IMG/VR virus record: IMGVR_UViG_3300047546_001881
Span: 11,717-75,716 of that record
Direction: 5' to 3' (one strand)
DNA length: 64,000 nucleotides
Source of the DNA: a virus
Part shown: piece after piece, positions 1 through 64,000 of the stretch
Numbering within the stretch: position 1 is the first letter of the stretch
Layout: every line of letters begins with the position of its first letter
Program-made: the position numbers and the translations under genes
The notes under the pieces: generated by a model
Database searches by the model: none
What the model saw: only the letters and a program-made list of their open reading frames with translations
Told to the model about the DNA's origin: nothing

Positions 1-1
1 A

Positions 2-27
2 GACCAGTCTTTTAATAAAGACTGGTC
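2..27. terminator. Perfect 11-bp inverted repeat (GACCAGTCTTT-TAAT-AAAGACTGGTC), probable terminator of an upstream gene
   Basis: Hairpin at the window edge in non-coding AT-rich DNA; no clear U-tract. Confidence 0.4.
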
Positions 28-147
28 AGCTCTTGGAGCAGTTCTCTTGTATTTAATTTTAGGTTTTGGCTTTCTATATAAGTTTCTTTTTAAAAGCATA
101 AGAGCCTCTAAAATAAGTATACTTTAATTAACTTATAGAAAACAGTA

Positions 148-223
148 GCGGCGTTTCCGCCGCTGTGTTTGGTGGATGCTGGCAAACTTAATTAGAAGTT
201 TGCGGCGTTTCCGCCGCTGTGTT
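148..223 (+). repeat. Two direct copies of a 22-nt GC-rich hairpin unit GCGGCG-TTTC-CGCCGC-TGTGTT (148-169, 202-223) upstream of ssb
   Basis: Exact repeat; each copy is a 6-bp stem with a TTTC loop; a third inverted repeat GCAAACTT-N6-AAGTTTGC (182-203) lies between them. Confidence 0.85.
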
Positions 224-271
224 GTTTGGCCGTTTGGCTATTACCACAACATTAACTATTCAGGCAAAACT

Positions 272-646
272 ATGAACAACTTTATGGGTATTGGTAACAT
301 TGGTCAGGATCCCGAGCTGCGCACCACTCCTAGTGGTCGTGCAGTTACCAACTTTAATGTGGCGATTGATCGCCGCTTCTACGCTGGTGAGGGCAACGAC
401 CGTCGCCTTGTTCGTGAGACTGATTGGATCCCTGTAGTTGTCTGGGGACCGCTTGCAGAGAACTGCGTTAAGTATCTGCAAAAGGGTAGCAAGATTGGTT
501 TCGAGGGCACGATTCGTCCTCGCAACTACACTGATACCAGTGGCACCCGTCATAGCACCTTTGAGATCGTCGCTAGCAAGGTGCATTTCCTCGAGCGCAT
601 TCGCGGCAACCATGACGAAGTGGTTGACACCGAGACTTCCGCTTGA
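272..646 (+). CDS. ssb: Single-stranded DNA-binding protein (OB fold)
   Basis: MNNFMGIGNIGQDPELRTTPSG...ETDWIPVVVWG...YLQKGSKIGFEG; start moved from 176 to ATG 272, the typical SSB N-terminus. Confidence 0.95.
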   Translation: MNNFMGIGNIGQDPELRTTPSGRAVTNFNVAIDRRFYAGEGNDRRLVRETDWIPVVVWGPLAENCVKYLQKGSKIGFEGTIRPRNYTDTSGTRHSTFEIVASKVHFLERIRGNHDEVVDTETSA

Positions 647-650
647 TTTA

Positions 651-696
651 AAGAACGAGTTCTGTGCATTAGCACGGGACTCGTTCTTTTCTTTTA
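651..696 (+). terminator. Rho-independent terminator after ssb
   Basis: AAGAACGAGTTCTGTGC-ATTA-GCACGGGACTCGTTCTT followed by T-runs. Confidence 0.8.
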
Positions 697-718
697 TCGA
701 AGGAGTAACTTATGCCCG

Positions 719-1198
719 GTGTATTATAAAGATTTTATAAATCATCCCCACTTTTTTGATCCTTCTCCTCCAGGTAAGCAAACTCATTTTGCTGTCGGAT
801 ACATAGGTAAACAAAAGCTTATCGGATATAATAAGAATAAAACTAATCCTAATTTTGTTTGGAAAGGAAGCAAAGACATTATAGTTTCTTCGATTCACGC
901 AGAAATTGATGTGCTTGCTAAAATTCCTCTACACAAAAGAAAAGATTTAGTTTTGTATGTAACTAGATTGAAAAGAAAATCTAATAATGGTTACACCATT
1001 CATGATAGTAGACCTTGCTGTCATTGCATTGATTTTCTTATCAAAAACCATGTTAAGCTTAAGAATATCTGGTATACAGATTCCAATGGCAAGTGGACTT
1101 GCCTCAAAGATACATATGGAGATGAAGATGAGATTCTTGCAAGAAAGCACTACTGCGTTAGTAAAAAAGCTGAGAGACACCAATCTAGCAAAAGATGA
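719..1198 (+). CDS. Zn-dependent cytidine/dCMP-deaminase-fold protein
   Basis: HAE (SIHAEID) and SRPCCHC (PCxxC) motifs; GTG start. Confidence 0.75.
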   Translation: MYYKDFINHPHFFDPSPPGKQTHFAVGYIGKQKLIGYNKNKTNPNFVWKGSKDIIVSSIHAEIDVLAKIPLHKRKDLVLYVTRLKRKSNNGYTIHDSRPCCHCIDFLIKNHVKLKNIWYTDSNGKWTCLKDTYGDEDEILARKHYCVSKKAERHQSSKR

Positions 1199-1298
1199 TC
1201 TGATTATAAAATATGAGAAACTCATTAGTGAGCTTCTCGTAGAACTTAAACAGATGAAACAAGAATTAGAAGATAGGAATGCAAATGATAGTCAATGA
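1128..1298 (+). CDS. Small coiled-coil hypothetical protein
   Basis: GGAG SD before ATG 1128; heptad pattern; overlaps its neighbours. Confidence 0.5.
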   Translation: MRFLQESTTALVKKLRDTNLAKDDLIIKYEKLISELLVELKQMKQELEDRNANDSQ

Positions 1299-1548
1299 GT
1301 ATCTATGCTATTTCCTATCTTTTATAGGGTTGGTACAAATTGTTTCTGTTACTAAGATTTTTCTTAACTTTGTTTATTTTAAATTGAAGAAGATAGATCC
1401 TCCCCTGTCTTTGGAAGAAATGAATATACAGATGTTAAAAAGAGAAAACTCTCAGCTTCTAAATAAGATAGAGCATTTAGAAAAAGAAAATTCAGATATT
1501 ACTAATTTAATATTACAAAGGATGTCTAATGCAAACCTACGAAGTTGA
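1279..1548 (+). CDS. Hypothetical protein, N-terminal TM helix plus coiled coil
   Basis: Hydrophobic N-terminus, heptad C-terminus. Confidence 0.6.
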   Translation: MQMIVNEYLCYFLSFIGLVQIVSVTKIFLNFVYFKLKKIDPPLSLEEMNIQMLKRENSQLLNKIEHLEKENSDITNLILQRMSNANLRS

Positions 1549-1825
1549 AGTCGCTACTTACCATGCTTTTCTTATTAAAGCTGAAAACGAAGAGGCTGCT
1601 AAAGAAGAAGCTCTTTCAAGAGCAGATAACCAGCCTTCTATTTATGAGGCTGTAGTTTTAGACTGTGACCTTTATGAGACTGATGTAGAAGAGCTGTTTG
1701 ATTCTGGACTTGTTCCATACACTCCATACGTTAAACCACAACCAGTAACTACACCTGAGCCAGCTGGCTATTCTCCTTATATGAGACAGCAGACTCAGTC
1801 TGGTTATCGTTTTTACGCTGCATGA
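1529..1825 (+). CDS. Hypothetical protein with YxxY-repeat tail
   Basis: ORF followed by terminator; tail contains YTPY, GYSPY, GYRFY. Confidence 0.7.
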   Translation: MQTYEVEVATYHAFLIKAENEEAAKEEALSRADNQPSIYEAVVLDCDLYETDVEELFDSGLVPYTPYVKPQPVTTPEPAGYSPYMRQQTQSGYRFYAA

Positions 1826-1836
1826 AGTAATGAGTG

Positions 1837-1879
1837 GCAAGGTCGTATAGTTTTTCTATGCGGCCTTGCTTTTTTCTTT
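1837..1879 (+). terminator. Rho-independent terminator
   Basis: GCAAGGTCGTATAG-TTTTT-CTATGCGGCCTTGC then a T-tract. Confidence 0.8.
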
Positions 1880-1942
1880 GCAAAAAAAGTAAAAGAAATA
1901 TGACCTTATTACAAAAGGTAATAAGAAGAATAGAGTATTCTA

Positions 1943-3718
1943 ATGTCATCTCCCTCAATACCATTGATTATACTGAGCATTGAATCTGGAATACCAATAC
2001 CAGATACTCGCTTTTCTTTCGTTTTACCAAATGTAGATGCTAAGAAATTTAGTGTTCCTCGCACTACTATTAATGGTTCAAAGCAAAAGTATTTTGCTAT
2101 AGCTATATCATTTGAAAATGAAGATAACTTATCTGTTATCCAAGATACAGAAAATAAGCTATTTTCAATAGAAGAGTATGGTGTTCTTTGCGTTTTAATA
2201 AGTAGCGAAGCTTCAGATTATTCTATTACATACAATTGTAAGGCTATTGAAACCTTTCAATTGAGTTCTTTTACTTTAAACAGCGAAGAGACTTACTCTG
2301 TTACTTACAGTAAGTTAAAAAATAAAGAAGTCTTCGGAGAAGAAGAACTTTATAACGACTTAATTACTCTTGTTACTCATATTAGAGATAAAGAAGATAT
2401 CTTTTCGCAAGAGGCAGCCAATGCACTGGCTGCAACTAAAAATCTAACTACTATATGTAACGTTATTGTCCACGACTTAGATATACCTAAACAAACAAAG
2501 CTACTATATCTACATGCTCAATCTAATTTAGATCGAGTTACCATAGTAACTAAATGCTTGTTTGATATCTTAAGAGAACGAAATAATATTTCAAATACTC
2601 TTCCTAAGAGAATGAATAGAAATATATTAGATTTCGTCACAAAAGACTCAGAAGACAATAACGAAGAAGATGATTCATCTACTACTGATGATGAATCTCC
2701 TCCTACTTTAAGAGAAGTATCTTCTATCGCTGAAGAATTAATGCCTAAAGAATTTAAACAGGCATTAGCAGAATGTAGAAGTAGACTTAAATCTTTGCCA
2801 AACCAAAGCATGGAATATCATGCTTTGAAAGAGTATCTTACTTGGTTAGAAAAAATTCCTTGGGGCAAAAAGTCTTACTCTACACCTGATCTTAAAGCTT
2901 TAAAAGAGTATATGAACGAAAGTCATTTTGGATTAGATGACGTTAAACAAACAATTATGGAGCACATGGCTATTGAAAGTATCTGTGGTACTTCTAAAGG
3001 TCATGTACTCTGCTTTGTAGGACCTCCTGGAACTGGTAAGACTAGTATTGCTAACGCAATAGCTAAAGCTACCAATAGAAAAGCAATTAAGATTGCTTTA
3101 GGTGGTCTTGGAGATGAAGCAGAAATAAGAGGTCATCGCCGCACTTACGTTGCTTCTAGACCAGGCAGAGTAATTGCAGGAATTGTTTCCAAGGAAACAA
3201 TGGATCCTATGTTTATCTTAGATGAAATAGATAAATTAGGTCACGGTAAATCTGATCCTTCAGCAGCTCTTCTAGAACTATTAGATCCTGAACAAAACCA
3301 TGAGTTCATAGACAGATACTTAGAAGTTCCAGTAGATCTTTCTAACGCTATGTTCGTCTGCACAGCAAACGATGAAGACAGTATACCTGCTGCTCTTAAA
3401 GACAGATTTGAAATCATCTACTTCAGAAACTATGAAGAAGATGAACGCAAAAAGATATTGAAAGATTACATAATACCAAATGCAATATCTGACTACAATC
3501 TAGGTAATTTAAAAATATCTTTTGACGAGAGCTCGCTTTTGCTCGCTAGTTCCGTGGTTGGCTTAAGAGAAATAAAGACTACTGTTAAAAAGCTTTTAAG
3601 AAAAGCTGCTCTAGAAATACTTTCTGGAGCTGAATCAGTAGTAATTGATGAAAAAAGTATCAAAGACAATCTCAAAGTAAACAAAAATAAACACTTGCAA
3701 AGAAAAGTAGGTTTTTAA
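1943..3718 (+). CDS. lon: Lon-family AAA+ ATPase lacking the C-terminal S16 protease domain
   Basis: SHFGLDDVK, Walker A GPPGTGKTS, LGGLGDEAEIRGHRRTY, Walker B ILDEIDK, DPSAALLELLDPEQN; protein ends just after the AAA lid in RKVGF. Confidence 0.9.
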   Translation: MSSPSIPLIILSIESGIPIPDTRFSFVLPNVDAKKFSVPRTTINGSKQKYFAIAISFENEDNLSVIQDTENKLFSIEEYGVLCVLISSEASDYSITYNCKAIETFQLSSFTLNSEETYSVTYSKLKNKEVFGEEELYNDLITLVTHIRDKEDIFSQEAANALAATKNLTTICNVIVHDLDIPKQTKLLYLHAQSNLDRVTIVTKCLFDILRERNNISNTLPKRMNRNILDFVTKDSEDNNEEDDSSTTDDESPPTLREVSSIAEELMPKEFKQALAECRSRLKSLPNQSMEYHALKEYLTWLEKIPWGKKSYSTPDLKALKEYMNESHFGLDDVKQTIMEHMAIESICGTSKGHVLCFVGPPGTGKTSIANAIAKATNRKAIKIALGGLGDEAEIRGHRRTYVASRPGRVIAGIVSKETMDPMFILDEIDKLGHGKSDPSAALLELLDPEQNHEFIDRYLEVPVDLSNAMFVCTANDEDSIPAALKDRFEIIYFRNYEEDERKKILKDYIIPNAISDYNLGNLKISFDESSLLLASSVVGLREIKTTVKKLLRKAALEILSGAESVVIDEKSIKDNLKVNKNKHLQRKVGF

Positions 3719-4539
3719 TGCACACTACAATTAGTCTTTCCTCTCTACCAGAAAGACTAGCAAAAAGCATTATCAGCATACATAACAGCAATTCTTTTCT
3801 TAGTAAACTAGATCGTCTTAATCCAGTATATGCAGGTGGCTATCCAATGGCTCTTCTCCTTGCTCCAAGAAGCAAGGAGAATTCTATTACTAGTCACTAC
3901 TCTGACTATGATTTATATTTCCAAAACCAAGATCAATGTAAAGATGCTATTGAGCTTATTAAAGCTGAATACACTGATCATGAAGAATTTGTAACTGAAA
4001 ACGCTGTTACGATTGTTGGTAAGAAAGAAGAAAAGAAAATCACTTACCAAGTAGTAACAAAATTTAACTACAGTCCAGTAGATGTAGTTAATACTTTTGA
4101 TTTTACAAATTGCGCAATAGCTTACACTCCTCATAATAATACTTTTACAACTCACGTAGATACAGTAAAAGATCATTGTGAAAAGAAGCTAAATATCCAC
4201 AATCCTTGGATGCTAGATAAACTTCTAAATGATGAATTGACTGAAGACCAGATTAAAACTCTTGCTTCAGTTCAAATCGTAAGATTTAAGAAGTACATGT
4301 ATCGCTGGGATTACGAACTATCAGATTCTGCTTTTCAGAAACTAATAGAAGTATACAATAAGTTTCCGAGTATTATAGCAAAAAGAGGCTCTCCTTTAGT
4401 TATTGAAGAAGGCTCTTATAAAGGCTTTGTACACTTAGTAAAAACAAATCAAAACTTATGGCTTGGAATGCGTAGTTGCATAACAAAACATAGGTTGTTT
4501 ACAAAATTTGTAGATAAACACAAAGTATTTAGGAATTAA
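3718..4539 (+). CDS. Pol-beta-superfamily nucleotidyltransferase (poly(A) polymerase/CCA head-like)
   Basis: YAGG...SDYDLYF (GG/DxD) and TFDFTNCAIAY motifs; TAATG-coupled to lon. Confidence 0.75.
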   Translation: MHTTISLSSLPERLAKSIISIHNSNSFLSKLDRLNPVYAGGYPMALLLAPRSKENSITSHYSDYDLYFQNQDQCKDAIELIKAEYTDHEEFVTENAVTIVGKKEEKKITYQVVTKFNYSPVDVVNTFDFTNCAIAYTPHNNTFTTHVDTVKDHCEKKLNIHNPWMLDKLLNDELTEDQIKTLASVQIVRFKKYMYRWDYELSDSAFQKLIEVYNKFPSIIAKRGSPLVIEEGSYKGFVHLVKTNQNLWLGMRSCITKHRLFTKFVDKHKVFRN

Positions 4540-4541
4540 AA

Positions 4542-4853
4542 ATGACTTACTCTTCTTACTTCTCTACTCCAGTAAATGATGTAGCCGCTGCAACAACTTC
4601 ACAAGAGACTGCTCCTGCTACACAGTATGCTGGTTACGCTGAGTTTATGTCGAATCTAAATGATTCGAACTGGCTGTACTTCGTCTCTAGCGACGAAGAG
4701 ATCTTTGCTCCAGTAACTCTTACTGCTTTCAAGCGTAGAGAAGATGCTAGAAACCTAAAGCGCCAACTAAGTGCCACTAATCCTAACGAGAATTTCTTTA
4801 TTCAAAGATTCTCAGTTAGCATTTTCAACGATAATCTTAACGTAATTACCTGA
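4542..4853 (+). CDS. Hypothetical protein
   Basis: SD AGGA, ORF followed by terminator. Confidence 0.7.
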   Translation: MTYSSYFSTPVNDVAAATTSQETAPATQYAGYAEFMSNLNDSNWLYFVSSDEEIFAPVTLTAFKRREDARNLKRQLSATNPNENFFIQRFSVSIFNDNLNVIT

Positions 4854-4859
4854 TTGCAT

Positions 4860-4901
4860 GCCTGGGTGGTATTTCACGATACCACCCAGGCTTTGTTGTT
4901 T
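4860..4901 (+). terminator. Rho-independent terminator
   Basis: GCCTGGGTGGTAT-TTCACG-ATACCACCCAGGC-TTTGTTGTTT. Confidence 0.85.
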
Positions 4902-4926
4902 AATTTATTTTCTTTAGTAGTTTCAC

Positions 4927-5148
4927 ATGAAATACAAATTAGTATGTTATGACTCTGACAATTGTGGTTTCGTTGAATATTTAGAAGATATTCCGGACGA
5001 TTTTATTTGTGAAAATTGTGCAGGCATATCAGCTTTATACAATATTCACTCAACTCCAATTCACACTAGATCTAAACCAGATCTAGATAAAGAACTAACC
5101 AAACTATTAGAGAGAGTAAATAAATACAATGGAAATCAATCTCAATAG
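4927..5148 (+). CDS. Small zinc-ribbon protein
   Basis: CYDSDNC...CENC cysteine pairs. Confidence 0.6.
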   Translation: MKYKLVCYDSDNCGFVEYLEDIPDDFICENCAGISALYNIHSTPIHTRSKPDLDKELTKLLERVNKYNGNQSQ

Positions 5149-7954
5149 TCTTCCTCATGCTATCCCTGCATCTGTAGCTAGAAGTGTCATTGATGCCGCT
5201 TACGACAGACTATCTCTAAGACAAAGATGGAATTATAACGCAGTTCATACTTACAAAACTGTAGATCTTCTTTATATTTATGCAACATATGCTCTAAGAG
5301 CACATAGATATTACTTTGATCCTGAAGTCACTCAACTTCCTTCTTATGCTCATCTTTGTGAATTTGTTCAAGATTTTGAACAAGCAACAGAGAGAGGAGA
5401 AGATGTTGAGTCAAAGCTTTACTTGACTGTTGCAGAGGCAATTAAATCTCTTCTAGAAGCTTCAGTTTCTGGCACCGAAGAGTTCAAGCAAAACGAAGTT
5501 ACAAAATTTATATTGCAACTTTACAGTGGTCTCAGGTCTAACAACTTCGCTTTAAATTCTTCTTATCTTTCGTACCATCAAAGAGCTTCTCATTTCTCAA
5601 ATGCACGCTATGAGTTTGACAAGAGATATGCTCACTACGTTCAAGACAACTGCAATTATTATTTGCTGCCTCGGCCTGATAGTATTGATGAATATATTAT
5701 AGCTCCAAAGAAGAACTTTTATTCTGTTGATTTGGGAGAAAACAGAACTGCTCTTTCTCACTTCTCTTCTGAAGTAATTAAGAACTTTTCTACAATTATT
5801 GATTTCTCTCAAATTAAAATTAATCTGACTCCTTCAAATGGATTAAGTCAATATCCAATTCCTACAGGTAATGACTTCGTTCATATATCTTTTGGTACTT
5901 CACCATCTATTTCAACATTGCCTTATTCTGCAGGATCAATTGTAGGCGAGAACTTTCTTTCAGAAAACTGCTTTAATTCTTTTGCCAACAAAAATGATCT
6001 TGTTAATGTATATACGTTAGAGAGTCCCTTTAGAGGGACTCCTTCTCTAAACAAAACTACAGTTAAAAAGAAGCTTCTAAATTCTGTAATTTATATTATG
6101 CCAATTGTTACTAACATTGGTATTTTTAACTTTGTTACTGGACAAGAAGAGTCTGTACCTTTCATTAGAATAAAGATCAAAGCAGATGAAAAGAAGATAA
6201 TTAAATATAAATCTTCTTTAAACTGGATGATTGATTTTATCTGTAAGATTACGAATCAAAAAGGTATGGAGTTCTATGCTCCCGAAGAATATGAGAAACT
6301 TCTAAAGAATAGATTTGGAACTGCTGGTAAGTATTATAAAACTCTTGTTGATTTCCTATCTAGTTTAAAGATTGGTTTAGCCGAATACAAAGATAATAGC
6401 TTCAATACTATAATAGATGCATTGGCATCTGACTCATTCAAATATCATGAGATAGCTTCTTCTGCTGTTGATATTCCAAATTTGTCAGAAGCCATCAAGA
6501 ATGAAAAGATGCTCGAGAGACTAACTGGTCAGTTGAATGAATTGAGCAATTCTTTCCTTTCAAAAAATAATGAAATAGATAAGCTCAATGCTTCTCTTTC
6601 ATCTTTTGAAGATGAGATTGCTTATCATCTTCGAAGATTAGAAAATCTTAAGAATGACAAAGAAACTCTTATTTTGAAATCTCCAATACTCAAAAAAGAG
6701 CTTTCTGATATTGAAAAGAGTAGAAACGCTTTATCTGAAGTTATAGAACCCTTAAATGCAAAAGTTAAAGAGTTCAATACGCAGAAGCATGAAATGCTTC
6801 TTGCGTCTATAGATAGCGCCGATACGAAGTTCTTAGATAATCTATCTTCTAGTAACATGAAACTAAATAATGTTTACTATACGATTCCAGCAATTCCATA
6901 TTTCAAAGGAATGACTAGAGACTTCACAAAGTATTTTAAGCTTCCAATTGAAAAGCTACCTTCTGGTCTTATAGGTTGTAGCGGGTATAGAGAAGACTAT
7001 ATGATCTCTATACAAAGCTTACCTAAGATTGCGTATTGCGCTCAAAACAAGTTGCCTCTATCTATGGAAGATGTTCTGACTGAAGAAGGTATAGTAAAAC
7101 TCAATCTCTTCCGTCCAGAAGAAATAAGTTTTGCTTTAACTCCTAGTTTGATAGCAGTAGACTTTTCTACTCTTAAGCCTTCTATTATCAAGATTGACGG
7201 GACGCAAAAGTCCGTTGTTGGTGGACCTTATAACGTAATCTTATTTGCTGTTATTAACTTTGACTGGCACAGGCGTGTAACAAGTTCTACTAACTATATG
7301 TACATATCAGCTAAAGAAAGTAGTAGCGTTGTTGGAATAGATAAAGACTACAATGATACTACTTACCTAAAGATTAAAATTCATCCTCATACTGGTGGCA
7401 TTTATGCACCTAAGAGTGAAAACTTCTTTAGTTGTCTTAAAGGCAAATATGACTATTGTTGTCTAGGTGAAGGACTTCCTGGCATCTACAAAGGCTTTGA
7501 ATTAGCAAACGTAAGAATGGCTTTGTTCTCTGCTAAAGCTTGGATTGAATCAACTAATAGCGGAGATACTTGGGGTAGAACATATACTATGTTCCCCGCT
7601 CTAAGTGAAGTTAATCTTAATGGAATCGAAGTAGAGGAAACGGAAGCTCCAGTAGAAACTAATGAAGTTTCTACTGAAGAAGAAATTACTGATACTGAAA
7701 TGCTAATGATCCTTCAAGGTGTAATTGATAATATCAATACTACACTTTCAACAACTCCAGTAGAACAGCCAGTTGTATTTATAGATTTAACACAACCTGA
7801 ATTGCAACAAACTGTAGAAAACATAGTTGAAGCAATTAACGAATCTCTTAGTCTGCCACCTATACCTCCAATAGTAGTAGCAGAACCAACTCCTGTTGTT
7901 AGTAATACCGGTTATTCTACTTATTCCAGTGTAGTTAATTCTCTCATCGCATAA
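5129..7954 (+). CDS. Large protein: N-terminal domain, central coiled coil, C-terminal E2 (ubiquitin-conjugating)-like domain, acidic/Pro tail
   Basis: GGPYNVIL...KIHPH (7382-7390)...YCCLG (7457-7468) resembles the E2 GGxF...HPN...ICL signature; adjacent to JAB, E1 and Ubl genes. Confidence 0.6.
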   Translation: MEINLNSLPHAIPASVARSVIDAAYDRLSLRQRWNYNAVHTYKTVDLLYIYATYALRAHRYYFDPEVTQLPSYAHLCEFVQDFEQATERGEDVESKLYLTVAEAIKSLLEASVSGTEEFKQNEVTKFILQLYSGLRSNNFALNSSYLSYHQRASHFSNARYEFDKRYAHYVQDNCNYYLLPRPDSIDEYIIAPKKNFYSVDLGENRTALSHFSSEVIKNFSTIIDFSQIKINLTPSNGLSQYPIPTGNDFVHISFGTSPSISTLPYSAGSIVGENFLSENCFNSFANKNDLVNVYTLESPFRGTPSLNKTTVKKKLLNSVIYIMPIVTNIGIFNFVTGQEESVPFIRIKIKADEKKIIKYKSSLNWMIDFICKITNQKGMEFYAPEEYEKLLKNRFGTAGKYYKTLVDFLSSLKIGLAEYKDNSFNTIIDALASDSFKYHEIASSAVDIPNLSEAIKNEKMLERLTGQLNELSNSFLSKNNEIDKLNASLSSFEDEIAYHLRRLENLKNDKETLILKSPILKKELSDIEKSRNALSEVIEPLNAKVKEFNTQKHEMLLASIDSADTKFLDNLSSSNMKLNNVYYTIPAIPYFKGMTRDFTKYFKLPIEKLPSGLIGCSGYREDYMISIQSLPKIAYCAQNKLPLSMEDVLTEEGIVKLNLFRPEEISFALTPSLIAVDFSTLKPSIIKIDGTQKSVVGGPYNVILFAVINFDWHRRVTSSTNYMYISAKESSSVVGIDKDYNDTTYLKIKIHPHTGGIYAPKSENFFSCLKGKYDYCCLGEGLPGIYKGFELANVRMALFSAKAWIESTNSGDTWGRTYTMFPALSEVNLNGIEVEETEAPVETNEVSTEEEITDTEMLMILQGVIDNINTTLSTTPVEQPVVFIDLTQPELQQTVENIVEAINESLSLPPIPPIVVAEPTPVVSNTGYSTYSSVVNSLIA

Positions 7955-7959
7955 TAATA

Positions 7960-7993
7960 AATGCTTGGAGGAGTAAAATCCTCCAAGCATTTG
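7960..7993 (+). terminator. Hairpin between the E2-like and JAB genes
   Basis: AATGCTTGGAGGA-GTAAAA-TCCTCCAAGCATT; weak U-tract. Confidence 0.65.
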
Positions 7994-8044
7994 TCTCTAG
8001 CCTTAGTATTTGTATCTTCAAACATTTTACACTATAGGCTAAAA

Positions 8045-9256
8045 ATGAATCCCCTAGGTAGTTTTAAAATTCTAAACAACAATATTAAGATTCAGATATC
8101 TCATAAAGATCTATTTGCAATTCAACATCTAGTTAGTATAGCTCCTCAAGAAGCTCAATGGTTCCATAGACTAGAGACAATTAAGACTAAAAGCGAAACT
8201 ATTTTTCGCATTTACGATATCTACATTCCAGAACAGTATTGCTCAGTCACAGAAGTTGAGTCTACTAGTTCTATGATGATTAACTTTTACAGAGAACTGA
8301 TTTCAAATAACTCTGTAGAAGCTACAAATGCGATTCTATCTTCACTGAATGTATGGTGTCATAGTCACCATACCATGTCTCCAAGTCCAAGCGGGCAGGA
8401 CAACAATCAGTTTCTACAGCTAATTAAGTATGCAGTAGACTCTAACAATGTTGTTCCTCAAATTATGCTAATCTTTAATAAGAGCAATCAGTATTACTCA
8501 CGAATCTTTGATCCTCAAAATGGACTAGTATACGAAAATGTTCCTATATGTGTAGAGACTGAAGATCTGAGTTGGATTGATAAAGCTGCTGCTGCAAAGT
8601 TTAAGAAGCCAGCTCCAAAGAATATCTTTTCTCAAGATACTACTTCAGGAAAATTGAATTTCCCGCAAAATGCTTCTATTGAAAGAACATTCATTGGAAT
8701 TGAAAAGCAAGTTCCTGATCTGTCTTTTAAAGAGACTTCTAGGTCTTCTAAAAAAAAAGATCACAGCAAGCAAATTACAAGCCCTTCAGCGTTAACGTCT
8801 AAAGCAATTAATAAGCTATTTCTAGACTATTGGAAAGTCCATTCTTCAGATGAAGAAAACATCGCTATTCTAATGAAGAAAATCTTCTCTACAAATTCTT
8901 CTTGCCAGAAAGAAGCTGGTGAACTTGAAGATATTATTATTAAGAGAGTTGGCAGTGATAATAAATATTGCGCTCTTCTTAACTTGATTCAAGTTCAAGA
9001 TGACGATGAAGATTTGAGAGAATGGGAGAAGTTTCAGTTTGATTACGATCAAGCCGAAGTTCTTATGAATTCAGAAAGATTCTATGAAATTCTTACCGCT
9101 GGTTGTATCGACGACATCCTCCTTACTCATACAATCTTTCTAGTCAATTGCTTGTATGGCTCTATGTATACAACAGAAGAAGAAAGAGAAAAGCTAATTG
9201 ATTGGTGGCTCACAGAAACTGGAACTTGTAACTATAAGTTCGGTGAGCATTTCTAA
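8045..9256 (+). CDS. JAB/MPN+ (JAMM) metalloprotease with a C-terminal helical extension
   Basis: N-terminal Glu (QEAQWF) and HSH-x7-S-x2-D (HSHHTMSPSPSGQD, 8360-8401); start moved to ATG 8045 downstream of the hairpin. Confidence 0.88.
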   Translation: MNPLGSFKILNNNIKIQISHKDLFAIQHLVSIAPQEAQWFHRLETIKTKSETIFRIYDIYIPEQYCSVTEVESTSSMMINFYRELISNNSVEATNAILSSLNVWCHSHHTMSPSPSGQDNNQFLQLIKYAVDSNNVVPQIMLIFNKSNQYYSRIFDPQNGLVYENVPICVETEDLSWIDKAAAAKFKKPAPKNIFSQDTTSGKLNFPQNASIERTFIGIEKQVPDLSFKETSRSSKKKDHSKQITSPSALTSKAINKLFLDYWKVHSSDEENIAILMKKIFSTNSSCQKEAGELEDIIIKRVGSDNKYCALLNLIQVQDDDEDLREWEKFQFDYDQAEVLMNSERFYEILTAGCIDDILLTHTIFLVNCLYGSMYTTEEEREKLIDWWLTETGTCNYKFGEHF

Positions 9257-9261
9257 TCTTT

Positions 9262-9296
9262 AACCATAGCGCCTTTCGGCGCTTTGGTTGTTTGGT
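9262..9296 (+). promoter_or_regulatory. TTTC-loop hairpin upstream of the E1 gene
   Basis: AACCA-T-AGCGCC-TTTC-GGCGCT-T-TGGTT followed by GTTTGG. Confidence 0.5.
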
Positions 9297-9324
9297 TCTT
9301 TGTTAGTAAACAATAGAGGTCAAC

Positions 9325-10014
9325 ATGACTGAAGTATCTTTCTTGAGGCATGCAGGATTCTTCAGTCCTGAAGATGCTGAAACTCTAAATATTATTGGTG
9401 TTGGTGCCACAGGCTCAAACATCGGTTTGATTGCTGCAAAAATGGGGTTCCACTCATTCAAAGTCTGGGATGCAGACATAGTTGAGAACCATAATTTGCC
9501 AAATCAAATTTACGATGTTGAGCATGTTGGGATGCGAAAAGTTGATGCATTTAAAGCAGTGCTTCAACGATTCAATCCCAATATTAAAGTAGAAACTCAC
9601 CCATACTTCTTTGAAGCATCTCATAAATCTCTACTAGATGATGGTCCTCTTGTATTGACTGTAGATACAATGAGTGCTCGTAAAGACATTCATTCTGCAT
9701 TCCATATGAATTATCTAGTAAACAAAGTTTATGAGACCCGACTTGGCTTTGATTATGGCGAGCTAAACATCATTGATAATATGAATATCGTCCAATCAAG
9801 CAAGTGGGTAGACTGCTTAAGAAGTGACAGTGAGCTTCCAGAAGGCCCCTGTAATCTTCGAATTTGTACTACGCTAGTAGGTCTTGTAGCTTCTTATACC
9901 GTTCATACAATCTGCGCTTTTCTTTCTACAAAGCGCTCCCAAGTTGATTGTTCAGGCATAAAACCAAAAACAATTTTCAACTTTGGTCCTCAAATTTACA
10001 CTCATTCACTATAG
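9325..10014 (+). CDS. ThiF/MoeB/E1-like ubiquitin-like-protein activating enzyme
   Basis: IIGVGATGS (GxGxxG), WDADIVENHNLPNQ, KVDA, TVD; candidate catalytic Cys in EGPCNLRIC; SD GAGG. Confidence 0.92.
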   Translation: MTEVSFLRHAGFFSPEDAETLNIIGVGATGSNIGLIAAKMGFHSFKVWDADIVENHNLPNQIYDVEHVGMRKVDAFKAVLQRFNPNIKVETHPYFFEASHKSLLDDGPLVLTVDTMSARKDIHSAFHMNYLVNKVYETRLGFDYGELNIIDNMNIVQSSKWVDCLRSDSELPEGPCNLRICTTLVGLVASYTVHTICAFLSTKRSQVDCSGIKPKTIFNFGPQIYTHSL

Positions 10015-10024
10015 GAAAACTATC

Positions 10025-10240
10025 ATGCGTGATATCGTACTCGTTCGCGTTCCAGGTCCAGGCGCTTCAACCGTTCAGGTTACCGACACTATGACTGTTG
10101 CTGAGTTCGCAGCTCGCGAAGCTCTTAACGGTCGTAACATTGTTCTCGACGGTACTGGTCTTGAGCCACAGGCTTGGTCCAGCACCACTCTTGCTGGTGT
10201 TCGCGAACTATTCGCAACTGGCAGCGTTAAGGGTAACTGA
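10025..10240 (+). CDS. Ubiquitin-like (beta-grasp) protein, 71 aa, C-terminus ...GSVKGN
   Basis: beta-beta-alpha pattern (IVLVRV / TVQV / MTVAEFAARE), final strand ELFATG, penultimate Gly; SD AGGA before ATG 10025; directly after E1. Confidence 0.8.
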   Translation: MRDIVLVRVPGPGASTVQVTDTMTVAEFAAREALNGRNIVLDGTGLEPQAWSSTTLAGVRELFATGSVKGN

Positions 10241-10267
10241 ACCCTTTAGCTCTTTTACATTGCTAAC

Positions 10268-10308
10268 AATGCTCGTCCTACTTACCAAAGTAGGGCGAGC
10301 ATTTTTTT
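10268..10308 (+). terminator. Rho-independent terminator closing the E1-Ubl unit
   Basis: AATGCTCGTCCTACTT-ACCA-AAGTAGGGCGAGCATT then a T-tract. Confidence 0.85.
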
Positions 10309-10329
10309 CCTTTCAACAAAAGTTTATAC

Positions 10330-10716
10330 ATGGTTGTACAAGTTATTGGTCTTCCATGTTCTGGAAAAACAACTGCAATAAAAACGTTTCTTGAAATGAA
10401 TCCTAGTATCAAACATATAGATATTAGAGATTACAAGAACGAAAACGAATTTAAAAAAGCTGTTACCAGTTTCGTGGATAAAAAAGTTGAAATTGTAGCC
10501 GAGAGTGCTTCTGGCTTCTATATAGAGAAAACAAAAGTTATCAAATTAGAAATCCCTAAGATGGAACTCTATAGTAGATCCTTAGTTAGAGATAAAACAT
10601 TTGATGCAGACTACCTTTCTTTATTAGAAACTGTTATGCTTAGAACAAAATATACAGTGAGTACTAAAGATGGGCTCATAGCTCTATTATCTAAAATGTT
10701 TGAGGCAAAACAATGA
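10330..10716 (+). CDS. Small P-loop kinase-like protein
   Basis: VIGLPCSGKTT Walker A at the N-terminus. Confidence 0.65.
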   Translation: MVVQVIGLPCSGKTTAIKTFLEMNPSIKHIDIRDYKNENEFKKAVTSFVDKKVEIVAESASGFYIEKTKVIKLEIPKMELYSRSLVRDKTFDADYLSLLETVMLRTKYTVSTKDGLIALLSKMFEAKQ

Positions 10717-11591
10717 GAACTTTAAGAATCTTTGATTTAACTGAAGATGATATAGTCGCAAGTGCTTCTGAACACCCAACGTACTTTCCATCAGTACCAG
10801 ACGATTTAGCAATAAATTCGTTTCTTATAGTAAGTGATTCAGATAAATCAAAAAAGATTTTGTGTAAAGTTGTCAGGCCAAAAACTATTATAAAGATAGT
10901 AACATCTCCAAATACTAACTACTTTGGTATTGCATCCAAAGATGCAAACCAAGCAGCGTTTCTAAACTGTCTTGCAGATCCAAAAGTAAAAGTATCCGTA
11001 TGTATAGGTGAAGCAGGAACAGGTAAAACTACTCTTGCTTTAGCTTATGCATTGCAGATGCTTTCAGAAAAGAAGATGAATGTATGCTTGTCTAAGCCTA
11101 CTACTTTAGTAGGAAGCAATAATACATTTGGTCCTATACCCGGAGATGTTAACGAAAAGTATGCTCCACATACTCAGTCTTATGAAATTATTCTTAAGAA
11201 GTTAACTGGTGCAAGAAAGTCTTATTTAGAAATGTTAAAAAGCAATGAGTTAATAAAGTTCGAACCCATTGAATATGTTCGCGGCAACACTTATGAGAAT
11301 ACAGTATTCATCTTAGATGAAGCTCAAAACTTATCTTGGCACGAACTTAAAACTGTCGTATCTAGAATAGCAGAAGACAGTAAGATGATTGTTCTTGGAG
11401 ATCCAGCTCAGATAGATACTGGAGAAACTTTTACTTCTACAGGTTTATTTAAGATGTTAAACTCCAAAGCATTTGGTAACTCTGAAATAACTTCTGCTAT
11501 TGAACTTAATCGTCAATACAGAGGACCCTTACCTACTCTTATTTCAGAGATAGATAAAGAGATAGTAAAATGCACAAACAAGAAGCAGTAG
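10713..11591 (+). CDS. phoH: PhoH-family ATPase
   Basis: GEAGTGKT, PGDVNEK, RGNTY, ILDEAQN, GDPAQID. Confidence 0.92.
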   Translation: MRTLRIFDLTEDDIVASASEHPTYFPSVPDDLAINSFLIVSDSDKSKKILCKVVRPKTIIKIVTSPNTNYFGIASKDANQAAFLNCLADPKVKVSVCIGEAGTGKTTLALAYALQMLSEKKMNVCLSKPTTLVGSNNTFGPIPGDVNEKYAPHTQSYEIILKKLTGARKSYLEMLKSNELIKFEPIEYVRGNTYENTVFILDEAQNLSWHELKTVVSRIAEDSKMIVLGDPAQIDTGETFTSTGLFKMLNSKAFGNSEITSAIELNRQYRGPLPTLISEIDKEIVKCTNKKQ

Positions 11592-11818
11592 ATGAAGTAT
11601 TAAAACTACTTTCATCTTTTAGTATTAAAGATAAAGTAGAAGTCTTAGCAAATGTATTTATAGTTCTAGGTGTTCCTGGTATTAAGACAACTGATGAAAT
11701 AACTAGATCTAACATTATAGATATAGTTTTGCGCGATATAGAGAAAAATGGACAGACTCTTACTAATGCATTAGTGAGACAAGGTCTATTGATACTTACT
11801 TGGTTAAAAGAGGATTAA
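11570..11818 (+). CDS. Hypothetical protein
   Basis: ORF in an operon, overlaps its neighbour. Confidence 0.6.
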   Translation: MHKQEAVDEVLKLLSSFSIKDKVEVLANVFIVLGVPGIKTTDEITRSNIIDIVLRDIEKNGQTLTNALVRQGLLILTWLKED

Positions 11819-11821
11819 AAT

Positions 11822-12298
11822 ATGAGAAAGTTTCCTGGTACTTACCCTGTTTATAAAAAGAATGGTGCAGCTCAATTCACAGTAATTCCTCCTAAAGTAG
11901 ATGCTGGTGGTCGAATTACTAAGAACGGAGCCATTCTTCTAGAAGTTGCCTCTGCTGTTGGAGATAAAGCTTACGACTGGAAAGCAAAGATTAGCTTTGC
12001 TATTGGTGTAAATGATATTGCGCTTTGGTTCAATGATCCAAATGCTCAAGTTAAACTAATTCACAAGACTCCTGAGTCTTCACTAATGAAGACTTTAGAA
12101 GTCATTCCTGGAGAAGGTCAGTACTCTGGTACTTATCAGTTAAAGCTTACTGAAAAAGATTCTTCCAACAATGCATTCCGTAGTATCTTTGTCCCCGTTA
12201 CCAACGGAGAATATACAATACTACTGCGCTTGTTCATGCATGCAATGCCATTGCTAATCGGCTGGGATAATGAATCCCAGCTTGATCACAGTGCATAA
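11822..12298 (+). CDS. Whirly-family ssDNA-binding protein
   Basis: VYKKNGAA...GAILLEVASAVGDKAYDWKAKISFAIGVNDI...IFVPVTNGEYTIL...MPLLIGW is collinear with the plant Whirly domain (IYKGKAAL...QYDWxxKQxFxLSVxEI...IPVTKAEF...PYLLGW). Confidence 0.8.
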   Translation: MRKFPGTYPVYKKNGAAQFTVIPPKVDAGGRITKNGAILLEVASAVGDKAYDWKAKISFAIGVNDIALWFNDPNAQVKLIHKTPESSLMKTLEVIPGEGQYSGTYQLKLTEKDSSNNAFRSIFVPVTNGEYTILLRLFMHAMPLLIGWDNESQLDHSA

Positions 12299-12597
12299 TG
12301 GAAACAGGAGACAAGTTCTCTTGGCAAGTTAAGACTAACCAAGAAGAACTGCACTTAAGCTCGAGCACACTGTTAGATCTACTATTCTCTAAAGTAAATA
12401 AAGTAGAAAGAGAAGACTTTGCAGTCTTGATAGAAGAGTTTTGTAACTTTCTAAACGCTTCTAAAAGACTTACGTCAATGAATATTATGCAAGTAGCTAC
12501 ACTAGCATTTAGTGTGGGTTACTTCTATAGATTGTTTCTAGAAAAGAATAAAGTCGAATTTGGAAATAGCAAAGTACTAAATAAGGAAGAAAAATGA
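12298..12597 (+). CDS. Hypothetical protein
   Basis: TAATG-coupled ORF. Confidence 0.65.
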   Translation: METGDKFSWQVKTNQEELHLSSSTLLDLLFSKVNKVEREDFAVLIEEFCNFLNASKRLTSMNIMQVATLAFSVGYFYRLFLEKNKVEFGNSKVLNKEEK

Positions 12598-12779
12598 ATT
12601 TTCTAGTAAGTTTATTCGCTAGTAGATTTGTCAAAATGATTGCTCAAGAAATCGTAAAAGCTATGGTCGTGGTAGCTGCTAGAGTTACTTTTCTAGCACT
12701 TAATGATCATAGATACAATCAGAAAAAAATAGAGAACAAATATAGGATTAAAGATGTTCAACTACTCGGTCAAAATTAA
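12594..12779 (+). CDS. Small hypothetical protein
   Basis: ATGA overlap, SD AAGGA. Confidence 0.5.
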   Translation: MNFLVSLFASRFVKMIAQEIVKAMVVVAARVTFLALNDHRYNQKKIENKYRIKDVQLLGQN

Positions 12780-13158
12780 GGAAATTCCTAACCCTAAAGG
12801 CAAAATTGTTGCTTTTGCATCTCTCGTAATTGAAGATGTATTTGAAGTTGATGGTTTCAAGATTATCAACGGTGCTAAAGGTTACTTTGTCTCTCATCCC
12901 CAGCATAAGGGTAAAGACAAAGATGGAAATGATACTTACTTTGATGATGTTCGCTTTAGCGGCGATACTGCAGATGCTATAAAAGAAGAAATTCATCGCG
13001 CAATTATCCAGCAGTACAACCGCTCTGGAGGCAACCAGATGCAAAGCAGAGCTCAGACAGCTCAGAGTGCGAACAAGGCAATTCAGCCTACTCAGAACTC
13101 AAGACAACAGCCCACACAGGCTCCATCAGCCCAGCAGGGTAGACAGCCTCTCTGGTAA
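12754..13158 (+). CDS. SpoVG-like nucleic-acid-binding protein with a Q-rich tail
   Basis: AFASLVIEDVFEVDGFKIINGAKGYFVSHP...YFD matches the SpoVG pattern. Confidence 0.85.
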   Translation: MFNYSVKIKEIPNPKGKIVAFASLVIEDVFEVDGFKIINGAKGYFVSHPQHKGKDKDGNDTYFDDVRFSGDTADAIKEEIHRAIIQQYNRSGGNQMQSRAQTAQSANKAIQPTQNSRQQPTQAPSAQQGRQPLW

Positions 13159-13172
13159 TTTAACTTACCACT

Positions 13173-13204
13173 GGTCCCCTCCTTGTAATGAGGAGGGGAC
13201 CTTT
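13173..13204 (+). terminator. Terminator-like hairpin after the spoVG-like gene
   Basis: GGTCCCCTCCTT-GTAAT-GAGGAGGGGACC-TTT. Confidence 0.75.
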
Positions 13205-13226
13205 GCGTCTTACAATAGGTTACTTA

Positions 13227-13796
13227 ATGGAAACTGATAACCAGACTGAAGAAGAAGTAAATAATATTACCGATGTAATAACTTCGGATGATATCAGTAA
13301 AGCTATTGTAGAAGGTGCAGAAATCTACTCTCAGATTACTGAAACTTTTATTAAAGAGTTTGTATTTTATGACAAGACTCTTTATGAATGGGCAACAGAT
13401 CTAATGGTAGAGATACCTAACAAAAACAATCTAGATGGTAATTCATTTAGAGGATGCTTAATAGAGCTTGCAAATAATATTCAGATTGCAAGTAATTATT
13501 ATAGCGTTGCTTCTTCAATGGCAGATGGTATTGCTGGCGGCAACTCCATCAAAAAATCAGATGTAATGTCTGCAATAGTTAACAATTATTCTAAGAGAGG
13601 GGCAAGGAGACCCGCTGGAGCAGTCATTGAAAAAATGGCTGAGTCTTATATGTCTTCTACTGTTTCAGCAAGTGTTGCTGCTAAAATTGTAAAGAACTTT
13701 TGGCGGCAAAGACTTGATACTTTGATTGATATTAGAAAAGTACTAGAACAAGTAGGCATGTCTCTTAATGTAGAAACGAAATGGACAAACCAGTAG
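13227..13796 (+). CDS. Hypothetical helical protein
   Basis: Start moved to ATG 13227 because the longer ORF overlaps the terminator. Confidence 0.7.
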   Translation: METDNQTEEEVNNITDVITSDDISKAIVEGAEIYSQITETFIKEFVFYDKTLYEWATDLMVEIPNKNNLDGNSFRGCLIELANNIQIASNYYSVASSMADGIAGGNSIKKSDVMSAIVNNYSKRGARRPAGAVIEKMAESYMSSTVSASVAAKIVKNFWRQRLDTLIDIRKVLEQVGMSLNVETKWTNQ

Positions 13797-14053
13797 AGGT
13801 CAAAATGTCTAAAATTAGAAAAGATTGTATATATCAAATCTCTACTTTGCATATACCAAAGTCATTTTGGGACTTTGGTAAGTATATCTTTATGAAGTAC
13901 TTGACCGGTTACTACGTTTATGTAGATGCCCCATCTTCTAAAGATCCAGAATGGCTTAAGCCAATTATGGAAGATGCTTACAATGCTAACTGCACCTTCA
14001 TTGATTTTAGTGAAGATGCTCCTCTTCTTAATAAATACGAGGTATATGAATAA
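13781..14053 (+). CDS. Small phage protein, DUF5983-like
   Basis: ISTLHI...PEWL...ANCTFIDFSEDAP pattern. Confidence 0.5.
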   Translation: MDKPVEVKMSKIRKDCIYQISTLHIPKSFWDFGKYIFMKYLTGYYVYVDAPSSKDPEWLKPIMEDAYNANCTFIDFSEDAPLLNKYEVYE

Positions 14054-14358
14054 TGCTTAACCAAGCATCTGTCGCAGTTAGAGTTTTGGAAGATGGTGAA
14101 ACCTGGACAACTGGCGACGTAAAAGTTGCCTTCTTAACTCAAGAGCAGTTTAAGTTTCTCTGTGAAGATTCTTCTATTTCAGATGTGGTTAGTTCATTTA
14201 ATGTTCCAATGACTAATTTAGAACTTGCTTTTGCTAACTTAATTGCAGAGATTCTTTCTAATCCAGAAAACAGTTCTCTTGCTAGATCTTTATCTATTTC
14301 AGAAGAAGAAATAGACGATCTATACGACAAAGCAATGTTTCTAGTTCGGAAATATTAA
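14053..14358 (+). CDS. Hypothetical protein
   Basis: TAATG-coupled ORF. Confidence 0.6.
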   Translation: MLNQASVAVRVLEDGETWTTGDVKVAFLTQEQFKFLCEDSSISDVVSSFNVPMTNLELAFANLIAEILSNPENSSLARSLSISEEEIDDLYDKAMFLVRKY

Positions 14359-14823
14359 GTGAATCAAAAGCATTTAGAAGTACGAATTAATCAACTAGTA
14401 TCTTTAGCTAAAGCTTCTACTTGTCCTAGAGGCAAAGTCGCTGCAATGCTAATAGATCCTACAAGGAATACTATTATAGCAGATGGTTATAATGGCCCTC
14501 CTAGAGGGCCAGATCCTCTGTGTGGCGGTCTTGTTTGTGATAGAAATATCCAGCAAGTCTCCTCTGGCACCAAAATAGAAGTTGGCTGTCACCATGCAGA
14601 GATGAATGTTATTTGTAATGCCGCTGCTAACGGTACCTCAACTAGAGGTACCGTTATGCTGACAAACGTTGTTCCATGTTTGATGTGCGCCAAGCTAATA
14701 CATCATTCAGGAATAGTTAAAGTTATTACTATAGCTAATAGTTACCCTGGAGGAAATGCAGGAATTGTTTACTTAAATAAAGTAAATATACCTGTTGAAC
14801 AAATATCTTTGGAGAAAACATGA
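14359..14823 (+). CDS. dCMP deaminase (ComEB-like)
   Basis: STCPR, GYNGPPRG, HAEMN, PCLMCAK; GTG start. Confidence 0.92.
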   Translation: MNQKHLEVRINQLVSLAKASTCPRGKVAAMLIDPTRNTIIADGYNGPPRGPDPLCGGLVCDRNIQQVSSGTKIEVGCHHAEMNVICNAAANGTSTRGTVMLTNVVPCLMCAKLIHHSGIVKVITIANSYPGGNAGIVYLNKVNIPVEQISLEKT

Positions 14824-15068
14824 TTGATGGCTTAGTTCTTGGCAGCATCACATGGTTAAGTTATGTATTCAGCTTTATGCACTTTCCATTAATACTAAAG
14901 CGTTTCTTACTTAAGAACTTTTTCTTGACTGATATTCTATCTGTTACTTTTACTTATATGCTTTTGAGTTCAGTCTCACAAAGTTTAGGCTCCGTAATTG
15001 GATCTATCTTCTGTGGACTGCTAGTTGATATCTCCTTGATGATTAAAAACGCATGGGATAAATCATGA
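14820..15068 (+). CDS. Small multi-TM membrane protein
   Basis: Three hydrophobic segments; SD GGAG. Confidence 0.65.
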   Translation: MIDGLVLGSITWLSYVFSFMHFPLILKRFLLKNFFLTDILSVTFTYMLLSSVSQSLGSVIGSIFCGLLVDISLMIKNAWDKS

Positions 15069-15319
15069 ACTCTTATAATAAAATGTTCTTTCAACTTTTT
15101 AGAAGAGAGATTGAAGATAATATCAAAAACATTACAGATGAAGAACTAGCAGCAATTCTTATTGCTCTAGAAGATCCTGAATCAGAAGTATGTTCAAGAG
15201 ATATTATGTCTATGCTTATTGGTGTTCCAACTGATGATCTAAGTCAGGTAGTTAAGGAAATATATGAAGAGTCGCAGGTTGACTGGCAGCTTCCGAAGAT
15301 CGCACCTTCAGAAGAATAA
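15065..15319 (+). CDS. Acidic hypothetical protein
   Basis: ATGA overlap. Confidence 0.6.
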   Translation: MNSYNKMFFQLFRREIEDNIKNITDEELAAILIALEDPESEVCSRDIMSMLIGVPTDDLSQVVKEIYEESQVDWQLPKIAPSEE

Positions 15320-15341
15320 GTTACATTATTTTTTATAAATG

Positions 15342-15370
15342 TTGACTTATCTTAAAAAAGGTATTATAAG
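15342..15370 (+). promoter_or_regulatory. Sigma70-like promoter candidate (TTGACT-17-TATAAG)
   Basis: Near-consensus hexamers with a 17-nt spacer and AT-rich upstream DNA in a ~190-nt intergenic gap. Confidence 0.45.
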
Positions 15371-15399
15371 TTTACTTACATATTTTATAGTTTTTGCAG

Positions 15400-15437
15400 G
15401 AATAGTATGGACCTTAGTGTCCATACTATTCTTTTTA
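15400..15437 (+). terminator. Terminator-like hairpin upstream of the RNR gene
   Basis: GAATAGTATGGAC-CTTAGT-GTCCATACTATTC-TTTTT. Confidence 0.75.
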
Positions 15438-15513
15438 CTGCCGGTTGTAACTGTATATATTCTATGTAAGCTTATTGATCCAAAGTATAAAATCATTGCA
15501 AATGAAGGATAAT

Positions 15514-17592
15514 ATGTTTTTAAATACAATTTCTACTGAAAAGAAAATTAGAACTTTCTCTCTTAGTAATAACTTTCTTGATAGTTATGTTGATACTCAA
15601 CCAAAGTGGGGACCTGTCGGATACTTCACTTATAAAAGAACTTATGCAAGAGCATTAGAAAATGGTGACACAGAAGAGTTCTGGCAAACCTGTAAGAGAG
15701 TTGTAGAAGGCGTTTATAACGTTCAGAAACAACACTGCAAATCAATCTCACTCCCATGGGATGATCGTAAAGCCCAGCTCTCTGCACAAGAAATGTTTAA
15801 GAGAATGTGGGAATTTAAGTTTCTTCCTCCAGGAAGAGGCTTATGGAGTATGGGTACTTCTATCATTGCAGAAAAAGGTGGCGCTGCATTAAATAATTGC
15901 GGCTTCGTAACTACTGCAAACATTGATATAGACTTTGCAGATCCATTTTGTTTCCTAATGGATATGTCAATGCTTGGTGTTGGAGTTGGTTCTGACACAA
16001 AAGGTGCAGGCAAAGTAAACATTATTCCACCTAAAGTTGGTGGCACTTTTGTTGTAGAAGATTCAAGAGAAGGTTGGTGCGCTCTTCTTAGAGTAGTACT
16101 TGATGCACATATAGGTAAGGGTATTCTTCCTAGAATAATTGATTATTCTAAGGTCAGACCTCTTGGCGCTATCATTAAAGGTTTTGGCGGTATAGCCTCT
16201 GGACCTGGTCCTCTTGTTAAGATGATTGATTCTATCTGCAAAGTATTAGAAGTTCAGGCGCCTACTCCTATTACTTCTTCTATGATTGTTGATATTCACA
16301 ATCTAGTAGGAGCTTGTGTAGTTGCCGGCGGTGTACGCCGTACTGCAGAGATTATGTTTGGTGACTGGAAAGACGAAAACTTCAGGAATCTAAAAGATCC
16401 AACTGATCTTAACAACTGGTCATCTGAACTTTATTCTTTAACTTCTTCAGAAGATACTTTTGAAGGCAAGGAAGAAAGAATAGAAGAGCTAAAACACTTA
16501 ATTGAAAACCATCCTTTACGTACTCATAGATGGGCAAGTAATAACTCCATCTTTGGTCAAATAGGTATGGACTACACAAAGGTTGCAGAATCTTTAGCTA
16601 AAAATGGTGAGCCAGGTATTATCTGGCTAGCTGCTATGAAAGATTATTCAAGAATGAATGATCCTAAAGATGAGAAAGATTACAGAGCTGCAGGTTGTAA
16701 TCCATGCGCTGAGCAAACACTTGAAGATAGAGAACTTTGCTGTCTAGTAGAAACATTCCCTGCTAATCACTCAAGTGCAGAAGATTATTTAACTACTCTT
16801 AAGTATGCATATCTTTATGCTAAGACAGTTACTTTAATACCTACTCACGATGAACGTACAAACAGAACCATGATGAGAAATCGTAGAATCGGTTGCTCTC
16901 AAACTGGTATTCAGCAAGCAATAATTAAGTTTGGTAGAAGAACATTCTTAAATGATTTCTGTGATGCAGGTTACAAAAGAATTCAGAATCTAGATCTCTC
17001 TTATTCAGAATGGTTAGCTGTACCAAGAAGCATTAAGACTACTTCTGTTAAACCAAGTGGAACAGTAAGTCTTCTTTGTGGAGCTTCAGCAGGTATTCAT
17101 CATCCACATAGTGAATATTATATTCGTAACATTACAGTTCAAGAAACAAGTCCACTTGTTCAGGCCTGTATTGATGCAGGATACCAAGTAGAGAAGTATG
17201 TTTATGCTGGCAATACTATGGTTGTATCTTTTCCAGTAAAAGAAGAAAACTTCTCTGCTTCCAAAAAAGATGTAAGTATCTGGCAACAGTTTAAAGACGC
17301 TGCAGATCTTCAAGCTTATTGGGCAGACAACCAAGTATCAGTTACTGTAACATTTAAAAAAGAGGAAGAGAGTCAGATTAAACTATGTCTTGAATCTTTC
17401 GAGGACAAGCTTAAGTCTATCTCTCTACTACCTCTAGTAGAGCACGGTTACGTACAAGCTCCTTACATTGAAATAACTAAAGAGCAATACGAAGCTATGA
17501 TTCAGAATATTAAACCTTTAATACTCAACTTCAACACACATGAAAAAGATGACAACTATTGTGATGGTGGAGCCTGCGAGATTAAATTATGA
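15514..17592 (+). CDS. nrdJ: Class II (adenosylcobalamin-dependent, monomeric RTPR-type) ribonucleotide reductase
   Basis: PPGRGLW, LNNC, NPCAEQ, TTSVKPSGTVS, C-terminal CDGGAC redox pair. Confidence 0.95.
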   Translation: MFLNTISTEKKIRTFSLSNNFLDSYVDTQPKWGPVGYFTYKRTYARALENGDTEEFWQTCKRVVEGVYNVQKQHCKSISLPWDDRKAQLSAQEMFKRMWEFKFLPPGRGLWSMGTSIIAEKGGAALNNCGFVTTANIDIDFADPFCFLMDMSMLGVGVGSDTKGAGKVNIIPPKVGGTFVVEDSREGWCALLRVVLDAHIGKGILPRIIDYSKVRPLGAIIKGFGGIASGPGPLVKMIDSICKVLEVQAPTPITSSMIVDIHNLVGACVVAGGVRRTAEIMFGDWKDENFRNLKDPTDLNNWSSELYSLTSSEDTFEGKEERIEELKHLIENHPLRTHRWASNNSIFGQIGMDYTKVAESLAKNGEPGIIWLAAMKDYSRMNDPKDEKDYRAAGCNPCAEQTLEDRELCCLVETFPANHSSAEDYLTTLKYAYLYAKTVTLIPTHDERTNRTMMRNRRIGCSQTGIQQAIIKFGRRTFLNDFCDAGYKRIQNLDLSYSEWLAVPRSIKTTSVKPSGTVSLLCGASAGIHHPHSEYYIRNITVQETSPLVQACIDAGYQVEKYVYAGNTMVVSFPVKEENFSASKKDVSIWQQFKDAADLQAYWADNQVSVTVTFKKEEESQIKLCLESFEDKLKSISLLPLVEHGYVQAPYIEITKEQYEAMIQNIKPLILNFNTHEKDDNYCDGGACEIKL

Positions 17593-18038
17593 TTCTTAAG
17601 TATTCAGAAATTATACCTGTCAAAACTCCTATAAGAGCCAATCCATCAGATGCTGGACTGGATATCTTTTGTGCAGAAGATATAGATGAAATTCTTATTT
17701 CTAGAAACTCAAACAAAGTATTAAGAACTGGTCTGAAGTTTGAGATACCACACGGCTATATGCTTATGGTATGTAACAGGAGTAGTGTTGCTAGCAAATA
17801 TAACTTAGTTGTTGGCGCACACATTGTAGACTCTGGCTACAATGGCGAACTTTTTATTGATCTTCATAACATTGGTGACGCTGATCAAGTAATTACTCGC
17901 GGTCAAAAGATTGCTCAAGTAGTACTTGTACCAATTGTTCCTTTTATACCAATGCTTGTTCCAGAAGATAACCTATACAATGTTCCATTAACTATTTCTA
18001 ATAGAAAAGATGGAGCAATGGGTAGCACTGGAATATGA
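17589..18038 (+). CDS. dut: Trimeric dUTPase
   Basis: DAGLDI, RSS, IVDSGYNGE, IAQ, RKDGAMGSTG. Confidence 0.95.
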   Translation: MILKYSEIIPVKTPIRANPSDAGLDIFCAEDIDEILISRNSNKVLRTGLKFEIPHGYMLMVCNRSSVASKYNLVVGAHIVDSGYNGELFIDLHNIGDADQVITRGQKIAQVVLVPIVPFIPMLVPEDNLYNVPLTISNRKDGAMGSTGI

Positions 18039-18640
18039 ACATAGAACTAGACTTTGGTTCTAACGAGCTTGATTTAAGAAGGCTAATGAGAGCAATTCTT
18101 GATCAAGCTATTGATGATTATGTAAAACTACAGCATCCTGCTTCAAGAAAAAAGAAGTATATGCAAGAAGCTTTTGAATCTTCAGTAAATATGTTCTTTG
18201 ATGAAACATATACATTCATGTATCTTTGTGACGATGATGACGATCCTATGGATTTTTCAGAATTCATTCACAAACTAATGGATGATGATAGAGTAGAAGC
18301 TCGTAAAATACGTAATCATGTAGTAACTCTTGCAAAAACATTTTGGGATAATAAGCTAGTGAATACTATTTCTATACCAAGTACAGTTCAATATGAAGGT
18401 AATGTCTATCAAGTTAGACATACAGAAACTGCAAGAGAGTTTGGCGTAGACTTTGATAACAAGACTTTGTCAATCAATAAAAGTTTACGCACAACAGAGA
18501 ATCAAGAAAACTTTCTTTTACTTTGCTTAAAGATAGTTTGTTTTCACGAAGATATTAAAATACCTTTAGCATCTTTAAACAAGCTTAGTGGTTCTATCTT
18601 TAAATTACTAAAGATGAACTCATGCTTTATAGGTGCTTAA
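18035..18640 (+). CDS. Hypothetical protein
   Basis: ORF with ATGA overlap; no intact catalytic motif. Confidence 0.65.
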   Translation: MNIELDFGSNELDLRRLMRAILDQAIDDYVKLQHPASRKKKYMQEAFESSVNMFFDETYTFMYLCDDDDDPMDFSEFIHKLMDDDRVEARKIRNHVVTLAKTFWDNKLVNTISIPSTVQYEGNVYQVRHTETAREFGVDFDNKTLSINKSLRTTENQENFLLLCLKIVCFHEDIKIPLASLNKLSGSIFKLLKMNSCFIGA

Positions 18641-18641
18641 C

Positions 18642-19676
18642 ATGTCTACATTGGGAGCCGACATTCCTACTTACTATTCTATCAATAGTGAGACAGTTGT
18701 TGATTCTGGTTGGACTGTAAAAGAGTTTTTAGTTCCACAAGAAGGAATCATTAAAAGAGTTAGAGCAGGCGTTGAACAAGGCGCGGCTACTTTTGATTTA
18801 GCTTTTGCTACTTCAAATGTATTCAGCACAAAGAATATCTTTCTTATGTACTCTAATATAGATACAGAAGTGATGTTCTTAGATTCAAAAGAGAACTTGT
18901 ATTACAAAGTTCCACTACCAACTGAAACGCCTACAGATCCTGATCAAAACTTTGTTTATACTTCTACTGGTAAAGCCATTTATTTAAAGTACTTTTCTAA
19001 GTTGAAAGAATTTTATAAAGTATATTCTTCTTTTACATCTCAAGATCATCAAGAAGCAGTCTCAATTATTAATCAAATAATTTCTTTAAAAAGAGCACAA
19101 GCTTCTCTATCAAAAATAAATGGAAAAATATCAGAGTATAATGAATACAAGGAAGAAGCTGTATCTTTAGAAAAGATAGCAGAGCAACATCAGACTGCTG
19201 CCTCTCGCGGCACAACTGTACAAGAAAATAATTTTTCTAATAAAACTCTGCTTCCAATCTATATATGGCTAAACGTTAAAAGTGGAAATAAAAAGATTTG
19301 GTATCAACTTGACATAGAAAATGTAAACAATGATAATGTATGCTCAGTAGAGGGAAGTAGTTCGAAGTATCGAACTGTTCCGGAAAATCCAATCTGTTGT
19401 GCTTCATCCAATGGTGAAGTTGTTCATGAAATATCTCTTGGAACTCTAGCAAGAATAGATCTGACACCTAGACTTGATGGCACCACTACCACCTTTACTT
19501 TGCAAGAAAAGATTTATGGCGATGTAGTTATGTTGTCCTTGAATGGACAGTTACTCGGCATGAATATGGACTTTACTTTTGATAAAGAAACTAACTCTGT
19601 GTCTCTAATAGAGGCACCAGAGACTACCGATGTAGTGATCCTACATTATATTAATCAACCAATCTATAACTTGTAA
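18642..19676 (+). CDS. Putative virion-associated protein with a C-terminal beta-sandwich domain
   Basis: DGTTTTFTL...LSLNGQLL...DFTF...APETTDVVILHY domain, common in phage fibre/baseplate proteins. Confidence 0.55.
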   Translation: MSTLGADIPTYYSINSETVVDSGWTVKEFLVPQEGIIKRVRAGVEQGAATFDLAFATSNVFSTKNIFLMYSNIDTEVMFLDSKENLYYKVPLPTETPTDPDQNFVYTSTGKAIYLKYFSKLKEFYKVYSSFTSQDHQEAVSIINQIISLKRAQASLSKINGKISEYNEYKEEAVSLEKIAEQHQTAASRGTTVQENNFSNKTLLPIYIWLNVKSGNKKIWYQLDIENVNNDNVCSVEGSSSKYRTVPENPICCASSNGEVVHEISLGTLARIDLTPRLDGTTTTFTLQEKIYGDVVMLSLNGQLLGMNMDFTFDKETNSVSLIEAPETTDVVILHYINQPIYNL

Positions 19677-19688
19677 CAGGATAATACC

Positions 19689-20705
19689 ATGGCACTCGTA
19701 AAACAACTCAAACTAAAGCAGCTCGATATCGTATCATACGTTGAGGGCGAAGTTGCCGAAGAAGCAGCTCGCGCTCTTGCCGCTGAAGGCGTTCTTGCTG
19801 CAGACCTAGCTGCAGAGGCAGCCACTCGTGCTGCCGATGACGCTACTCTACAAGGCAACATCGACGCAGAAGAGGCCCGTGCTCTTGCTGCAGAAGGTGT
19901 CCTCGCTGCAGATCTAGCAGCCGAGACAGCTGCTCGTATTGCAGATGTAGACGCTGAGGAAGCTCGTGCAATTGGCGAAGAGGGTCGTATTGAGACCAAG
20001 TTTGACGGTGAAGTTGCAGATCTCGAGGCTGCTGTTGCAGCCGAGACTTCTGCTCGCGAATCCGCAGACGACAACCTCCAGAGCCAAATTGACAACATTC
20101 TCAGCAACGTCGATCCAGCTGCTCTCGATTCTCTAACCGAGATCGTAGCTGCTTTCCAGGCTGCTGACGGTGATCTACAAACTTCAATCACTACTCTTTC
20201 TAGCGATGCTGCTGCTGATCGCGCTGCAATCCGTTCCGAGTTTGCCGCTGCCGATGCAACCCTACAGGGTAACATTGATGCAGAGGAAGCTCGTGCAATG
20301 GCTGCAGAGGGCGTTCTACAGGACAACATCGACGCTGAGCAGGCTGCTCGTGAAGCAGCAGTTACCGCTGAAGCTGCTACTCGTCTAAGCCAAGACACTC
20401 TAGTTAAAGGCTTTGCCGATGGCATCAAAGTTAAGAGCTTCCAGCTTGCTGGTAACTCCGGTAGCTTTACTGTTAACGGCGCCGACAAAGAGTGGACTCC
20501 TAATCTAACCAACAAACAGCTAAAGAGTGCTGTAAGCATGTACCTCAACGGCCAGAAGCTTGTTGCAACTGGCGGCGGTATCACTGGCGACTTCTCTGCA
20601 GATCCAAGCACTGGCAAAGTTGTCTTTGCTTCAAGCATGGTTGATGCAGCTGACGTTGTTGTATTCGAGTACCTCGAGTCAGCAACCGCCCCAACCCTCA
20701 GCTAG
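19689..20705 (+). CDS. Ala/Glu-rich repetitive coiled-coil fibre-like virion protein
   Basis: Repeats EEARALAAEGVL(AADLAAE) and ATLQGNIDAEEAR; DPAALDSLTEIV motif of phage fibres; C-terminal YLNGQKL domain; GC-rich codons. Confidence 0.75.
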   Translation: MALVKQLKLKQLDIVSYVEGEVAEEAARALAAEGVLAADLAAEAATRAADDATLQGNIDAEEARALAAEGVLAADLAAETAARIADVDAEEARAIGEEGRIETKFDGEVADLEAAVAAETSARESADDNLQSQIDNILSNVDPAALDSLTEIVAAFQAADGDLQTSITTLSSDAAADRAAIRSEFAAADATLQGNIDAEEARAMAAEGVLQDNIDAEQAAREAAVTAEAATRLSQDTLVKGFADGIKVKSFQLAGNSGSFTVNGADKEWTPNLTNKQLKSAVSMYLNGQKLVATGGGITGDFSADPSTGKVVFASSMVDAADVVVFEYLESATAPTLS

Positions 20706-20737
20706 TAATAGCTTAAGTAATTAAGTAATTAATTACT

Positions 20738-20770
20738 GGGGGCTACCCTCAAAAGGGGTAGCCCCTTTCT
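20738..20770 (+). terminator. Rho-independent terminator
   Basis: GGGGCTACCC-TCAAAAG-GGGTAGCCCC-TTTCT. Confidence 0.85.
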
Positions 20771-20795
20771 ATTTATAGAAGTTACAGAGGATACT

Positions 20796-21089
20796 ATGTT
20801 AAAAAAGATATTAGTAAACCTTTCTACAAGAACACTACCCAGTGCATGGGAGAAGTCTCTTAGAGACTCAAGTCCATTTCCTACTGGAGAGTTCTTGCTT
20901 CTTGCTCAGAAGACTAAAGCAAAGAATTACGAAAAAGAATTAAAGACTGATAAAGCTTCTTTCACTAAGGCACTTTATGTATTATTCGTAAATATAAATA
21001 CTGCTCTTAGAGATAATGATAAGGACTTGCTTAAGACAAGTTTAGTTGAACTAAATAAACTTACTTTATTATGGATATCATTGTTATGA
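20796..21089 (+). CDS. Hypothetical protein
   Basis: SD GAGG. Confidence 0.6.
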   Translation: MLKKILVNLSTRTLPSAWEKSLRDSSPFPTGEFLLLAQKTKAKNYEKELKTDKASFTKALYVLFVNINTALRDNDKDLLKTSLVELNKLTLLWISLL

Positions 21090-21682
21090 AATTTAATCTT
21101 GAAACTGCCAAGACTAAAATATCTAACAACTTATTTAACCTTATGTCTAAACAAACTTCAGATCTAGTTTCTAAAAAGCTAACTCTGTATGTCAAAAGTA
21201 CAGAGGCAGTAGAAATGGTTCAAACTTTGGTTAATCGTTATGACGAAGCAATTGAAACCATAACTAAATTAATGAAGATGAATAAGAACTCTCAAGATCA
21301 TCTTAAGAGTCAAGTGGATATTTCTCTAGAAAGAATAACTAACCTTTCTAATCTTTTGAAAGATTTCCAAAAAGAAACTAAAGATATTTTGACTCAGTTA
21401 AATAAGAAGACTCCACCCAACGTATGGAAAACAGAAGTTCTTTCCGTTAGCACTTCTTTTTCTAGATACAGGGTTGACGGTAAGTTCTTTGCGTTTACAA
21501 TTAAAGATGAGTTAACCCCAGCATCTGTAAATGAATGCGTCAAAGTTCATCTTGATGGCATTCTACTAATGCATGGTAGTGACTACTCTATTGAGCCTTC
21601 GGAGACTTCAGTTACTTTTCAGTTTGCTGAAGACTTACGCAAAGACTCAATTGTTGTCTTAGAATTACTTAAAGATATTTAA
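21086..21682 (+). CDS. Coiled-coil protein with a C-terminal beta-sandwich domain (virion-associated?)
   Basis: VKVHLDGILL...SDYSI domain similar to those in the 18642 and 19689 proteins. Confidence 0.55.
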   Translation: MKFNLETAKTKISNNLFNLMSKQTSDLVSKKLTLYVKSTEAVEMVQTLVNRYDEAIETITKLMKMNKNSQDHLKSQVDISLERITNLSNLLKDFQKETKDILTQLNKKTPPNVWKTEVLSVSTSFSRYRVDGKFFAFTIKDELTPASVNECVKVHLDGILLMHGSDYSIEPSETSVTFQFAEDLRKDSIVVLELLKDI

Positions 21683-22109
21683 GCGCTTTCTTAAAAGCAT
21701 CTTGAGGCAACGTTTCTATTAGTTCACTAGAGTTATATTCTTTATCTGCTCTGTGAATTATTAGCCTGGAACCTACCTGCTTTACAGCAGGTAGTTCCGG
21801 GAGCGTTTCCTCGCTGTAGTCCGGCCCCTTTATATAAATCTTTGGTCTTAATCTTAAGATTAATTTACTTGGGTCATCTTCTAAAAAGACAACTACGTTG
21901 TCTATATATTTACAAGAGTTCAAGACATAGCTTCTATCTACAAGCTGAACTGCTTTATCTCCGTACTTTTTAATTAAGTACGGATCTGCATTTATGCCTA
22001 CCGTTACTTTTCCATACCTAGCAGCAAACTCAAATAATCTTACATGCCCAGCGTGCATGATATTAAAAGTTCCAGTAACTAATACTTCAGTTTCTTTAAG
22101 AGGTGACAT
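21669..22109 (-). CDS. Sugar-phosphate nucleotidylyltransferase (HldC/RfaE domain II or TagD-like)
   Basis: GTFNIMHAGH (HxGH), VGINAD, RPKIYIKGPDY, NSSELI. Confidence 0.85.
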   Translation of the reverse strand: MSPLKETEVLVTGTFNIMHAGHVRLFEFAARYGKVTVGINADPYLIKKYGDKAVQLVDRSYVLNSCKYIDNVVVFLEDDPSKLILRLRPKIYIKGPDYSEETLPELPAVKQVGSRLIIHRADKEYNSSELIETLPQDAFKKALKYL

Positions 22110-22681
22110 TGCTATTATTTTTATCCTTGATGGTATTCTTAGAAACCATGTTTATTATACACATGATTTCACAACATAAAGCTTCATATCAAGACATTAA
22201 AACAAAAACTGAAAAAGAATGCAGTCTTTATGCTGCAAGTCTTGAAACAGAATATAAGCTTAAGCTTGATGAAGAGCTTAATAGATATAGACAAGAAATA
22301 GCTGAACGTGAAGAAAAATACAAAGAACTTTTCTATAAGAACGAAGTAGCTAAGATTAGAAGCGATACTCTAAAGAAGAGTGAAAAGATTTCTAGAGGCT
22401 TTACTGTAGAAAACTTTGCGCCATTCTTACAAGAGAAATACAACCCTACTGATTTCAGACATATTGGCGATCCAGTAGATTATTTAATAATTGATGGATT
22501 AACAGATGTAAATCAAGGGGTAAGTAATGAGATTAGAGGAATAGTCTTATTAGATATAAAGACAGGTTCCTCTAAAATGAATAAAGTACAAAGAAGAATA
22601 AGAGACGCAGTTGCTGAAGGCAAAGTGTCTTTTGAAATATTTAATCCAGATATAGATGAACCAGAAGACAATCAATCTTAA
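22103..22681 (+). CDS. Membrane-anchored endonuclease related to archaeal Holliday junction resolvase (Endonuc_Holl-like)
   Basis: N-terminal TM helix, coiled coil, FAPFL...DFRHIGDPVDY...DIKTG...QRRIRDAV; exact start uncertain. Confidence 0.8.
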   Translation: MTLLLFLSLMVFLETMFIIHMISQHKASYQDIKTKTEKECSLYAASLETEYKLKLDEELNRYRQEIAEREEKYKELFYKNEVAKIRSDTLKKSEKISRGFTVENFAPFLQEKYNPTDFRHIGDPVDYLIIDGLTDVNQGVSNEIRGIVLLDIKTGSSKMNKVQRRIRDAVAEGKVSFEIFNPDIDEPEDNQS

Positions 22682-22696
22682 AAGTAGGAATTAAAC

Positions 22697-23761
22697 ATGG
22701 CTAAAAACATTACTGGTATTGCAGAGATTGATGTAATTGCTAGAGCTCTTGCAAAGAAGTTTGGAAGAGATTCAATTATGTCTATGGGTCCTCAAATTGT
22801 TGCCTGTGACACTGTTACCACAGGTAGTACTTCTTTAGATTGTACAATTGGTGTAAATGGTTTCCCGACAGATCGCATCATAGAAATCTTCGGTCCAGAA
22901 AGTGCAGGTAAGACTTCTCTTGCTCTGCAATTTATGAGACAGTATCTACAGAACAAAGGTTATCAAAGGCCGCCCGTATTCATTGACTTAGAAAGAACCA
23001 CAAGTCTTGATTTGATTAAGTCTATGGGTATTGATGCAAGCAAAGTAATCTTCTGTTACCCTGATACTGCAGAAGAAGCTTTGCAGATTGCGGTTGATCT
23101 TGGTAAAAGCGGAGCCGTTGGTCTTGTTGTCTTTGACTCTGTAGATGCAGCTCAAACAGAGAAAGAGACTAATCGTTCAATGAACGAAATGGGTGTTGGC
23201 GACTTACCTAGAATAATGAGTAAGTCACTACGCACACTTTCTAAGGTGTGCGTAGATAGTAAGGTTTGTTACATTTTTATCAATCAGATACGTATGAAGA
23301 TTGGCGTCATGTATGGAAATCCAGAGACAACTAGCGGCGGTAATGCTTTGCCCTACTATGCGTCTTTGAGACTTAGAGTAACCTCTAAGCCCTCTGCAAC
23401 AGCACCTAATATCTTAGATATGAAAGTAAAAGTTATTAAGAATAAGCTAGCTCCTAGAACTTCTGATTCTGCTGAGTTTGAATTCATTGCGGGTCAAGGT
23501 ATAGATCCCTATGGAGACTTAATTTCTTTTGCTAAAGCTCTTGGAATTATTAGATTTGCAGGTTCAGCAGTTAAGCTAGCTATACCAGGACAAGATGAAA
23601 CTACTATGTGCACAGGAGGAAAAGTTGGAGCACAAGAAGCTATTAGATCAGATGAACAGTTGTATAAGCGTATTTCAGAAGCATGCAGAGCAAAATCCAC
23701 TATACAAGGTGGATCTCCAGATGCTGACGAGCCTGAAGAACAGAATACAGCTGACGAATAA
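22697..23761 (+). CDS. recA: RecA recombinase
   Basis: EIFGPESAGKT, FINQIRMKIGVMYGNPETTSGGNALPYYAS, KNKLAP. Confidence 0.97.
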   Translation: MAKNITGIAEIDVIARALAKKFGRDSIMSMGPQIVACDTVTTGSTSLDCTIGVNGFPTDRIIEIFGPESAGKTSLALQFMRQYLQNKGYQRPPVFIDLERTTSLDLIKSMGIDASKVIFCYPDTAEEALQIAVDLGKSGAVGLVVFDSVDAAQTEKETNRSMNEMGVGDLPRIMSKSLRTLSKVCVDSKVCYIFINQIRMKIGVMYGNPETTSGGNALPYYASLRLRVTSKPSATAPNILDMKVKVIKNKLAPRTSDSAEFEFIAGQGIDPYGDLISFAKALGIIRFAGSAVKLAIPGQDETTMCTGGKVGAQEAIRSDEQLYKRISEACRAKSTIQGGSPDADEPEEQNTADE

Positions 23762-24071
23762 AGCTACATTCGAGAATATAGATGAAGCTTTAAGTATTTT
23801 AAATAAGTTTGATAAGCTTCTAGCCTCTAGTAACCAAGAGGAGCTAGAAACAATGTCTTCTATTCAAGATACTTGCCCAGTAACAGAACAAAAGTTATTT
23901 GAGGTATTGGAATCCGGCAGTCACAACTACTTAATAACTCATGGTCTTTGTGACATATGCAACAAGTATTACGCTAAAAGCGAATTGTGTTTAGCAGAGG
24001 GTATTGACTTTCCTTCTTGGCCGCTTAGATTTATCAACACTACTTGTAAAATCTGTTTCGATAAACAATAA
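23721..24071 (+). CDS. Small Cys-rich hypothetical protein
   Basis: CDIC...CKIC pairs; start uncertain. Confidence 0.55.
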   Translation: MLTSLKNRIQLTNKATFENIDEALSILNKFDKLLASSNQEELETMSSIQDTCPVTEQKLFEVLESGSHNYLITHGLCDICNKYYAKSELCLAEGIDFPSWPLRFINTTCKICFDKQ

Positions 24072-24082
24072 ATAGGAAGTTA

Positions 24083-25351
24083 ATGACAACGAACCCCTTT
24101 GTCCATTTACATCTCCATACTGAATACTCACTCTTAGATGGTATAAATAGAATAAATTACTTGCCTAAATATATTAAAAGTATTGGTCAAGAAGCAGTTG
24201 CCATGACAGATCATGGCAACGTTTCTGGTAGCTACTCTTTCTACAAGCAATGCAAGAAAGATGGCGTCAAACCAATCATAGGAATGGAATCTTACTATAC
24301 TGTACAAGATAGATCTGTTAAAGAAGTAGATGACTTAGGTGAGTCTTATTATCATCTTGTTTTGATTGCTCTTAATAACACTGGTCTTAAAAATCTATTT
24401 AAGCTTTCTTCTTTAGCTTACACTGAAGGTATGTATAGAAAGCCAAGAATAGATGATGCTCTGCTTGGCGACTTATCTGAAGGTCTCTGTGCGACTTCCT
24501 CTTGCCTAGGAAGTCGCGCTTCACAACTTATCCTAAATGGTAAAGCGTCAGAAGCTGAGAAGCTAATTCATCATCATGCAGCTTTATTTAATAAGAAGTT
24601 CTTAATTGAACTGCAGCTACATGAGATGGAAGATCAAAAGAAAGTTAATCAAGTACTATTAGATATAGCTAACAGAAATAACTATCCAATCATTCTAACG
24701 AATGATTGTCACTACACTCATCCAGTAGATAAAGCTTTACATGAGATTGCTTTGTGTATGCAAACCAAAAGTACTCTTTCTGATGAAAAGAGATTTACAT
24801 TTGGAGATATAGACGTACACGTAGCAAGCCATGACTGGATGTGGCAAAGAGCTCAAGAAGCAGGAATACCTTACGATGCAATAAGTAACACTGCTGCTTT
24901 AGCAAATATGGTTAATAGTAAAGATTATTTCTCTGATAGAAAGAATAGATATCCTCAATTCAAAGACCTATATGAAGGCATGAATAGTTCTGAACATTTA
25001 GAAATATTAGCTAAACAAAAGCTATATGAAAGGTTTGGTACTATGCCTCCCAAAGAGTACAGAGAAAGACTAGATTATGAGTTAAAAGTAATTAAGAAGA
25101 TAGGCTTCTCTGATTATATGCTGATTGTTTGGGAATTTCTAAAAGGTGCAAGAGACTCTGGTGTAGAAGTTGGTCCAGGAAGAGGTAGTAGTGGCGGAAG
25201 CTTAGTAGCTTACGCCTTAGAAATAACTAACTTTGATCCAATTAAATACGGACTAGTGTTTGAGAGATTCCTGAATATCGGAAGAGCTGCTCAACCACTA
25301 ATCTTTAATGATGAAATGTATGCTCAAGTAGAAGCTAATCTTAAAGACTAA
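24083..25351 (+). CDS. dnaE: DNA polymerase III alpha (DnaE), N-terminal part (PHP domain and start of palm)
   Basis: HLHLHTEYSLLDG, TDHG, TNDCHY, GPGRGSSGGSLVAYAL, FERFLN, then stop. Confidence 0.95.
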   Translation: MTTNPFVHLHLHTEYSLLDGINRINYLPKYIKSIGQEAVAMTDHGNVSGSYSFYKQCKKDGVKPIIGMESYYTVQDRSVKEVDDLGESYYHLVLIALNNTGLKNLFKLSSLAYTEGMYRKPRIDDALLGDLSEGLCATSSCLGSRASQLILNGKASEAEKLIHHHAALFNKKFLIELQLHEMEDQKKVNQVLLDIANRNNYPIILTNDCHYTHPVDKALHEIALCMQTKSTLSDEKRFTFGDIDVHVASHDWMWQRAQEAGIPYDAISNTAALANMVNSKDYFSDRKNRYPQFKDLYEGMNSSEHLEILAKQKLYERFGTMPPKEYRERLDYELKVIKKIGFSDYMLIVWEFLKGARDSGVEVGPGRGSSGGSLVAYALEITNFDPIKYGLVFERFLNIGRAAQPLIFNDEMYAQVEANLKD

Positions 25352-26337
25352 GGTATTGGTTTAAAACCCAATACTAGATAAAAGCCTGAACCATTCATTC
25401 CTACGTTATTAGATGCAAGTGTTATCTTCCAGGTATTATTTGTAAGATACTGCTTGGAAGATAATACTGCACTAAGAGGAATATTGGTAACGGTGTTAGC
25501 AGTTAAACTGTTCATATCAAAAGCTACAGGTAAGCTACTTACTCCAGCAGCTACATTTTGAATATCTAGCTGTAAGCTACCAACAGTATTTACTACATCA
25601 CAGTATATACCTGCAGAGACAAGTTCTGTTTTGAAAGGATACCAACCTATATATTCTATTGTAATTCCTGGTGCTTCTGGTAATTCTATTCTTTCAACAT
25701 TAACTGTCCAATTTTTAGTATCAGCCATTGTTGATACTAAAGTATCTAATGACTCTACAGATGGTAAATTAGATGCATTGCCTATAAAGATGTTACCTTT
25801 ATTAAGATTAGGTACATCATTAGTACGACCGGCGCCACCAATTTTGATAGAACCATTACTTGCATGAACCCTTTGTACTTTAGCTAAGTTTTGTACAAGA
25901 GAAGATTCACCAGCTGGCTTACTTGTCTGTAAGCCAGATGCACCTACATATAAACTATTATTTAAAGCCCATCCAGGAGTACTTGTATCAATATTATGTA
26001 GTGTTCCAAAAGTAACTACTTCTACATTGCTACCTAAACTAGCAGAGTTTCCGGCTACACCAAATGCAGGCATCTTAGCTGCGTTAGTACAATCAGCCTT
26101 ACTTACAACAGGTTTACTTCCACTTACACCTGAAATGTAAACTGGATCTCCAAGTACAAGTGCTTCACCTGCATTAGCATTAAAGACAATTCTTTGTGCT
26201 TCTTCAGAAGCAATTACTGTACCGAAACTAAAGTTACCTGCTCCATCTGTAAGCAGAACTTCATCTGCAGCACCATCTGTTATTCCTAAATCAGTTAAAG
26301 TTCTAGGTATAAACTTACCATTCTCAATAATACTCAT
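25348..26337 (-). CDS. Putative virion fibre/decoration protein inserted antisense between the dnaE halves
   Basis: VLLTDGAGNFSF, GDPVYISG...VSKAD...MPAFG, GNIFIGN motifs typical of phage fibre proteins; start moved to ATG 26337 (SD AAGGTG). Confidence 0.65.
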   Translation of the reverse strand: MSIIENGKFIPRTLTDLGITDGAADEVLLTDGAGNFSFGTVIASEEAQRIVFNANAGEALVLGDPVYISGVSGSKPVVSKADCTNAAKMPAFGVAGNSASLGSNVEVVTFGTLHNIDTSTPGWALNNSLYVGASGLQTSKPAGESSLVQNLAKVQRVHASNGSIKIGGAGRTNDVPNLNKGNIFIGNASNLPSVESLDTLVSTMADTKNWTVNVERIELPEAPGITIEYIGWYPFKTELVSAGIYCDVVNTVGSLQLDIQNVAAGVSSLPVAFDMNSLTANTVTNIPLSAVLSSKQYLTNNTWKITLASNNVGMNGSGFYLVLGFKPIP

Positions 26338-26358
26338 AACAACACCTTGGAATTTAAT

Positions 26359-28773
26359 ATGGAAGATATTAAAGCTTTCTATATACCTGAAAGATACAAA
26401 CAAGTAGATGTAGACTTTCTTGAATTTGAAGAAGATATGATATCTTCTAAAGATAAAAGCATTATACTATCATTACTTAACAAGAGTTCAACTGGATTAT
26501 CTAAAATGGATAATCCATATAATAGTATAATTTTATATCTTACTGGTCTTACAGATCAGTTCAATTTTGTTCAAGGAAGATCTGATACTATCGGAGGCAG
26601 CCCTCCAGATGTTGATATAGATTTCGATGCATTAGAAAGAGAGAAAGCAATAGAGTGGGTCGTGCAAAAATGGGGACGAACTCAAGTTGCTAACATTATC
26701 ACTCATGGTACTTTTAAGCCTAAGTCTTTAGTTAAGTCCTACTACAGAGTAACTGAAGGCTCTTCAAAAGATATGGGGGATCTTCTTAAAATGATCCCCC
26801 CAGCTAAGTTTGGTAAAGAATCTACAATTGAAGAGATTGTAACCAAAGAGCCAGAGTTTAAAAACTTCGAACCTTTTTATTCTTCTGCTACTAAGCTAGA
26901 AGATATGATTTCGAACTTTGGTATACATGCAGCAGGTATTGTCATCTCCGACTTCCCCATTTACGATGTAGTTCCTGTATGGAAGAATAGTAAAGCTGAT
27001 TTCATCACTCAGTTTGACAAGAAGGAAGTAGAAGATTTAGGTCTTATTAAGTTTGACTTCTTATCTATTGATACCTTGTCGATTATCAAAGAGTGCATAA
27101 GACTTATAAAAGAGAAAAGAAACCTTACAATTAATCCATGGCAGCTACCTGATGGAGATCCCAAAGCATATGCCGCTATGAATAGCGGCTACTTGACTGG
27201 ATTGTTTCAAGTAGAAACTTCAGGTAAAGCAAAAGATCTAATACAGAGAATCAAGCCTCAAAGCATTCCTCATATTAGTGATATCAGTGCACTGAATAGA
27301 CCTGGACCAGCTCAAGCTGGTCTTGATGAACAATACATTACTAATAAGAACAATAACTGTCCACCTGAAGAACTTCCGAAAGTTGTTGCTGACTTACTTA
27401 AAGATACTTATTGGACTCTTGTTTATCAAGAACAAGTTATGGAGATCTTTTCTAAGTTAGCTGGCTTTACAATGAAAGAGTCAGATGATATTCGAAGAGC
27501 AATGGGCAAGAAAGACAAAGATGTTCTATCTGCTTATGAAGAACAATTCATTCAAGGCTCTATTAAATTATCTGGACTAAAACAAGATTATGCTAAAACT
27601 CTTTGGGAAGAACTACTAGGTTTCGCAGACTATTGTTTTAATAAGAGTCATAGCGTAGCTTACTCAATAATCACTTATGCAACAGCATATTTGAAAGCGA
27701 ACTATTCTACTGAATTCTTTTGTGCGCTAATGACTGTTAGATCCCAATCTTTACAACCTAAAGATTGGGCTTGCAAAGCTCCAGAATACATTAATGAAGC
27801 AAAGTACTTTGACGTAGAAATAAATCCACCATCAGTTAATGGCTCTGACTTAGAGTTTTCAATGAAAGATGGAGAGATTTATTTTGGTCTTAATGCAATT
27901 AGAGATGTAGGTGGTACTGCCGCCAAATCTATTGTAAAGACAAGAGGCCGGACTCCTTATAAAGATATCTTCGATTTCTTATTTAGAGTTAACGGAAACA
28001 AAGTAACAATTAAAACTTTTGTTAGCTTAATTAAATCTGGCGCTTTTGACAAAATGGGTTACATTAGAAGTGAACTCGTACTAAAGTCTCAATTACTTTA
28101 TGATTACGTTAGAGATATACAAGAATATAATCTTAGATTAACTGAAATAAAAGAACGAGATGCTTATAACGAACAAGCAAATGCATTGATTGAAAAAAGA
28201 GATAATCTAAGAAAAGAAGTAAAAGCAATAGAAAAGGAAATCAAGAAGTCTGGTACTACAGTTGCTTTGTCTGCAAGGTTTGAAGAAGCATCTTCTCAAT
28301 TGACAGAAATAGAAGAGATGCAAATTAAAAGACTTCCAGCTCTTAAGATAAAAGAAGAACCAGTTAAACCAGAACTAGTTAGAACTAAAAGTGTTCCTTT
28401 AGATTTGTCACAAATAATGGAGCAAGCTCATTATATTGGCTGTTATATTGGATCACATCCAGCAGCTATGATAGGCTCCGGTTATGACAAGATAGAAGAT
28501 TGTTATATTGGTCAAAGGCCAAGTCTTTGCGGTATTGTAAATAGCATTAAAGTAATCTCTACCAAGTCAGGACAGAAGATGGCCTTCTTGGAAATAGACG
28601 ATTCTACTGCAACTGCTGAACTTACAATATTTGCAAGTCTCTGGACTAAACTATCTGCCTTGAATATTGTTCCTGGATGTTTGATTTCTGATATTGAGTG
28701 CAAGGTGGAAAACGAAGACCCAATAAAACTTGTAGCTTTCAATTTAAAATTAGTTAGGAGCCCTAATGAGTAA
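26359..28773 (+). CDS. dnaE: DNA polymerase III alpha (DnaE), C-terminal part (catalytic palm, fingers, HhH, OB)
   Basis: PDVDIDFD, GIHAAG, KFDFL, YQEQVM, FNKSHS, FGLNAIRDVG, MAFLEIDD. Confidence 0.95.
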   Translation: MEDIKAFYIPERYKQVDVDFLEFEEDMISSKDKSIILSLLNKSSTGLSKMDNPYNSIILYLTGLTDQFNFVQGRSDTIGGSPPDVDIDFDALEREKAIEWVVQKWGRTQVANIITHGTFKPKSLVKSYYRVTEGSSKDMGDLLKMIPPAKFGKESTIEEIVTKEPEFKNFEPFYSSATKLEDMISNFGIHAAGIVISDFPIYDVVPVWKNSKADFITQFDKKEVEDLGLIKFDFLSIDTLSIIKECIRLIKEKRNLTINPWQLPDGDPKAYAAMNSGYLTGLFQVETSGKAKDLIQRIKPQSIPHISDISALNRPGPAQAGLDEQYITNKNNNCPPEELPKVVADLLKDTYWTLVYQEQVMEIFSKLAGFTMKESDDIRRAMGKKDKDVLSAYEEQFIQGSIKLSGLKQDYAKTLWEELLGFADYCFNKSHSVAYSIITYATAYLKANYSTEFFCALMTVRSQSLQPKDWACKAPEYINEAKYFDVEINPPSVNGSDLEFSMKDGEIYFGLNAIRDVGGTAAKSIVKTRGRTPYKDIFDFLFRVNGNKVTIKTFVSLIKSGAFDKMGYIRSELVLKSQLLYDYVRDIQEYNLRLTEIKERDAYNEQANALIEKRDNLRKEVKAIEKEIKKSGTTVALSARFEEASSQLTEIEEMQIKRLPALKIKEEPVKPELVRTKSVPLDLSQIMEQAHYIGCYIGSHPAAMIGSGYDKIEDCYIGQRPSLCGIVNSIKVISTKSGQKMAFLEIDDSTATAELTIFASLWTKLSALNIVPGCLISDIECKVENEDPIKLVAFNLKLVRSPNE

Positions 28774-29842
28774 ATGGTCCCCAGAAGAAGAACATTTATT
28801 ACGTCTTCTTATTAAAACAAATGACTATGATGAAATAGCAGAAGAGTTTGACAGAAGACATGCAAGGAGCCTACCAGGTCATCTAGTCAAAAGATCTACA
28901 GAAGCTATAAGAAAGAAATGTAATCGAGATTCAATTACATCAGTAACTGAATATGCTGATCCATATGCATCAAGATGGGAGCAAATAAAGTTAATGCAGA
29001 AAGAGTATCTTATGGACTCTGAAGCTTTAACTACTGGTATCGTAGAGAATCCAAGCAGAAAGATACTTTGCTTAAGTGATATTCACTTTCCATTTGCTTT
29101 AACAGATGAAATAGATAAAGCCATTAAGTTACATAAAGATGCAGATATCGTTGTTTTGAATGGAGACATTCTTGACGGTTATATCTTCTCTACTTATTCG
29201 AAAGCTAAACGAATTGCAGCTCTTAAAGAGTACATGGCAGCCTTTGAGTTAGTTAAAAGACTCTCAGAGTCTTTTAATCTTGTTATCATCGTAAGAGGTA
29301 ACCATGACGATAGACCTGCTAGAACTTTAGCTAAGAAAGAGTTTGAGACAGAAGCCACTCAAGTACTTCGTCCAGACTTACTTGCCAGAATAGCTAATGG
29401 AGAAGCTTTAGATGAATCAGGAGATCTAATAGCAAAGTTAAATTTTGATAACGTTGTTTATCAAAAGTATGACTCTTGGTATGTGAGGGTAGGTAAAACT
29501 ATCTTTGCTCATCCAGATGCTTACTATGGCGGTTGGCCCGGCCAAACCGCCGTTAAGCTTTGTGATTACTTCTCTAAGAGAATGGGTAGTGATGCTTTTG
29601 ATTCAATAGTAGTAGGCCATACACATCGCTCTTATAAGGGTGTTGTTATGAACAAACTTCTAATAGAACAAGGAGCAATGGCTTCTCGTATGCCTTATCA
29701 GCATAGAGCAGACTTACAGTTTCCTCATGCAATGAATGGCTATGCAGTGATATATCAAGATGAAGAAGGTAATACAGACTTCAACAAGAGTGTAGCTGTA
29801 TTTCTTGGCAGTCAACTTCCACCTAAAAAGGCAATACTATGA
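28766..29842 (+). CDS. Calcineurin-like metallophosphoesterase with an N-terminal Myb/SANT-like helix
   Basis: SDIH, NGDILD, GNHD, GHTH; N-terminus KWSPEEE. Confidence 0.85.
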   Translation: MSKWSPEEEHLLRLLIKTNDYDEIAEEFDRRHARSLPGHLVKRSTEAIRKKCNRDSITSVTEYADPYASRWEQIKLMQKEYLMDSEALTTGIVENPSRKILCLSDIHFPFALTDEIDKAIKLHKDADIVVLNGDILDGYIFSTYSKAKRIAALKEYMAAFELVKRLSESFNLVIIVRGNHDDRPARTLAKKEFETEATQVLRPDLLARIANGEALDESGDLIAKLNFDNVVYQKYDSWYVRVGKTIFAHPDAYYGGWPGQTAVKLCDYFSKRMGSDAFDSIVVGHTHRSYKGVVMNKLLIEQGAMASRMPYQHRADLQFPHAMNGYAVIYQDEEGNTDFNKSVAVFLGSQLPPKKAIL

Positions 29843-30126
29843 CTACTAAACTAAATGATAAAGAACTAATCGAGACTCTTCGAAACATATCAATGAAAGC
29901 TGACTTTGCTAATAGTCAAATTCTACATCTTGGCTTAATTGTAGAATACTATGCAGAAGTATTGACTGCTGCTGGAATAGACTTACAGTTAGATAAGTAT
30001 GAAGAGTGGGCTAAGAATAGATACGAAGAGATTAAACAGTTTAGTAAAACTGAATTAGGTACAGAGCTAGCCCAAGAGTTTAAAGAGCAGCTCTCTAAAA
30101 TATCTGAAATTGATTTAATGGAGTAA
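29839..30126 (+). CDS. Hypothetical protein
   Basis: ATGA overlap. Confidence 0.6.
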   Translation: MTTKLNDKELIETLRNISMKADFANSQILHLGLIVEYYAEVLTAAGIDLQLDKYEEWAKNRYEEIKQFSKTELGTELAQEFKEQLSKISEIDLME

Positions 30127-30129
30127 ATT

Positions 30130-31155
30130 TTGGCTTGGTCTTTTATCACTCATGTCACCGAACACTTAGCTAAACCTAAACTTGGAGAACAAAAGGAACC
30201 AACGCAGTGGCCTTCAGAAGCCACTGCAATAATTAAAAATGAGCACGGTGAAGAAGAAGTAGTTGGCAAATGTAGAAGACAAGCATTCTTCAGATTGGTA
30301 TTAGACTGGTACAATTACGATAATGAAAAGTATGGTTTCTATGCACCTTTGGTAGAAACCATACATAGGTTCTCTACTCCTACTGACCCGTATCTAAGAT
30401 GGATATGGAAAGCAGGCGAGCTTTACGAAGAGATGCAGATTGATCTTGCTAAAAGGTCAGGAGTTTATATTGCAGATCAAGTAGCAATATACATTCCAAG
30501 TCATAGTGTCTCTGGAAAGATTGACCTTGTGACGGTCAATCCTTTCACTTCTAAGCTCAAGGCAGTTGAGTTCAAGTCAGTATATGGCTTCAATGCTAAC
30601 GCAGTTCTAGGCACTCCAGGAGACCGCAAAAACGGCTCTTTGGGCACACCTAAAGAAAGCCATTTGATGCAGATTGGTATTTACGATTATTGGTATGCTT
30701 CCAAAGATGATAGATTCGAAGCTTCATCTTTAGTGTATGGTGCAAGAGATACTGGTCGTTACGCAGAATACGAGATTACAACTCCACTATGTGAAGATGG
30801 TTTACACCATATTGCTTATAGTGGAATCTCTCCTACTACGACTTCTACTACAATTACAGACATTACAATAGAAAATGTATTAGAAAACTATAAGTATGTC
30901 TCTGATTGTTTAAATGGTGGAATCGTTCCAAAGAGAGACTTTGAAGCTAACTACTCTGACGAGAAAATAGAAGCTCTCTATCAAAGAGGAGAGCTTGGCA
31001 AAATGGATGCTGCTCAACACGAGAAGAGAAAAGCTCAACTCGAAGAAGGCAAAACCAGAGTTGTTAAAAGAGTAGAAAAGGGAGACTGGCAATGTCGCTT
31101 CTGCAACTTTAAGGATATTTGTTACGACTCAGAATTAAATCCAAAGGAGATCTAA
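30130..31155 (+). CDS. Cas4-like PD-(D/E)xK exonuclease
   Basis: Upstream Cys (GKCRRQ), SGKID...VEFKS, QIGIY, C-terminal CRFCNFKDIC; TTG start with SD GGAG. Confidence 0.8.
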   Translation: MAWSFITHVTEHLAKPKLGEQKEPTQWPSEATAIIKNEHGEEEVVGKCRRQAFFRLVLDWYNYDNEKYGFYAPLVETIHRFSTPTDPYLRWIWKAGELYEEMQIDLAKRSGVYIADQVAIYIPSHSVSGKIDLVTVNPFTSKLKAVEFKSVYGFNANAVLGTPGDRKNGSLGTPKESHLMQIGIYDYWYASKDDRFEASSLVYGARDTGRYAEYEITTPLCEDGLHHIAYSGISPTTTSTTITDITIENVLENYKYVSDCLNGGIVPKRDFEANYSDEKIEALYQRGELGKMDAAQHEKRKAQLEEGKTRVVKRVEKGDWQCRFCNFKDICYDSELNPKEI

Positions 31156-31409
31156 TGCCTGACAGCTACTTCTTTGTAAAAGTCTGGATTAATAAGAATC
31201 TTAATGTATTAGGCCCTTACATTCGTATTAAAGATGCAGCAGATATATTGGTTGATCATATAGAAACATTAGTAGTTTCTAAATCAAATCATAGAAGCAT
31301 AACTTACAAAGCAGAAATTCACGAAAGTATCTTAACTGATTCTGGTTGGGAAACAATTAATGTTCCAATCATGGAGAACGAATGTTATTTGAAAACCAAA
31401 AGACCTTAA
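31155..31409 (+). CDS. Hypothetical protein
   Basis: SD AAGGAG, TAATG coupling. Confidence 0.6.
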   Translation: MPDSYFFVKVWINKNLNVLGPYIRIKDAADILVDHIETLVVSKSNHRSITYKAEIHESILTDSGWETINVPIMENECYLKTKRP

Positions 31410-32446
31410 CAATTAGGTCTAAGAATGATCAGCTGTTTTCAGATTATTTAACCACTAACGACGTAACTTTATATCCTGGTACTGGGGTACTAAATTCACG
31501 TTCAAAAGCAATTGTAGATCCATTTATATTCTCTGCTCCTATGGATACTGTTACTGGTTTAGCCTTAACAAAAGAAATGGTAAGATTAAATCAGTTTCCA
31601 GTAGTTTGTAGATTTACTCAAAGCTGGGAAGATACTTTTGCTTGGTGGATAGGAAATGGTTGTCCATCAAATGTTTGGTTTGCTATAGGCTTAAATGATT
31701 CTAAGCATTTAGATATTTTAGAAAAGAATGCTAGCTTAATTAATAAGATAAATCTCTGTGTAGATGTTGCTCATGGAGATAGCTTATATGTTTATGACTA
31801 CATCAAGAAGCTAAGATCCCTTAGCTATGTTGATGGAATCATGTCAGGTAGCATATGCACTCCACAAGGAGCTCTTGCTAGCTTGTATAGCGGCTGCACT
31901 CATCTTCGTATTGGTGTAGGACCTGGAGCTGCTTGTACTACAAGACTAATGACAGGGTTTGGATTGCCAAATCTAACTGCAGTGTATTCAATTAATAGTG
32001 CACTTGAAGAAGTAGGTATGAGACAAGATGCTATCCTGATAGCTGATGGTGGTATTAAAAATCCTGGAGATGCAGTTAAATACATTGCCGCTGGTGCTAA
32101 TGCGGTTATGTTGGGTAATGAATTCAGCACAACTCATGAGTCTGATGGCTGGGAGCTTGATCCTAAGTTTGATAAGTTATTTAAAAACTATAGAGGTCAA
32201 GCTTCTGCCAGCTTTCAGAAAAGTATTCTTGGTAAGACATCTTCTTGCCCCGAAGGGGCAACAGGACCTCTAATTAAACCTACATGTTCAGTTGAAGATG
32301 TAGTCTGTAAATACATTGGAGGCATGCAGTCTGCAATTAGTTATGCTGGATATACTTCTATGAGAGAGATGAATCCTTACAATGTTATCTTTAAAAGAAT
32401 TACTGCATCAGGCTGGATTGAAGGAACGCCTCACGGAACTAAGTAA
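31382..32446 (+). CDS. IMP dehydrogenase/GMP reductase family (no CBS domains)
   Basis: SAPMDTVT, VDVAHG, GVGPGAACTTR, ADGGI, YRGQAS, PEG. Confidence 0.9.
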   Translation: MLFENQKTLTIRSKNDQLFSDYLTTNDVTLYPGTGVLNSRSKAIVDPFIFSAPMDTVTGLALTKEMVRLNQFPVVCRFTQSWEDTFAWWIGNGCPSNVWFAIGLNDSKHLDILEKNASLINKINLCVDVAHGDSLYVYDYIKKLRSLSYVDGIMSGSICTPQGALASLYSGCTHLRIGVGPGAACTTRLMTGFGLPNLTAVYSINSALEEVGMRQDAILIADGGIKNPGDAVKYIAAGANAVMLGNEFSTTHESDGWELDPKFDKLFKNYRGQASASFQKSILGKTSSCPEGATGPLIKPTCSVEDVVCKYIGGMQSAISYAGYTSMREMNPYNVIFKRITASGWIEGTPHGTK

Positions 32447-33245
32447 AGATAAAATCTTTTGTTTGGGTGACCCAATCATTGATTGTTACTCTGTAAAAGA
32501 TAGCAGTGATATCAAGATATTTCCCGGAGGTGCTTTAAATGTTTTTGCAAACATTACAAGTATCTCTGGGAATGCTTATTATCTAGATCCTGTTTTAGAT
32601 TTACTTGTAAACAGTTCTGAACTAGAACTGTTCTTTACTAATTTAGTTTCTGGAAGAACTGATTATGGTAAGTATTCAAAATCTTTGTTTCTACCAAGCA
32701 ACACTTTAATTAAAATAAATTCAAAGTATAACAATTACCTTCCAGTAGATACTTATTTACTGGAAGATTTAAAAATAAAAACTCTAGTTCTTTCAGATTA
32801 TTGTCGTGGTTCACTTTTAAGTTGTAGTAATTCGTTAACAGCAGATGTTGTTATTGTAGATAGTAAAAAGAGAAGTTTAGACTTAGATATAATAGGTTCT
32901 GGTATTAAGATATGGCACGCTACAGGTAAAGAATATACTGATTTCTGGGCTAAGAACTTTCATTATGTTTTTCATACTAATGGTTCAGAACCAGTTAAGA
33001 TAATAAATGTTAAAGATAAAACAGTAATATTTACTCTTCCTGTTCCACAAACAAAAATAATTTCTACTTGTGGTGCAGGAGACACTTTTGTAGCAGCAAT
33101 TAGTGCTTACATTCATAAGCACTTTAATTCTAGTGAAGACAATTTCGAGTCTCTACTAAGAGAAGCAGGACTCTTTGCAATAGAGTGCTGCCAAGATGTT
33201 ATATCACAGCCGTATACATCTATAACTAAACATACATTAGGGTAA
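32382..33245 (+). CDS. PfkB-family sugar kinase, HldA/RfaE domain I-like
   Basis: GDPIIDCY, PGGALNVFANI, LSDYCRG, CGAGDTF; start uncertain. Confidence 0.75.
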   Translation: MLSLKELLHQAGLKERLTELSKDKIFCLGDPIIDCYSVKDSSDIKIFPGGALNVFANITSISGNAYYLDPVLDLLVNSSELELFFTNLVSGRTDYGKYSKSLFLPSNTLIKINSKYNNYLPVDTYLLEDLKIKTLVLSDYCRGSLLSCSNSLTADVVIVDSKKRSLDLDIIGSGIKIWHATGKEYTDFWAKNFHYVFHTNGSEPVKIINVKDKTVIFTLPVPQTKIISTCGAGDTFVAAISAYIHKHFNSSEDNFESLLREAGLFAIECCQDVISQPYTSITKHTLG

Positions 33246-33247
33246 AA

Positions 33248-35737
33248 ATGTACATTACTAATCTAGAAGAAACAATCTCTGTTTTACGCTCCAAACTCAG
33301 AGATTATCTTGTTATAAAGAAAGGTGTCCGTTCTAATGCAAAGAAGATGCAATGCTTTGTTCATCACGATAGTGATCCAAGTATGCACTTCAATCCTAAA
33401 ACTAATGAAGAGACAATCAAGTGCTTTTCCTGTGGATGGCACGGAGATATCTTTGCAGCAGCTGCAGTCATTGAAGGGCTTCCTTCTAATGGTGGTGACT
33501 GGCTACAAGTTACTGTACCTTCATTATGTGAAACGCTTGGAATTAGCGTTTCACTTGGAGAACCTTCTCCTGCTGATAGAGAGAAGATTAAATTAAAAAG
33601 ACTCTTGCAAGATACTAAAGATATTCTCTCTGTTGAATCCCAGACCAATCCTTATGTTTCTCAAAGAAATTGGCAGCAAGATTTACTCCCTGCCTATTCT
33701 ATAGATGAAGATGTACTAATTTCTAAATTAGTACAGAAAGGTTGGACTGCAGAAGAGGTAACTCTTTCTGGAGCAATTAAAACAAGATATATTTCTTTGT
33801 TCTCAGAACAAGCAATTACTTTTATTATCAATGACCCGTATGGTCATCCAATAGGTTTTGTTTCTAGACCAATAAATCCTAATGGTAAAGCAAAATATAT
33901 TAACTCTCCAGAGTCTTCTCTTTATACTAAAGGAGAAACTTTACTTGGTCTTGATACAGCAATTAAAGCTGGTGAAGCCAAGACAAATGGTTTGTATATT
34001 GTAGAAGGTCCAGGAGACCTAGCTCAGCTTTACAGAACAGGTGTAAAAAATGCTGCTGCTGTTTGCGGCACAGCATTAACAGAAAAGCATATTGTTATTC
34101 TTAAATCTCTTGGTATAAGAAAAATATTCTTGTGCTTGGACTGGGATAATCCAGGTATCTTAGCAACGCAAAGAATACTTGAAACAGTCATAGGTGCTAC
34201 TAGTGGTGTATCTGTAAGTGTTGTTGGTAAGCCAGATAACTCTACAGCAACTGATCCAGATGAGTTCTTAAAGAATGTAGAAGATAAAAATGATAGACCT
34301 TTCTTAGAGCTAGAAAGAAAAACTGCTTTTGAATGGCAGCTATCTCAGACATCAGAAAATGATTCGCCAGATGTTATCTGTCAACGAATGATTCCAAGTA
34401 TTGCTGCCGAAGAAGCAGCAATACGCAGAGAAATTCTTATCAATGCTTTGCAAGAGCATACAGGTATTAGTCGGCAAGCAATCTTAACTGATGTTAATGC
34501 ACTAAGAGATGATTCATTTAATAAGCGTAAAGAGCAACTAACTTCAGCTGCAGAGCTGTATCTACAGTCAGTCAGAGAAGATCCAGAAAATATCCAAGCT
34601 CACGTATCTGCTCACGAAGCTAAGATTCATAATATCGAGAAAGAGTTTAGAAAGCATAGCGTAGGTATCAACTACCAGCTTTCTAGATATGAAGCTACAC
34701 AAGAAAGACGCATGATCTCAGATCATGACGTTAACATGAGTACCTTCAACATGAATCATCATAGAGACTTTGCAGAAGCAATGAGCGGAGGTATGCCCTG
34801 GACAACTGGTTGCTTGATGTATGTTGGCGGTAGAGCTAACTCAGGCAAGACAGCAACTGTTCTTTCTATGGGTTGCGATGTAGCTTTGTCTGATGAAAAT
34901 GCAATTGTAATTATTCATGCAACAGATGACAGTTATGAGCAAATTGAGCCAAGACTAAAGACCAATATCTTTGGAATGATTTCTCAAAGAAACGAGAAGC
35001 TTACTATTGGTATGGTTGTTCAGCCTCACTCTCAGTTACCTCAAAACTCTGAAGTATATCAGTCAATGTATGACGAAGCTGACACTCTAATGAAAGAGTT
35101 AATAACTAGCGAACGACTAGTTATTATTGATTCAGAAGATGGCAATACTTTATCTGTTCTTGAGAAGAATGTCAGATACTACAGACAAAGATATCCAGGC
35201 AAGAAGCTACTCCTTATTTGTGACAACACTCACAACTATATGGATTATATTAATATGGATCAGTCAACACGAATGACTTTTATTAGTAATCAGCAAAAGC
35301 TGATTACTGTAAAGTATCAGTGTTGTATGATTGCTACTGCAGAATACAGAAAGAATATGCCAATGGATCAGAGCAAAATGCGTCTACCTGTAGACGATGA
35401 TCTTGCTGATGCAAGAGCATTGATGTACAGACCAAACGTTATCTTTCATGTATACAACGACATACATGATAGAAAAGAATTTGCTGAAATCTTCTGGAGA
35501 GATCAAGCAGGTAGAATAATGCCAAGACTTATGCTACATTTTACTAAGAACAAGATATCTGGCTTTAAAGATAAGCTTATTCTTGATCTAGATCCTCAGA
35601 CTGTTTCTTTGACTCCAAAGAAATCTTTTGATGCTCTAAGAGAAGCAGAGTCATATATTGACATGAAAGAATCTGGTACTGCTAAGATACAAGGACACAA
35701 TATTGTGTACTTAGAGGCTAATGAATATGAAGAATGA
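33248..35737 (+). CDS. Fused DnaG-type primase and DnaB-like helicase
   Basis: CHC2 finger CFVH...CFSC, KYINSPES, TOPRIM VEGPGD/DWD, helicase Walker A GGRANSGKT, KNK. Confidence 0.9.
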   Translation: MYITNLEETISVLRSKLRDYLVIKKGVRSNAKKMQCFVHHDSDPSMHFNPKTNEETIKCFSCGWHGDIFAAAAVIEGLPSNGGDWLQVTVPSLCETLGISVSLGEPSPADREKIKLKRLLQDTKDILSVESQTNPYVSQRNWQQDLLPAYSIDEDVLISKLVQKGWTAEEVTLSGAIKTRYISLFSEQAITFIINDPYGHPIGFVSRPINPNGKAKYINSPESSLYTKGETLLGLDTAIKAGEAKTNGLYIVEGPGDLAQLYRTGVKNAAAVCGTALTEKHIVILKSLGIRKIFLCLDWDNPGILATQRILETVIGATSGVSVSVVGKPDNSTATDPDEFLKNVEDKNDRPFLELERKTAFEWQLSQTSENDSPDVICQRMIPSIAAEEAAIRREILINALQEHTGISRQAILTDVNALRDDSFNKRKEQLTSAAELYLQSVREDPENIQAHVSAHEAKIHNIEKEFRKHSVGINYQLSRYEATQERRMISDHDVNMSTFNMNHHRDFAEAMSGGMPWTTGCLMYVGGRANSGKTATVLSMGCDVALSDENAIVIIHATDDSYEQIEPRLKTNIFGMISQRNEKLTIGMVVQPHSQLPQNSEVYQSMYDEADTLMKELITSERLVIIDSEDGNTLSVLEKNVRYYRQRYPGKKLLLICDNTHNYMDYINMDQSTRMTFISNQQKLITVKYQCCMIATAEYRKNMPMDQSKMRLPVDDDLADARALMYRPNVIFHVYNDIHDRKEFAEIFWRDQAGRIMPRLMLHFTKNKISGFKDKLILDLDPQTVSLTPKKSFDALREAESYIDMKESGTAKIQGHNIVYLEANEYEE

Positions 35738-36143
35738 TATAGATAAACCAGAGATATTAAATGGTATTTGTATTGGTCCAGAACAGCTCTTAGCAGGAGA
35801 GGTTGAACCAGTAATCGTTGATAAAACTTGGGGAAGGGAACTCATCTATGCAAATGATGAAAGATATTGCGCTAAGGTTTTACATATCGAACCAGGACAA
35901 GGTACTTCTCTTCACTTCCATATTAACAAGCATGAGACCATGCTTGTTATCAACGGATCTCTTCTTATTGAATACATACATGACAAGAAACTTGTAACTA
36001 AAGTAGTAGAGCCAACAGAAGCTTTTGTCATTCCTCCTGGTTTACCTCATAAGCTCTCTTCTAATAGTAAAGATACTCCAGTTACATTTGTAGAAGCATC
36101 AACCATTTCTCGCGATAGCGATTCAATTAGGATAAGCAAATGA
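35721..36143 (+). CDS. Cupin-fold sugar isomerase-like protein
   Basis: VDKTWGRE...SLHFHINKHET...IPPGLPH...EAST. Confidence 0.8.
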   Translation: MNMKNDIDKPEILNGICIGPEQLLAGEVEPVIVDKTWGRELIYANDERYCAKVLHIEPGQGTSLHFHINKHETMLVINGSLLIEYIHDKKLVTKVVEPTEAFVIPPGLPHKLSSNSKDTPVTFVEASTISRDSDSIRISK

Positions 36144-36529
36144 AAGATAGTGACCTTGGTATTTACTGTGTTAATCATAAGAAGTTCTATTATTTAGAAA
36201 GTGGTGAAGTACCTTTTCCAAATCCAATAGCTAAGTTACGTAGTACTCTTCAGCAAAGAAACTTAATTGATTTTACACCTGAAAGCTACATGGATACATC
36301 AAACTATTTAGTTAAAACTATTCGTGAAGCAAGAGCTAATAACTGGGAAATGGAACGGATCTTTGCAAGCACTTATATTAAGCAACTGTTTGCCGAAAGA
36401 GAAGCAGCTGCTACTGCTACTACAAGTACATCTGCAGAAAGCAGTTGGGGTAAAAAGCCTGTAGCTCCAGCTACAGAGACTGTTGCAACAGATAAGAAGC
36501 AAAGTAAAAAGGCAGCTTCAGCTAGCTGA
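36140..36529 (+). CDS. Hypothetical protein
   Basis: ATGA overlap; low-complexity tail. Confidence 0.65.
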   Translation: MKDSDLGIYCVNHKKFYYLESGEVPFPNPIAKLRSTLQQRNLIDFTPESYMDTSNYLVKTIREARANNWEMERIFASTYIKQLFAEREAAATATTSTSAESSWGKKPVAPATETVATDKKQSKKAASAS

Positions 36530-36537
36530 AACAGAAT

Positions 36538-37377
36538 ATGAAAAAGTTTAAAGATATAGTCTTTGCTATTAATCTTACTATTATATTAATTACTTTTTCT
36601 TTTGTTGCTGGAATCTTCTTTCAAAAGAGGATAGGAGGTCAAAGCGGAACTACTTTAAATACTGAACCCCAAAAGGTTCAGTATCAAGAGTACGACTACG
36701 ATGATCTCCTATCCTCAATGGAAGATGAGAACTATAGACTCCAAGAGCTAATAGACTTGTATGAATCTACTCCTGAAAAGATTAAATACATAACTAAAAC
36801 TGAAACTATTATTAAAGGCGGCGAAACTGTAATTGTTCGCATTCCTGAAAACAAGATAGAATCTTATACTTTTCAGTTTGAAAACGGTATGCCAGTAGCT
36901 CTCTTTACTGCAACAGATAAAGAGTACTTATATAAAGTATACGATTTAAGTTTAACTACAGATATTCTATTAGCTGAGAAAGATGCTGTAGTTATAGTAA
37001 CTGGTGTTTCTTCTTCTGATCCTAATAAAGCTTACCAGCTACCTACTAAAGTTACATTGAAGAAAGCTGTAGAAAAGAAAAAGATCATAGATCCAAATCT
37101 TTATTTGGGTTTTACTTTTGATTTAAATAAAAACTTAGATTCTCAAGTTTATGCATCAATTGGTCTACCTTTTATACATCCAACATCAAGTTTAGATTTA
37201 GCTACTCCAAGAGTCTCGTTTAATCGAGACTCTACTAAAATTGGTTTAGATATAGCTTCCTGGAACCTTGCAGAAGAACTACCCGTACTTAATGATATAT
37301 GGGTTGGTCCTGGTGTCAGCAAGAATTTAACTGATAGTACCACTACTATAGATTTAACATTAGGAAGTAGATTTTGA
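36538..37377 (+). CDS. Membrane-anchored/secreted hypothetical protein
   Basis: N-terminal TM helix; beta-rich C-terminus ending in Phe. Confidence 0.65.
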   Translation: MKKFKDIVFAINLTIILITFSFVAGIFFQKRIGGQSGTTLNTEPQKVQYQEYDYDDLLSSMEDENYRLQELIDLYESTPEKIKYITKTETIIKGGETVIVRIPENKIESYTFQFENGMPVALFTATDKEYLYKVYDLSLTTDILLAEKDAVVIVTGVSSSDPNKAYQLPTKVTLKKAVEKKKIIDPNLYLGFTFDLNKNLDSQVYASIGLPFIHPTSSLDLATPRVSFNRDSTKIGLDIASWNLAEELPVLNDIWVGPGVSKNLTDSTTTIDLTLGSRF

Positions 37378-38120
37378 TTCCAGCAAATGCAGGCAGCTGT
37401 TTAACTGAAGGTCAGCTTAGAGCTTATTTCAAATGTTCTAAGCTGTATTCTTACGGCGAAGAACTAAAGTATGAAGATGGTACAGCAATATTAAAGTCTG
37501 CAATAGAATACTTAATTACTAGATCTTTAAAAAAGGAAATATATGATCCATTTAAAGATTTAGAATATGCAGTCATGAAATCTACAACTACTATTGCACA
37601 GAATAAAGGATTACTAGAAGGCCAAATAGATAGATTACTTCATTCCACAATCTTACATCTTAATGCCTTCTTTAAACTTTTTTCTTTTTCTACTTATCAT
37701 CCTGTAATTGGTCCGCTAACTCTTAGACTAAAAGTAAGCAAGACTCCTATTACTTTAGAAGTCTCTGGTTTGTTTAGAAGCAAGAAGAATTCAACTATAC
37801 ATGCAGTATGTTTTACCCCATATGCATTAGAGCATGCAGCTCTAAATGATCCAGTTAATCTCTTGAAGATGAAAGTTCTTGAACCTTACGTAGAGAAGCA
37901 TACTCAAACTCAAAGAGCTAAAGTTAAACTTCACATCATTGGTGTTACAGAGAAAGGAACTTTTAATTACTTTACTATCGACAATAACAGTGTAAATGAT
38001 TCCTACTATAAACAAATAACTATAATGGTTAAGTGTTTAGAAGCAGGTAACTTCTACCCTGTACTACCATGCCCATGGGCATGTAAGCATAAAGCTGTTT
38101 GTTCTGGAGGAGTTAAATGA
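37374..38120 (+). CDS. Degenerate Cas4/PD-(D/E)xK-like protein
   Basis: YFKCSK and C-terminal CPWACKHKAVC; catalytic acidic residues not evident. Confidence 0.45.
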   Translation: MIPANAGSCLTEGQLRAYFKCSKLYSYGEELKYEDGTAILKSAIEYLITRSLKKEIYDPFKDLEYAVMKSTTTIAQNKGLLEGQIDRLLHSTILHLNAFFKLFSFSTYHPVIGPLTLRLKVSKTPITLEVSGLFRSKKNSTIHAVCFTPYALEHAALNDPVNLLKMKVLEPYVEKHTQTQRAKVKLHIIGVTEKGTFNYFTIDNNSVNDSYYKQITIMVKCLEAGNFYPVLPCPWACKHKAVCSGGVK

Positions 38121-38419
38121 CAAATGCTTTTGGTACCCATTTCATTGTAATTAATGATGCACAACAAGTACTTAATCCAAAGATATTTTCTGGTGGCCCT
38201 TGGCTACACTTAGTATCTTTTGTTAGAGGTTTTAAAGAGTACATCTGCTTTAAACATGTACCAACTGATCAAGTATACATAGAGTCTGTAGATCCCACTT
38301 CTCCTACTTTGTTTCAGAAGATTGAATCTAATTCAGAGTTTGAAGACGCTCAAGACTTTCTAAGACAGAAAGGTTATTTAGACTTTTCTGTTAATAAGGA
38401 ATTTAACGTTGCAAGGTAA
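38117..38419 (+). CDS. Hypothetical protein
   Basis: SD GGAG, ATGA overlap. Confidence 0.65.
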   Translation: MTNAFGTHFIVINDAQQVLNPKIFSGGPWLHLVSFVRGFKEYICFKHVPTDQVYIESVDPTSPTLFQKIESNSEFEDAQDFLRQKGYLDFSVNKEFNVAR

Positions 38420-38828
38420 AAAATGGAAGAATCAATTTAATACAATTGAGTCTGCATCTGTTTTGCACAATCATGTTAGATCTATACTTGCTAATGATTC
38501 ATTCTTTAAAAGAATGAATTGCTTTCAAGAAGTACCTGTTTCAGATTTAGTTCCAAGCTACTCTTCTAATGCACATAGAGTAGATTGGTACATTCAACAA
38601 TTAATGGCAATAATAGAAGTTCACGGTAAGCAACATTACGACTTACAGAACTTTGGAAACAAACCATACATTGAAGCACTAAAAGACTTCAATAATGGTA
38701 AGTATAGAGACAATATGAAAAAGACTGCTTTAATTGAAGCAGGCTTTATCTATGTAGAAGTTCCATACAACTTAGTTAAGAAGCTAACTGGTCCTTCTCT
38801 GAAAGAATTAATACTTAGCTTAAGGTGA
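38409..38828 (+). CDS. Vsr/DUF559-like endonuclease
   Basis: QE...RVDWYI...IIEVHGKQHY...RDNMKK...VEVPY. Confidence 0.75.
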   Translation: MQGKKWKNQFNTIESASVLHNHVRSILANDSFFKRMNCFQEVPVSDLVPSYSSNAHRVDWYIQQLMAIIEVHGKQHYDLQNFGNKPYIEALKDFNNGKYRDNMKKTALIEAGFIYVEVPYNLVKKLTGPSLKELILSLR

Positions 38829-38831
38829 TAA

Positions 38832-39221
38832 ATGGCAAGTAGAGGAAGAGGCGCTAGAGCTAAAGGCGCAAACTTTGAAAGAAGTTTAGCTAAAATAATA
38901 ACCGAATCTACATCTATAGAAGCTAGAAGAGGATTAGCTCAAACCAGAGGAGGTGGCGCTGAAGTATCTGACGTAGAAATGCCAAAGATACACATAGAAG
39001 CTAAAAGACAAAAGCGCTGCAATATTAGAGCTGCACTTGAACAAGCAATCAATGATTGCCAAGTAAATGGAAAGATTCCAGTAGCTGTTACTAAAGACGA
39101 TAGAAAAGACGCATTAGTAACAATGCGTCTTGATGACTGGCTTCCTATGCTTGATGCATATCTGGAACAAGATGTACAAGAAGCTACCAACAAATCAGAA
39201 ACCACTGATAGCGAGTCCTGA
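38832..39221 (+). CDS. Hjc-like Holliday junction resolvase (PD-(D/E)xK)
   Basis: KGANFER...SDV...IEAKRQ. Confidence 0.8.
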   Translation: MASRGRGARAKGANFERSLAKIITESTSIEARRGLAQTRGGGAEVSDVEMPKIHIEAKRQKRCNIRAALEQAINDCQVNGKIPVAVTKDDRKDALVTMRLDDWLPMLDAYLEQDVQEATNKSETTDSES

Positions 39222-39849
39222 TGCAGATGAATTTGCTGCAGAATGGAAAGCTAAATGTGTTAATAAAAAGTCTGATTTAACTAGATTATATGAACTCATC
39301 CTTCCCACGTTTAAAGCGTGGGAAGAGATGTTAGTTTCTGGCACCTATTCTAAGGATATTAATATCTTTACGATGGTTAGGTTATTGTCTTCAGATCCAC
39401 ATATTTCAGACATGAAGATTAAAGCTTGGATTAAAGAAACAAAGATTAAGTCATCTATAGTAGATGAACTTACAATGTTATTCATGACTACTATGAGAAG
39501 ATATAGATTTGTTTCTCAAACAAATTCTTCTAATATGGTTGAGTATATTGTAATCAGAGATATAAAATTTGCTTTAAAGGACTTGATCAATAGTTCTTGG
39601 GCAAGAGTAAAGCATCGAAAATCTTTCGGCTATTACTTAAAAGGAGAATACGAAGACTCTTATTATCAGGAGTTGCCCGATTACTTCCTTTTATATATAC
39701 TTAGAAAAGATCGTTGGCTTAACTATTTGTCTACCTTAATCCTTGAAGGATATACTACTTACGAAAGATCAGACATAGTTCAAATTAAAAGACAGAACTT
39801 ATTTGCAGAGGAAAAGAAATTATGGCTCTTACTAAAAGACAAGCTATAG
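39172..39849 (+). CDS. Hypothetical protein, possible divergent sigma-like factor
   Basis: C-terminal LEGYTTYERSDIVQIKRQNL resembles the sigma region-4 HTH; start moved to ATG 39172. Confidence 0.4.
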   Translation: MYKKLPTNQKPLIASPDADEFAAEWKAKCVNKKSDLTRLYELILPTFKAWEEMLVSGTYSKDINIFTMVRLLSSDPHISDMKIKAWIKETKIKSSIVDELTMLFMTTMRRYRFVSQTNSSNMVEYIVIRDIKFALKDLINSSWARVKHRKSFGYYLKGEYEDSYYQELPDYFLLYILRKDRWLNYLSTLILEGYTTYERSDIVQIKRQNLFAEEKKLWLLLKDKL

Positions 39850-40319
39850 AGTTTGAAAGTTCACCTAACATGGTTAGTAACCAGCAAGCTCTTGTTAAAA
39901 GAATTATTAACAGCGAACCAAGAACTACTATAAAGAGAGTAATACCTGGTGGCGCAACTATTACTGAGGACATCTCAGAGAAAGCACTTGCACCTACTAT
40001 CTATACTTGGCTTAGACATTGTGCTCACTTTACTGAAGCTACAATTTCTTTTGCTAAAGATCCCTCAACTATTCATTGTTCAAAAGCTAAAGTTGTAGAC
40101 TTTCAGACTACATCTAAGTATACAGAGTGGGAGCAAAGAGGTAAGCGCTGGCTTTCTGAACGAGTAGCAGATATCATTACTCGTAAGGGAGTTGTCTCTG
40201 TAGAGATTAAGAAAGATGGCATCTATCTAAATGTAGATAAGACCAACTCTTTCAATGCAGCTCACGAAGACTGGGAACCATATGTAGAGTTCTCTCCTTT
40301 CAAACCACCACAGTTTTAG
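39822..40319 (+). CDS. Hypothetical protein
   Basis: SD GAGG. Confidence 0.7.
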   Translation: MALTKRQAIEFESSPNMVSNQQALVKRIINSEPRTTIKRVIPGGATITEDISEKALAPTIYTWLRHCAHFTEATISFAKDPSTIHCSKAKVVDFQTTSKYTEWEQRGKRWLSERVADIITRKGVVSVEIKKDGIYLNVDKTNSFNAAHEDWEPYVEFSPFKPPQF

Positions 40320-40327
40320 GAATCAAT

Positions 40328-40606
40328 ATGCAGTCAAAGTCTTTTCTTAATCTAGAAAAACAGATTAGAGCCGAAGTTAAAGAACTAAAAGAGAAGCTAA
40401 ATTCTTTGTCATCAGCCGCTGCTGAGGCAGCAGCTGAAGTAGCAGAAAAGGTAGTTGTTCCAGATCTAACAAAAGAGCTAGAAGCAGCTACACTTGCTAA
40501 CGAAGAGCTAAAGAAAGAGAACACTTCACTAAAGAAGAAAGTCGCTACTCTTGAAAAGAAAGTAGAATCTCTAACTGCTGAAGTTAAAGAACTAAAAGCT
40601 TCTTGA
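40328..40606 (+). CDS. Small coiled-coil protein
   Basis: Heptad repeats; SD AGGA. Confidence 0.7.
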   Translation: MQSKSFLNLEKQIRAEVKELKEKLNSLSSAAAEAAAEVAEKVVVPDLTKELEAATLANEELKKENTSLKKKVATLEKKVESLTAEVKELKAS

Positions 40607-40625
40607 TAAACAAGTAGCACAAATT

Positions 40626-40659
40626 AAGAAACCAGTCGTAATGACTGGTTTCTTTTTTT
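40626..40659. terminator. Bidirectional terminator at the convergence of the + and - blocks
   Basis: AAGAAACCAGTC-GTAAT-GACTGGTTTCTT-TTTTT. Confidence 0.85.
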
Positions 40660-40669
40660 ATGAACTCAT

Positions 40670-40894
40670 TTATGTTAGTGGCTCTTCTTCTATTGCAGTT
40701 ACTCTTTCTTCTAAAGCATCTAGTTTAACCATTACTTCTTGCTGTTTAGTTTGACTAATAACTAGTAGCTCGTGTACCTGACTTACACTTGCTAATCTTG
40801 ATATAGCAACGATTGCATCGTTAAGAGTATTTTCTAGAGCAGTAATACGAGATAAAAGATTATTGTATTTACTTTCTGTTAAGGTAAAAGACAT
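40670..40894 (-). CDS. Small coiled-coil protein
   Basis: ORF, TAATG coupling. Confidence 0.65.
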   Translation of the reverse strand: MSFTLTESKYNNLLSRITALENTLNDAIVAISRLASVSQVHELLVISQTKQQEVMVKLDALEERVTAIEEEPLT

Positions 40895-41253
40895 TAAGAC
40901 TCCAGTAGCTTTTTAAGTACTTCTATTGAAATAGCAACAGCGCCACCACCAACTCCACCATAAGCTAACTTCTCTGCAAATGTAACTTGAAGTGTAGTCA
41001 TATCTGATTCAAGTTTAGTTACTTTAGTTTCTATCTTACCTATATCACTCTTGACTTGATCTAATGACTGATTAGTTAGTGCTTGCTTAGATTTAGTTTC
41101 ACTATAGTGACTAATCATATCATCTATCTTTTTAGATAGATTATCCAAGCTATTATCTATTTTGTTTTCAATAGTAGTAAGTCGATATGTTAGTAAGTTA
41201 ACTTCAATCTTGAAGTCTGAAATATCTTGCTGAGATTCGTTTGAATTAGACAT
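40894..41253 (-). CDS. Coiled-coil protein with a C-terminal Gly-rich hydrophobic segment (holin/XhlA-like architecture)
   Basis: Heptads followed by GGVGGGAVAISI. Confidence 0.5.
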   Translation of the reverse strand: MSNSNESQQDISDFKIEVNLLTYRLTTIENKIDNSLDNLSKKIDDMISHYSETKSKQALTNQSLDQVKSDIGKIETKVTKLESDMTTLQVTFAEKLAYGGVGGGAVAISIEVLKKLLES

Positions 41254-41662
41254 CGTCTATCTCTTCCAGAGTGCTAAGAGTTGAATCTATCTTGGCAAAC
41301 TTTACATCAAACTCTTCTTTTATTTTATTGCTTTCATTAATAAAGTAAAAAAGATGTTCGATATTAGATACATGAAAAGCTTTATCATCTACAAAGAGAT
41401 CTGCATTTGGTTTACCAAAATAGATTTCGTCGTAAACAAAGCCCCATTCATCTAATTGTTCAAGAGTTAATTTGCCAATATTTTTAACGCAAACCCCTTG
41501 GTTAGAAGAGGCAGTAGCCATTCCTCTGGCAGTCTGAATTATAATAGTATGGTTCTCTTCTTTCAACTTTAACAGAAGCTCTTTAATACCTGGGAACGGA
41601 CTTGCAGTTTCGTAAGGCTTACCAGTACACAAAGTATTATCTAAATCAAAACAAATTCTCAC
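41246..41662 (-). CDS. HAD-superfamily phosphatase (capsule-biosynthesis type)
   Basis: CFDLDNTL, TARG, GKPNADLFVDDK; GTG 41662 with SD AAGGAG. Confidence 0.85.
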   Translation of the reverse strand: MRICFDLDNTLCTGKPYETASPFPGIKELLLKLKEENHTIIIQTARGMATASSNQGVCVKNIGKLTLEQLDEWGFVYDEIYFGKPNADLFVDDKAFHVSNIEHLFYFINESNKIKEEFDVKFAKIDSTLSTLEEIDDV

Positions 41663-41752
41663 AGCAGCTCCTTTGCTAGTAAATAGCTTAGCTATTGCTA
41701 TAAGAATTATTCTAAACAATAACTACCTTAATATAATAGGTGTAAAAGAATT

Positions 41753-42073
41753 ATGAAACAATCTGTCATAGATATAAAGCTTCTAAATTTAGAAGATAAG
41801 TTAGAAAACTTTGCAACAAGAATTAGTAATAATAATTACATTACTGAAATTGATTCTTCTCATTACAAAGCTTTAGAAATACTATTTGATGAATACGGTC
41901 CTGAAGGTAGAACCTTTGCAGATGCTTTTGAAGGTTCAGATCTTTATTACACTTTATTAGACTTATATCAAAGCTTAAAACTTAATCGTAGTTCACGTTT
42001 AGTAAAAGACTTACATTTGATTCAAAAAGATTATAACGAAATACTTGAAGACCTATTAGATGGTAAAGAATAA
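41753..42073 (+). CDS. Hypothetical protein
   Basis: ORF with SD AGGTG. Confidence 0.6.
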   Translation: MKQSVIDIKLLNLEDKLENFATRISNNNYITEIDSSHYKALEILFDEYGPEGRTFADAFEGSDLYYTLLDLYQSLKLNRSSRLVKDLHLIQKDYNEILEDLLDGKE

Positions 42074-42074
42074 G

Positions 42075-43067
42075 ATGAAGTCTAATTATATTACAGTCAT
42101 TACTGGTGTTACTGGACAAGATGGAAGTTACTTAGCAGAGTTACTACTAAAGTTTGGTTATACAGTAGTTGGTATTACAAGGCGTAAGAGCGTTAATTCT
42201 GGACTTGAAAATCTAACTAATGTAATAAATGATCCAAGATTTACATTGATTGAAGGAGACATTCTAGATCCAAGCTTCATTGTTAATGTTGTAACCAAGT
42301 ACAAGCCTGCTGATTGGTATAATCTTGCGGCCCAATCAAACGTTGGTCATTCTTTTAAAGAACCTTCTTTAACTTTTGAAGTTAATGCTAATGCAGTTCT
42401 AATACAACTAGAAGCTATTAGAATGTTTAGTCCAAGTACACGTTACTACCAAGCATCAACCAGTGAGCTTTGGGGAGGCCTCCAGTGTCCTAAAACTGGT
42501 TATAACGAGTCAATGGGCTTTCATCCTAGATCGCCTTACGGTGTATCTAAACTAGCTTCATATTGGACTGTAGTTAATTATAGAGAAGCTTATGGACTCT
42601 TTGCTTGTAACGGAATACTACATAACCATTCCTCTCCACGAAGAGGAATAGATTTTGCTACTAGAAAAATAACTCATGGAGTAGCAAAGGTAAAGCTGGG
42701 ACTAGCAGATCATGTAGCTATGGGTGATCTATCAGCTTTTAGAGATGAGGGGCACTCAAAAGATTATGTAGAAGCTATGTGGCTAATGTTAACTGCAGAG
42801 CAACCTGCAGACTACGTCATTTCTACTGGCAGAGGAGCTTCTATATTTCAAATGTTTGACTTTGTTTGCAATTTAGCAGGTCTAAGATTTGAAGACGTTT
42901 ACAGAGTTGACCAGCGTTTTATGAGGCCTTCCGAAGTTCCTTATTTGCTGGGAGATTCTACTCTAGCCAAAAGAGAACTTAAATGGAGGCCAACTTATTC
43001 TTGGGAAACTTTATTAGAAGAAATGTATCTTAACGATCTTAAACTATTAACTTCTAATAATCTCTAA
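42075..43067 (+). CDS. gmd: GDP-mannose 4,6-dehydratase
   Basis: TGVTGQDGSYLAE, NLAAQS, QASTSE, PRSPYGVSK, TRKIT, RPSEV. Confidence 0.95.
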   Translation: MKSNYITVITGVTGQDGSYLAELLLKFGYTVVGITRRKSVNSGLENLTNVINDPRFTLIEGDILDPSFIVNVVTKYKPADWYNLAAQSNVGHSFKEPSLTFEVNANAVLIQLEAIRMFSPSTRYYQASTSELWGGLQCPKTGYNESMGFHPRSPYGVSKLASYWTVVNYREAYGLFACNGILHNHSSPRRGIDFATRKITHGVAKVKLGLADHVAMGDLSAFRDEGHSKDYVEAMWLMLTAEQPADYVISTGRGASIFQMFDFVCNLAGLRFEDVYRVDQRFMRPSEVPYLLGDSTLAKRELKWRPTYSWETLLEEMYLNDLKLLTSNNL

Positions 43068-45119
43068 TAATCTTCTTGCTGTGTGGGTATAAGTCTCATT
43101 AGCTCTTATCCAATCCGCACAAGCAATCCCTCTCTCTTGTAATAGAACTCTATCTTCTGCAGCTTCTAATATCCTGTCTTTCAAAGACAGGATATCTGGC
43201 TCTGCCCAAGAACCAAAATCATTAGATTCATTGTTGTAAGCTTTGAGTACTGGAATGGTTGAATAATAACTGGCTTCTTTTAACTCATACTTAACTGAGT
43301 AGTTGAAGTCTAAGTTCATTATTGATTGTAAGCCTGCAAAATTTGCTGCAATAACAGGCATACCGGTACTCATTGCTTCTCTTTGTGGAAGTCCATAGCC
43401 TTCACCTTTAGTTGGACTTAGTAAGCAATCGCAGGAATGCACGAGATCAACCAGCATAGCTGTATTGTACTTCCAAGATATAATTTCAATATTCTTTAGA
43501 TAGCGGTATTCTACTGGAATATCACCATCTGTTAGTTTTAAAACTAACTCTATATTTGGATTCTCTTTGCTTGCTAAAGAAAAAGCTTCTAAAGCAGCTC
43601 TGTAATTCTTTCTTTCATACTCCCAATGGGAGTTAGCAAAAAGTAAGAATCTGACAGCTTTATTAGTTTTTCTTTTCTTGTATATCCATATCTTTTCATT
43701 TACACCTAATGAACATATCTCTATAGGTACTGCAGTTCCTTGGTTTTGAAAAGCAATTTTATTTTGTTCGCAAGGTACTATAAGTCTATCAAAAAGATTA
43801 ATAGTTGGAATCCAAGTGCTTGGTGGCTTGGTAGTTTCCCACATAGTGAAACAGCTTTTAGTAAGAGATGAATTAAATTCTTCTTTCCAGGAAGGTAGAG
43901 AGTAGTAGATTAAATGCTTCCCTTTATCTTTTGAAATTAACTTTTCAGATTCATTACCAATGAAATCTCTCCAATCACTTGCTTGTTCTTCAGCATTCCA
44001 AGATACAGAAGTAAGGCGCCCAAGGTGAACTGCTATTTGTTCAGCAGAACTTCCATAGCCATCAACAGGAGAAAGCACTGAAGAAAAAATTATTTCTTTT
44101 CTAAAGTTGTTAGCTTTGGTCCACGCTTTATCAAATACTTTCTTTGCTGGTATATCAGACATACATTTGAAATTAATATTGCACTGTTTATACCAGCAAC
44201 CTAAACATCCTAAGTTAACAGCAGTTACTGCTTCGTGACTAGGGTAATGATTGATTCTTGCTTGGGGAGGAATAGAGCCAAATAAAGCTATAGTAGGTAT
44301 TTGGAGTGCACCTGCCAAATGCATTGGTCCAGTATCTGGAGTAACAAAGCTATGGCATCTCTCGATAAGAGATGCCATCTTTCTAACAGTAGTATTGCTG
44401 CAGTCTATTACAAAATCTAAAGACTTTAAATCTGAGTATTCATTTTGAAAATCAAATAAAAGAATCTTAGCAACTGCAGATTTTTCTTTTACCAGTTCTA
44501 CAAACTTAAGAACTTCTTCTCGAGCCCAAGATCTTTTGTGTTCGTTAGAGCTTGGACATAAACCTATTAGGATCTTTCCAAAAGTATTTCTATCTTTTAG
44601 ATAGTTAATTGCCCATTCCCTTTCATCTGATTCTACTTTATAGAAAGGTAAAGGATTATTTAGCTCTTTAATTCCTAAAGCATTAGCAAATATATCAATT
44701 CTATTCTTTGGTTTGAATTGAGTATTCTCATAAGCAATACAAACAGAAGATATATCTACAACTTTGCTGTATTTGTTTCTATCAACATATCTAGCATCTA
44801 TTAGGTTATCTATAAAAGGTGCATTCTTTAGCATCTCTTTATAAGAGCAATCCCAGGTACTGTGCATATCTACGGCTACAGTAATCTTTAAATCTGGATA
44901 CTTTTCTTTTAAAGCTCGAATACCGGGAGTGATCATTAGCACATCACCTATACCTCCAACTGATCTTATTATGCATATGTGACCAGAAGAAGGTACTGAT
45001 GTGCTTTTCAAGACAAAAGATTGATTACTAATAACATTTGCGCCCCGAGTCTCTGCTACAACTACTTGGGGTTTTAGCAAGTTATTGTTTTTATCTTTTG
45101 TATATCTTCTAAATGTCAT
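43047..45119 (-). CDS. Fused glycosyltransferase: GT9 (heptosyltransferase-like) plus GT4
   Basis: GGIGDVLM...DTGPMHLAGAL...CLGCW..QC...CM (GT9); MWETT...RKN...GEGYGLPQREAMSTG (GT4). Confidence 0.9.
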   Translation of the reverse strand: MTFRRYTKDKNNNLLKPQVVVAETRGANVISNQSFVLKSTSVPSSGHICIIRSVGGIGDVLMITPGIRALKEKYPDLKITVAVDMHSTWDCSYKEMLKNAPFIDNLIDARYVDRNKYSKVVDISSVCIAYENTQFKPKNRIDIFANALGIKELNNPLPFYKVESDEREWAINYLKDRNTFGKILIGLCPSSNEHKRSWAREEVLKFVELVKEKSAVAKILLFDFQNEYSDLKSLDFVIDCSNTTVRKMASLIERCHSFVTPDTGPMHLAGALQIPTIALFGSIPPQARINHYPSHEAVTAVNLGCLGCWYKQCNINFKCMSDIPAKKVFDKAWTKANNFRKEIIFSSVLSPVDGYGSSAEQIAVHLGRLTSVSWNAEEQASDWRDFIGNESEKLISKDKGKHLIYYSLPSWKEEFNSSLTKSCFTMWETTKPPSTWIPTINLFDRLIVPCEQNKIAFQNQGTAVPIEICSLGVNEKIWIYKKRKTNKAVRFLLFANSHWEYERKNYRAALEAFSLASKENPNIELVLKLTDGDIPVEYRYLKNIEIISWKYNTAMLVDLVHSCDCLLSPTKGEGYGLPQREAMSTGMPVIAANFAGLQSIMNLDFNYSVKYELKEASYYSTIPVLKAYNNESNDFGSWAEPDILSLKDRILEAAEDRVLLQERGIACADWIRANETYTHTARRLLEIIRS

Positions 45120-47023
45120 TCTAAGAAGTCTACTCTTAAACCTAACATAAAGACTTTTACTGCAGTTCCACCATTAAAATATCCAACACCATGAATGGGA
45201 GATATTCTTAGTGTAAGAAAACCATTCATATCAGGCATTGCTGTTATGTTTAATGTGCCGAATTCTAAAACACAAACTCTATAATCTAAAGCTGAATGAC
45301 TAGAAGTTGCAGTAGTATATCCTGAAGGATCTGAACTAGAGTTAAAGTTTAATTGTGTAAGCTGAAGACCATCTGTAAAGGGTGCAATTGTTCCTGCAGC
45401 CCCAGAAGGATCTTGGTGACTTGTTAAACTGAAACTGAAAGTGTTGCTTGGGTTAGCTGCCCAAGCACCTGGACTAATTTCTCTATCTGTAAAGAAGTAT
45501 CCAGTTACTTTTATCTTTGTTGGGTATTCCCAACCCACACTTGTTTTAACTCTTGGAATACCTATAGTTGCATAGGTTAATTGATCTGATTCAGACATAC
45601 CAGTTTTAAAAGTAAACTGAACAGCATTGTGTGCATACCACAGGTCGGTTGCAAGTCCAGGCCCTATGCCTGGTTTTAATTCTCTTGTTGTTCTTAGTAC
45701 TGTGTTGTTATTATGAAGACTACTTGTATATTCTTGATTTGGAATGGAGTTATCAATAGGAGTTAAAAGAGGTGTACCTGCAGGCTCTTCATCAACAGAG
45801 AGATCAGTATTAGTAACTGGCATCTGTTGAGCAGATCTTTGATCAAAGTCATTTGGTCTTAACCAAATAGAAAATACTGGTTTTGCTTCGTCAACAGCAG
45901 AAGGTATCCATGTAGATGTTGCGCTATCAAAGCGCAACACATCTTGATCACTAGGTGCAGAAGCATCCACATCTACTAAATCGTCTAGTTCTAATCCATA
46001 GACAGATATCTCTAAATCTTTTACACCTGCAGTAAACTTAATATTATCCCCTGCAAAAAGATTTAATGTATCGTTTGGAGTAGTCATCTCTATAAAAGTA
46101 GAGCCGATCAACATTCCGCTAGTAGAACTTAAACTATATTCTTTAGTTGAGTGCAAGTCTCTGTCTATTTGTTTTATTGCTTCTACTAAGCTATCTCCAT
46201 TAGAGATTAAGTTGTTACCTGGTCCTGGTCCTGTAGGAGTTGCTGAAGAGTAATTCGGACTGTCATCTAAACAGTTTGCTTGTCCAACAAAGTTGTGAAT
46301 GTTTGTTAAAGCGTCGCTAAGTAAGTAGCCTTCTCCACAATACTCAATTGCACTTGCTGGGATTAAAGCATCGTAAATAAAGTCAGATACTCTAATCTCT
46401 AAAGAAAGATCTGGATATGTATCTGTGAAACAAGACTCGAGTCCAAAAGCTGGACCACCTACAACTAACTGAGACATGATCTCGTATACATGCCTTGCCA
46501 TTGAATACTGAAGATTAGCCTTACCGTCGCAATCATAGGTATAACATTCGGCTAAAGTGTCTTTCTTTAATTGACCCATATTTAGATCAATGCACTGAAT
46601 CAATGATCTTAACTCTGTATCATCATATTCTTCGCTAGTAGACTTATCTTCTTTAAGAGCTTCTAGTTGAGAAGCTAAACACATAATAGTTCCAGTAATA
46701 GAATGCGGCTGCCCTCTTGTGTAATCCCACAAGCACTCCATTCCGTTCTCTGTAGCCCAAGGCTCAGTAGTAACAGTCCAGCCAGAGATACCACCTTTCT
46801 CTGAATCCAGAACATCATATTCGTGTTCTGGACTTGAACGAAGGGTTCTGATTGCAGGATAAATGATGTTGTTCCAGTTATGAACATTAACTGCTGCATC
46901 AATCTTTGCAGCTCTAACAAAAGCTTTCATTTGATCTTTGTTAGTAACGTCATTCACTAATCCTGTACTTTGAAATATCTTGGTTAGTGTATTCTTAAAG
47001 AATTCGCTGCGAATTAAAGCCAT
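45116..47023 (-). CDS. Putative virion structural/fibre protein
   Basis: LDDLVDVDASAPSDQDVLRFD...W fibre motif; Cys-rich middle; within the structural block. Confidence 0.6.
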   Translation of the reverse strand: MALIRSEFFKNTLTKIFQSTGLVNDVTNKDQMKAFVRAAKIDAAVNVHNWNNIIYPAIRTLRSSPEHEYDVLDSEKGGISGWTVTTEPWATENGMECLWDYTRGQPHSITGTIMCLASQLEALKEDKSTSEEYDDTELRSLIQCIDLNMGQLKKDTLAECYTYDCDGKANLQYSMARHVYEIMSQLVVGGPAFGLESCFTDTYPDLSLEIRVSDFIYDALIPASAIEYCGEGYLLSDALTNIHNFVGQANCLDDSPNYSSATPTGPGPGNNLISNGDSLVEAIKQIDRDLHSTKEYSLSSTSGMLIGSTFIEMTTPNDTLNLFAGDNIKFTAGVKDLEISVYGLELDDLVDVDASAPSDQDVLRFDSATSTWIPSAVDEAKPVFSIWLRPNDFDQRSAQQMPVTNTDLSVDEEPAGTPLLTPIDNSIPNQEYTSSLHNNNTVLRTTRELKPGIGPGLATDLWYAHNAVQFTFKTGMSESDQLTYATIGIPRVKTSVGWEYPTKIKVTGYFFTDREISPGAWAANPSNTFSFSLTSHQDPSGAAGTIAPFTDGLQLTQLNFNSSSDPSGYTTATSSHSALDYRVCVLEFGTLNITAMPDMNGFLTLRISPIHGVGYFNGGTAVKVFMLGLRVDFLE

Positions 47024-49023
47024 CAGATTACCCTTACTTGAAAACTATTGATGTGAGGAGAGATATTTAAATCGTTTGATTTGATTATTGCTTTTACCCA
47101 AAGTTTATTTGAAGATCCATTCTTAAGCATAAAGTTTACTTTTACTTGTTCATTAAAAGATGAACTATCTGAAGGATCTATTTTAACTTTAAAATAAAGA
47201 CTTCCGTTATACTCTTCTATTGTATAAACACTCAAATCATTATTAAGTTCTCCCGAGTTAAAAAGCTCTGGAGTTACATAGTTCATTAAAATACCAAAGT
47301 TTCTCCCCAATGCATTATAAACTTTGTTCCCTGAAAAATCACTACTGTATTTGTATCCTTCTATAATCAATTTATGATTGTAAGGATATATTGGGTCTGA
47401 GTTTTTCAGTAACTCAACTGTCTTTAAGTTTTCATCTACTGCATACCAGTTCATATGAGATGTTTTGAACTTATGATAGCCTTGAGGCAGCGAGACAACT
47501 CCAGAGACAATCTTTCCATTTATCTCGGCTCCTCTTGGGCCGAGATCCACTCTCTTACCTTCTACTGAATCTATATAAATTACTGTACTGTATTGTTGAT
47601 TTCTATCATCATAAACCCATCCACTTTCAGTTCCATACAAGCGTTTACCTTGTGGTAAGTTTCTTTCAACTACAGTATTTTGTAATATAAATTTATCTGC
47701 CCACTCAGCTTCAATCTTTAAGTTACACAAAGCCTCTTCAGAGTATTCTAAATTAACTCTTTCAGGTGCAGTAGTAACTAATGCATATGGATGAGATAGT
47801 GGCTCGATATAAGAATAGCTTTCCTCTGGATTAGAGTTATTAAACTTAACAGTACTAAAGCTAGTTGAATTATAAGATGCTGGAATCCAGTTGATTCCAT
47901 CATTACTTAAAAAGAACGAAACACTAGTTTTATCTGGGACTATGCAGCAAGTACCATCTTTCATAGTTGCTTGTGTAAAGTTTACTGGGTTGTTTAGTTC
48001 ATCATAAAGACTATAGGGGCCTGCAACTAATACAGATTCTGAGTTGCGACTAAATCTTCCTTTAGTGAATTCAAGTGAATCTAAACTAAAAATATATTTG
48101 CTATTACCAATAGATGGTGTCTCGTCAGCAGCATATTTTGTTAAGTAAATTTTAACTTTCTTGATGTCTTCTTGGGCTATAGTAATAGTGTTAAGTCCAG
48201 TAACAAAGTAAGATTCATTTCCTACCATAGAGTAGGTGCTGCCATCTTTTGAAACTAGAACTAAATACTTCATTCTTGAGTTTGCATTTACTGCATTGCC
48301 AGCTAACTTAATTTCAGATAGAAATTCTGGCTTGTCAAAGTCTGCTTCTATAATACAAGACACTTCTCCAGTCTTGTATTTAGTGTAAACGTAATACTCC
48401 CATACAACTCCATCTTTCTTTTTAAGAGCGTTAATGGAAGAGACAGCAGATGCACTTACAAAGCCTTTCTTGCTATTTGCTGTAAAAGACAAATTAACAA
48501 AATCTAAATCTGCTACTTCGCAGTTATCTCTTCCAAGAGTTACGTAACCAGGCTCAATAGAAACTGTAGATTGCTGTTGATCAATAAATTCAGAAGTAAC
48601 AAAGTCTTCTTGTACACCATACAAGAAGATATCTGCTTTGCTATTTAGCAAGATTAGATTGTCTAATCTTCTTTCAATGCTTTGGATCAGTCGATTACAT
48701 CTATGAGTCGTTACACTAAAGCCAGTAAAAGTATCAAACATCTTTTCAGCAAGAGCATCTATTCTTTCAGAAATAGCAACTGAATCTTCGACCATTGCCT
48801 TTCTGTTTAAGTTCTCATCTTTAGCTGATGAAACACTTAGAAAGTTTGGATGCTTAACATCAATAGTTGAGAATCCAACCAAGTCTAAGTTTGGATATTT
48901 CTTTTTATACTCTATTTCTTTTTCTCTTAAAGTAGCTGGACTAGGAGTTCTTTTAAACTCCTTAATATAGTCCTCTACAATTCTTTTTTTAAGAAGAGTA
49001 TTGTATTCTTGTCGAGTAGACAT
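47023..49023 (-). CDS. Putative virion structural protein
   Basis: 666 aa, beta-rich, translationally coupled in the block. Confidence 0.55.
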   Translation of the reverse strand: MSTRQEYNTLLKKRIVEDYIKEFKRTPSPATLREKEIEYKKKYPNLDLVGFSTIDVKHPNFLSVSSAKDENLNRKAMVEDSVAISERIDALAEKMFDTFTGFSVTTHRCNRLIQSIERRLDNLILLNSKADIFLYGVQEDFVTSEFIDQQQSTVSIEPGYVTLGRDNCEVADLDFVNLSFTANSKKGFVSASAVSSINALKKKDGVVWEYYVYTKYKTGEVSCIIEADFDKPEFLSEIKLAGNAVNANSRMKYLVLVSKDGSTYSMVGNESYFVTGLNTITIAQEDIKKVKIYLTKYAADETPSIGNSKYIFSLDSLEFTKGRFSRNSESVLVAGPYSLYDELNNPVNFTQATMKDGTCCIVPDKTSVSFFLSNDGINWIPASYNSTSFSTVKFNNSNPEESYSYIEPLSHPYALVTTAPERVNLEYSEEALCNLKIEAEWADKFILQNTVVERNLPQGKRLYGTESGWVYDDRNQQYSTVIYIDSVEGKRVDLGPRGAEINGKIVSGVVSLPQGYHKFKTSHMNWYAVDENLKTVELLKNSDPIYPYNHKLIIEGYKYSSDFSGNKVYNALGRNFGILMNYVTPELFNSGELNNDLSVYTIEEYNGSLYFKVKIDPSDSSSFNEQVKVNFMLKNGSSNKLWVKAIIKSNDLNISPHINSFQVRVI

Positions 49024-52000
49024 TATTGAAACCTGAAAGAGATATTGTAGAAGATAGGCGAGAAGTAGTTCTTTAACTCTTTAATAGGCGTGTAGTTGTC
49101 CCTAGTAAAGTAATAGACTTTAATTCTTTTGTTAATCGGAAAAGTACTTTGTTGTTCTGTTCTTATTGATACTGAATTACTTTCAGGATCATAGGTCCAA
49201 GAATCCATCTTCTTGACTATATCATATTCTGCTTTATAGTTTGCCACTTTGTATTTAACTATAGGATTTGAAGACATTCTGATGTCTTCTGCGCAGAACA
49301 GAACGCCATTTACATAATCAACAGAATAAAGTCCTCTTGATATAAAGCTTGGATCTTTATAAGAGTAGTTATACTTTATTCTTCCAGGCAGAGTTCCTCT
49401 GCTACCTGATAAAGCGACTCTAACTTCTACTTTACCTTCAGCACTAACAGTATAGTCGCCTACGCTAGTAAGGCTGGAATCTAAAGTTTTGAAGACTTCT
49501 GTGTCTTCAAAAACTACACCAAGAGCGGCGTAATAGTTAACTCCTGCTGCAAGATTGAAAGTAACAATACCACTGGTATCGGAAACGATTTCTATCGTTT
49601 CCTCTTTATCCATGTTTTTCAATCCAAGAAACTCTACTTTGCCATCTTCGTATGCAACTTCTCTTGGATAGATCTCTGGATTCTCTTCAAAAATATCAGC
49701 AGACAAACGTAAACTATTAACTACAATATAGTTGTCTGGTAAATCTAATATCTTTTTAGATGCAGCAATATCAAACAGCTTTTGTTTAGAAAGCACTGCA
49801 CCAGTTCTAATATCAATACCAACAAAGTCTGAAACCTTTTCTTGGTTAGGAGAGTATTCTCTATCTTTTGTAATGACAGAATCAGAAGAAATAATTATTC
49901 CTTTGACTTTTTTGTTTTCTCCCCAAATCTCATAATTAGTGTCTTCTAGAACTTTAATATTTGAATGAGAGTAAACAAGTTTGACTGGAGAGATTTCCCC
50001 AACACTTGCTTCAGATATAGTCTTACTTAGATAAACCCTTCCATTTGTTTCATCTACGTAATAAAGAATCTCTTTAGGAGAAGTTCCAGAATCATCTTTT
50101 ACATCCACGTATATTGATGTTCTAGTAAAGATGATATCATTCTCAGATTGAAAAGATACTGAACTTGCTACAATGTTTGTGTTATTTAAATTTAAGATTT
50201 TGGTTAATAGAGGAACTTTTATAGAAGTGGTACTTAGGCTAGCTGGTAAGTAACTAATTCTTATTCTATCTTTATCAGGATCGAAGAGATCGCTAAAGGC
50301 AGCATAGTATCCGTCACTTCTTTCTTCTAATAGAAGTCTTTGGCTTGGAAATTTCCAGGTAACTGGGGCCAACTGCCTTCTATGCTGCACTGCTATTCTC
50401 TTCCAATCACTGTCCATTGCCCATATATTATCAGTAGTTCCAGTGCCGTTCTGAATATCTTCAAATGAAACCGCTGATCCAGTACTATCTACTTGTGCTA
50501 GTAATTCTTTGTTGTTAACTAGCAAAGACATATCTTCTGGCAAAAGACTATATCCTTTACCATCAAGCTCAATAGGCAAGTTAATAGTAAAGCCCTCTCC
50601 AGGCTCTAGTCTTGGCGTTGTAGCTATTTGGATAGCTTCTCTTGGGTCATCGGTCCTTCTACAGATACGAGGCTGGTATACGCCAATATTTCCGTTGTAG
50701 GGTCGTTCAGGTAAAGGAACTTTATTTGGAGATTGATTCAATGAAATCAACTGAGAGATGACACTTACATTGACACTTATATCTTCATTGGTAAATGAAG
50801 ATATATTAGTAAATGCGTCATCATTACGTTTAGTATAAAGTCTCCAGAAAACGTTAGTCTTATCTCCGTCTAGTTTTATAGTTTTGGCCGAACGATTCTC
50901 GTCAAAGCCAAAAACATCCAGATCCCAATCTTCTCCACCATTGCCTGAGAAGTCTAACGTTGCTTTAAAAAGATTTGGATTCTTTGGAAAAACACTAGAT
51001 GTAGACTCTGCTACATAAAGTCCATCTGGTATTTCTAAAGCATTAGAAGAGATTCCGCCTTCATTGGCGAATCTCAATCTTTGAAACTCTATGTGTTTAA
51101 TTCCTATAGAGTAGCGTTTCCTTGTTACCAATCTATTATCAGTTGTAGGTATGTTAAGTAGGTGAGAGTTTTCTTGCTTGCAAACAATCTTTACTGAATT
51201 ACAAGATACTGGCAAAAAGGTAAGCTGCCAAAAGATATCATTACCAACTGACTTAACAATAAAGTTTTCATATTTAACTTTGGGTCCAACTTGTTCTTTA
51301 ACAGAAATTGTCTTGTTACCAGGTACATAGAAAAGGATATCTTCTATTTCAAAACTTAAAGACTCAGGTATTACAGCGGGTCTTATTTGTATTCTATTTA
51401 AGATTTCTGTTGAAGAGAAATCGCAACAAATAGAAACTTTCATAGGCCCAGAATCTAGTCTTTCGTATTCAAAATAGCTATTGGGCTCTTCATCAAACAT
51501 TGAAGCTGGATTTACATTCTCTACGGTGACAGCAGCATCAGAGTTTCCAGGCGTACCATTTCCATTACTTAAATAAACTGAGCTTGGCTTGATCTGCTCT
51601 GTAGAGACGATACCTAGAGTTGCTATACCTTCAGAGGTATCAATGTTGAGTAATGTTCCGCCAGTATCTGAATCAGACAAGAAATCAAAGTTTAGAAATT
51701 TCTCTGCAAGTACCCACTTAGCTTTCTCTCTATCCCAAAGATCTAAAGCTGCTTTCTTCTGTCTGACTCTTTTCAAAGAACCAGTTATTTCTATTAGCTC
51801 TTTTACTTTAGTGTTGTAACCATCAATATAAGTTTGAGCAAGCTTTTCTAGCTTGCTCATATTGAGATCAGTCTTATACTTTAAGTTTGATTTCTCTTCA
51901 CTAAAGTTATCTTTATCACAGTTAGAGTTAACAGATACTTCTGGTACCGTTAACTTGTTCTGAATGATCTTGTTAAAGATCTCCAGGACTCTTGCTTCTA

Positions 52001-52121
52001 GCAAGAGTCTATCTTCTATTGTTCTAGCAGAGCTAACTGAAGAGATTGTGCTTTCAAGTAGAGTAACAATCCCATCAATTTCTAAAGAGTGACTTCTCTT
52101 AGCAATATTATTTAAAGGCAC
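49023..52121 (-). CDS. Large putative virion structural (baseplate/tail) protein
   Basis: 1032 aa; recurrent YxVDxxNGxV units; GTG start with SD AGGAG. Confidence 0.6.
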   Translation of the reverse strand: MPLNNIAKRSHSLEIDGIVTLLESTISSVSSARTIEDRLLLEARVLEIFNKIIQNKLTVPEVSVNSNCDKDNFSEEKSNLKYKTDLNMSKLEKLAQTYIDGYNTKVKELIEITGSLKRVRQKKAALDLWDREKAKWVLAEKFLNFDFLSDSDTGGTLLNIDTSEGIATLGIVSTEQIKPSSVYLSNGNGTPGNSDAAVTVENVNPASMFDEEPNSYFEYERLDSGPMKVSICCDFSSTEILNRIQIRPAVIPESLSFEIEDILFYVPGNKTISVKEQVGPKVKYENFIVKSVGNDIFWQLTFLPVSCNSVKIVCKQENSHLLNIPTTDNRLVTRKRYSIGIKHIEFQRLRFANEGGISSNALEIPDGLYVAESTSSVFPKNPNLFKATLDFSGNGGEDWDLDVFGFDENRSAKTIKLDGDKTNVFWRLYTKRNDDAFTNISSFTNEDISVNVSVISQLISLNQSPNKVPLPERPYNGNIGVYQPRICRRTDDPREAIQIATTPRLEPGEGFTINLPIELDGKGYSLLPEDMSLLVNNKELLAQVDSTGSAVSFEDIQNGTGTTDNIWAMDSDWKRIAVQHRRQLAPVTWKFPSQRLLLEERSDGYYAAFSDLFDPDKDRIRISYLPASLSTTSIKVPLLTKILNLNNTNIVASSVSFQSENDIIFTRTSIYVDVKDDSGTSPKEILYYVDETNGRVYLSKTISEASVGEISPVKLVYSHSNIKVLEDTNYEIWGENKKVKGIIISSDSVITKDREYSPNQEKVSDFVGIDIRTGAVLSKQKLFDIAASKKILDLPDNYIVVNSLRLSADIFEENPEIYPREVAYEDGKVEFLGLKNMDKEETIEIVSDTSGIVTFNLAAGVNYYAALGVVFEDTEVFKTLDSSLTSVGDYTVSAEGKVEVRVALSGSRGTLPGRIKYNYSYKDPSFISRGLYSVDYVNGVLFCAEDIRMSSNPIVKYKVANYKAEYDIVKKMDSWTYDPESNSVSIRTEQQSTFPINKRIKVYYFTRDNYTPIKELKNYFSPIFYNISFRFQ

Positions 52122-52138
52122 AGTTAACTCTCCTAGAT

Positions 52139-54466
52139 TTAGTTACTGTTAGAGCCGGCAGCTATTCTTCTTTTAACAGAAGCTTTCATAACTTTACCAC
52201 TAGGAGTATTTTCTATATTCCTGTTTTGGATTGCAAGAGAGTACTCTCTAATAACATTGGTTAAGTAAACATTATTAGAACTTGTTCTGCTTACAAGTAC
52301 TACTTGTAGCGTTCCAGAACTGTCTTTTAAATTCTTGTTAAAGACAACGCGACCATTCTTTAATCTAATATTCTTACAATCAGTTAAGTATTGATTTCTT
52401 TCTACTATGTATTCTGTCCAATAATAGTTAGCTGAATTGTAGTTTAGTAGTTTAATAAAGAATTTACCTGCAGCTGCTCTTGGCTTTACAAGCTGTTCAA
52501 TTTCCAAAGCAGTGAAAGGTGCAGATCTCCAAGTAGATCCATCATCTACTGAAATCAAATAATCCCTTCCATAAGTTAAGATGCTGTTGTTTTCATAAAC
52601 TTTAATTGAATCTATGTTTACTGCAGCGTTAATACACAGTTCCTTATCTTCTGTACCTAACCAATAGGTAATCACTCCTGCATCAACGCGAGTATAGAAA
52701 GTATATTCATCTATTACTTTAAAGACAAAGAATTCAATTCCAGAAACTTCTTCTTCAGAAGAAAAGGTTTTGAAACTATCTCCTTCAGTAAGATTATGCT
52801 TTTCATTAGTTTGAATTGAAAAGACACTTACAATAGTACAACCAGCATCAGAAGGAACCTCAGTTATTATGCTTCCTCTTCTTCTTCTAAAAGTGCCTTC
52901 TGTTACTGATTCGGTAGTAACAGTAGATCTGCCACTTGCTCCGTAATAAGGGAGGTCTTCTCTGCATACTTTTAATACTTTGATATCTTCAATGCACTTT
53001 AAGTTATTTACATATTTAAGTTCAGGAAATAATTTAAACTTCGCTTCTTGATTTATAGGAGAAAGTATTTCTCTTTGAGCTAAATTGCTATCTAGTACAG
53101 GGACTAGAGCATCTACTTTTTTATTCTCTTGCTTGTCCCATAGTCTGACACCTACATAGCTTTCTATTAAAGACGCTCCTTCAGCTAAAACAGAATAGCT
53201 TCCAAAGTAATCTTTTTCTAAGCTTGTAGTAGGTACAATGCTTTCACTTAGCTTCTGTACTTCCATACCAATAGGAGAAGATACTTTAACTGGTAAAGAT
53301 CTAAAGATTCCTCTTGTTTCATAAATAGAAAGGCCGACTTCTACATTCTCTATTGAGAAGTCATAAACTCTACCTTGTATCTTTTCTTTTATTTCAGGAA
53401 GTCTGTTAGTAAAGCCTTTATTAGCTAGTTTGTTATTGATAGCAGAGACTCTTAAATCTTCACTTATTAACTCTGTTCTTTCTACATGAGCCTTTTGCTC
53501 AAACTGTATAATCAAGAACTTTGTTAAAATAGATTCAAAGAGAATTACAATGTCGGTTTGAGTATTTATATCAACACTGTTTAGAGATACTTCTTGCCCA
53601 GACTCATTAATATATCTTAAGTCTTTAATAAAAACTGTTGAGTCTCCAAGAGGATTAATCTTTAAAGTATTAATCTGCATTAAGTTAGGTAACTCTAACT
53701 GTACTGTCAGAGTTGATACACAACTGTATGGATAGCTTTCGAGAGAAGTCTTTGTTTTGTACTTTCTTCCTGAGCTATCATACTCTTTACGAGCAACAAC
53801 ATATCTAAATATTTTGTTTTTTAAGTAGAGGTTTCTAGGGTTAGAAACCTCTATTGGACTAACAGAATCTCCAGTATCAGAAAGCTCATCTATAATGACC
53901 GCATCTTTAATCGGCACATTGATGTAAGAAGATAAAGGATTAGTAAGAGATCCTGGCCCAATACGATTCATCAAGAGTTCTTCTTTATAAGTCACTCCAG
54001 TCTTAAAATCTACAAGCCAGCTACTATCTGAATACTGAAGCTGACTGTCTTTAGTTCTAGAAAAAGTATTTAAGTGAACTTCTGAATAATTACCAAGAAG
54101 CTCCATCTCTTTTTCTTCTACTTCAGTATCTAAAGCTATTAGCTCTCTTTGTATTTCTTTTATATTGCCGGTAGATTCTAAGTAATCGTTTTCCATTATC
54201 TCTTCTAGAGAGATAATTTTAGAGTTCATCAAATAAGTAAAGTACTTAAAGTTTTTTAAAAACTCTCTTTCAGAAGAAGAATTGATTGGAAGATTCTCTT
54301 TTATTACAGAAGGCAAAAGAGAATTAATCTCTCTGATAACTTGTACAGAGTACTCTTGTAACTCTTTATTTGAATACTTGACGTAGGGTGCATCAAGTAC
54401 ACGCTTCTTTGCAGCTTCTAATAAATGATTTCTGAATAGAAGTGTATCTTTAAATTTAGGAATCAT
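52139..54466 (-). CDS. Putative virion structural protein
   Basis: 775 aa; helical N-terminus and beta-rich body like its neighbours. Confidence 0.55.
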   Translation of the reverse strand: MIPKFKDTLLFRNHLLEAAKKRVLDAPYVKYSNKELQEYSVQVIREINSLLPSVIKENLPINSSSEREFLKNFKYFTYLMNSKIISLEEIMENDYLESTGNIKEIQRELIALDTEVEEKEMELLGNYSEVHLNTFSRTKDSQLQYSDSSWLVDFKTGVTYKEELLMNRIGPGSLTNPLSSYINVPIKDAVIIDELSDTGDSVSPIEVSNPRNLYLKNKIFRYVVARKEYDSSGRKYKTKTSLESYPYSCVSTLTVQLELPNLMQINTLKINPLGDSTVFIKDLRYINESGQEVSLNSVDINTQTDIVILFESILTKFLIIQFEQKAHVERTELISEDLRVSAINNKLANKGFTNRLPEIKEKIQGRVYDFSIENVEVGLSIYETRGIFRSLPVKVSSPIGMEVQKLSESIVPTTSLEKDYFGSYSVLAEGASLIESYVGVRLWDKQENKKVDALVPVLDSNLAQREILSPINQEAKFKLFPELKYVNNLKCIEDIKVLKVCREDLPYYGASGRSTVTTESVTEGTFRRRRGSIITEVPSDAGCTIVSVFSIQTNEKHNLTEGDSFKTFSSEEEVSGIEFFVFKVIDEYTFYTRVDAGVITYWLGTEDKELCINAAVNIDSIKVYENNSILTYGRDYLISVDDGSTWRSAPFTALEIEQLVKPRAAAGKFFIKLLNYNSANYYWTEYIVERNQYLTDCKNIRLKNGRVVFNKNLKDSSGTLQVVLVSRTSSNNVYLTNVIREYSLAIQNRNIENTPSGKVMKASVKRRIAAGSNSN

Positions 54467-54470
54467 TTCT

Positions 54471-54914
54471 TTAGCCTACTGAAACGTTAACAAAAAGCCT
54501 TCTTGCTGTAACAGTCAAAGGAACACTAAACTCTACTTTGACTTCTACTTCTTCGTTTGGAAGAAGTGTTTTGAGAGGTATCTTAGTTTTAAGAGAGGCT
54601 CCGACGCCTCTCTTAATTACTGTTCCTACTGCGCTGTCTTTGGGATAGTAAACTGTAATGCCACCAGTTCCTTCTGTTCCCCAAGTTAATACATCTTGGT
54701 AATCTATATGAGGTGAAAAGTCTGCAGGATTATCTACGTCTCCTAAGTTAGAAGTAGCTGATAGGTATATGCCGAGATCCTTTATTTGAGAAGGATTGTA
54801 ATTGGCAATCTTTAGAATTTGACTACCATCAACAAATTCAGTAGCTACAATTTCTATTGGTTTATAAACGTCACTTATTTCTGATGTAGAAATCTTTATA
54901 TTTTCTAAACTCAT
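54471..54914 (-). CDS. Putative virion structural protein (beta-sandwich)
   Basis: Coupled ORF in the block. Confidence 0.55.
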   Translation of the reverse strand: MSLENIKISTSEISDVYKPIEIVATEFVDGSQILKIANYNPSQIKDLGIYLSATSNLGDVDNPADFSPHIDYQDVLTWGTEGTGGITVYYPKDSAVGTVIKRGVGASLKTKIPLKTLLPNEEVEVKVEFSVPLTVTARRLFVNVSVG

Positions 54915-57055
54915 TATCTCACCATTAAAGAAAGTTTATTAGAACCAGGATGCAGCACTTCATCTTTTAATATTCTAACTTGGTAATAGTATCTCTTGTT
55001 AGAAGTTAATCCTAGGTCTGTATATTCTATATTTCCTTCTGGTGGATTTTCAATCGAATGAATAAGTTCCCATTCCCCAACAGCAGTATCTTTTCTGTAA
55101 AACTTGTAAGTTAAATCTGGCCCTTCCCAAGTAACAGTTAGGGTAGCAGTTCCAGTAGTTTGAGACCAACCACTGATTTCTGCTTTTTCATAAACCCAGT
55201 CAATGATTGTGTATTCGCTTTGATTGGTGTAAGTCTTTAAGAACTTCTCTGCTTCTTCTTTAGTAAAAGGTCCACCGTACTCTTCTAACAAAGTAATTGG
55301 AGCATTAATAACTAATACTCCATTAACTGGTACTTGCTGACCTTCAGTTCCATAGCCAAGTTTAGATTGAAGTATCTTATTATTAGCTCGTATGGCTTTC
55401 TCAAATAGCTCTTGCTTGATGACTCCACCATCTCTTCTAACATCAACAATAAAAGCATCTTCTTCTTGTTCTGTCTCTAAGACTGCTACTTCACATAAAA
55501 CATAATAAGCGTATTCATTCATATATGGTACGCAATATTTTTTTATAAAAGAGTTATCTTCTGTAAGAGAAGTGTACTTCATTCCAATAATGGAATTTGT
55601 ATTAGGAGTTCCATCTTCATTTAAAGCTTGAAGATTAGGGTGCGCCCTTCCTTGTCTTTGAGAGCAGAATACTATTTCTCCACTTCTATTAATCTTTAAG
55701 TAATGAATTGCTTTATCATATGAGTTAGCATTTGGATGAATATAAAATACATATATATGATCGAGCGCTGATTTATTACTAAGAGGATTTAAGTTGAGCT
55801 CTGTATATTCTAAAGACTTAGCTTCGTAAGAGAAAGAAGCGTAATAAGTATCTTGAGAATTTAAGCGAGTATTTAGGAGGATGAACCCGCCTTGATTATC
55901 GTAAGCTGATATCTTATCCGCTTCATAAAATATATCTTTCAAAGTTTTATTAACTACTTTTTCATTCTCTTCTTTCTTAAATGCACGCTTTCCATGAAGA
56001 GACTGATCAGTTGTATATGCAGACTTAAGTAACCCATCTTCATCGTAAGCAAAGATAGTTATGTGTCTACTGTTCTCTGGCATAATTGCTAAGTTTGTTT
56101 TAGTAGCAGCCAATATGTTTTCGTTAACATAAAGTAGACGCTTATAAGGTGCATATATGTATGGTTTATATGGTGCAAATGGTTGAGTGTCGTACTCTGG
56201 TACATAGTATCTTTTTGTTGAACCATTTACATTGGTAGTAAAATCACCATTGGTAAATGACAAATGCCATGCATCTTCAGGATCTCTGCTTGAAGGAAGC
56301 ATTGGTTTTATAGTGCTATTTTCTAGAGGCTTAGCATACCAAGTGCTGTTTCTATTTAAGTAAAAAGTATAGCCGTCAGAATTCTTTTCTCTGTTATAAA
56401 CTGGATAAGCTTCCGTTAATGAACCTGCATCTTCTCCAGTTAAAATAATATCTTCCCAAGAAGCTTCTTTAGTAGCTTCTACTGGAGAAAGCAACTCGTG
56501 GGTTGCTTTCCCATTTACATCTGAAGAGACAATAAAGAAGATTCTGTAAGCTCCAGTATCAGGATCAAAGTAATTCTTATAGTTGGTGTAGATGACATCA
56601 TTCTCTATATCAAAAACGAAGCCATCATCTATTTTAACTTTATTCCCTCTAGTTACAATTTCTAGTTTTGCTTCTTTTGTGTTCTCGGGAAGAATATGTT
56701 TAAAGAATAAGGGTTTTTTTCTACCGCTGTTTTCAATAAAAGTTTCAGTAGTTAAAGCAACTTCTTTATATCGAGAAGTGTAAGATCGACCAGCAATTTC
56801 AGTCCAAGTATTGTCAGCACTAATAAAATTAGTTTCATTGCTTGGTAAGACGTAAGTCTTATTAATAAGCTGTATATTCTTCCAAGAGTCGATAGGCTTA
56901 GATTCAAAATAGCTAACAGGAACAGAGCTATCTTTAATTTTATCCAGATAGACAAACTCTTCAATATACTTCTGAACGTATGAAGCTATAGGAAGTATTT
57001 GGTAAGTTCTTTGTCCATGAGCAATTAACTCTAAAGTAATATCTGATCTAGCCAT
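54914..57055 (-). CDS. Putative virion structural protein with a C-terminal fibronectin type III domain
   Basis: LTVTW...YKFYR...YTDLGLTSNKRYYYQVR. Confidence 0.7.
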   Translation of the reverse strand: MARSDITLELIAHGQRTYQILPIASYVQKYIEEFVYLDKIKDSSVPVSYFESKPIDSWKNIQLINKTYVLPSNETNFISADNTWTEIAGRSYTSRYKEVALTTETFIENSGRKKPLFFKHILPENTKEAKLEIVTRGNKVKIDDGFVFDIENDVIYTNYKNYFDPDTGAYRIFFIVSSDVNGKATHELLSPVEATKEASWEDIILTGEDAGSLTEAYPVYNREKNSDGYTFYLNRNSTWYAKPLENSTIKPMLPSSRDPEDAWHLSFTNGDFTTNVNGSTKRYYVPEYDTQPFAPYKPYIYAPYKRLLYVNENILAATKTNLAIMPENSRHITIFAYDEDGLLKSAYTTDQSLHGKRAFKKEENEKVVNKTLKDIFYEADKISAYDNQGGFILLNTRLNSQDTYYASFSYEAKSLEYTELNLNPLSNKSALDHIYVFYIHPNANSYDKAIHYLKINRSGEIVFCSQRQGRAHPNLQALNEDGTPNTNSIIGMKYTSLTEDNSFIKKYCVPYMNEYAYYVLCEVAVLETEQEEDAFIVDVRRDGGVIKQELFEKAIRANNKILQSKLGYGTEGQQVPVNGVLVINAPITLLEEYGGPFTKEEAEKFLKTYTNQSEYTIIDWVYEKAEISGWSQTTGTATLTVTWEGPDLTYKFYRKDTAVGEWELIHSIENPPEGNIEYTDLGLTSNKRYYYQVRILKDEVLHPGSNKLSLMVR

Positions 57056-57093
57056 TTGACCTTCTTATTAATAGCATCTTACAAGAATACAAA

Positions 57094-59409
57094 TTATGCA
57101 GTAGGTAGAGTAGTGTATCCGCCTGGAGCTGCCACAAACAATAGTATCTTTACATCTATTTGTGCTGTAAGTCCTGCCCATCTAGTATTTAAGAAATCGC
57201 TTTCATACGCACCAGAATCTGATTGTCCGCGTGCAGAAATATAAATGTTTATATATCCGCCACCAGTTGGATCATAATATAAAGACGCTATTAGCTGTTC
57301 ACCTTCTCTTTCACTTACTCCTCCATTCTCCCAGCGAGCACCTCCTCCATTTACCCACCAAGTATCATTAGATACTGAGCTCTTTGCCATTAAAGAGAAA
57401 CCAATAATTGTATCAGCGCTTTTAGCATATGGAGTACCAGTACTATCGTATGCTGCACTAATTAAGTAATCTGGTAAAGGTACAGATGCTTGCCAAAAAG
57501 TAATTAAGTTATTAGAAGCTGCATCTGAACCAGCTGAATCTTTACCAGTAAATACAACTTCGCTTTGAGCCCAATACAAAGTTTGAAAAACTGGAACTCT
57601 CCATCCATTTCTTCCTGCTGGAGATTCACTTCCACTATATGTAGCGTAAGCTCTTTGAGGGTTTCCTACCCCGTTTTCATTAAGAGACCAAAGAGGTAGT
57701 CGATCAATAGTAGTATCGTTTACTGGTCCCGCTGCCATTCCATGGAAAATTGCTTGGCTTCCTAGAGCTTCTATATGTCCACCATCATCATCTATTAAAA
57801 GACCAACATTTGAAAATTCAGCTGTAGGGGCATAAGGGTTAGGACCGCCATTAGAAACTTTTAAAGATCCTTCAAACTCTGTGGAAGGTACTCCATGACT
57901 ATCTATTTGTACCTGACCATTATCAGATCTAATTGTAAGATCTGTATGTCCAAATGTAGATCCATTTGCATTTAAATAAATGCTGCCATCATTAAATATA
58001 TTTAAAGTTCCTGGATAAGCTCCACCGCCTGTAGTACCTCTAAATATTTCTGTATTAGAAGTTCCATCTCCAAACTTAATACCAAAAGTCTTAGTGTTAG
58101 TAGCACTAGCTGTAGAATCTAAATACTTACCAGGCGCTCCATCCTCAATACCAAAGACAAGATTCCCTCTCATAGAGTTATTGTCGTTTGCCCATGCGTC
58201 AGTTGTATAGCCATCACGATGTAAGTATTGAGGCATCCAGTTACTAGGTATTGCAGAATCTACATAAATACCTGATGCTGGTTTATCTTCAAGTAAACCT
58301 GCAATGCTTGAGATATGTATTGGAGACTCTCCAAAAGTTCCATCATGAGTGTGATGAAACCACTTATATCTTAAATCATAAATTGCTTCTGTAATGGTTG
58401 AGCCAACTGTAATAACTGAGAATCCATGACTTGTATCTAGTGTTACATTTTTAACAATTAGATTATCTTCATCGTTATATTCGTACACTGCATCATTATA
58501 AAGCTTACCAGTTACATTGTCTCGAAGATAAACAAACCCTTCAGGTATTATATCTCCTGCTATAAAGTTCTCTTGAAGAACTCTTGGTAAAGTTAACTGG
58601 CTGTTTAATGCGATATCTGCATCGCCATTTAACTGAACATTATTACCTTGATAGTTAAGTTTTCCATGAGAAGCTATAGGTAACTGAATAATATAACCAG
58701 ATCCAGATAAGGTAGCAGTACACTGAGCACCACCATTTGCTGTTTGGTTTGGGTCTGGTATTACGTTATAACTTGAACCAGGTACATCAGCTCCAGTTCC
58801 CCAAAGAAGGGGAACTGTTTGGTAGTTAACATAAAGAGTTTGTCCGCTAGCTGTAGAATTATAAGTAGTAAGCTTTCTATTTTGTGATAGAAACCAATCT
58901 CCAGGATTCTTTACAGATCTGTGTGAAGCAACTCTGTTTGTTAGTGTGGCGCCAAAACTGCCACTAAAGGTTACAGAAGAGATACTGAGAGGTGGGAATC
59001 TTAACCAGAATTCTCTAAGACCTATAGGGTCTACTGAACCATCATGAAGTTTCTCTGCAGTGACGGTGTATACAGGGTCTCCAATGCTGCTGTTTTCAGT
59101 TATGACTGGGTTTAGATTGGAGGCTGAACCAATGAGTCTTGCAATGTTTGCAATGTCTAGAAACGAATCTGAAGCGCCTGCAACTTCTCCAGAGTTAGTA
59201 AGTTTTCTTCCTGTCTTTAAAGTTAACTTGCTGTTAGTTGAAACACTGTAAGGCCATGACTCGCCCCATACATCTCCAACAGTTTTTTCTAACTCTGAAG
59301 CAGCTCTTTCTAACTGAACTCCTATAGCATTAAACTTGTCAGCTGTTGGTTGCTCGCCAGCAACAAATTCAGGTACTACGCTAACTCCAGATTTTTTCTT
59401 ATCTGCCAT
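57094..59409 (-). CDS. Putative tail fibre/receptor-binding-like protein
   Basis: 771 aa, G/S/T/N-rich, HTHDG motif. Confidence 0.55.
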   Translation of the reverse strand: MADKKKSGVSVVPEFVAGEQPTADKFNAIGVQLERAASELEKTVGDVWGESWPYSVSTNSKLTLKTGRKLTNSGEVAGASDSFLDIANIARLIGSASNLNPVITENSSIGDPVYTVTAEKLHDGSVDPIGLREFWLRFPPLSISSVTFSGSFGATLTNRVASHRSVKNPGDWFLSQNRKLTTYNSTASGQTLYVNYQTVPLLWGTGADVPGSSYNVIPDPNQTANGGAQCTATLSGSGYIIQLPIASHGKLNYQGNNVQLNGDADIALNSQLTLPRVLQENFIAGDIIPEGFVYLRDNVTGKLYNDAVYEYNDEDNLIVKNVTLDTSHGFSVITVGSTITEAIYDLRYKWFHHTHDGTFGESPIHISSIAGLLEDKPASGIYVDSAIPSNWMPQYLHRDGYTTDAWANDNNSMRGNLVFGIEDGAPGKYLDSTASATNTKTFGIKFGDGTSNTEIFRGTTGGGAYPGTLNIFNDGSIYLNANGSTFGHTDLTIRSDNGQVQIDSHGVPSTEFEGSLKVSNGGPNPYAPTAEFSNVGLLIDDDGGHIEALGSQAIFHGMAAGPVNDTTIDRLPLWSLNENGVGNPQRAYATYSGSESPAGRNGWRVPVFQTLYWAQSEVVFTGKDSAGSDAASNNLITFWQASVPLPDYLISAAYDSTGTPYAKSADTIIGFSLMAKSSVSNDTWWVNGGGARWENGGVSEREGEQLIASLYYDPTGGGYINIYISARGQSDSGAYESDFLNTRWAGLTAQIDVKILLFVAAPGGYTTLPTA

Positions 59410-59410
59410 C

Positions 59411-62050
59411 TCAGTGTCCTCTACTAACTGGTGTAATAAATAAACTATATGAAGAAACGCCTTCTGCTTTTGGATTAATCGTTATAAAGTTGGCGCCTCC
59501 AATACCACTGCCTACGTTAAAGTCTTCTGTTACGAAAGTAAAACCGTAAGGAATGGGAAGCGCCGGATTACTTTTATCTACTCCACGTAAATAAGCAGGA
59601 AGATCTAGTCTGATTCTAATGGAGTTAGAAGTAATAAGTCTACCAGTGACAGGATCTCTTGCATAAGCGTGAGCTCTAACTGAGTCTGGCATAACTGCTA
59701 AATAACCACCTAGGTTATTTTCTACATTGTAGGGTTCTGGTATAGGTAAGTTTCTATTCTTGAAAATGAGCCTTTTGCTTTCAGCAACGTCTGGAGTTAA
59801 AGGATAGTAGGCTCCAAGATTTTTGGTAATTGGATGAACTACATCTTCTTTCCATTCATAAACAAGAACATTTACTCCATCTAGAAATAAAGGATTCCAT
59901 TCTCTAGCTTCTTTTTCAAAAAGCCAACAGTAGCTTAGTGCTCCTACAGCACTAATTCCTGGAATGTTCTCTTTCAGAATTACTTTGGCGCCTTGAACTC
60001 CACCTGAACTATCGTAAATTGGATAGGTTTGAAAAATCTCTCTTCTGTATTTAATAACAGAACTTCCTGTATTGATTAGTATATCTACAAAACCATCTTC
60101 ATACTTGTCTACTGGAAACTCTACAAAGCCTTCTATTTCAAAAGAGTTGTAAGGTAAGTGACTACTTTCTACTTCTACTCCATTTAGACAAGTAAACTTC
60201 TTACCTACTGTTCCAAGAATAGGGTCGTGTTTCAAAACTTGGAAAAGGGTAATATTCTCTAAAGAGATACCAGGTGGTCTTTCAGATATTTCCATAATAG
60301 TATCTAACCCATCATGGTAAACATCTTTTATTTTAGTTGAAATAGAGTTCCAGTCATAAGGCACACTATACACAGCACAGATCTGTCCAGCAGAGTTTGT
60401 ATCTGCAGTGTATTCTCTAACTGTTCCGTTTAGATATCCAATTGGATCTTCTATTACAATCGTTGTTTCTACATCTTCTACAACGTTCCCATAAGAGTCA
60501 TAAACTGTTGCACAGAGCTGAGTAAAATCTGTTCCATAGTAGAGATCTCCATAGAGATCTCCACCAACTAACGATAGATCTGTTTCTAATACAATAGAAG
60601 CTACATGCTTTTCGATAGTAGAGATCTGGACGATTTTATTAGCAACAGTATTTTTGATAGGTCTAAGATCTAAGAATGTAGTCTTATTTGCATATCTAAT
60701 ATTTGAGTCAGTTACTTCATACTGAACTCTTGGAACAGCTACATAGCTTATATAGAAAGAGCATTCATCTGAATACTTTTTTCCATGAATGATGTCTTCA
60801 ATAATAGAAAACTTAGAATGAGCTTGAGCTTCTGTTCCATCATAGCCTCTGATACATTCAAAGAACCCTTTTTCTCCTTTAGAATAGTAAGCTATCTTCT
60901 CTGTTCCAATAGTAATTACACCTTTAGGTGAATAAGAGCTAGTCTTAATATCATCACTAATAAAGTAAATTTCAGTATCAGTTTCAGAGATATCAGAACC
61001 AAGCACCAGTTTAGGTGCTTGGTATCCGCCAATAGTAATTATTCCTAGATCTTTATCTGCTACATAATGATTGTCAGTTTCACCTGAAAAGTTAAGGGTA
61101 TTTACTTCAGTTAGCTCTTCTAAAGTTCCATCATTGTATGCAGCAATAACTTTTAAAGAAGAGTCTGAGATGGGAAAGTATTTAGTATATAGCAGGCGTC
61201 CACTTTCAACGCCTTTGCCACAACTTTCAAAAAGCTCTTCAACTAAATCTTTGGTAAGCTCTCCTTCAAACTTACCAACTTCTTTTGAAAACTTACCGTT
61301 TAACAAGACATGGTTCTCTCCATCTATTTCTTTGATGAGAAACTCTCTGTGTCTTGGACAAATGTTTTCTACAATTATATTTCCTAATTCATCTTCAGTT
61401 TCTTTTCTATACTCTTCTCCGTCTTCTAATGCCCCTGTAAACTTCTCTACTTGTTTAAAGACGGTATGTGGACGTTTAACATACTCATCATCTCTAGTTA
61501 AGATAGATACTGTTATAAAGCTTTCTAATGCTTCTGGAAGCAATTTAGTAAAGCTAAGTTCATTAAGTACTTCATTCTCATTAATCTTTGTAACAAAAGA
61601 ATAATTAGAATACAAAGGCATTTCTTGCCAAAAGATAGCGTAACTACCAGTACTTACTACTGGAGTCCAAGTAAAGTTACTACCATCTCTGAAGTGTTTT
61701 AGATTGAGATACTCTATATCTCTAACTGTTCCTGACTGCCAGTAATCTTGAATCGTACCTTCTGTTAGACCAACTTCGTGTCCACCTAAATAAGTACCAT
61801 ACATGCTTTCTGGATAATTAGAACTTTGAACTAAAGTTTTGTCCCAGCTCCATCCATTGATTTCTTCTTCAATAGAATAGACTCCAGTCAAAGGGACAGT
61901 TCTTTCTACTGGTGTAACTATGTTTTCTATACCAAGTACTACTGTAGTCTCTTCAAGAGAAATGTAGTCGTCTTCTATAGAAGTATAGATGCCGCCAAGT
62001 CCAAGAGTTATAAAATTCTTGGAACCTAATCCACTTGTGATTAATGACAT
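59411..62050 (-). CDS. Putative virion structural protein with an Ig-like (Big-1-like) segment
   Basis: LCATVYDSYGNVV...TADTNSAGQ; ITIGTEKIAY...CIRGYDGTEAQAH motif. Confidence 0.6.
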   Translation of the reverse strand: MSLITSGLGSKNFITLGLGGIYTSIEDDYISLEETTVVLGIENIVTPVERTVPLTGVYSIEEEINGWSWDKTLVQSSNYPESMYGTYLGGHEVGLTEGTIQDYWQSGTVRDIEYLNLKHFRDGSNFTWTPVVSTGSYAIFWQEMPLYSNYSFVTKINENEVLNELSFTKLLPEALESFITVSILTRDDEYVKRPHTVFKQVEKFTGALEDGEEYRKETEDELGNIIVENICPRHREFLIKEIDGENHVLLNGKFSKEVGKFEGELTKDLVEELFESCGKGVESGRLLYTKYFPISDSSLKVIAAYNDGTLEELTEVNTLNFSGETDNHYVADKDLGIITIGGYQAPKLVLGSDISETDTEIYFISDDIKTSSYSPKGVITIGTEKIAYYSKGEKGFFECIRGYDGTEAQAHSKFSIIEDIIHGKKYSDECSFYISYVAVPRVQYEVTDSNIRYANKTTFLDLRPIKNTVANKIVQISTIEKHVASIVLETDLSLVGGDLYGDLYYGTDFTQLCATVYDSYGNVVEDVETTIVIEDPIGYLNGTVREYTADTNSAGQICAVYSVPYDWNSISTKIKDVYHDGLDTIMEISERPPGISLENITLFQVLKHDPILGTVGKKFTCLNGVEVESSHLPYNSFEIEGFVEFPVDKYEDGFVDILINTGSSVIKYRREIFQTYPIYDSSGGVQGAKVILKENIPGISAVGALSYCWLFEKEAREWNPLFLDGVNVLVYEWKEDVVHPITKNLGAYYPLTPDVAESKRLIFKNRNLPIPEPYNVENNLGGYLAVMPDSVRAHAYARDPVTGRLITSNSIRIRLDLPAYLRGVDKSNPALPIPYGFTFVTEDFNVGSGIGGANFITINPKAEGVSSYSLFITPVSRGH

Positions 62051-62062
62051 TTAAAGCTCCAA

Positions 62063-62581
62063 TTATATCTTAACTCTTCTATATGGAGCTTCTCCAGTAG
62101 CTAGACCATCTTTATCAAAAAGATCAAAAGTAGCTACTAATGTAGTATTGTCACTTTTGTATAGATTCAACTGAGTTCCAACAATTTCCCATTTACCAGT
62201 TTGTATTTCTTTTATAAGATCTACATTGTCACTTATAACACTTAATGCATTTGTATCTGAGAATGAGTGGTAGTCGCGAGTATTGAAGCTAGCTGAAGTG
62301 TATCTTTCTGGTGCAGTAAGTGGAGCGCCCCAATCAATCAAAGCAACTACTTCTTCACCATCATAAAGGCCTTCATCTGCTACAACTGATTTCCAATCTA
62401 TTGTAGTTTTATAAAAACCATTTGATATTTCTTCTAAAACAGAATAAGAACCAGGTACAGAGATTCCGCTCTCTGCACCTTGTAAGAGCAACCAAGTACC
62501 TGTTAAACCTAGTTGTGGATTACCTGAAGAATCCACAACATTAAAGATGTAAGTTTTTGAAGATTCATAATTAGTTGGCAT
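62063..62581 (-). CDS. Putative virion-associated protein
   Basis: SD AGGAGG; C-terminal GKWEI...LYKSDNTTLVATFDL. Confidence 0.6.
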   Translation of the reverse strand: MPTNYESSKTYIFNVVDSSGNPQLGLTGTWLLLQGAESGISVPGSYSVLEEISNGFYKTTIDWKSVVADEGLYDGEEVVALIDWGAPLTAPERYTSASFNTRDYHSFSDTNALSVISDNVDLIKEIQTGKWEIVGTQLNLYKSDNTTLVATFDLFDKDGLATGEAPYRRVKI

Positions 62582-62598
62582 GATCTCCTCCTAGACCA

Positions 62599-63483
62599 CT
62601 ATTCTCCCCAATTTATTGGAGATTTTTTAAGTGCTTTATTAGCAATACTAGCACCATAGTGATTTAAAAGCAATCTCTTGCTTACTCCATCATCATCAAC
62701 TAAATAGTCTCTTGTTAGTTCATTAAAAGTTTCATCATTAACTTCTACCATTTTTATTGGTTGCCAAGTTAAGTAAAACGGGAACTCTTGATAGTCTACT
62801 GATACATCTCCTGCTCCTGGAGAATGAGAGTAAATATAGCCTCTCTCATAATTTATATAGTAGTCTCCAGGACCACTTATATCTTCTAGAGAAGAGACTT
62901 CTCTTCTATATACGTTTGCATTTGAAAAGTAAGCCTTCTCAAATTTCCCTACCCAAAGTTTGTTAAGTCTTGAATTAGAAAGCGCAATTCTATCTGTAAC
63001 TTTATCTGTGCTCTTAATCTTTAAATTTCCTGTCTTAAGGTAATCTTCCCATTCAGGTAAAACTTCTACAGAGATAAAAGATAAAGAACTTAAAACAGAT
63101 AGAAGATCTCTAACAAAGTAGACCTCTTCTCTTAATCCTATTTTAAGAGATAGTTCTGGAGTTCCTTCTCCATTGTTCCAGCTAGACCATACTTTAAAAG
63201 TATTAGACTTAATCTCTATTCTAGGATCTGGAGCAATAGCTATTTGTTCTGCATCAAGTACTAAAGTTATTTTAAGTAAGTGCTTTTCAAACAAGCCAAC
63301 AGTTCTATGATGCGAACTTAAAACTGATTGCTTAACTGGAGTTGGAAGATCTTTTACATGTAAAGATATTCTTCTTCTATATGAATCTAAAGATTCATCT
63401 TTTAATCTAAGCAGACTGCTATTAATACCAACTTCATCTAAAGAAACTGGAAACTGATACTTTTTAGAAGAATACTTACTCAT
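62599..63483 (-). CDS. Putative baseplate-associated protein
   Basis: SLDEVG...LLRLKDESLDSYRRRI resembles baseplate wedge N-termini; GDYYINYERGYI. Confidence 0.55.
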   Translation of the reverse strand: MSKYSSKKYQFPVSLDEVGINSSLLRLKDESLDSYRRRISLHVKDLPTPVKQSVLSSHHRTVGLFEKHLLKITLVLDAEQIAIAPDPRIEIKSNTFKVWSSWNNGEGTPELSLKIGLREEVYFVRDLLSVLSSLSFISVEVLPEWEDYLKTGNLKIKSTDKVTDRIALSNSRLNKLWVGKFEKAYFSNANVYRREVSSLEDISGPGDYYINYERGYIYSHSPGAGDVSVDYQEFPFYLTWQPIKMVEVNDETFNELTRDYLVDDDGVSKRLLLNHYGASIANKALKKSPINWGE

Positions 63484-64000
63484 GATAAGCCTCTACTTCA
63501 TCATATATTTCTTTTAATATAATTCTTTGTGAAATGGGATCAGCTATATAAAGATCTCTGTATTCTTGAAATCTCTTATAAGAGTTACCTTGTTTGATAC
63601 AAAGTAGATTTTCTTTATCAAAGAAAATCTCTTCTCCTGCTTCAGCTACATGTTCTCTAACAGGTATTAGATGCTCAACCATTACACTGGTAACAGAAGT
63701 AAACTCTTTATCTTTTAAAGCTGGTAAACTTGCTGTACAGTAAAAATCCCATTGCCCAATTTCATTAAAGTTTACTTCGAATGAAAAGTCGCTCCAAGAT
63801 TCTTGTGGCTGCTTATTCGTCGCATCTTTTCCTGGAAACTTATAGAGAGTTGGACCCCATAATAAAGAAGACTGCAAGTACTCTACTATTCCAGAGGGGC
63901 TAACTCTCTTAATTGTAACCTCTGCTACTCTAACAGTTGGTATTCTAAACCAAGTCCATATCTTTGCAACTTCGTTATACTCAACTCTATGAGTATCAAG
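63476..64000 (-). CDS. 3' part of a putative structural gene that starts beyond the window
   Basis: Frame is open from 64000 through the TTG at 63877 (LDTHRVEYNEVAKIWTWF...). Confidence 0.65.
   Translation of the reverse strand, partial: LDTHRVEYNEVAKIWTWFRIPTVRVAEVTIKRVSPSGIVEYLQSSLLWGPTLYKFPGKDATNKQPQESWSDFSFEVNFNEIGQWDFYCTASLPALKDKEFTSVTSVMVEHLIPVREHVAEAGEEIFFDKENLLCIKQGNSYKRFQEYRDLYIADPISQRIILKEIYDEVEAYHE

What the first reader, a model, noticed from the sequence alone, without database searches (positions are those of the whole stretch)
5129..10308. Apparently complete phage-encoded ubiquitin-like conjugation cascade (E2-like, JAB, E1, Ubl)
Seen: four consecutive co-oriented genes, closed by a terminator. 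They encode a 941-aa protein with an HPH...CCLG E2-like motif, a protease with an exact JAMM motif (E...HSH-x7-S-xx-D), a ThiF/E1 adenylating enzyme, and a 71-aa beta-grasp-like protein ending ...VKGN. No thiamine or molybdopterin biosynthesis genes (thiG, moaE) are present, which argues against a sulfur-carrier role. Known: E1/E2/JAB/Ubl sets conjugate proteins in bacterial anti-phage systems (Bil/Bub operons, CBASS Cap2/Cap3). Inference: here the phage carries the whole cascade in its early region. It could tag host proteins, neutralise or compete with host Ubl defence, or modify virions of competing phages.
Basis: partly seen in the sequence, partly recalled or inferred. Interest (0 to 1): 0.92.

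Follow-up and report, generated by a model that had tools for sequence, protein, structure and literature searches.

The report
Phage-encoded ubiquitin-like tagging gene set
An uncultured freshwater phage and its relatives carry what looks like their own ubiquitin-style protein-tagging kit (tag, trimming protease, activating enzyme and a giant probable carrier enzyme), a kind of system so far studied only in cells and as a bacterial defence against phages.

Summary
Window 4927-10303 is one co-oriented gene block between two terminator-like hairpins. It encodes:
- a 73-aa four-Cys zinc-ribbon protein;
- a 941-aa protein;
- a JAMM/JAB protease;
- a 229-aa ThiF-type E1;
- a 71-aa protein ending VKGN.

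Eighteen related phage contigs keep the same gene order. Several add polyubiquitin-like genes with two to four head-to-tail tag copies, each ending KGN, or tag fusions. More distant sets recur in other phage-like contigs.

I found no sulfur-relay partner genes and no paper describing such a phage kit. This scan had already reported the same system on other DNA. Conjugation and targets are untested.

The parts
3718..4539 (+). 273-aa conserved neighbour, a possible Gad2-like nucleotidyltransferase; membership in the system is uncertain
   Evidence: It lies next to the cassette in all 16 loci compared plus L024 and L025. The alignment shows invariant G40 and D63-x-D65 of an hG[GS]...DxD type. ESM-feature look-alikes are Gad2-family clusters at 0.97, which is a lead only. 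It matches phrog_4400, of unknown function. A hairpin at 4860-4891 separates it from the cassette.
4860..4891 (+). terminator-like hairpin upstream of the unit
   Evidence: 14-pair stem followed by a T-rich tail. RNA-library contigs from three runs end at 4846-4933, which is a weak hint.
4927..5148 (+). 73-aa four-Cys zinc-ribbon protein, first gene of the unit; possible adaptor or E3-like helper
   Evidence: The pattern C-x5-C ... C-x2-C is conserved in 16 of 16 loci, always beside the 273-aa gene or the giant gene. Its stop overlaps the start of the 941-aa gene by 20 nt. It has no Pfam hit.
5129..7954 (+). 941-aa giant protein: weakly conserved N-terminal region, coiled coil (about 450-580), E2-like domain (663-835), acidic or Pro-rich tail with a conserved Y near the end
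   Evidence: (coiled-coil-type hits only). The exhaustive profile search found 236 cluster representatives, nearly all 650-1150 aa with the domain in the C-terminal third.
7115..7633 (+). E2-like (UBC-like) domain; HPH at nt 7382-7390 and the candidate catalytic Cys778 at nt 7460-7462
7961..9256 (+). JAB/JAMM metalloprotease (N-terminal about 190 aa) plus a variable C-terminal region; probable true start at nt 8045
   Evidence: E64, H134, H136, S144 and D147 are invariant in 14 homologues. Prok-JAB scores 19 bits for this protein, below the 25-bit cut-off. 13 of 14 members hit Prok-JAB, best E 9.2e-6. PADLOC JAB models score 0.003-0.006.
9268..9283 (+). small GC hairpin with a TTTC loop between the JAB and E1 genes
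   Evidence: Its function was not tested. RNA-library contigs downstream have higher depth, a weak hint.
9325..10014 (+). 229-aa single-domain ThiF/MoeB-type E1 (adenylating enzyme); candidate catalytic Cys176 at nt 9850-9852
   Evidence: Pfam ThiF 67.6 bits. PDB profile hits include ThiF-type 9egb at 2.7e-14, PaaA, UBA5, TcdA, ThiF, MoeB, MccB, Cap2 and BubCD. GxGxxG, D49, N-L-P-N-Q, K72, D114 and R119 are conserved in 47 related E1s, and C176 in all 46 that align there.
10025..10240 (+). 71-aa ubiquitin-like tag precursor ending V-K-G-N
10268..10303 (+). terminator-like hairpin closing the unit
   Evidence: 16-pair stem followed by TTTTTTCC. RNA-library contigs end at 10173-10263 while a DNA-run contig runs on, a weak hint.

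Best explanation
The cassette is a phage-borne ubiquitin-like protein-conjugation system.

Shown:
- the four folds or families, with the E2-like one shown only weakly;
- the conserved active-site residues;
- the conserved gene order;
- polyubiquitin-like tag genes in relatives.

Inferred steps:
1. The 71-aa beta-grasp tag is made as a precursor ending Gly70-Asn71. In relatives it is made as head-to-tail poly-tags or as tag fusions.
2. The JAB metalloprotease trims it, most likely exposing Gly70, as BilC does for BilA.
3. The short ThiF-type E1, probably a homodimer, adenylates the tag's C-terminus. It may hold the tag as a thioester on the invariant Cys176.
4. The tag passes to invariant Cys778 of the UBC-like domain of the 941-aa protein.
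5. That protein's N-terminal region, coiled coil and perhaps the small Zn-ribbon protein select targets, so it would act as an E2/E3 hybrid and attach the tag to host or phage proteins during infection.
6. The JAB enzyme can also reverse the modification.

The biological purpose (host takeover or counter-defence) is not determined.
For: - E1: Pfam ThiF 67.6 bits. The adenylation-site residues and Cys176 are conserved across 47 related E1s.
- JAB: the JAMM motif is invariant in 14 homologues, and 13 of 14 match Prok-JAB.
- Tag: a confident beta-grasp model whose best matches are ubiquitin, MoaD and ThiS, with a flexible conserved tail T-G-S/A-V-K-G-N.
- Tag genes in relatives: they encode 2-4 exact 71-residue head-to-tail repeats, each ending KGN. 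Others are tag fusions to a 94-aa domain or to a Gly/Arg-rich tail, or single tags with 1-3 extra residues after KGN.
- L026: its tag ends VKGA, so Gly is the constant residue.
- Bil precedent: BilA has a one-residue Ala cap after the reactive Gly, removed by the JAB enzyme, and the gene order is E2-DUB-E1 (10.1101/2023.09.26.559546).
- E2-like domain: HPH, Cys-Leu-Gly and Asp are invariant over 110 sequences. The model has pLDDT 92.4. About 25 of the top 35 VIA rows among 48,161 chains are UBC E2s. A distant homologue (hhalign 92.5%, E 4.8e-7) reads HPHVIDGSGGGACLGD. From my own knowledge, that is close to the canonical UBC HPN-x8-C-L-D motif.
- Gene order: the same order occurs in 18 related contigs, and reshuffled four-part sets occur in distant contigs.
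- Sulfur partners: no rhodanese, ThiG, MoaE, TtuA-type or NifS-type gene is in this record or, for the first four, in three complete 158-162 kb relatives.
- Expression (weak hint): the stretch is present in riverine RNA libraries, with contig depth uneven there but flat in a DNA run.
Against: - The E2-like domain matches no E2 family by sequence (Pfam on 51 members, PDB profiles).
- HPH lies 24 residues before the Cys, against about 8 in canonical E2s.
- The E1 is a minimal 229-aa adenylation domain. It lacks the CYS and UFD-type modules that known conjugating E1s use to charge an E2.
- The tag's nearest structural neighbours by VIA are the sulfur carriers MoaD and ThiS.
- Asn71 and Lys69 are invariant in 38 units, which a mere removable cap does not explain.
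- No target, E3 or biochemical datum exists.
Confidence: 0.6

Rival explanations
1. Sulfur-carrier system. The E1 adenylates the tag, which becomes a C-terminal thiocarboxylate and donates sulfur for a thio-modification of nucleotides, tRNA, phage DNA or a cofactor. The JAB enzyme only matures the carrier. The 941-aa protein is a sulfur acceptor or transferase using Cys778, or is unrelated.
For: - The E1 is a short single-domain ThiF/MoeB-type enzyme.
- The cassette lies among nucleotide-metabolism genes such as RNR and PhoH.
- JAB enzymes are known partners of sulfur carriers (Iyer et al. 2006, PMC1779556).
Against: - No rhodanese, cysteine desulfurase, ThiG, MoaE or TtuA-type gene is in the record. 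The four families tested are also absent from three complete relatives, although host enzymes could serve.
- Foldseek ranks ubiquitin itself first.
- An invariant Cys-bearing UBC-like domain is always adjacent.
Confidence: 0.12
2. Counter-defence module rather than a general tagging system. The phage set interferes with host ubiquitin-like immunity (Bil, type II CBASS). The JAB enzyme could strip host conjugates, and the E1 and tag could compete with or poison the host pathway. Alternatively the set tags and inactivates a defence protein.
For: - Known bacterial E1/E2/JAB/Ubl systems act in antiphage immunity (10.1101/2023.09.26.559546; PMC10097602).
- The cassette sits beside a gene whose language-model look-alikes are Gad2 anti-Gabija proteins, which is a lead only (Gad2: 10.1101/2023.05.01.538930).
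- It lies in the non-structural part of the genome.
Against: - There is no evidence on the host or on its defence systems.
- A deconjugase alone would suffice for stripping, yet all components are conserved together in 18 contigs.
- The Gad2 likeness could not be tested with a profile, because PF26128 is not in the local library.
Confidence: 0.15
3. Asn-dependent chemistry. The mature tag keeps its invariant C-terminal Asn, and the E1 activates it in an MccB-like way (adenylate, then succinimide or another Asn-specific product). Alternatively the invariant Lys69/Asn71 pair forms Lys-Asn isopeptides.
For: - Asn71 and Lys69 are invariant in 38 units, including internal repeats followed by variable residues.
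- KGN recurs in distant sets, as AKGNA in L038 and IKGNVA in L041.
- MccB, a ThiF-type enzyme acting on a C-terminal Asn (own knowledge; PMC11118369 abstract), is among the PDB profile hits at 3.3e-7.
Against: - One family member ends VKGA.
- The MccB match covers only the Rossmann region (positions 19-94) and is weaker than the matches to ThiF, UBA5 or PaaA.
- The E1 has no room for MccB's N-terminal peptide clamp.
- The substrate is a folded beta-grasp domain with a ubiquitin-like tail, and Bil gives a direct precedent for a removable residue after Gly.
Confidence: 0.06

Closest known systems
BilABCD (Bil, class 6E/6C-type) bacterial antiphage ubiquitination systems (10.1101/2023.09.26.559546)
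   Same: - Four parts: Ubl, E2, JAB deubiquitinase and E1.
- The internal order E2-JAB-E1 is shared.
- The Ubl is made with a residue after the reactive Gly, which the JAB enzyme removes (BilA Gly97-Ala98; here Gly70-Asn71).
- There is no separate RING or HECT E3.
   Different: - This set is carried by a lytic-type phage genome, not a bacterial defence island.
- The E1 is a 229-aa single adenylation domain, without Bil's inactive-plus-active domain pair and mobile CYS domain.
- The E2-like domain belongs to a new sequence family embedded in a 650-1150-aa protein.
- The Ubl gene lies last, not first.
- Relatives have polyubiquitin-like genes.
- A Zn-ribbon gene is attached.
Predicted prokaryotic E1-like/E2-like/JAB/Ubl operons of Iyer, Burroughs and Aravind 2006 (PMC1779556)
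   Same: - The same logic of co-located ThiF-type E1, JAB, UBC-like protein and beta-grasp protein.
- That paper already noted proteins with two or three tandem Ub-like domains, and a Zn-finger protein in some operons.
   Different: - Those operons are bacterial.
- In that paper, phage involvement was limited to the lambda/T1 tail-assembly Ubl (TAPI) with a JAB-NlpC/P60 protein, which has no E1 or E2.
- Here the tandem units are exact 71-residue repeats, each with its own KGN end, like a cleavable polyubiquitin.
Type II CBASS Cap2 (E1-E2 fusion) / Cap3 (JAB) (PMC10097602)
   Same: - ThiF-type adenylation domain: PADLOC 'E1-E2' models match the Rossmann part of the E1 (best 3.8e-13), and Cap2 is among the PDB hits.
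- A JAB partner is present.
- A nucleotidyltransferase-like gene lies nearby (unverified).
   Different: - E1 and E2 are not fused here.
- A separate beta-grasp tag exists, rather than the C-terminus of a CD-NTase being conjugated.
- There is no effector gene.
- The set is phage-borne.
Eukaryotic polyubiquitin and ubiquitin-fusion genes (own knowledge)
   Same: - Relatives encode head-to-tail tag repeats and tag-protein fusions that need a protease for release.
- A single extra residue caps the last unit.
   Different: - There is no sequence relationship beyond the fold (16-18% identity in structural alignments).
- Each unit ends KGN rather than RGG.
- The body has no lysine, so chains like those of ubiquitin are unlikely.
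- The window's own phage has only one single-copy tag gene.
ThiS/MoaD-ThiF/MoeB sulfur-carrier pairs
   Same: - Small single-domain E1.
- The beta-grasp partner has its best VIA matches to MoaD and ThiS.
   Different: - No acceptor or donor enzymes were found.
- The tail ends Gly-Asn, not Gly-Gly.
- A Cys-bearing UBC-like protein and a JAB enzyme are always attached.
- Poly-tag genes exist in relatives.

Membership tests
ThiF/E1 superfamily (PF00899) | Profile match above the curated cut-off | tested here: met
   67.6 bits against a cut-off of 28.1, residues 23-204. PDB profile hits include ThiF, MoeB, UBA5, PaaA, MccB, Cap2 and BubCD.
ThiF/E1 superfamily (PF00899) | Nucleotide-binding GxGxxG loop and acidic or basic adenylation-site residues | tested here: met
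   G25-x-G27-x-x-G30, D49, K72, D114 and R119 are conserved in 45-48 of 48 aligned E1s (this one plus 47 relatives). The usual N-x-R-Q reads N-L-P-N-Q in this clade.
ThiF/E1 superfamily (PF00899) | Catalytic Cys for an E1~Ubl thioester (conjugating E1s only) | tested here: inconclusive
   Cys176 is conserved in 46 of 46 aligned sequences. Its position relative to the crossover loop was not modelled, and no CYS domain is present.
JAB/MPN+ metalloproteases (PF14464 Prok-JAB) | JAMM motif E...H-x-H-x7-S-x2-D | tested here: met
   E64, H134, H136, S144 and D147 are invariant in 14 homologues.
JAB/MPN+ metalloproteases (PF14464 Prok-JAB) | Profile match above the curated cut-off | tested here: not met
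   This protein scores 19 bits against a cut-off of 25. 13 of 14 family members match at E 0.1 or better, best 9.2e-6. The PDB profile search found nothing. It is a divergent member, and I file it by motif plus family-wide hits.
JAB/MPN+ metalloproteases (PF14464 Prok-JAB) | MPN fold | not tested
Ubiquitin-like beta-grasp modifiers | Beta-grasp fold | tested here: met
Ubiquitin-like beta-grasp modifiers | Flexible C-terminal tail ending in a reactive Gly | tested here: inconclusive
   Gly70 is invariant but always followed by Asn, or by Ala in L026. Exposure of the Gly needs processing, which was not shown.
UBC/E2 superfamily (PF00179 and the Prok-E2 families) | Profile match to an E2 family | tested here: not met
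   No E2 family was found at E 1 or better for this protein, or at E 0.001 or better for 51 family members. There are no PDB sequence hits.
UBC/E2 superfamily (PF00179 and the Prok-E2 families) | UBC fold | tested here: inconclusive
UBC/E2 superfamily (PF00179 and the Prok-E2 families) | H-P-N-type motif shortly before an invariant catalytic Cys | tested here: inconclusive
   HPH and Cys are invariant but 24 residues apart here. The distant homologue L038 has HPH-x9-C.
UBC/E2 superfamily (PF00179 and the Prok-E2 families) | Forms a thioester with the Ubl | not testable with these tools
   This needs biochemistry.
BilABCD systems | E1 with inactive and active adenylation domains and a mobile CYS domain | tested here: not met
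   The E1 is 229 aa with one adenylation domain.
BilABCD systems | Ubl, E2, JAB and E1 genes together, in the order E2-JAB-E1 | tested here: met
   Here the Ubl gene is last rather than first.
Type II CBASS (Cap2/Cap3) | E1-E2 fusion protein next to a CD-NTase and an effector | tested here: not met
   E1 and the E2-like protein are separate genes, and no effector is present. PADLOC E1-E2 models match only the Rossmann segment.
ThiS/MoaD sulfur-carrier pathways | Linked sulfur donor or acceptor enzymes (ThiG, MoaE, rhodanese, TtuA, NifS) | tested here: not met
   None is in the record. ThiG, MoaE, rhodanese and TtuA-type are not above the cut-off in three complete relatives. Host enzymes cannot be excluded.

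The most novel reading that the evidence does not exclude
The phage runs a ubiquitin-proteasome-like degradation pathway of its own.
- The E1 and the giant E2-like protein tag selected host (or phage) proteins with the lysine-poor Ubl.
- The neighbouring protease-less Lon-type AAA+ ATPase recognises tagged proteins and feeds them to a host peptidase. Its C-terminus ends in a conserved I/V-G-F, reminiscent of ClpP-docking loops.
- The JAB enzyme recycles the tag, as Rpn11 does.
- Poly-tag genes in relatives supply the tag in bulk.

A variant of this case is that the invariant Lys-Gly-Asn tail reflects a ligation chemistry not yet described for any Ubl.
Probability: 0.08. Interest if true: 0.95.

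Novelty: new variant of a known kind. Interest (0 to 1): 0.8.

Why it matters
- Ubiquitin-like conjugation in prokaryotes has so far been characterised as cellular machinery. Examples are archaeal SAMPs and bacterial Bil, Bub and CBASS, the last three used against phages.
- A conserved and widespread phage-encoded set would put the same chemistry in the hands of the virus. The set comprises a tag, a maturation and deconjugation protease, an activating enzyme and a new UBC-like carrier family. In relatives it includes polyubiquitin-style and fusion tag genes.
- If it works this way, it would open a new class of phage host-takeover or counter-defence mechanisms.
- It would add a very divergent branch to the E2 fold.
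- It would show that polyubiquitin-type gene organisation arose outside eukaryotes.
- The parts are small (71-aa tag, 229-aa E1), so they may also be useful as a minimal orthogonal tagging system.

Tried and rejected
- Complex prediction (E1 x2 + tag + E2-like domain as partner): verdict 'no answer', ipSAE 0.00 in both runs. This is not evidence either way.
- Foldseek of the E2-like model against the PDB: nothing at E 0.001 or better. The second look at Foldseek's own list gave no clear family.
- PDB profile searches that found nothing useful:
  - E2-like domain alignments A3 and A6;
  - the mixed alignment A5, which returned only coiled-coil noise;
  - JAB alignment A7;
  - tag alignment A9.
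- ESM Atlas on the E2-like domain: no usable hit.
- Pfam, PHROGs and PADLOC on the 941-aa protein and the tag: only coiled-coil-type noise, or nothing. Pfam on 51 family members gave nothing.
- GenBank phage collection: megablast of the cassette and tblastn of the E2-like domain both gave no match.
- Word-based homologue searches found only 1-4 close relatives.
- crAss001 gp78-gp77-gp76: only the ThiF gene matches my profiles. I therefore do not claim it as the same system.
- PF26128 (Gad2) is not in the local Pfam, so the Gad2 lead could not be tested.
- 9egb/9egc, the best E1 PDB hits, could not be traced to a paper.
- RNA-library depth differences come from contigs, not reads, so they cannot rank expression.

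Full report
**Setting.** The window is bases 11717-75716 of a 75.7-kb IMG/VR viral record that CheckV rates about 50% complete. It is a phage. It encodes a primase-helicase, a DnaE-type polymerase, a class II ribonucleotide reductase, PhoH and a Whirly-like ssDNA-binding protein on the + strand, and large unknown genes on the - strand. Near-identical DNA occurs in freshwater, riverine, aquatic and marine metagenomes from 12 studies. No GenBank phage matches the cassette at the DNA level.

**Anatomy.** A terminator-like hairpin lies at 4860-4891 and a stronger one at 10268-10303. Between them lie five co-oriented genes:
- a 73-aa protein (4927-5148);
- the 941-aa protein (5129-7954);
- the JAMM protein (7961-9256);
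- the E1 (9325-10014);
- the 71-aa protein (10025-10240).

The 73-aa gene overlaps the start of the 941-aa gene. Its product carries a conserved C-x5-C...C-x2-C zinc-ribbon pattern in all 16 loci compared. The JAMM protein's homologues all begin at its Met29, so nt 8045 is the likelier start. A small GC hairpin sits at 9268-9283.

**E1.** The 229-aa protein matches Pfam ThiF at 67.6 bits. A 15-sequence profile finds ThiF-type 9egb (2.7e-14), PaaA, UBA5, TcdA, ThiF, MoeB, MccB, Cap2 and BubCD in the PDB. Across 47 related E1s from phage-like contigs (25-66% identity) the following are conserved:
- the GxGxxG loop;
- D49;
- an N-L-P-N-Q variant of the usual N-x-R-Q;
- K72, D114 and R119;
- Cys176.

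It is a minimal adenylation domain with a conserved candidate catalytic Cys. It has no CYS or UFD-type module.

**JAB.** E64, H134, H136, S144 and D147 form an exact JAMM motif and are invariant in 14 homologues. This protein scores only 19 bits against Prok-JAB, below the 25-bit cut-off. However, 13 of 14 family members hit Prok-JAB, the best at 9.2e-6, and three PADLOC JAB models match at 0.003-0.006. The C-terminal half is variable and is split off by a frameshift in two relatives. The MPN fold itself was not modelled.

**E2-like domain.** Residues 663-835 of the 941-aa protein are the conserved core.
- Family size: an exhaustive profile search of 1.84 billion representatives found 236 proteins. 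Nearly all are 650-1150 aa, with the domain in the C-terminal third.
- Invariant residues over 110 sequences: G-P, (H)-P-H, C-(L)-G and one Asp. W, A-N and W-G are nearly invariant.
- Sequence matches: none of 51 members matches any Pfam family, and no PDB sequence profile hit exists.
- Model: pLDDT is 92.4. It shows a beta-meander, then HPH, then a short beta-alpha-beta insert, then Cys at the start of the first of three helices.

Independent support comes from distant homologues next to JAB-E1 pairs in other contigs. Profile-profile comparison gives 92.5% probability, E 4.8e-7. One of them (L038) reads HPHVIDGSGGGACLGD. From my own knowledge of UBC enzymes, that is close to the canonical HPN-x8-C-L-D active-site segment. 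I therefore treat the domain as a probable, very divergent UBC-like carrier with Cys778 as the active residue. I do not file it as a member of any described E2 family. BFVD holds only uncharacterised phage proteins with this fold.

**Conservation and family context.** Fifteen distinct IMG/VR loci and two MAG-binned contigs with full synteny keep the following order:
- 273-aa protein;
- Zn-ribbon;
- giant E2-like protein;
- JAB;
- E1;
- tag(s);
- (128-aa protein);
- PhoH.

A fragmentary third contig holds E1, tag and the 128-aa gene. A Lon-type AAA+ ATPase lies upstream in 9 of 16 loci.

A subgroup carries extra tag genes:
- L014 and L015 encode three exact 71-residue head-to-tail repeats.
- L009 and L017 encode two.
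- L021, L013 and L025 encode four, two and three repeats respectively, fused to a 94-aa domain. That domain also exists as a stand-alone roughly 100-aa protein in other loci.
- Several tags carry a Gly/Arg-rich tail.
- Some single tags have 1-3 residues after KGN.

Every unit ends KGN. One more distant tag ends VKGA, so Gly is the constant residue. These precursors must be cut by a protease, and the adjacent JAB enzyme is the obvious candidate.

Reshuffled four-part sets occur in distant phage-like contigs binned with Gammaproteobacteria, Bacteroidales and Saccharibacteria. Their tags end AKGNA or IKGNVA.

**Expression (weak).** Three riverine RNA libraries hold the stretch.
- Depth: their contigs over E1-tag have depth 27-41, against 5-7 over the giant gene and 2-6 beyond 10308. 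A DNA run is flat at 5.9-7.9.
- Contig ends: RNA contigs end at 10173-10263 and at 4846-4933, near the two hairpins, while DNA contigs run on.
- Caveat: contig data cannot prove transcription, strand or level.

**Mechanism.** The best reading (confidence 0.6) is a ubiquitin-like conjugation pathway:
1. The JAB enzyme matures the precursor.
2. The E1 adenylates the exposed C-terminus, possibly with a Cys176 thioester.
3. The tag is transferred to Cys778 of the giant protein.
4. The giant protein acts as an E2/E3 hybrid and modifies targets.
5. The JAB enzyme reverses the modification.

Bil gives direct precedent for the one-residue cap and for the E2-JAB-E1 order.

The sulfur-carrier rival is weakened by two things. 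No rhodanese, ThiG, MoaE or TtuA-type gene occurs in this record or in three complete 158-162 kb relatives, nor a NifS-type gene in this record. The poly-tag genes also fit it poorly. It is not excluded.

The invariance of Lys69 and Asn71 remains unexplained and keeps an Asn-dependent chemistry alive at low probability. The biological role (host takeover or counter-defence) is open.

**Literature and earlier scan notes.** Seven full-text searches found the bacterial systems (Iyer et al. 2006; Bil; Bub; CBASS) but no paper describing a phage-encoded E1/E2-like/JAB/Ubl set or phage poly-Ubl genes. That library is incomplete, so this is not proof of absence.

This scan had already reported the same system on other DNA, a 161-kb and a 150-kb phage, with similar conclusions. 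I reached the poly-tag and synteny results independently. I took from those notes the prompt to count lysines.

**Verdict.** This is a new variant of a known kind of system. Three of its four parts are secure and the fourth is probable. All enzymology is still to be done.

Noticed in passing
window 1943-3718 (+): Lon-type AAA+ ATPase (LON substrate-binding domain plus AAA, phrog_15585) with no protease domain. It ends ...KVGF. Relatives end in I/V-G-F, optionally followed by a few residues (RKRIGF, SPIGF, TKIGFSAG). It is present upstream of the cassette in 9 of 16 related loci.
   Followed up: partly
window 3718-4539 (+): 273-aa protein that is always adjacent to the cassette. It has an hG[GS]...DxD nucleotidyltransferase-like motif. 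Its ESM-feature look-alikes are Gad2 (anti-Gabija) family clusters at 0.97. This could not be checked with a profile because PF26128 is not in the local Pfam.
   Followed up: partly
L014 10366-11007; L015 9952-10626; L021 10785-11936; L013 10929-11648; L009 10099-10605; L017 9680-10159; L025 9949 onward: Polyubiquitin-like genes in related phages. They hold two to four head-to-tail tag units of exactly 71 (or 72) residues, each ending FATGSVKGN. Some are fused to a 94-aa C-terminal domain or to a short tail.
   Followed up: yes
L014 9814-10113; L015 11533-11841; L017 10396-10752; L018 9961-10266; L020 10053-10388: Unknown roughly 100-aa protein family (MGA.TFY ... HGH.GYTG.IAEK ... DKWGPAGC ... 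FFGWAS). It stands right after the tag gene in some phages and is fused behind the poly-tag in others. It has no Pfam match and is not found in the window.
   Followed up: partly
L018 10854-11168; L020 10710-11006; L022 9995-10366; L009 10099-10605: Tag units fused to a conserved Gly/Arg-rich tail (...P.N.PSQTGRPSGGGRGNNPPRGK) of unknown role.
   Followed up: no
L023 (Bacteroides phage crAss001, MH675552.1 81394-85065): crAss001 gp78 (hypothetical; contains H-S-H...C-T-G), gp77 (annotated as a metalloprotease; it has an exact HSH-x7-S-x2-D JAMM motif) and gp76 (ThiF with a 165-aa N-terminal extension) lie in the same order as the giant protein, JAB and E1 here. Only gp76 matches my profiles, and no tag gene was recognised.
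   Followed up: partly
L038 7715-10844; L029 6077-9398; L034 6107-9755; L041 5798-9074; L039 5875-9254: Distant four-part sets in MAG-binned contigs (Cellvibrionaceae, Saccharibacteria, Bacteroidaceae, Rikenellaceae). They contain a 370-440-aa protein with HPH..C.G, a JAB, an E1, and a small or fused beta-grasp-like protein. The tags end AKGNA or IKGNVA.
   Followed up: partly
L004 8986-10241 (= L008) and L019 8246-9004: In two relatives the JAB gene is split after the protease domain, by a frameshift or a stop. The variable C-terminal half continues in another frame or ORF.
   Followed up: no
window 7959-7992: A 14-pair inverted repeat lies between the stop of the giant gene and the probable JAB start (nt 8045). 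Contigs from three RNA libraries differ from the window at 7973-7978, in the loop, whereas a DNA run does not.
   Followed up: no
window 10025-10240: The tag gene has 53% G+C (GC3 40%), against 30-39% (GC3 20-30%) for its neighbours. This is partly due to its Gly/Ala/Val/Pro/Arg-rich composition.
   Followed up: partly
window 11822-12298 (+): 158-aa protein matching Pfam Whirly (2e-15, 57 bits), a family best known from plant organelles, here in a phage replication module.
   Followed up: no
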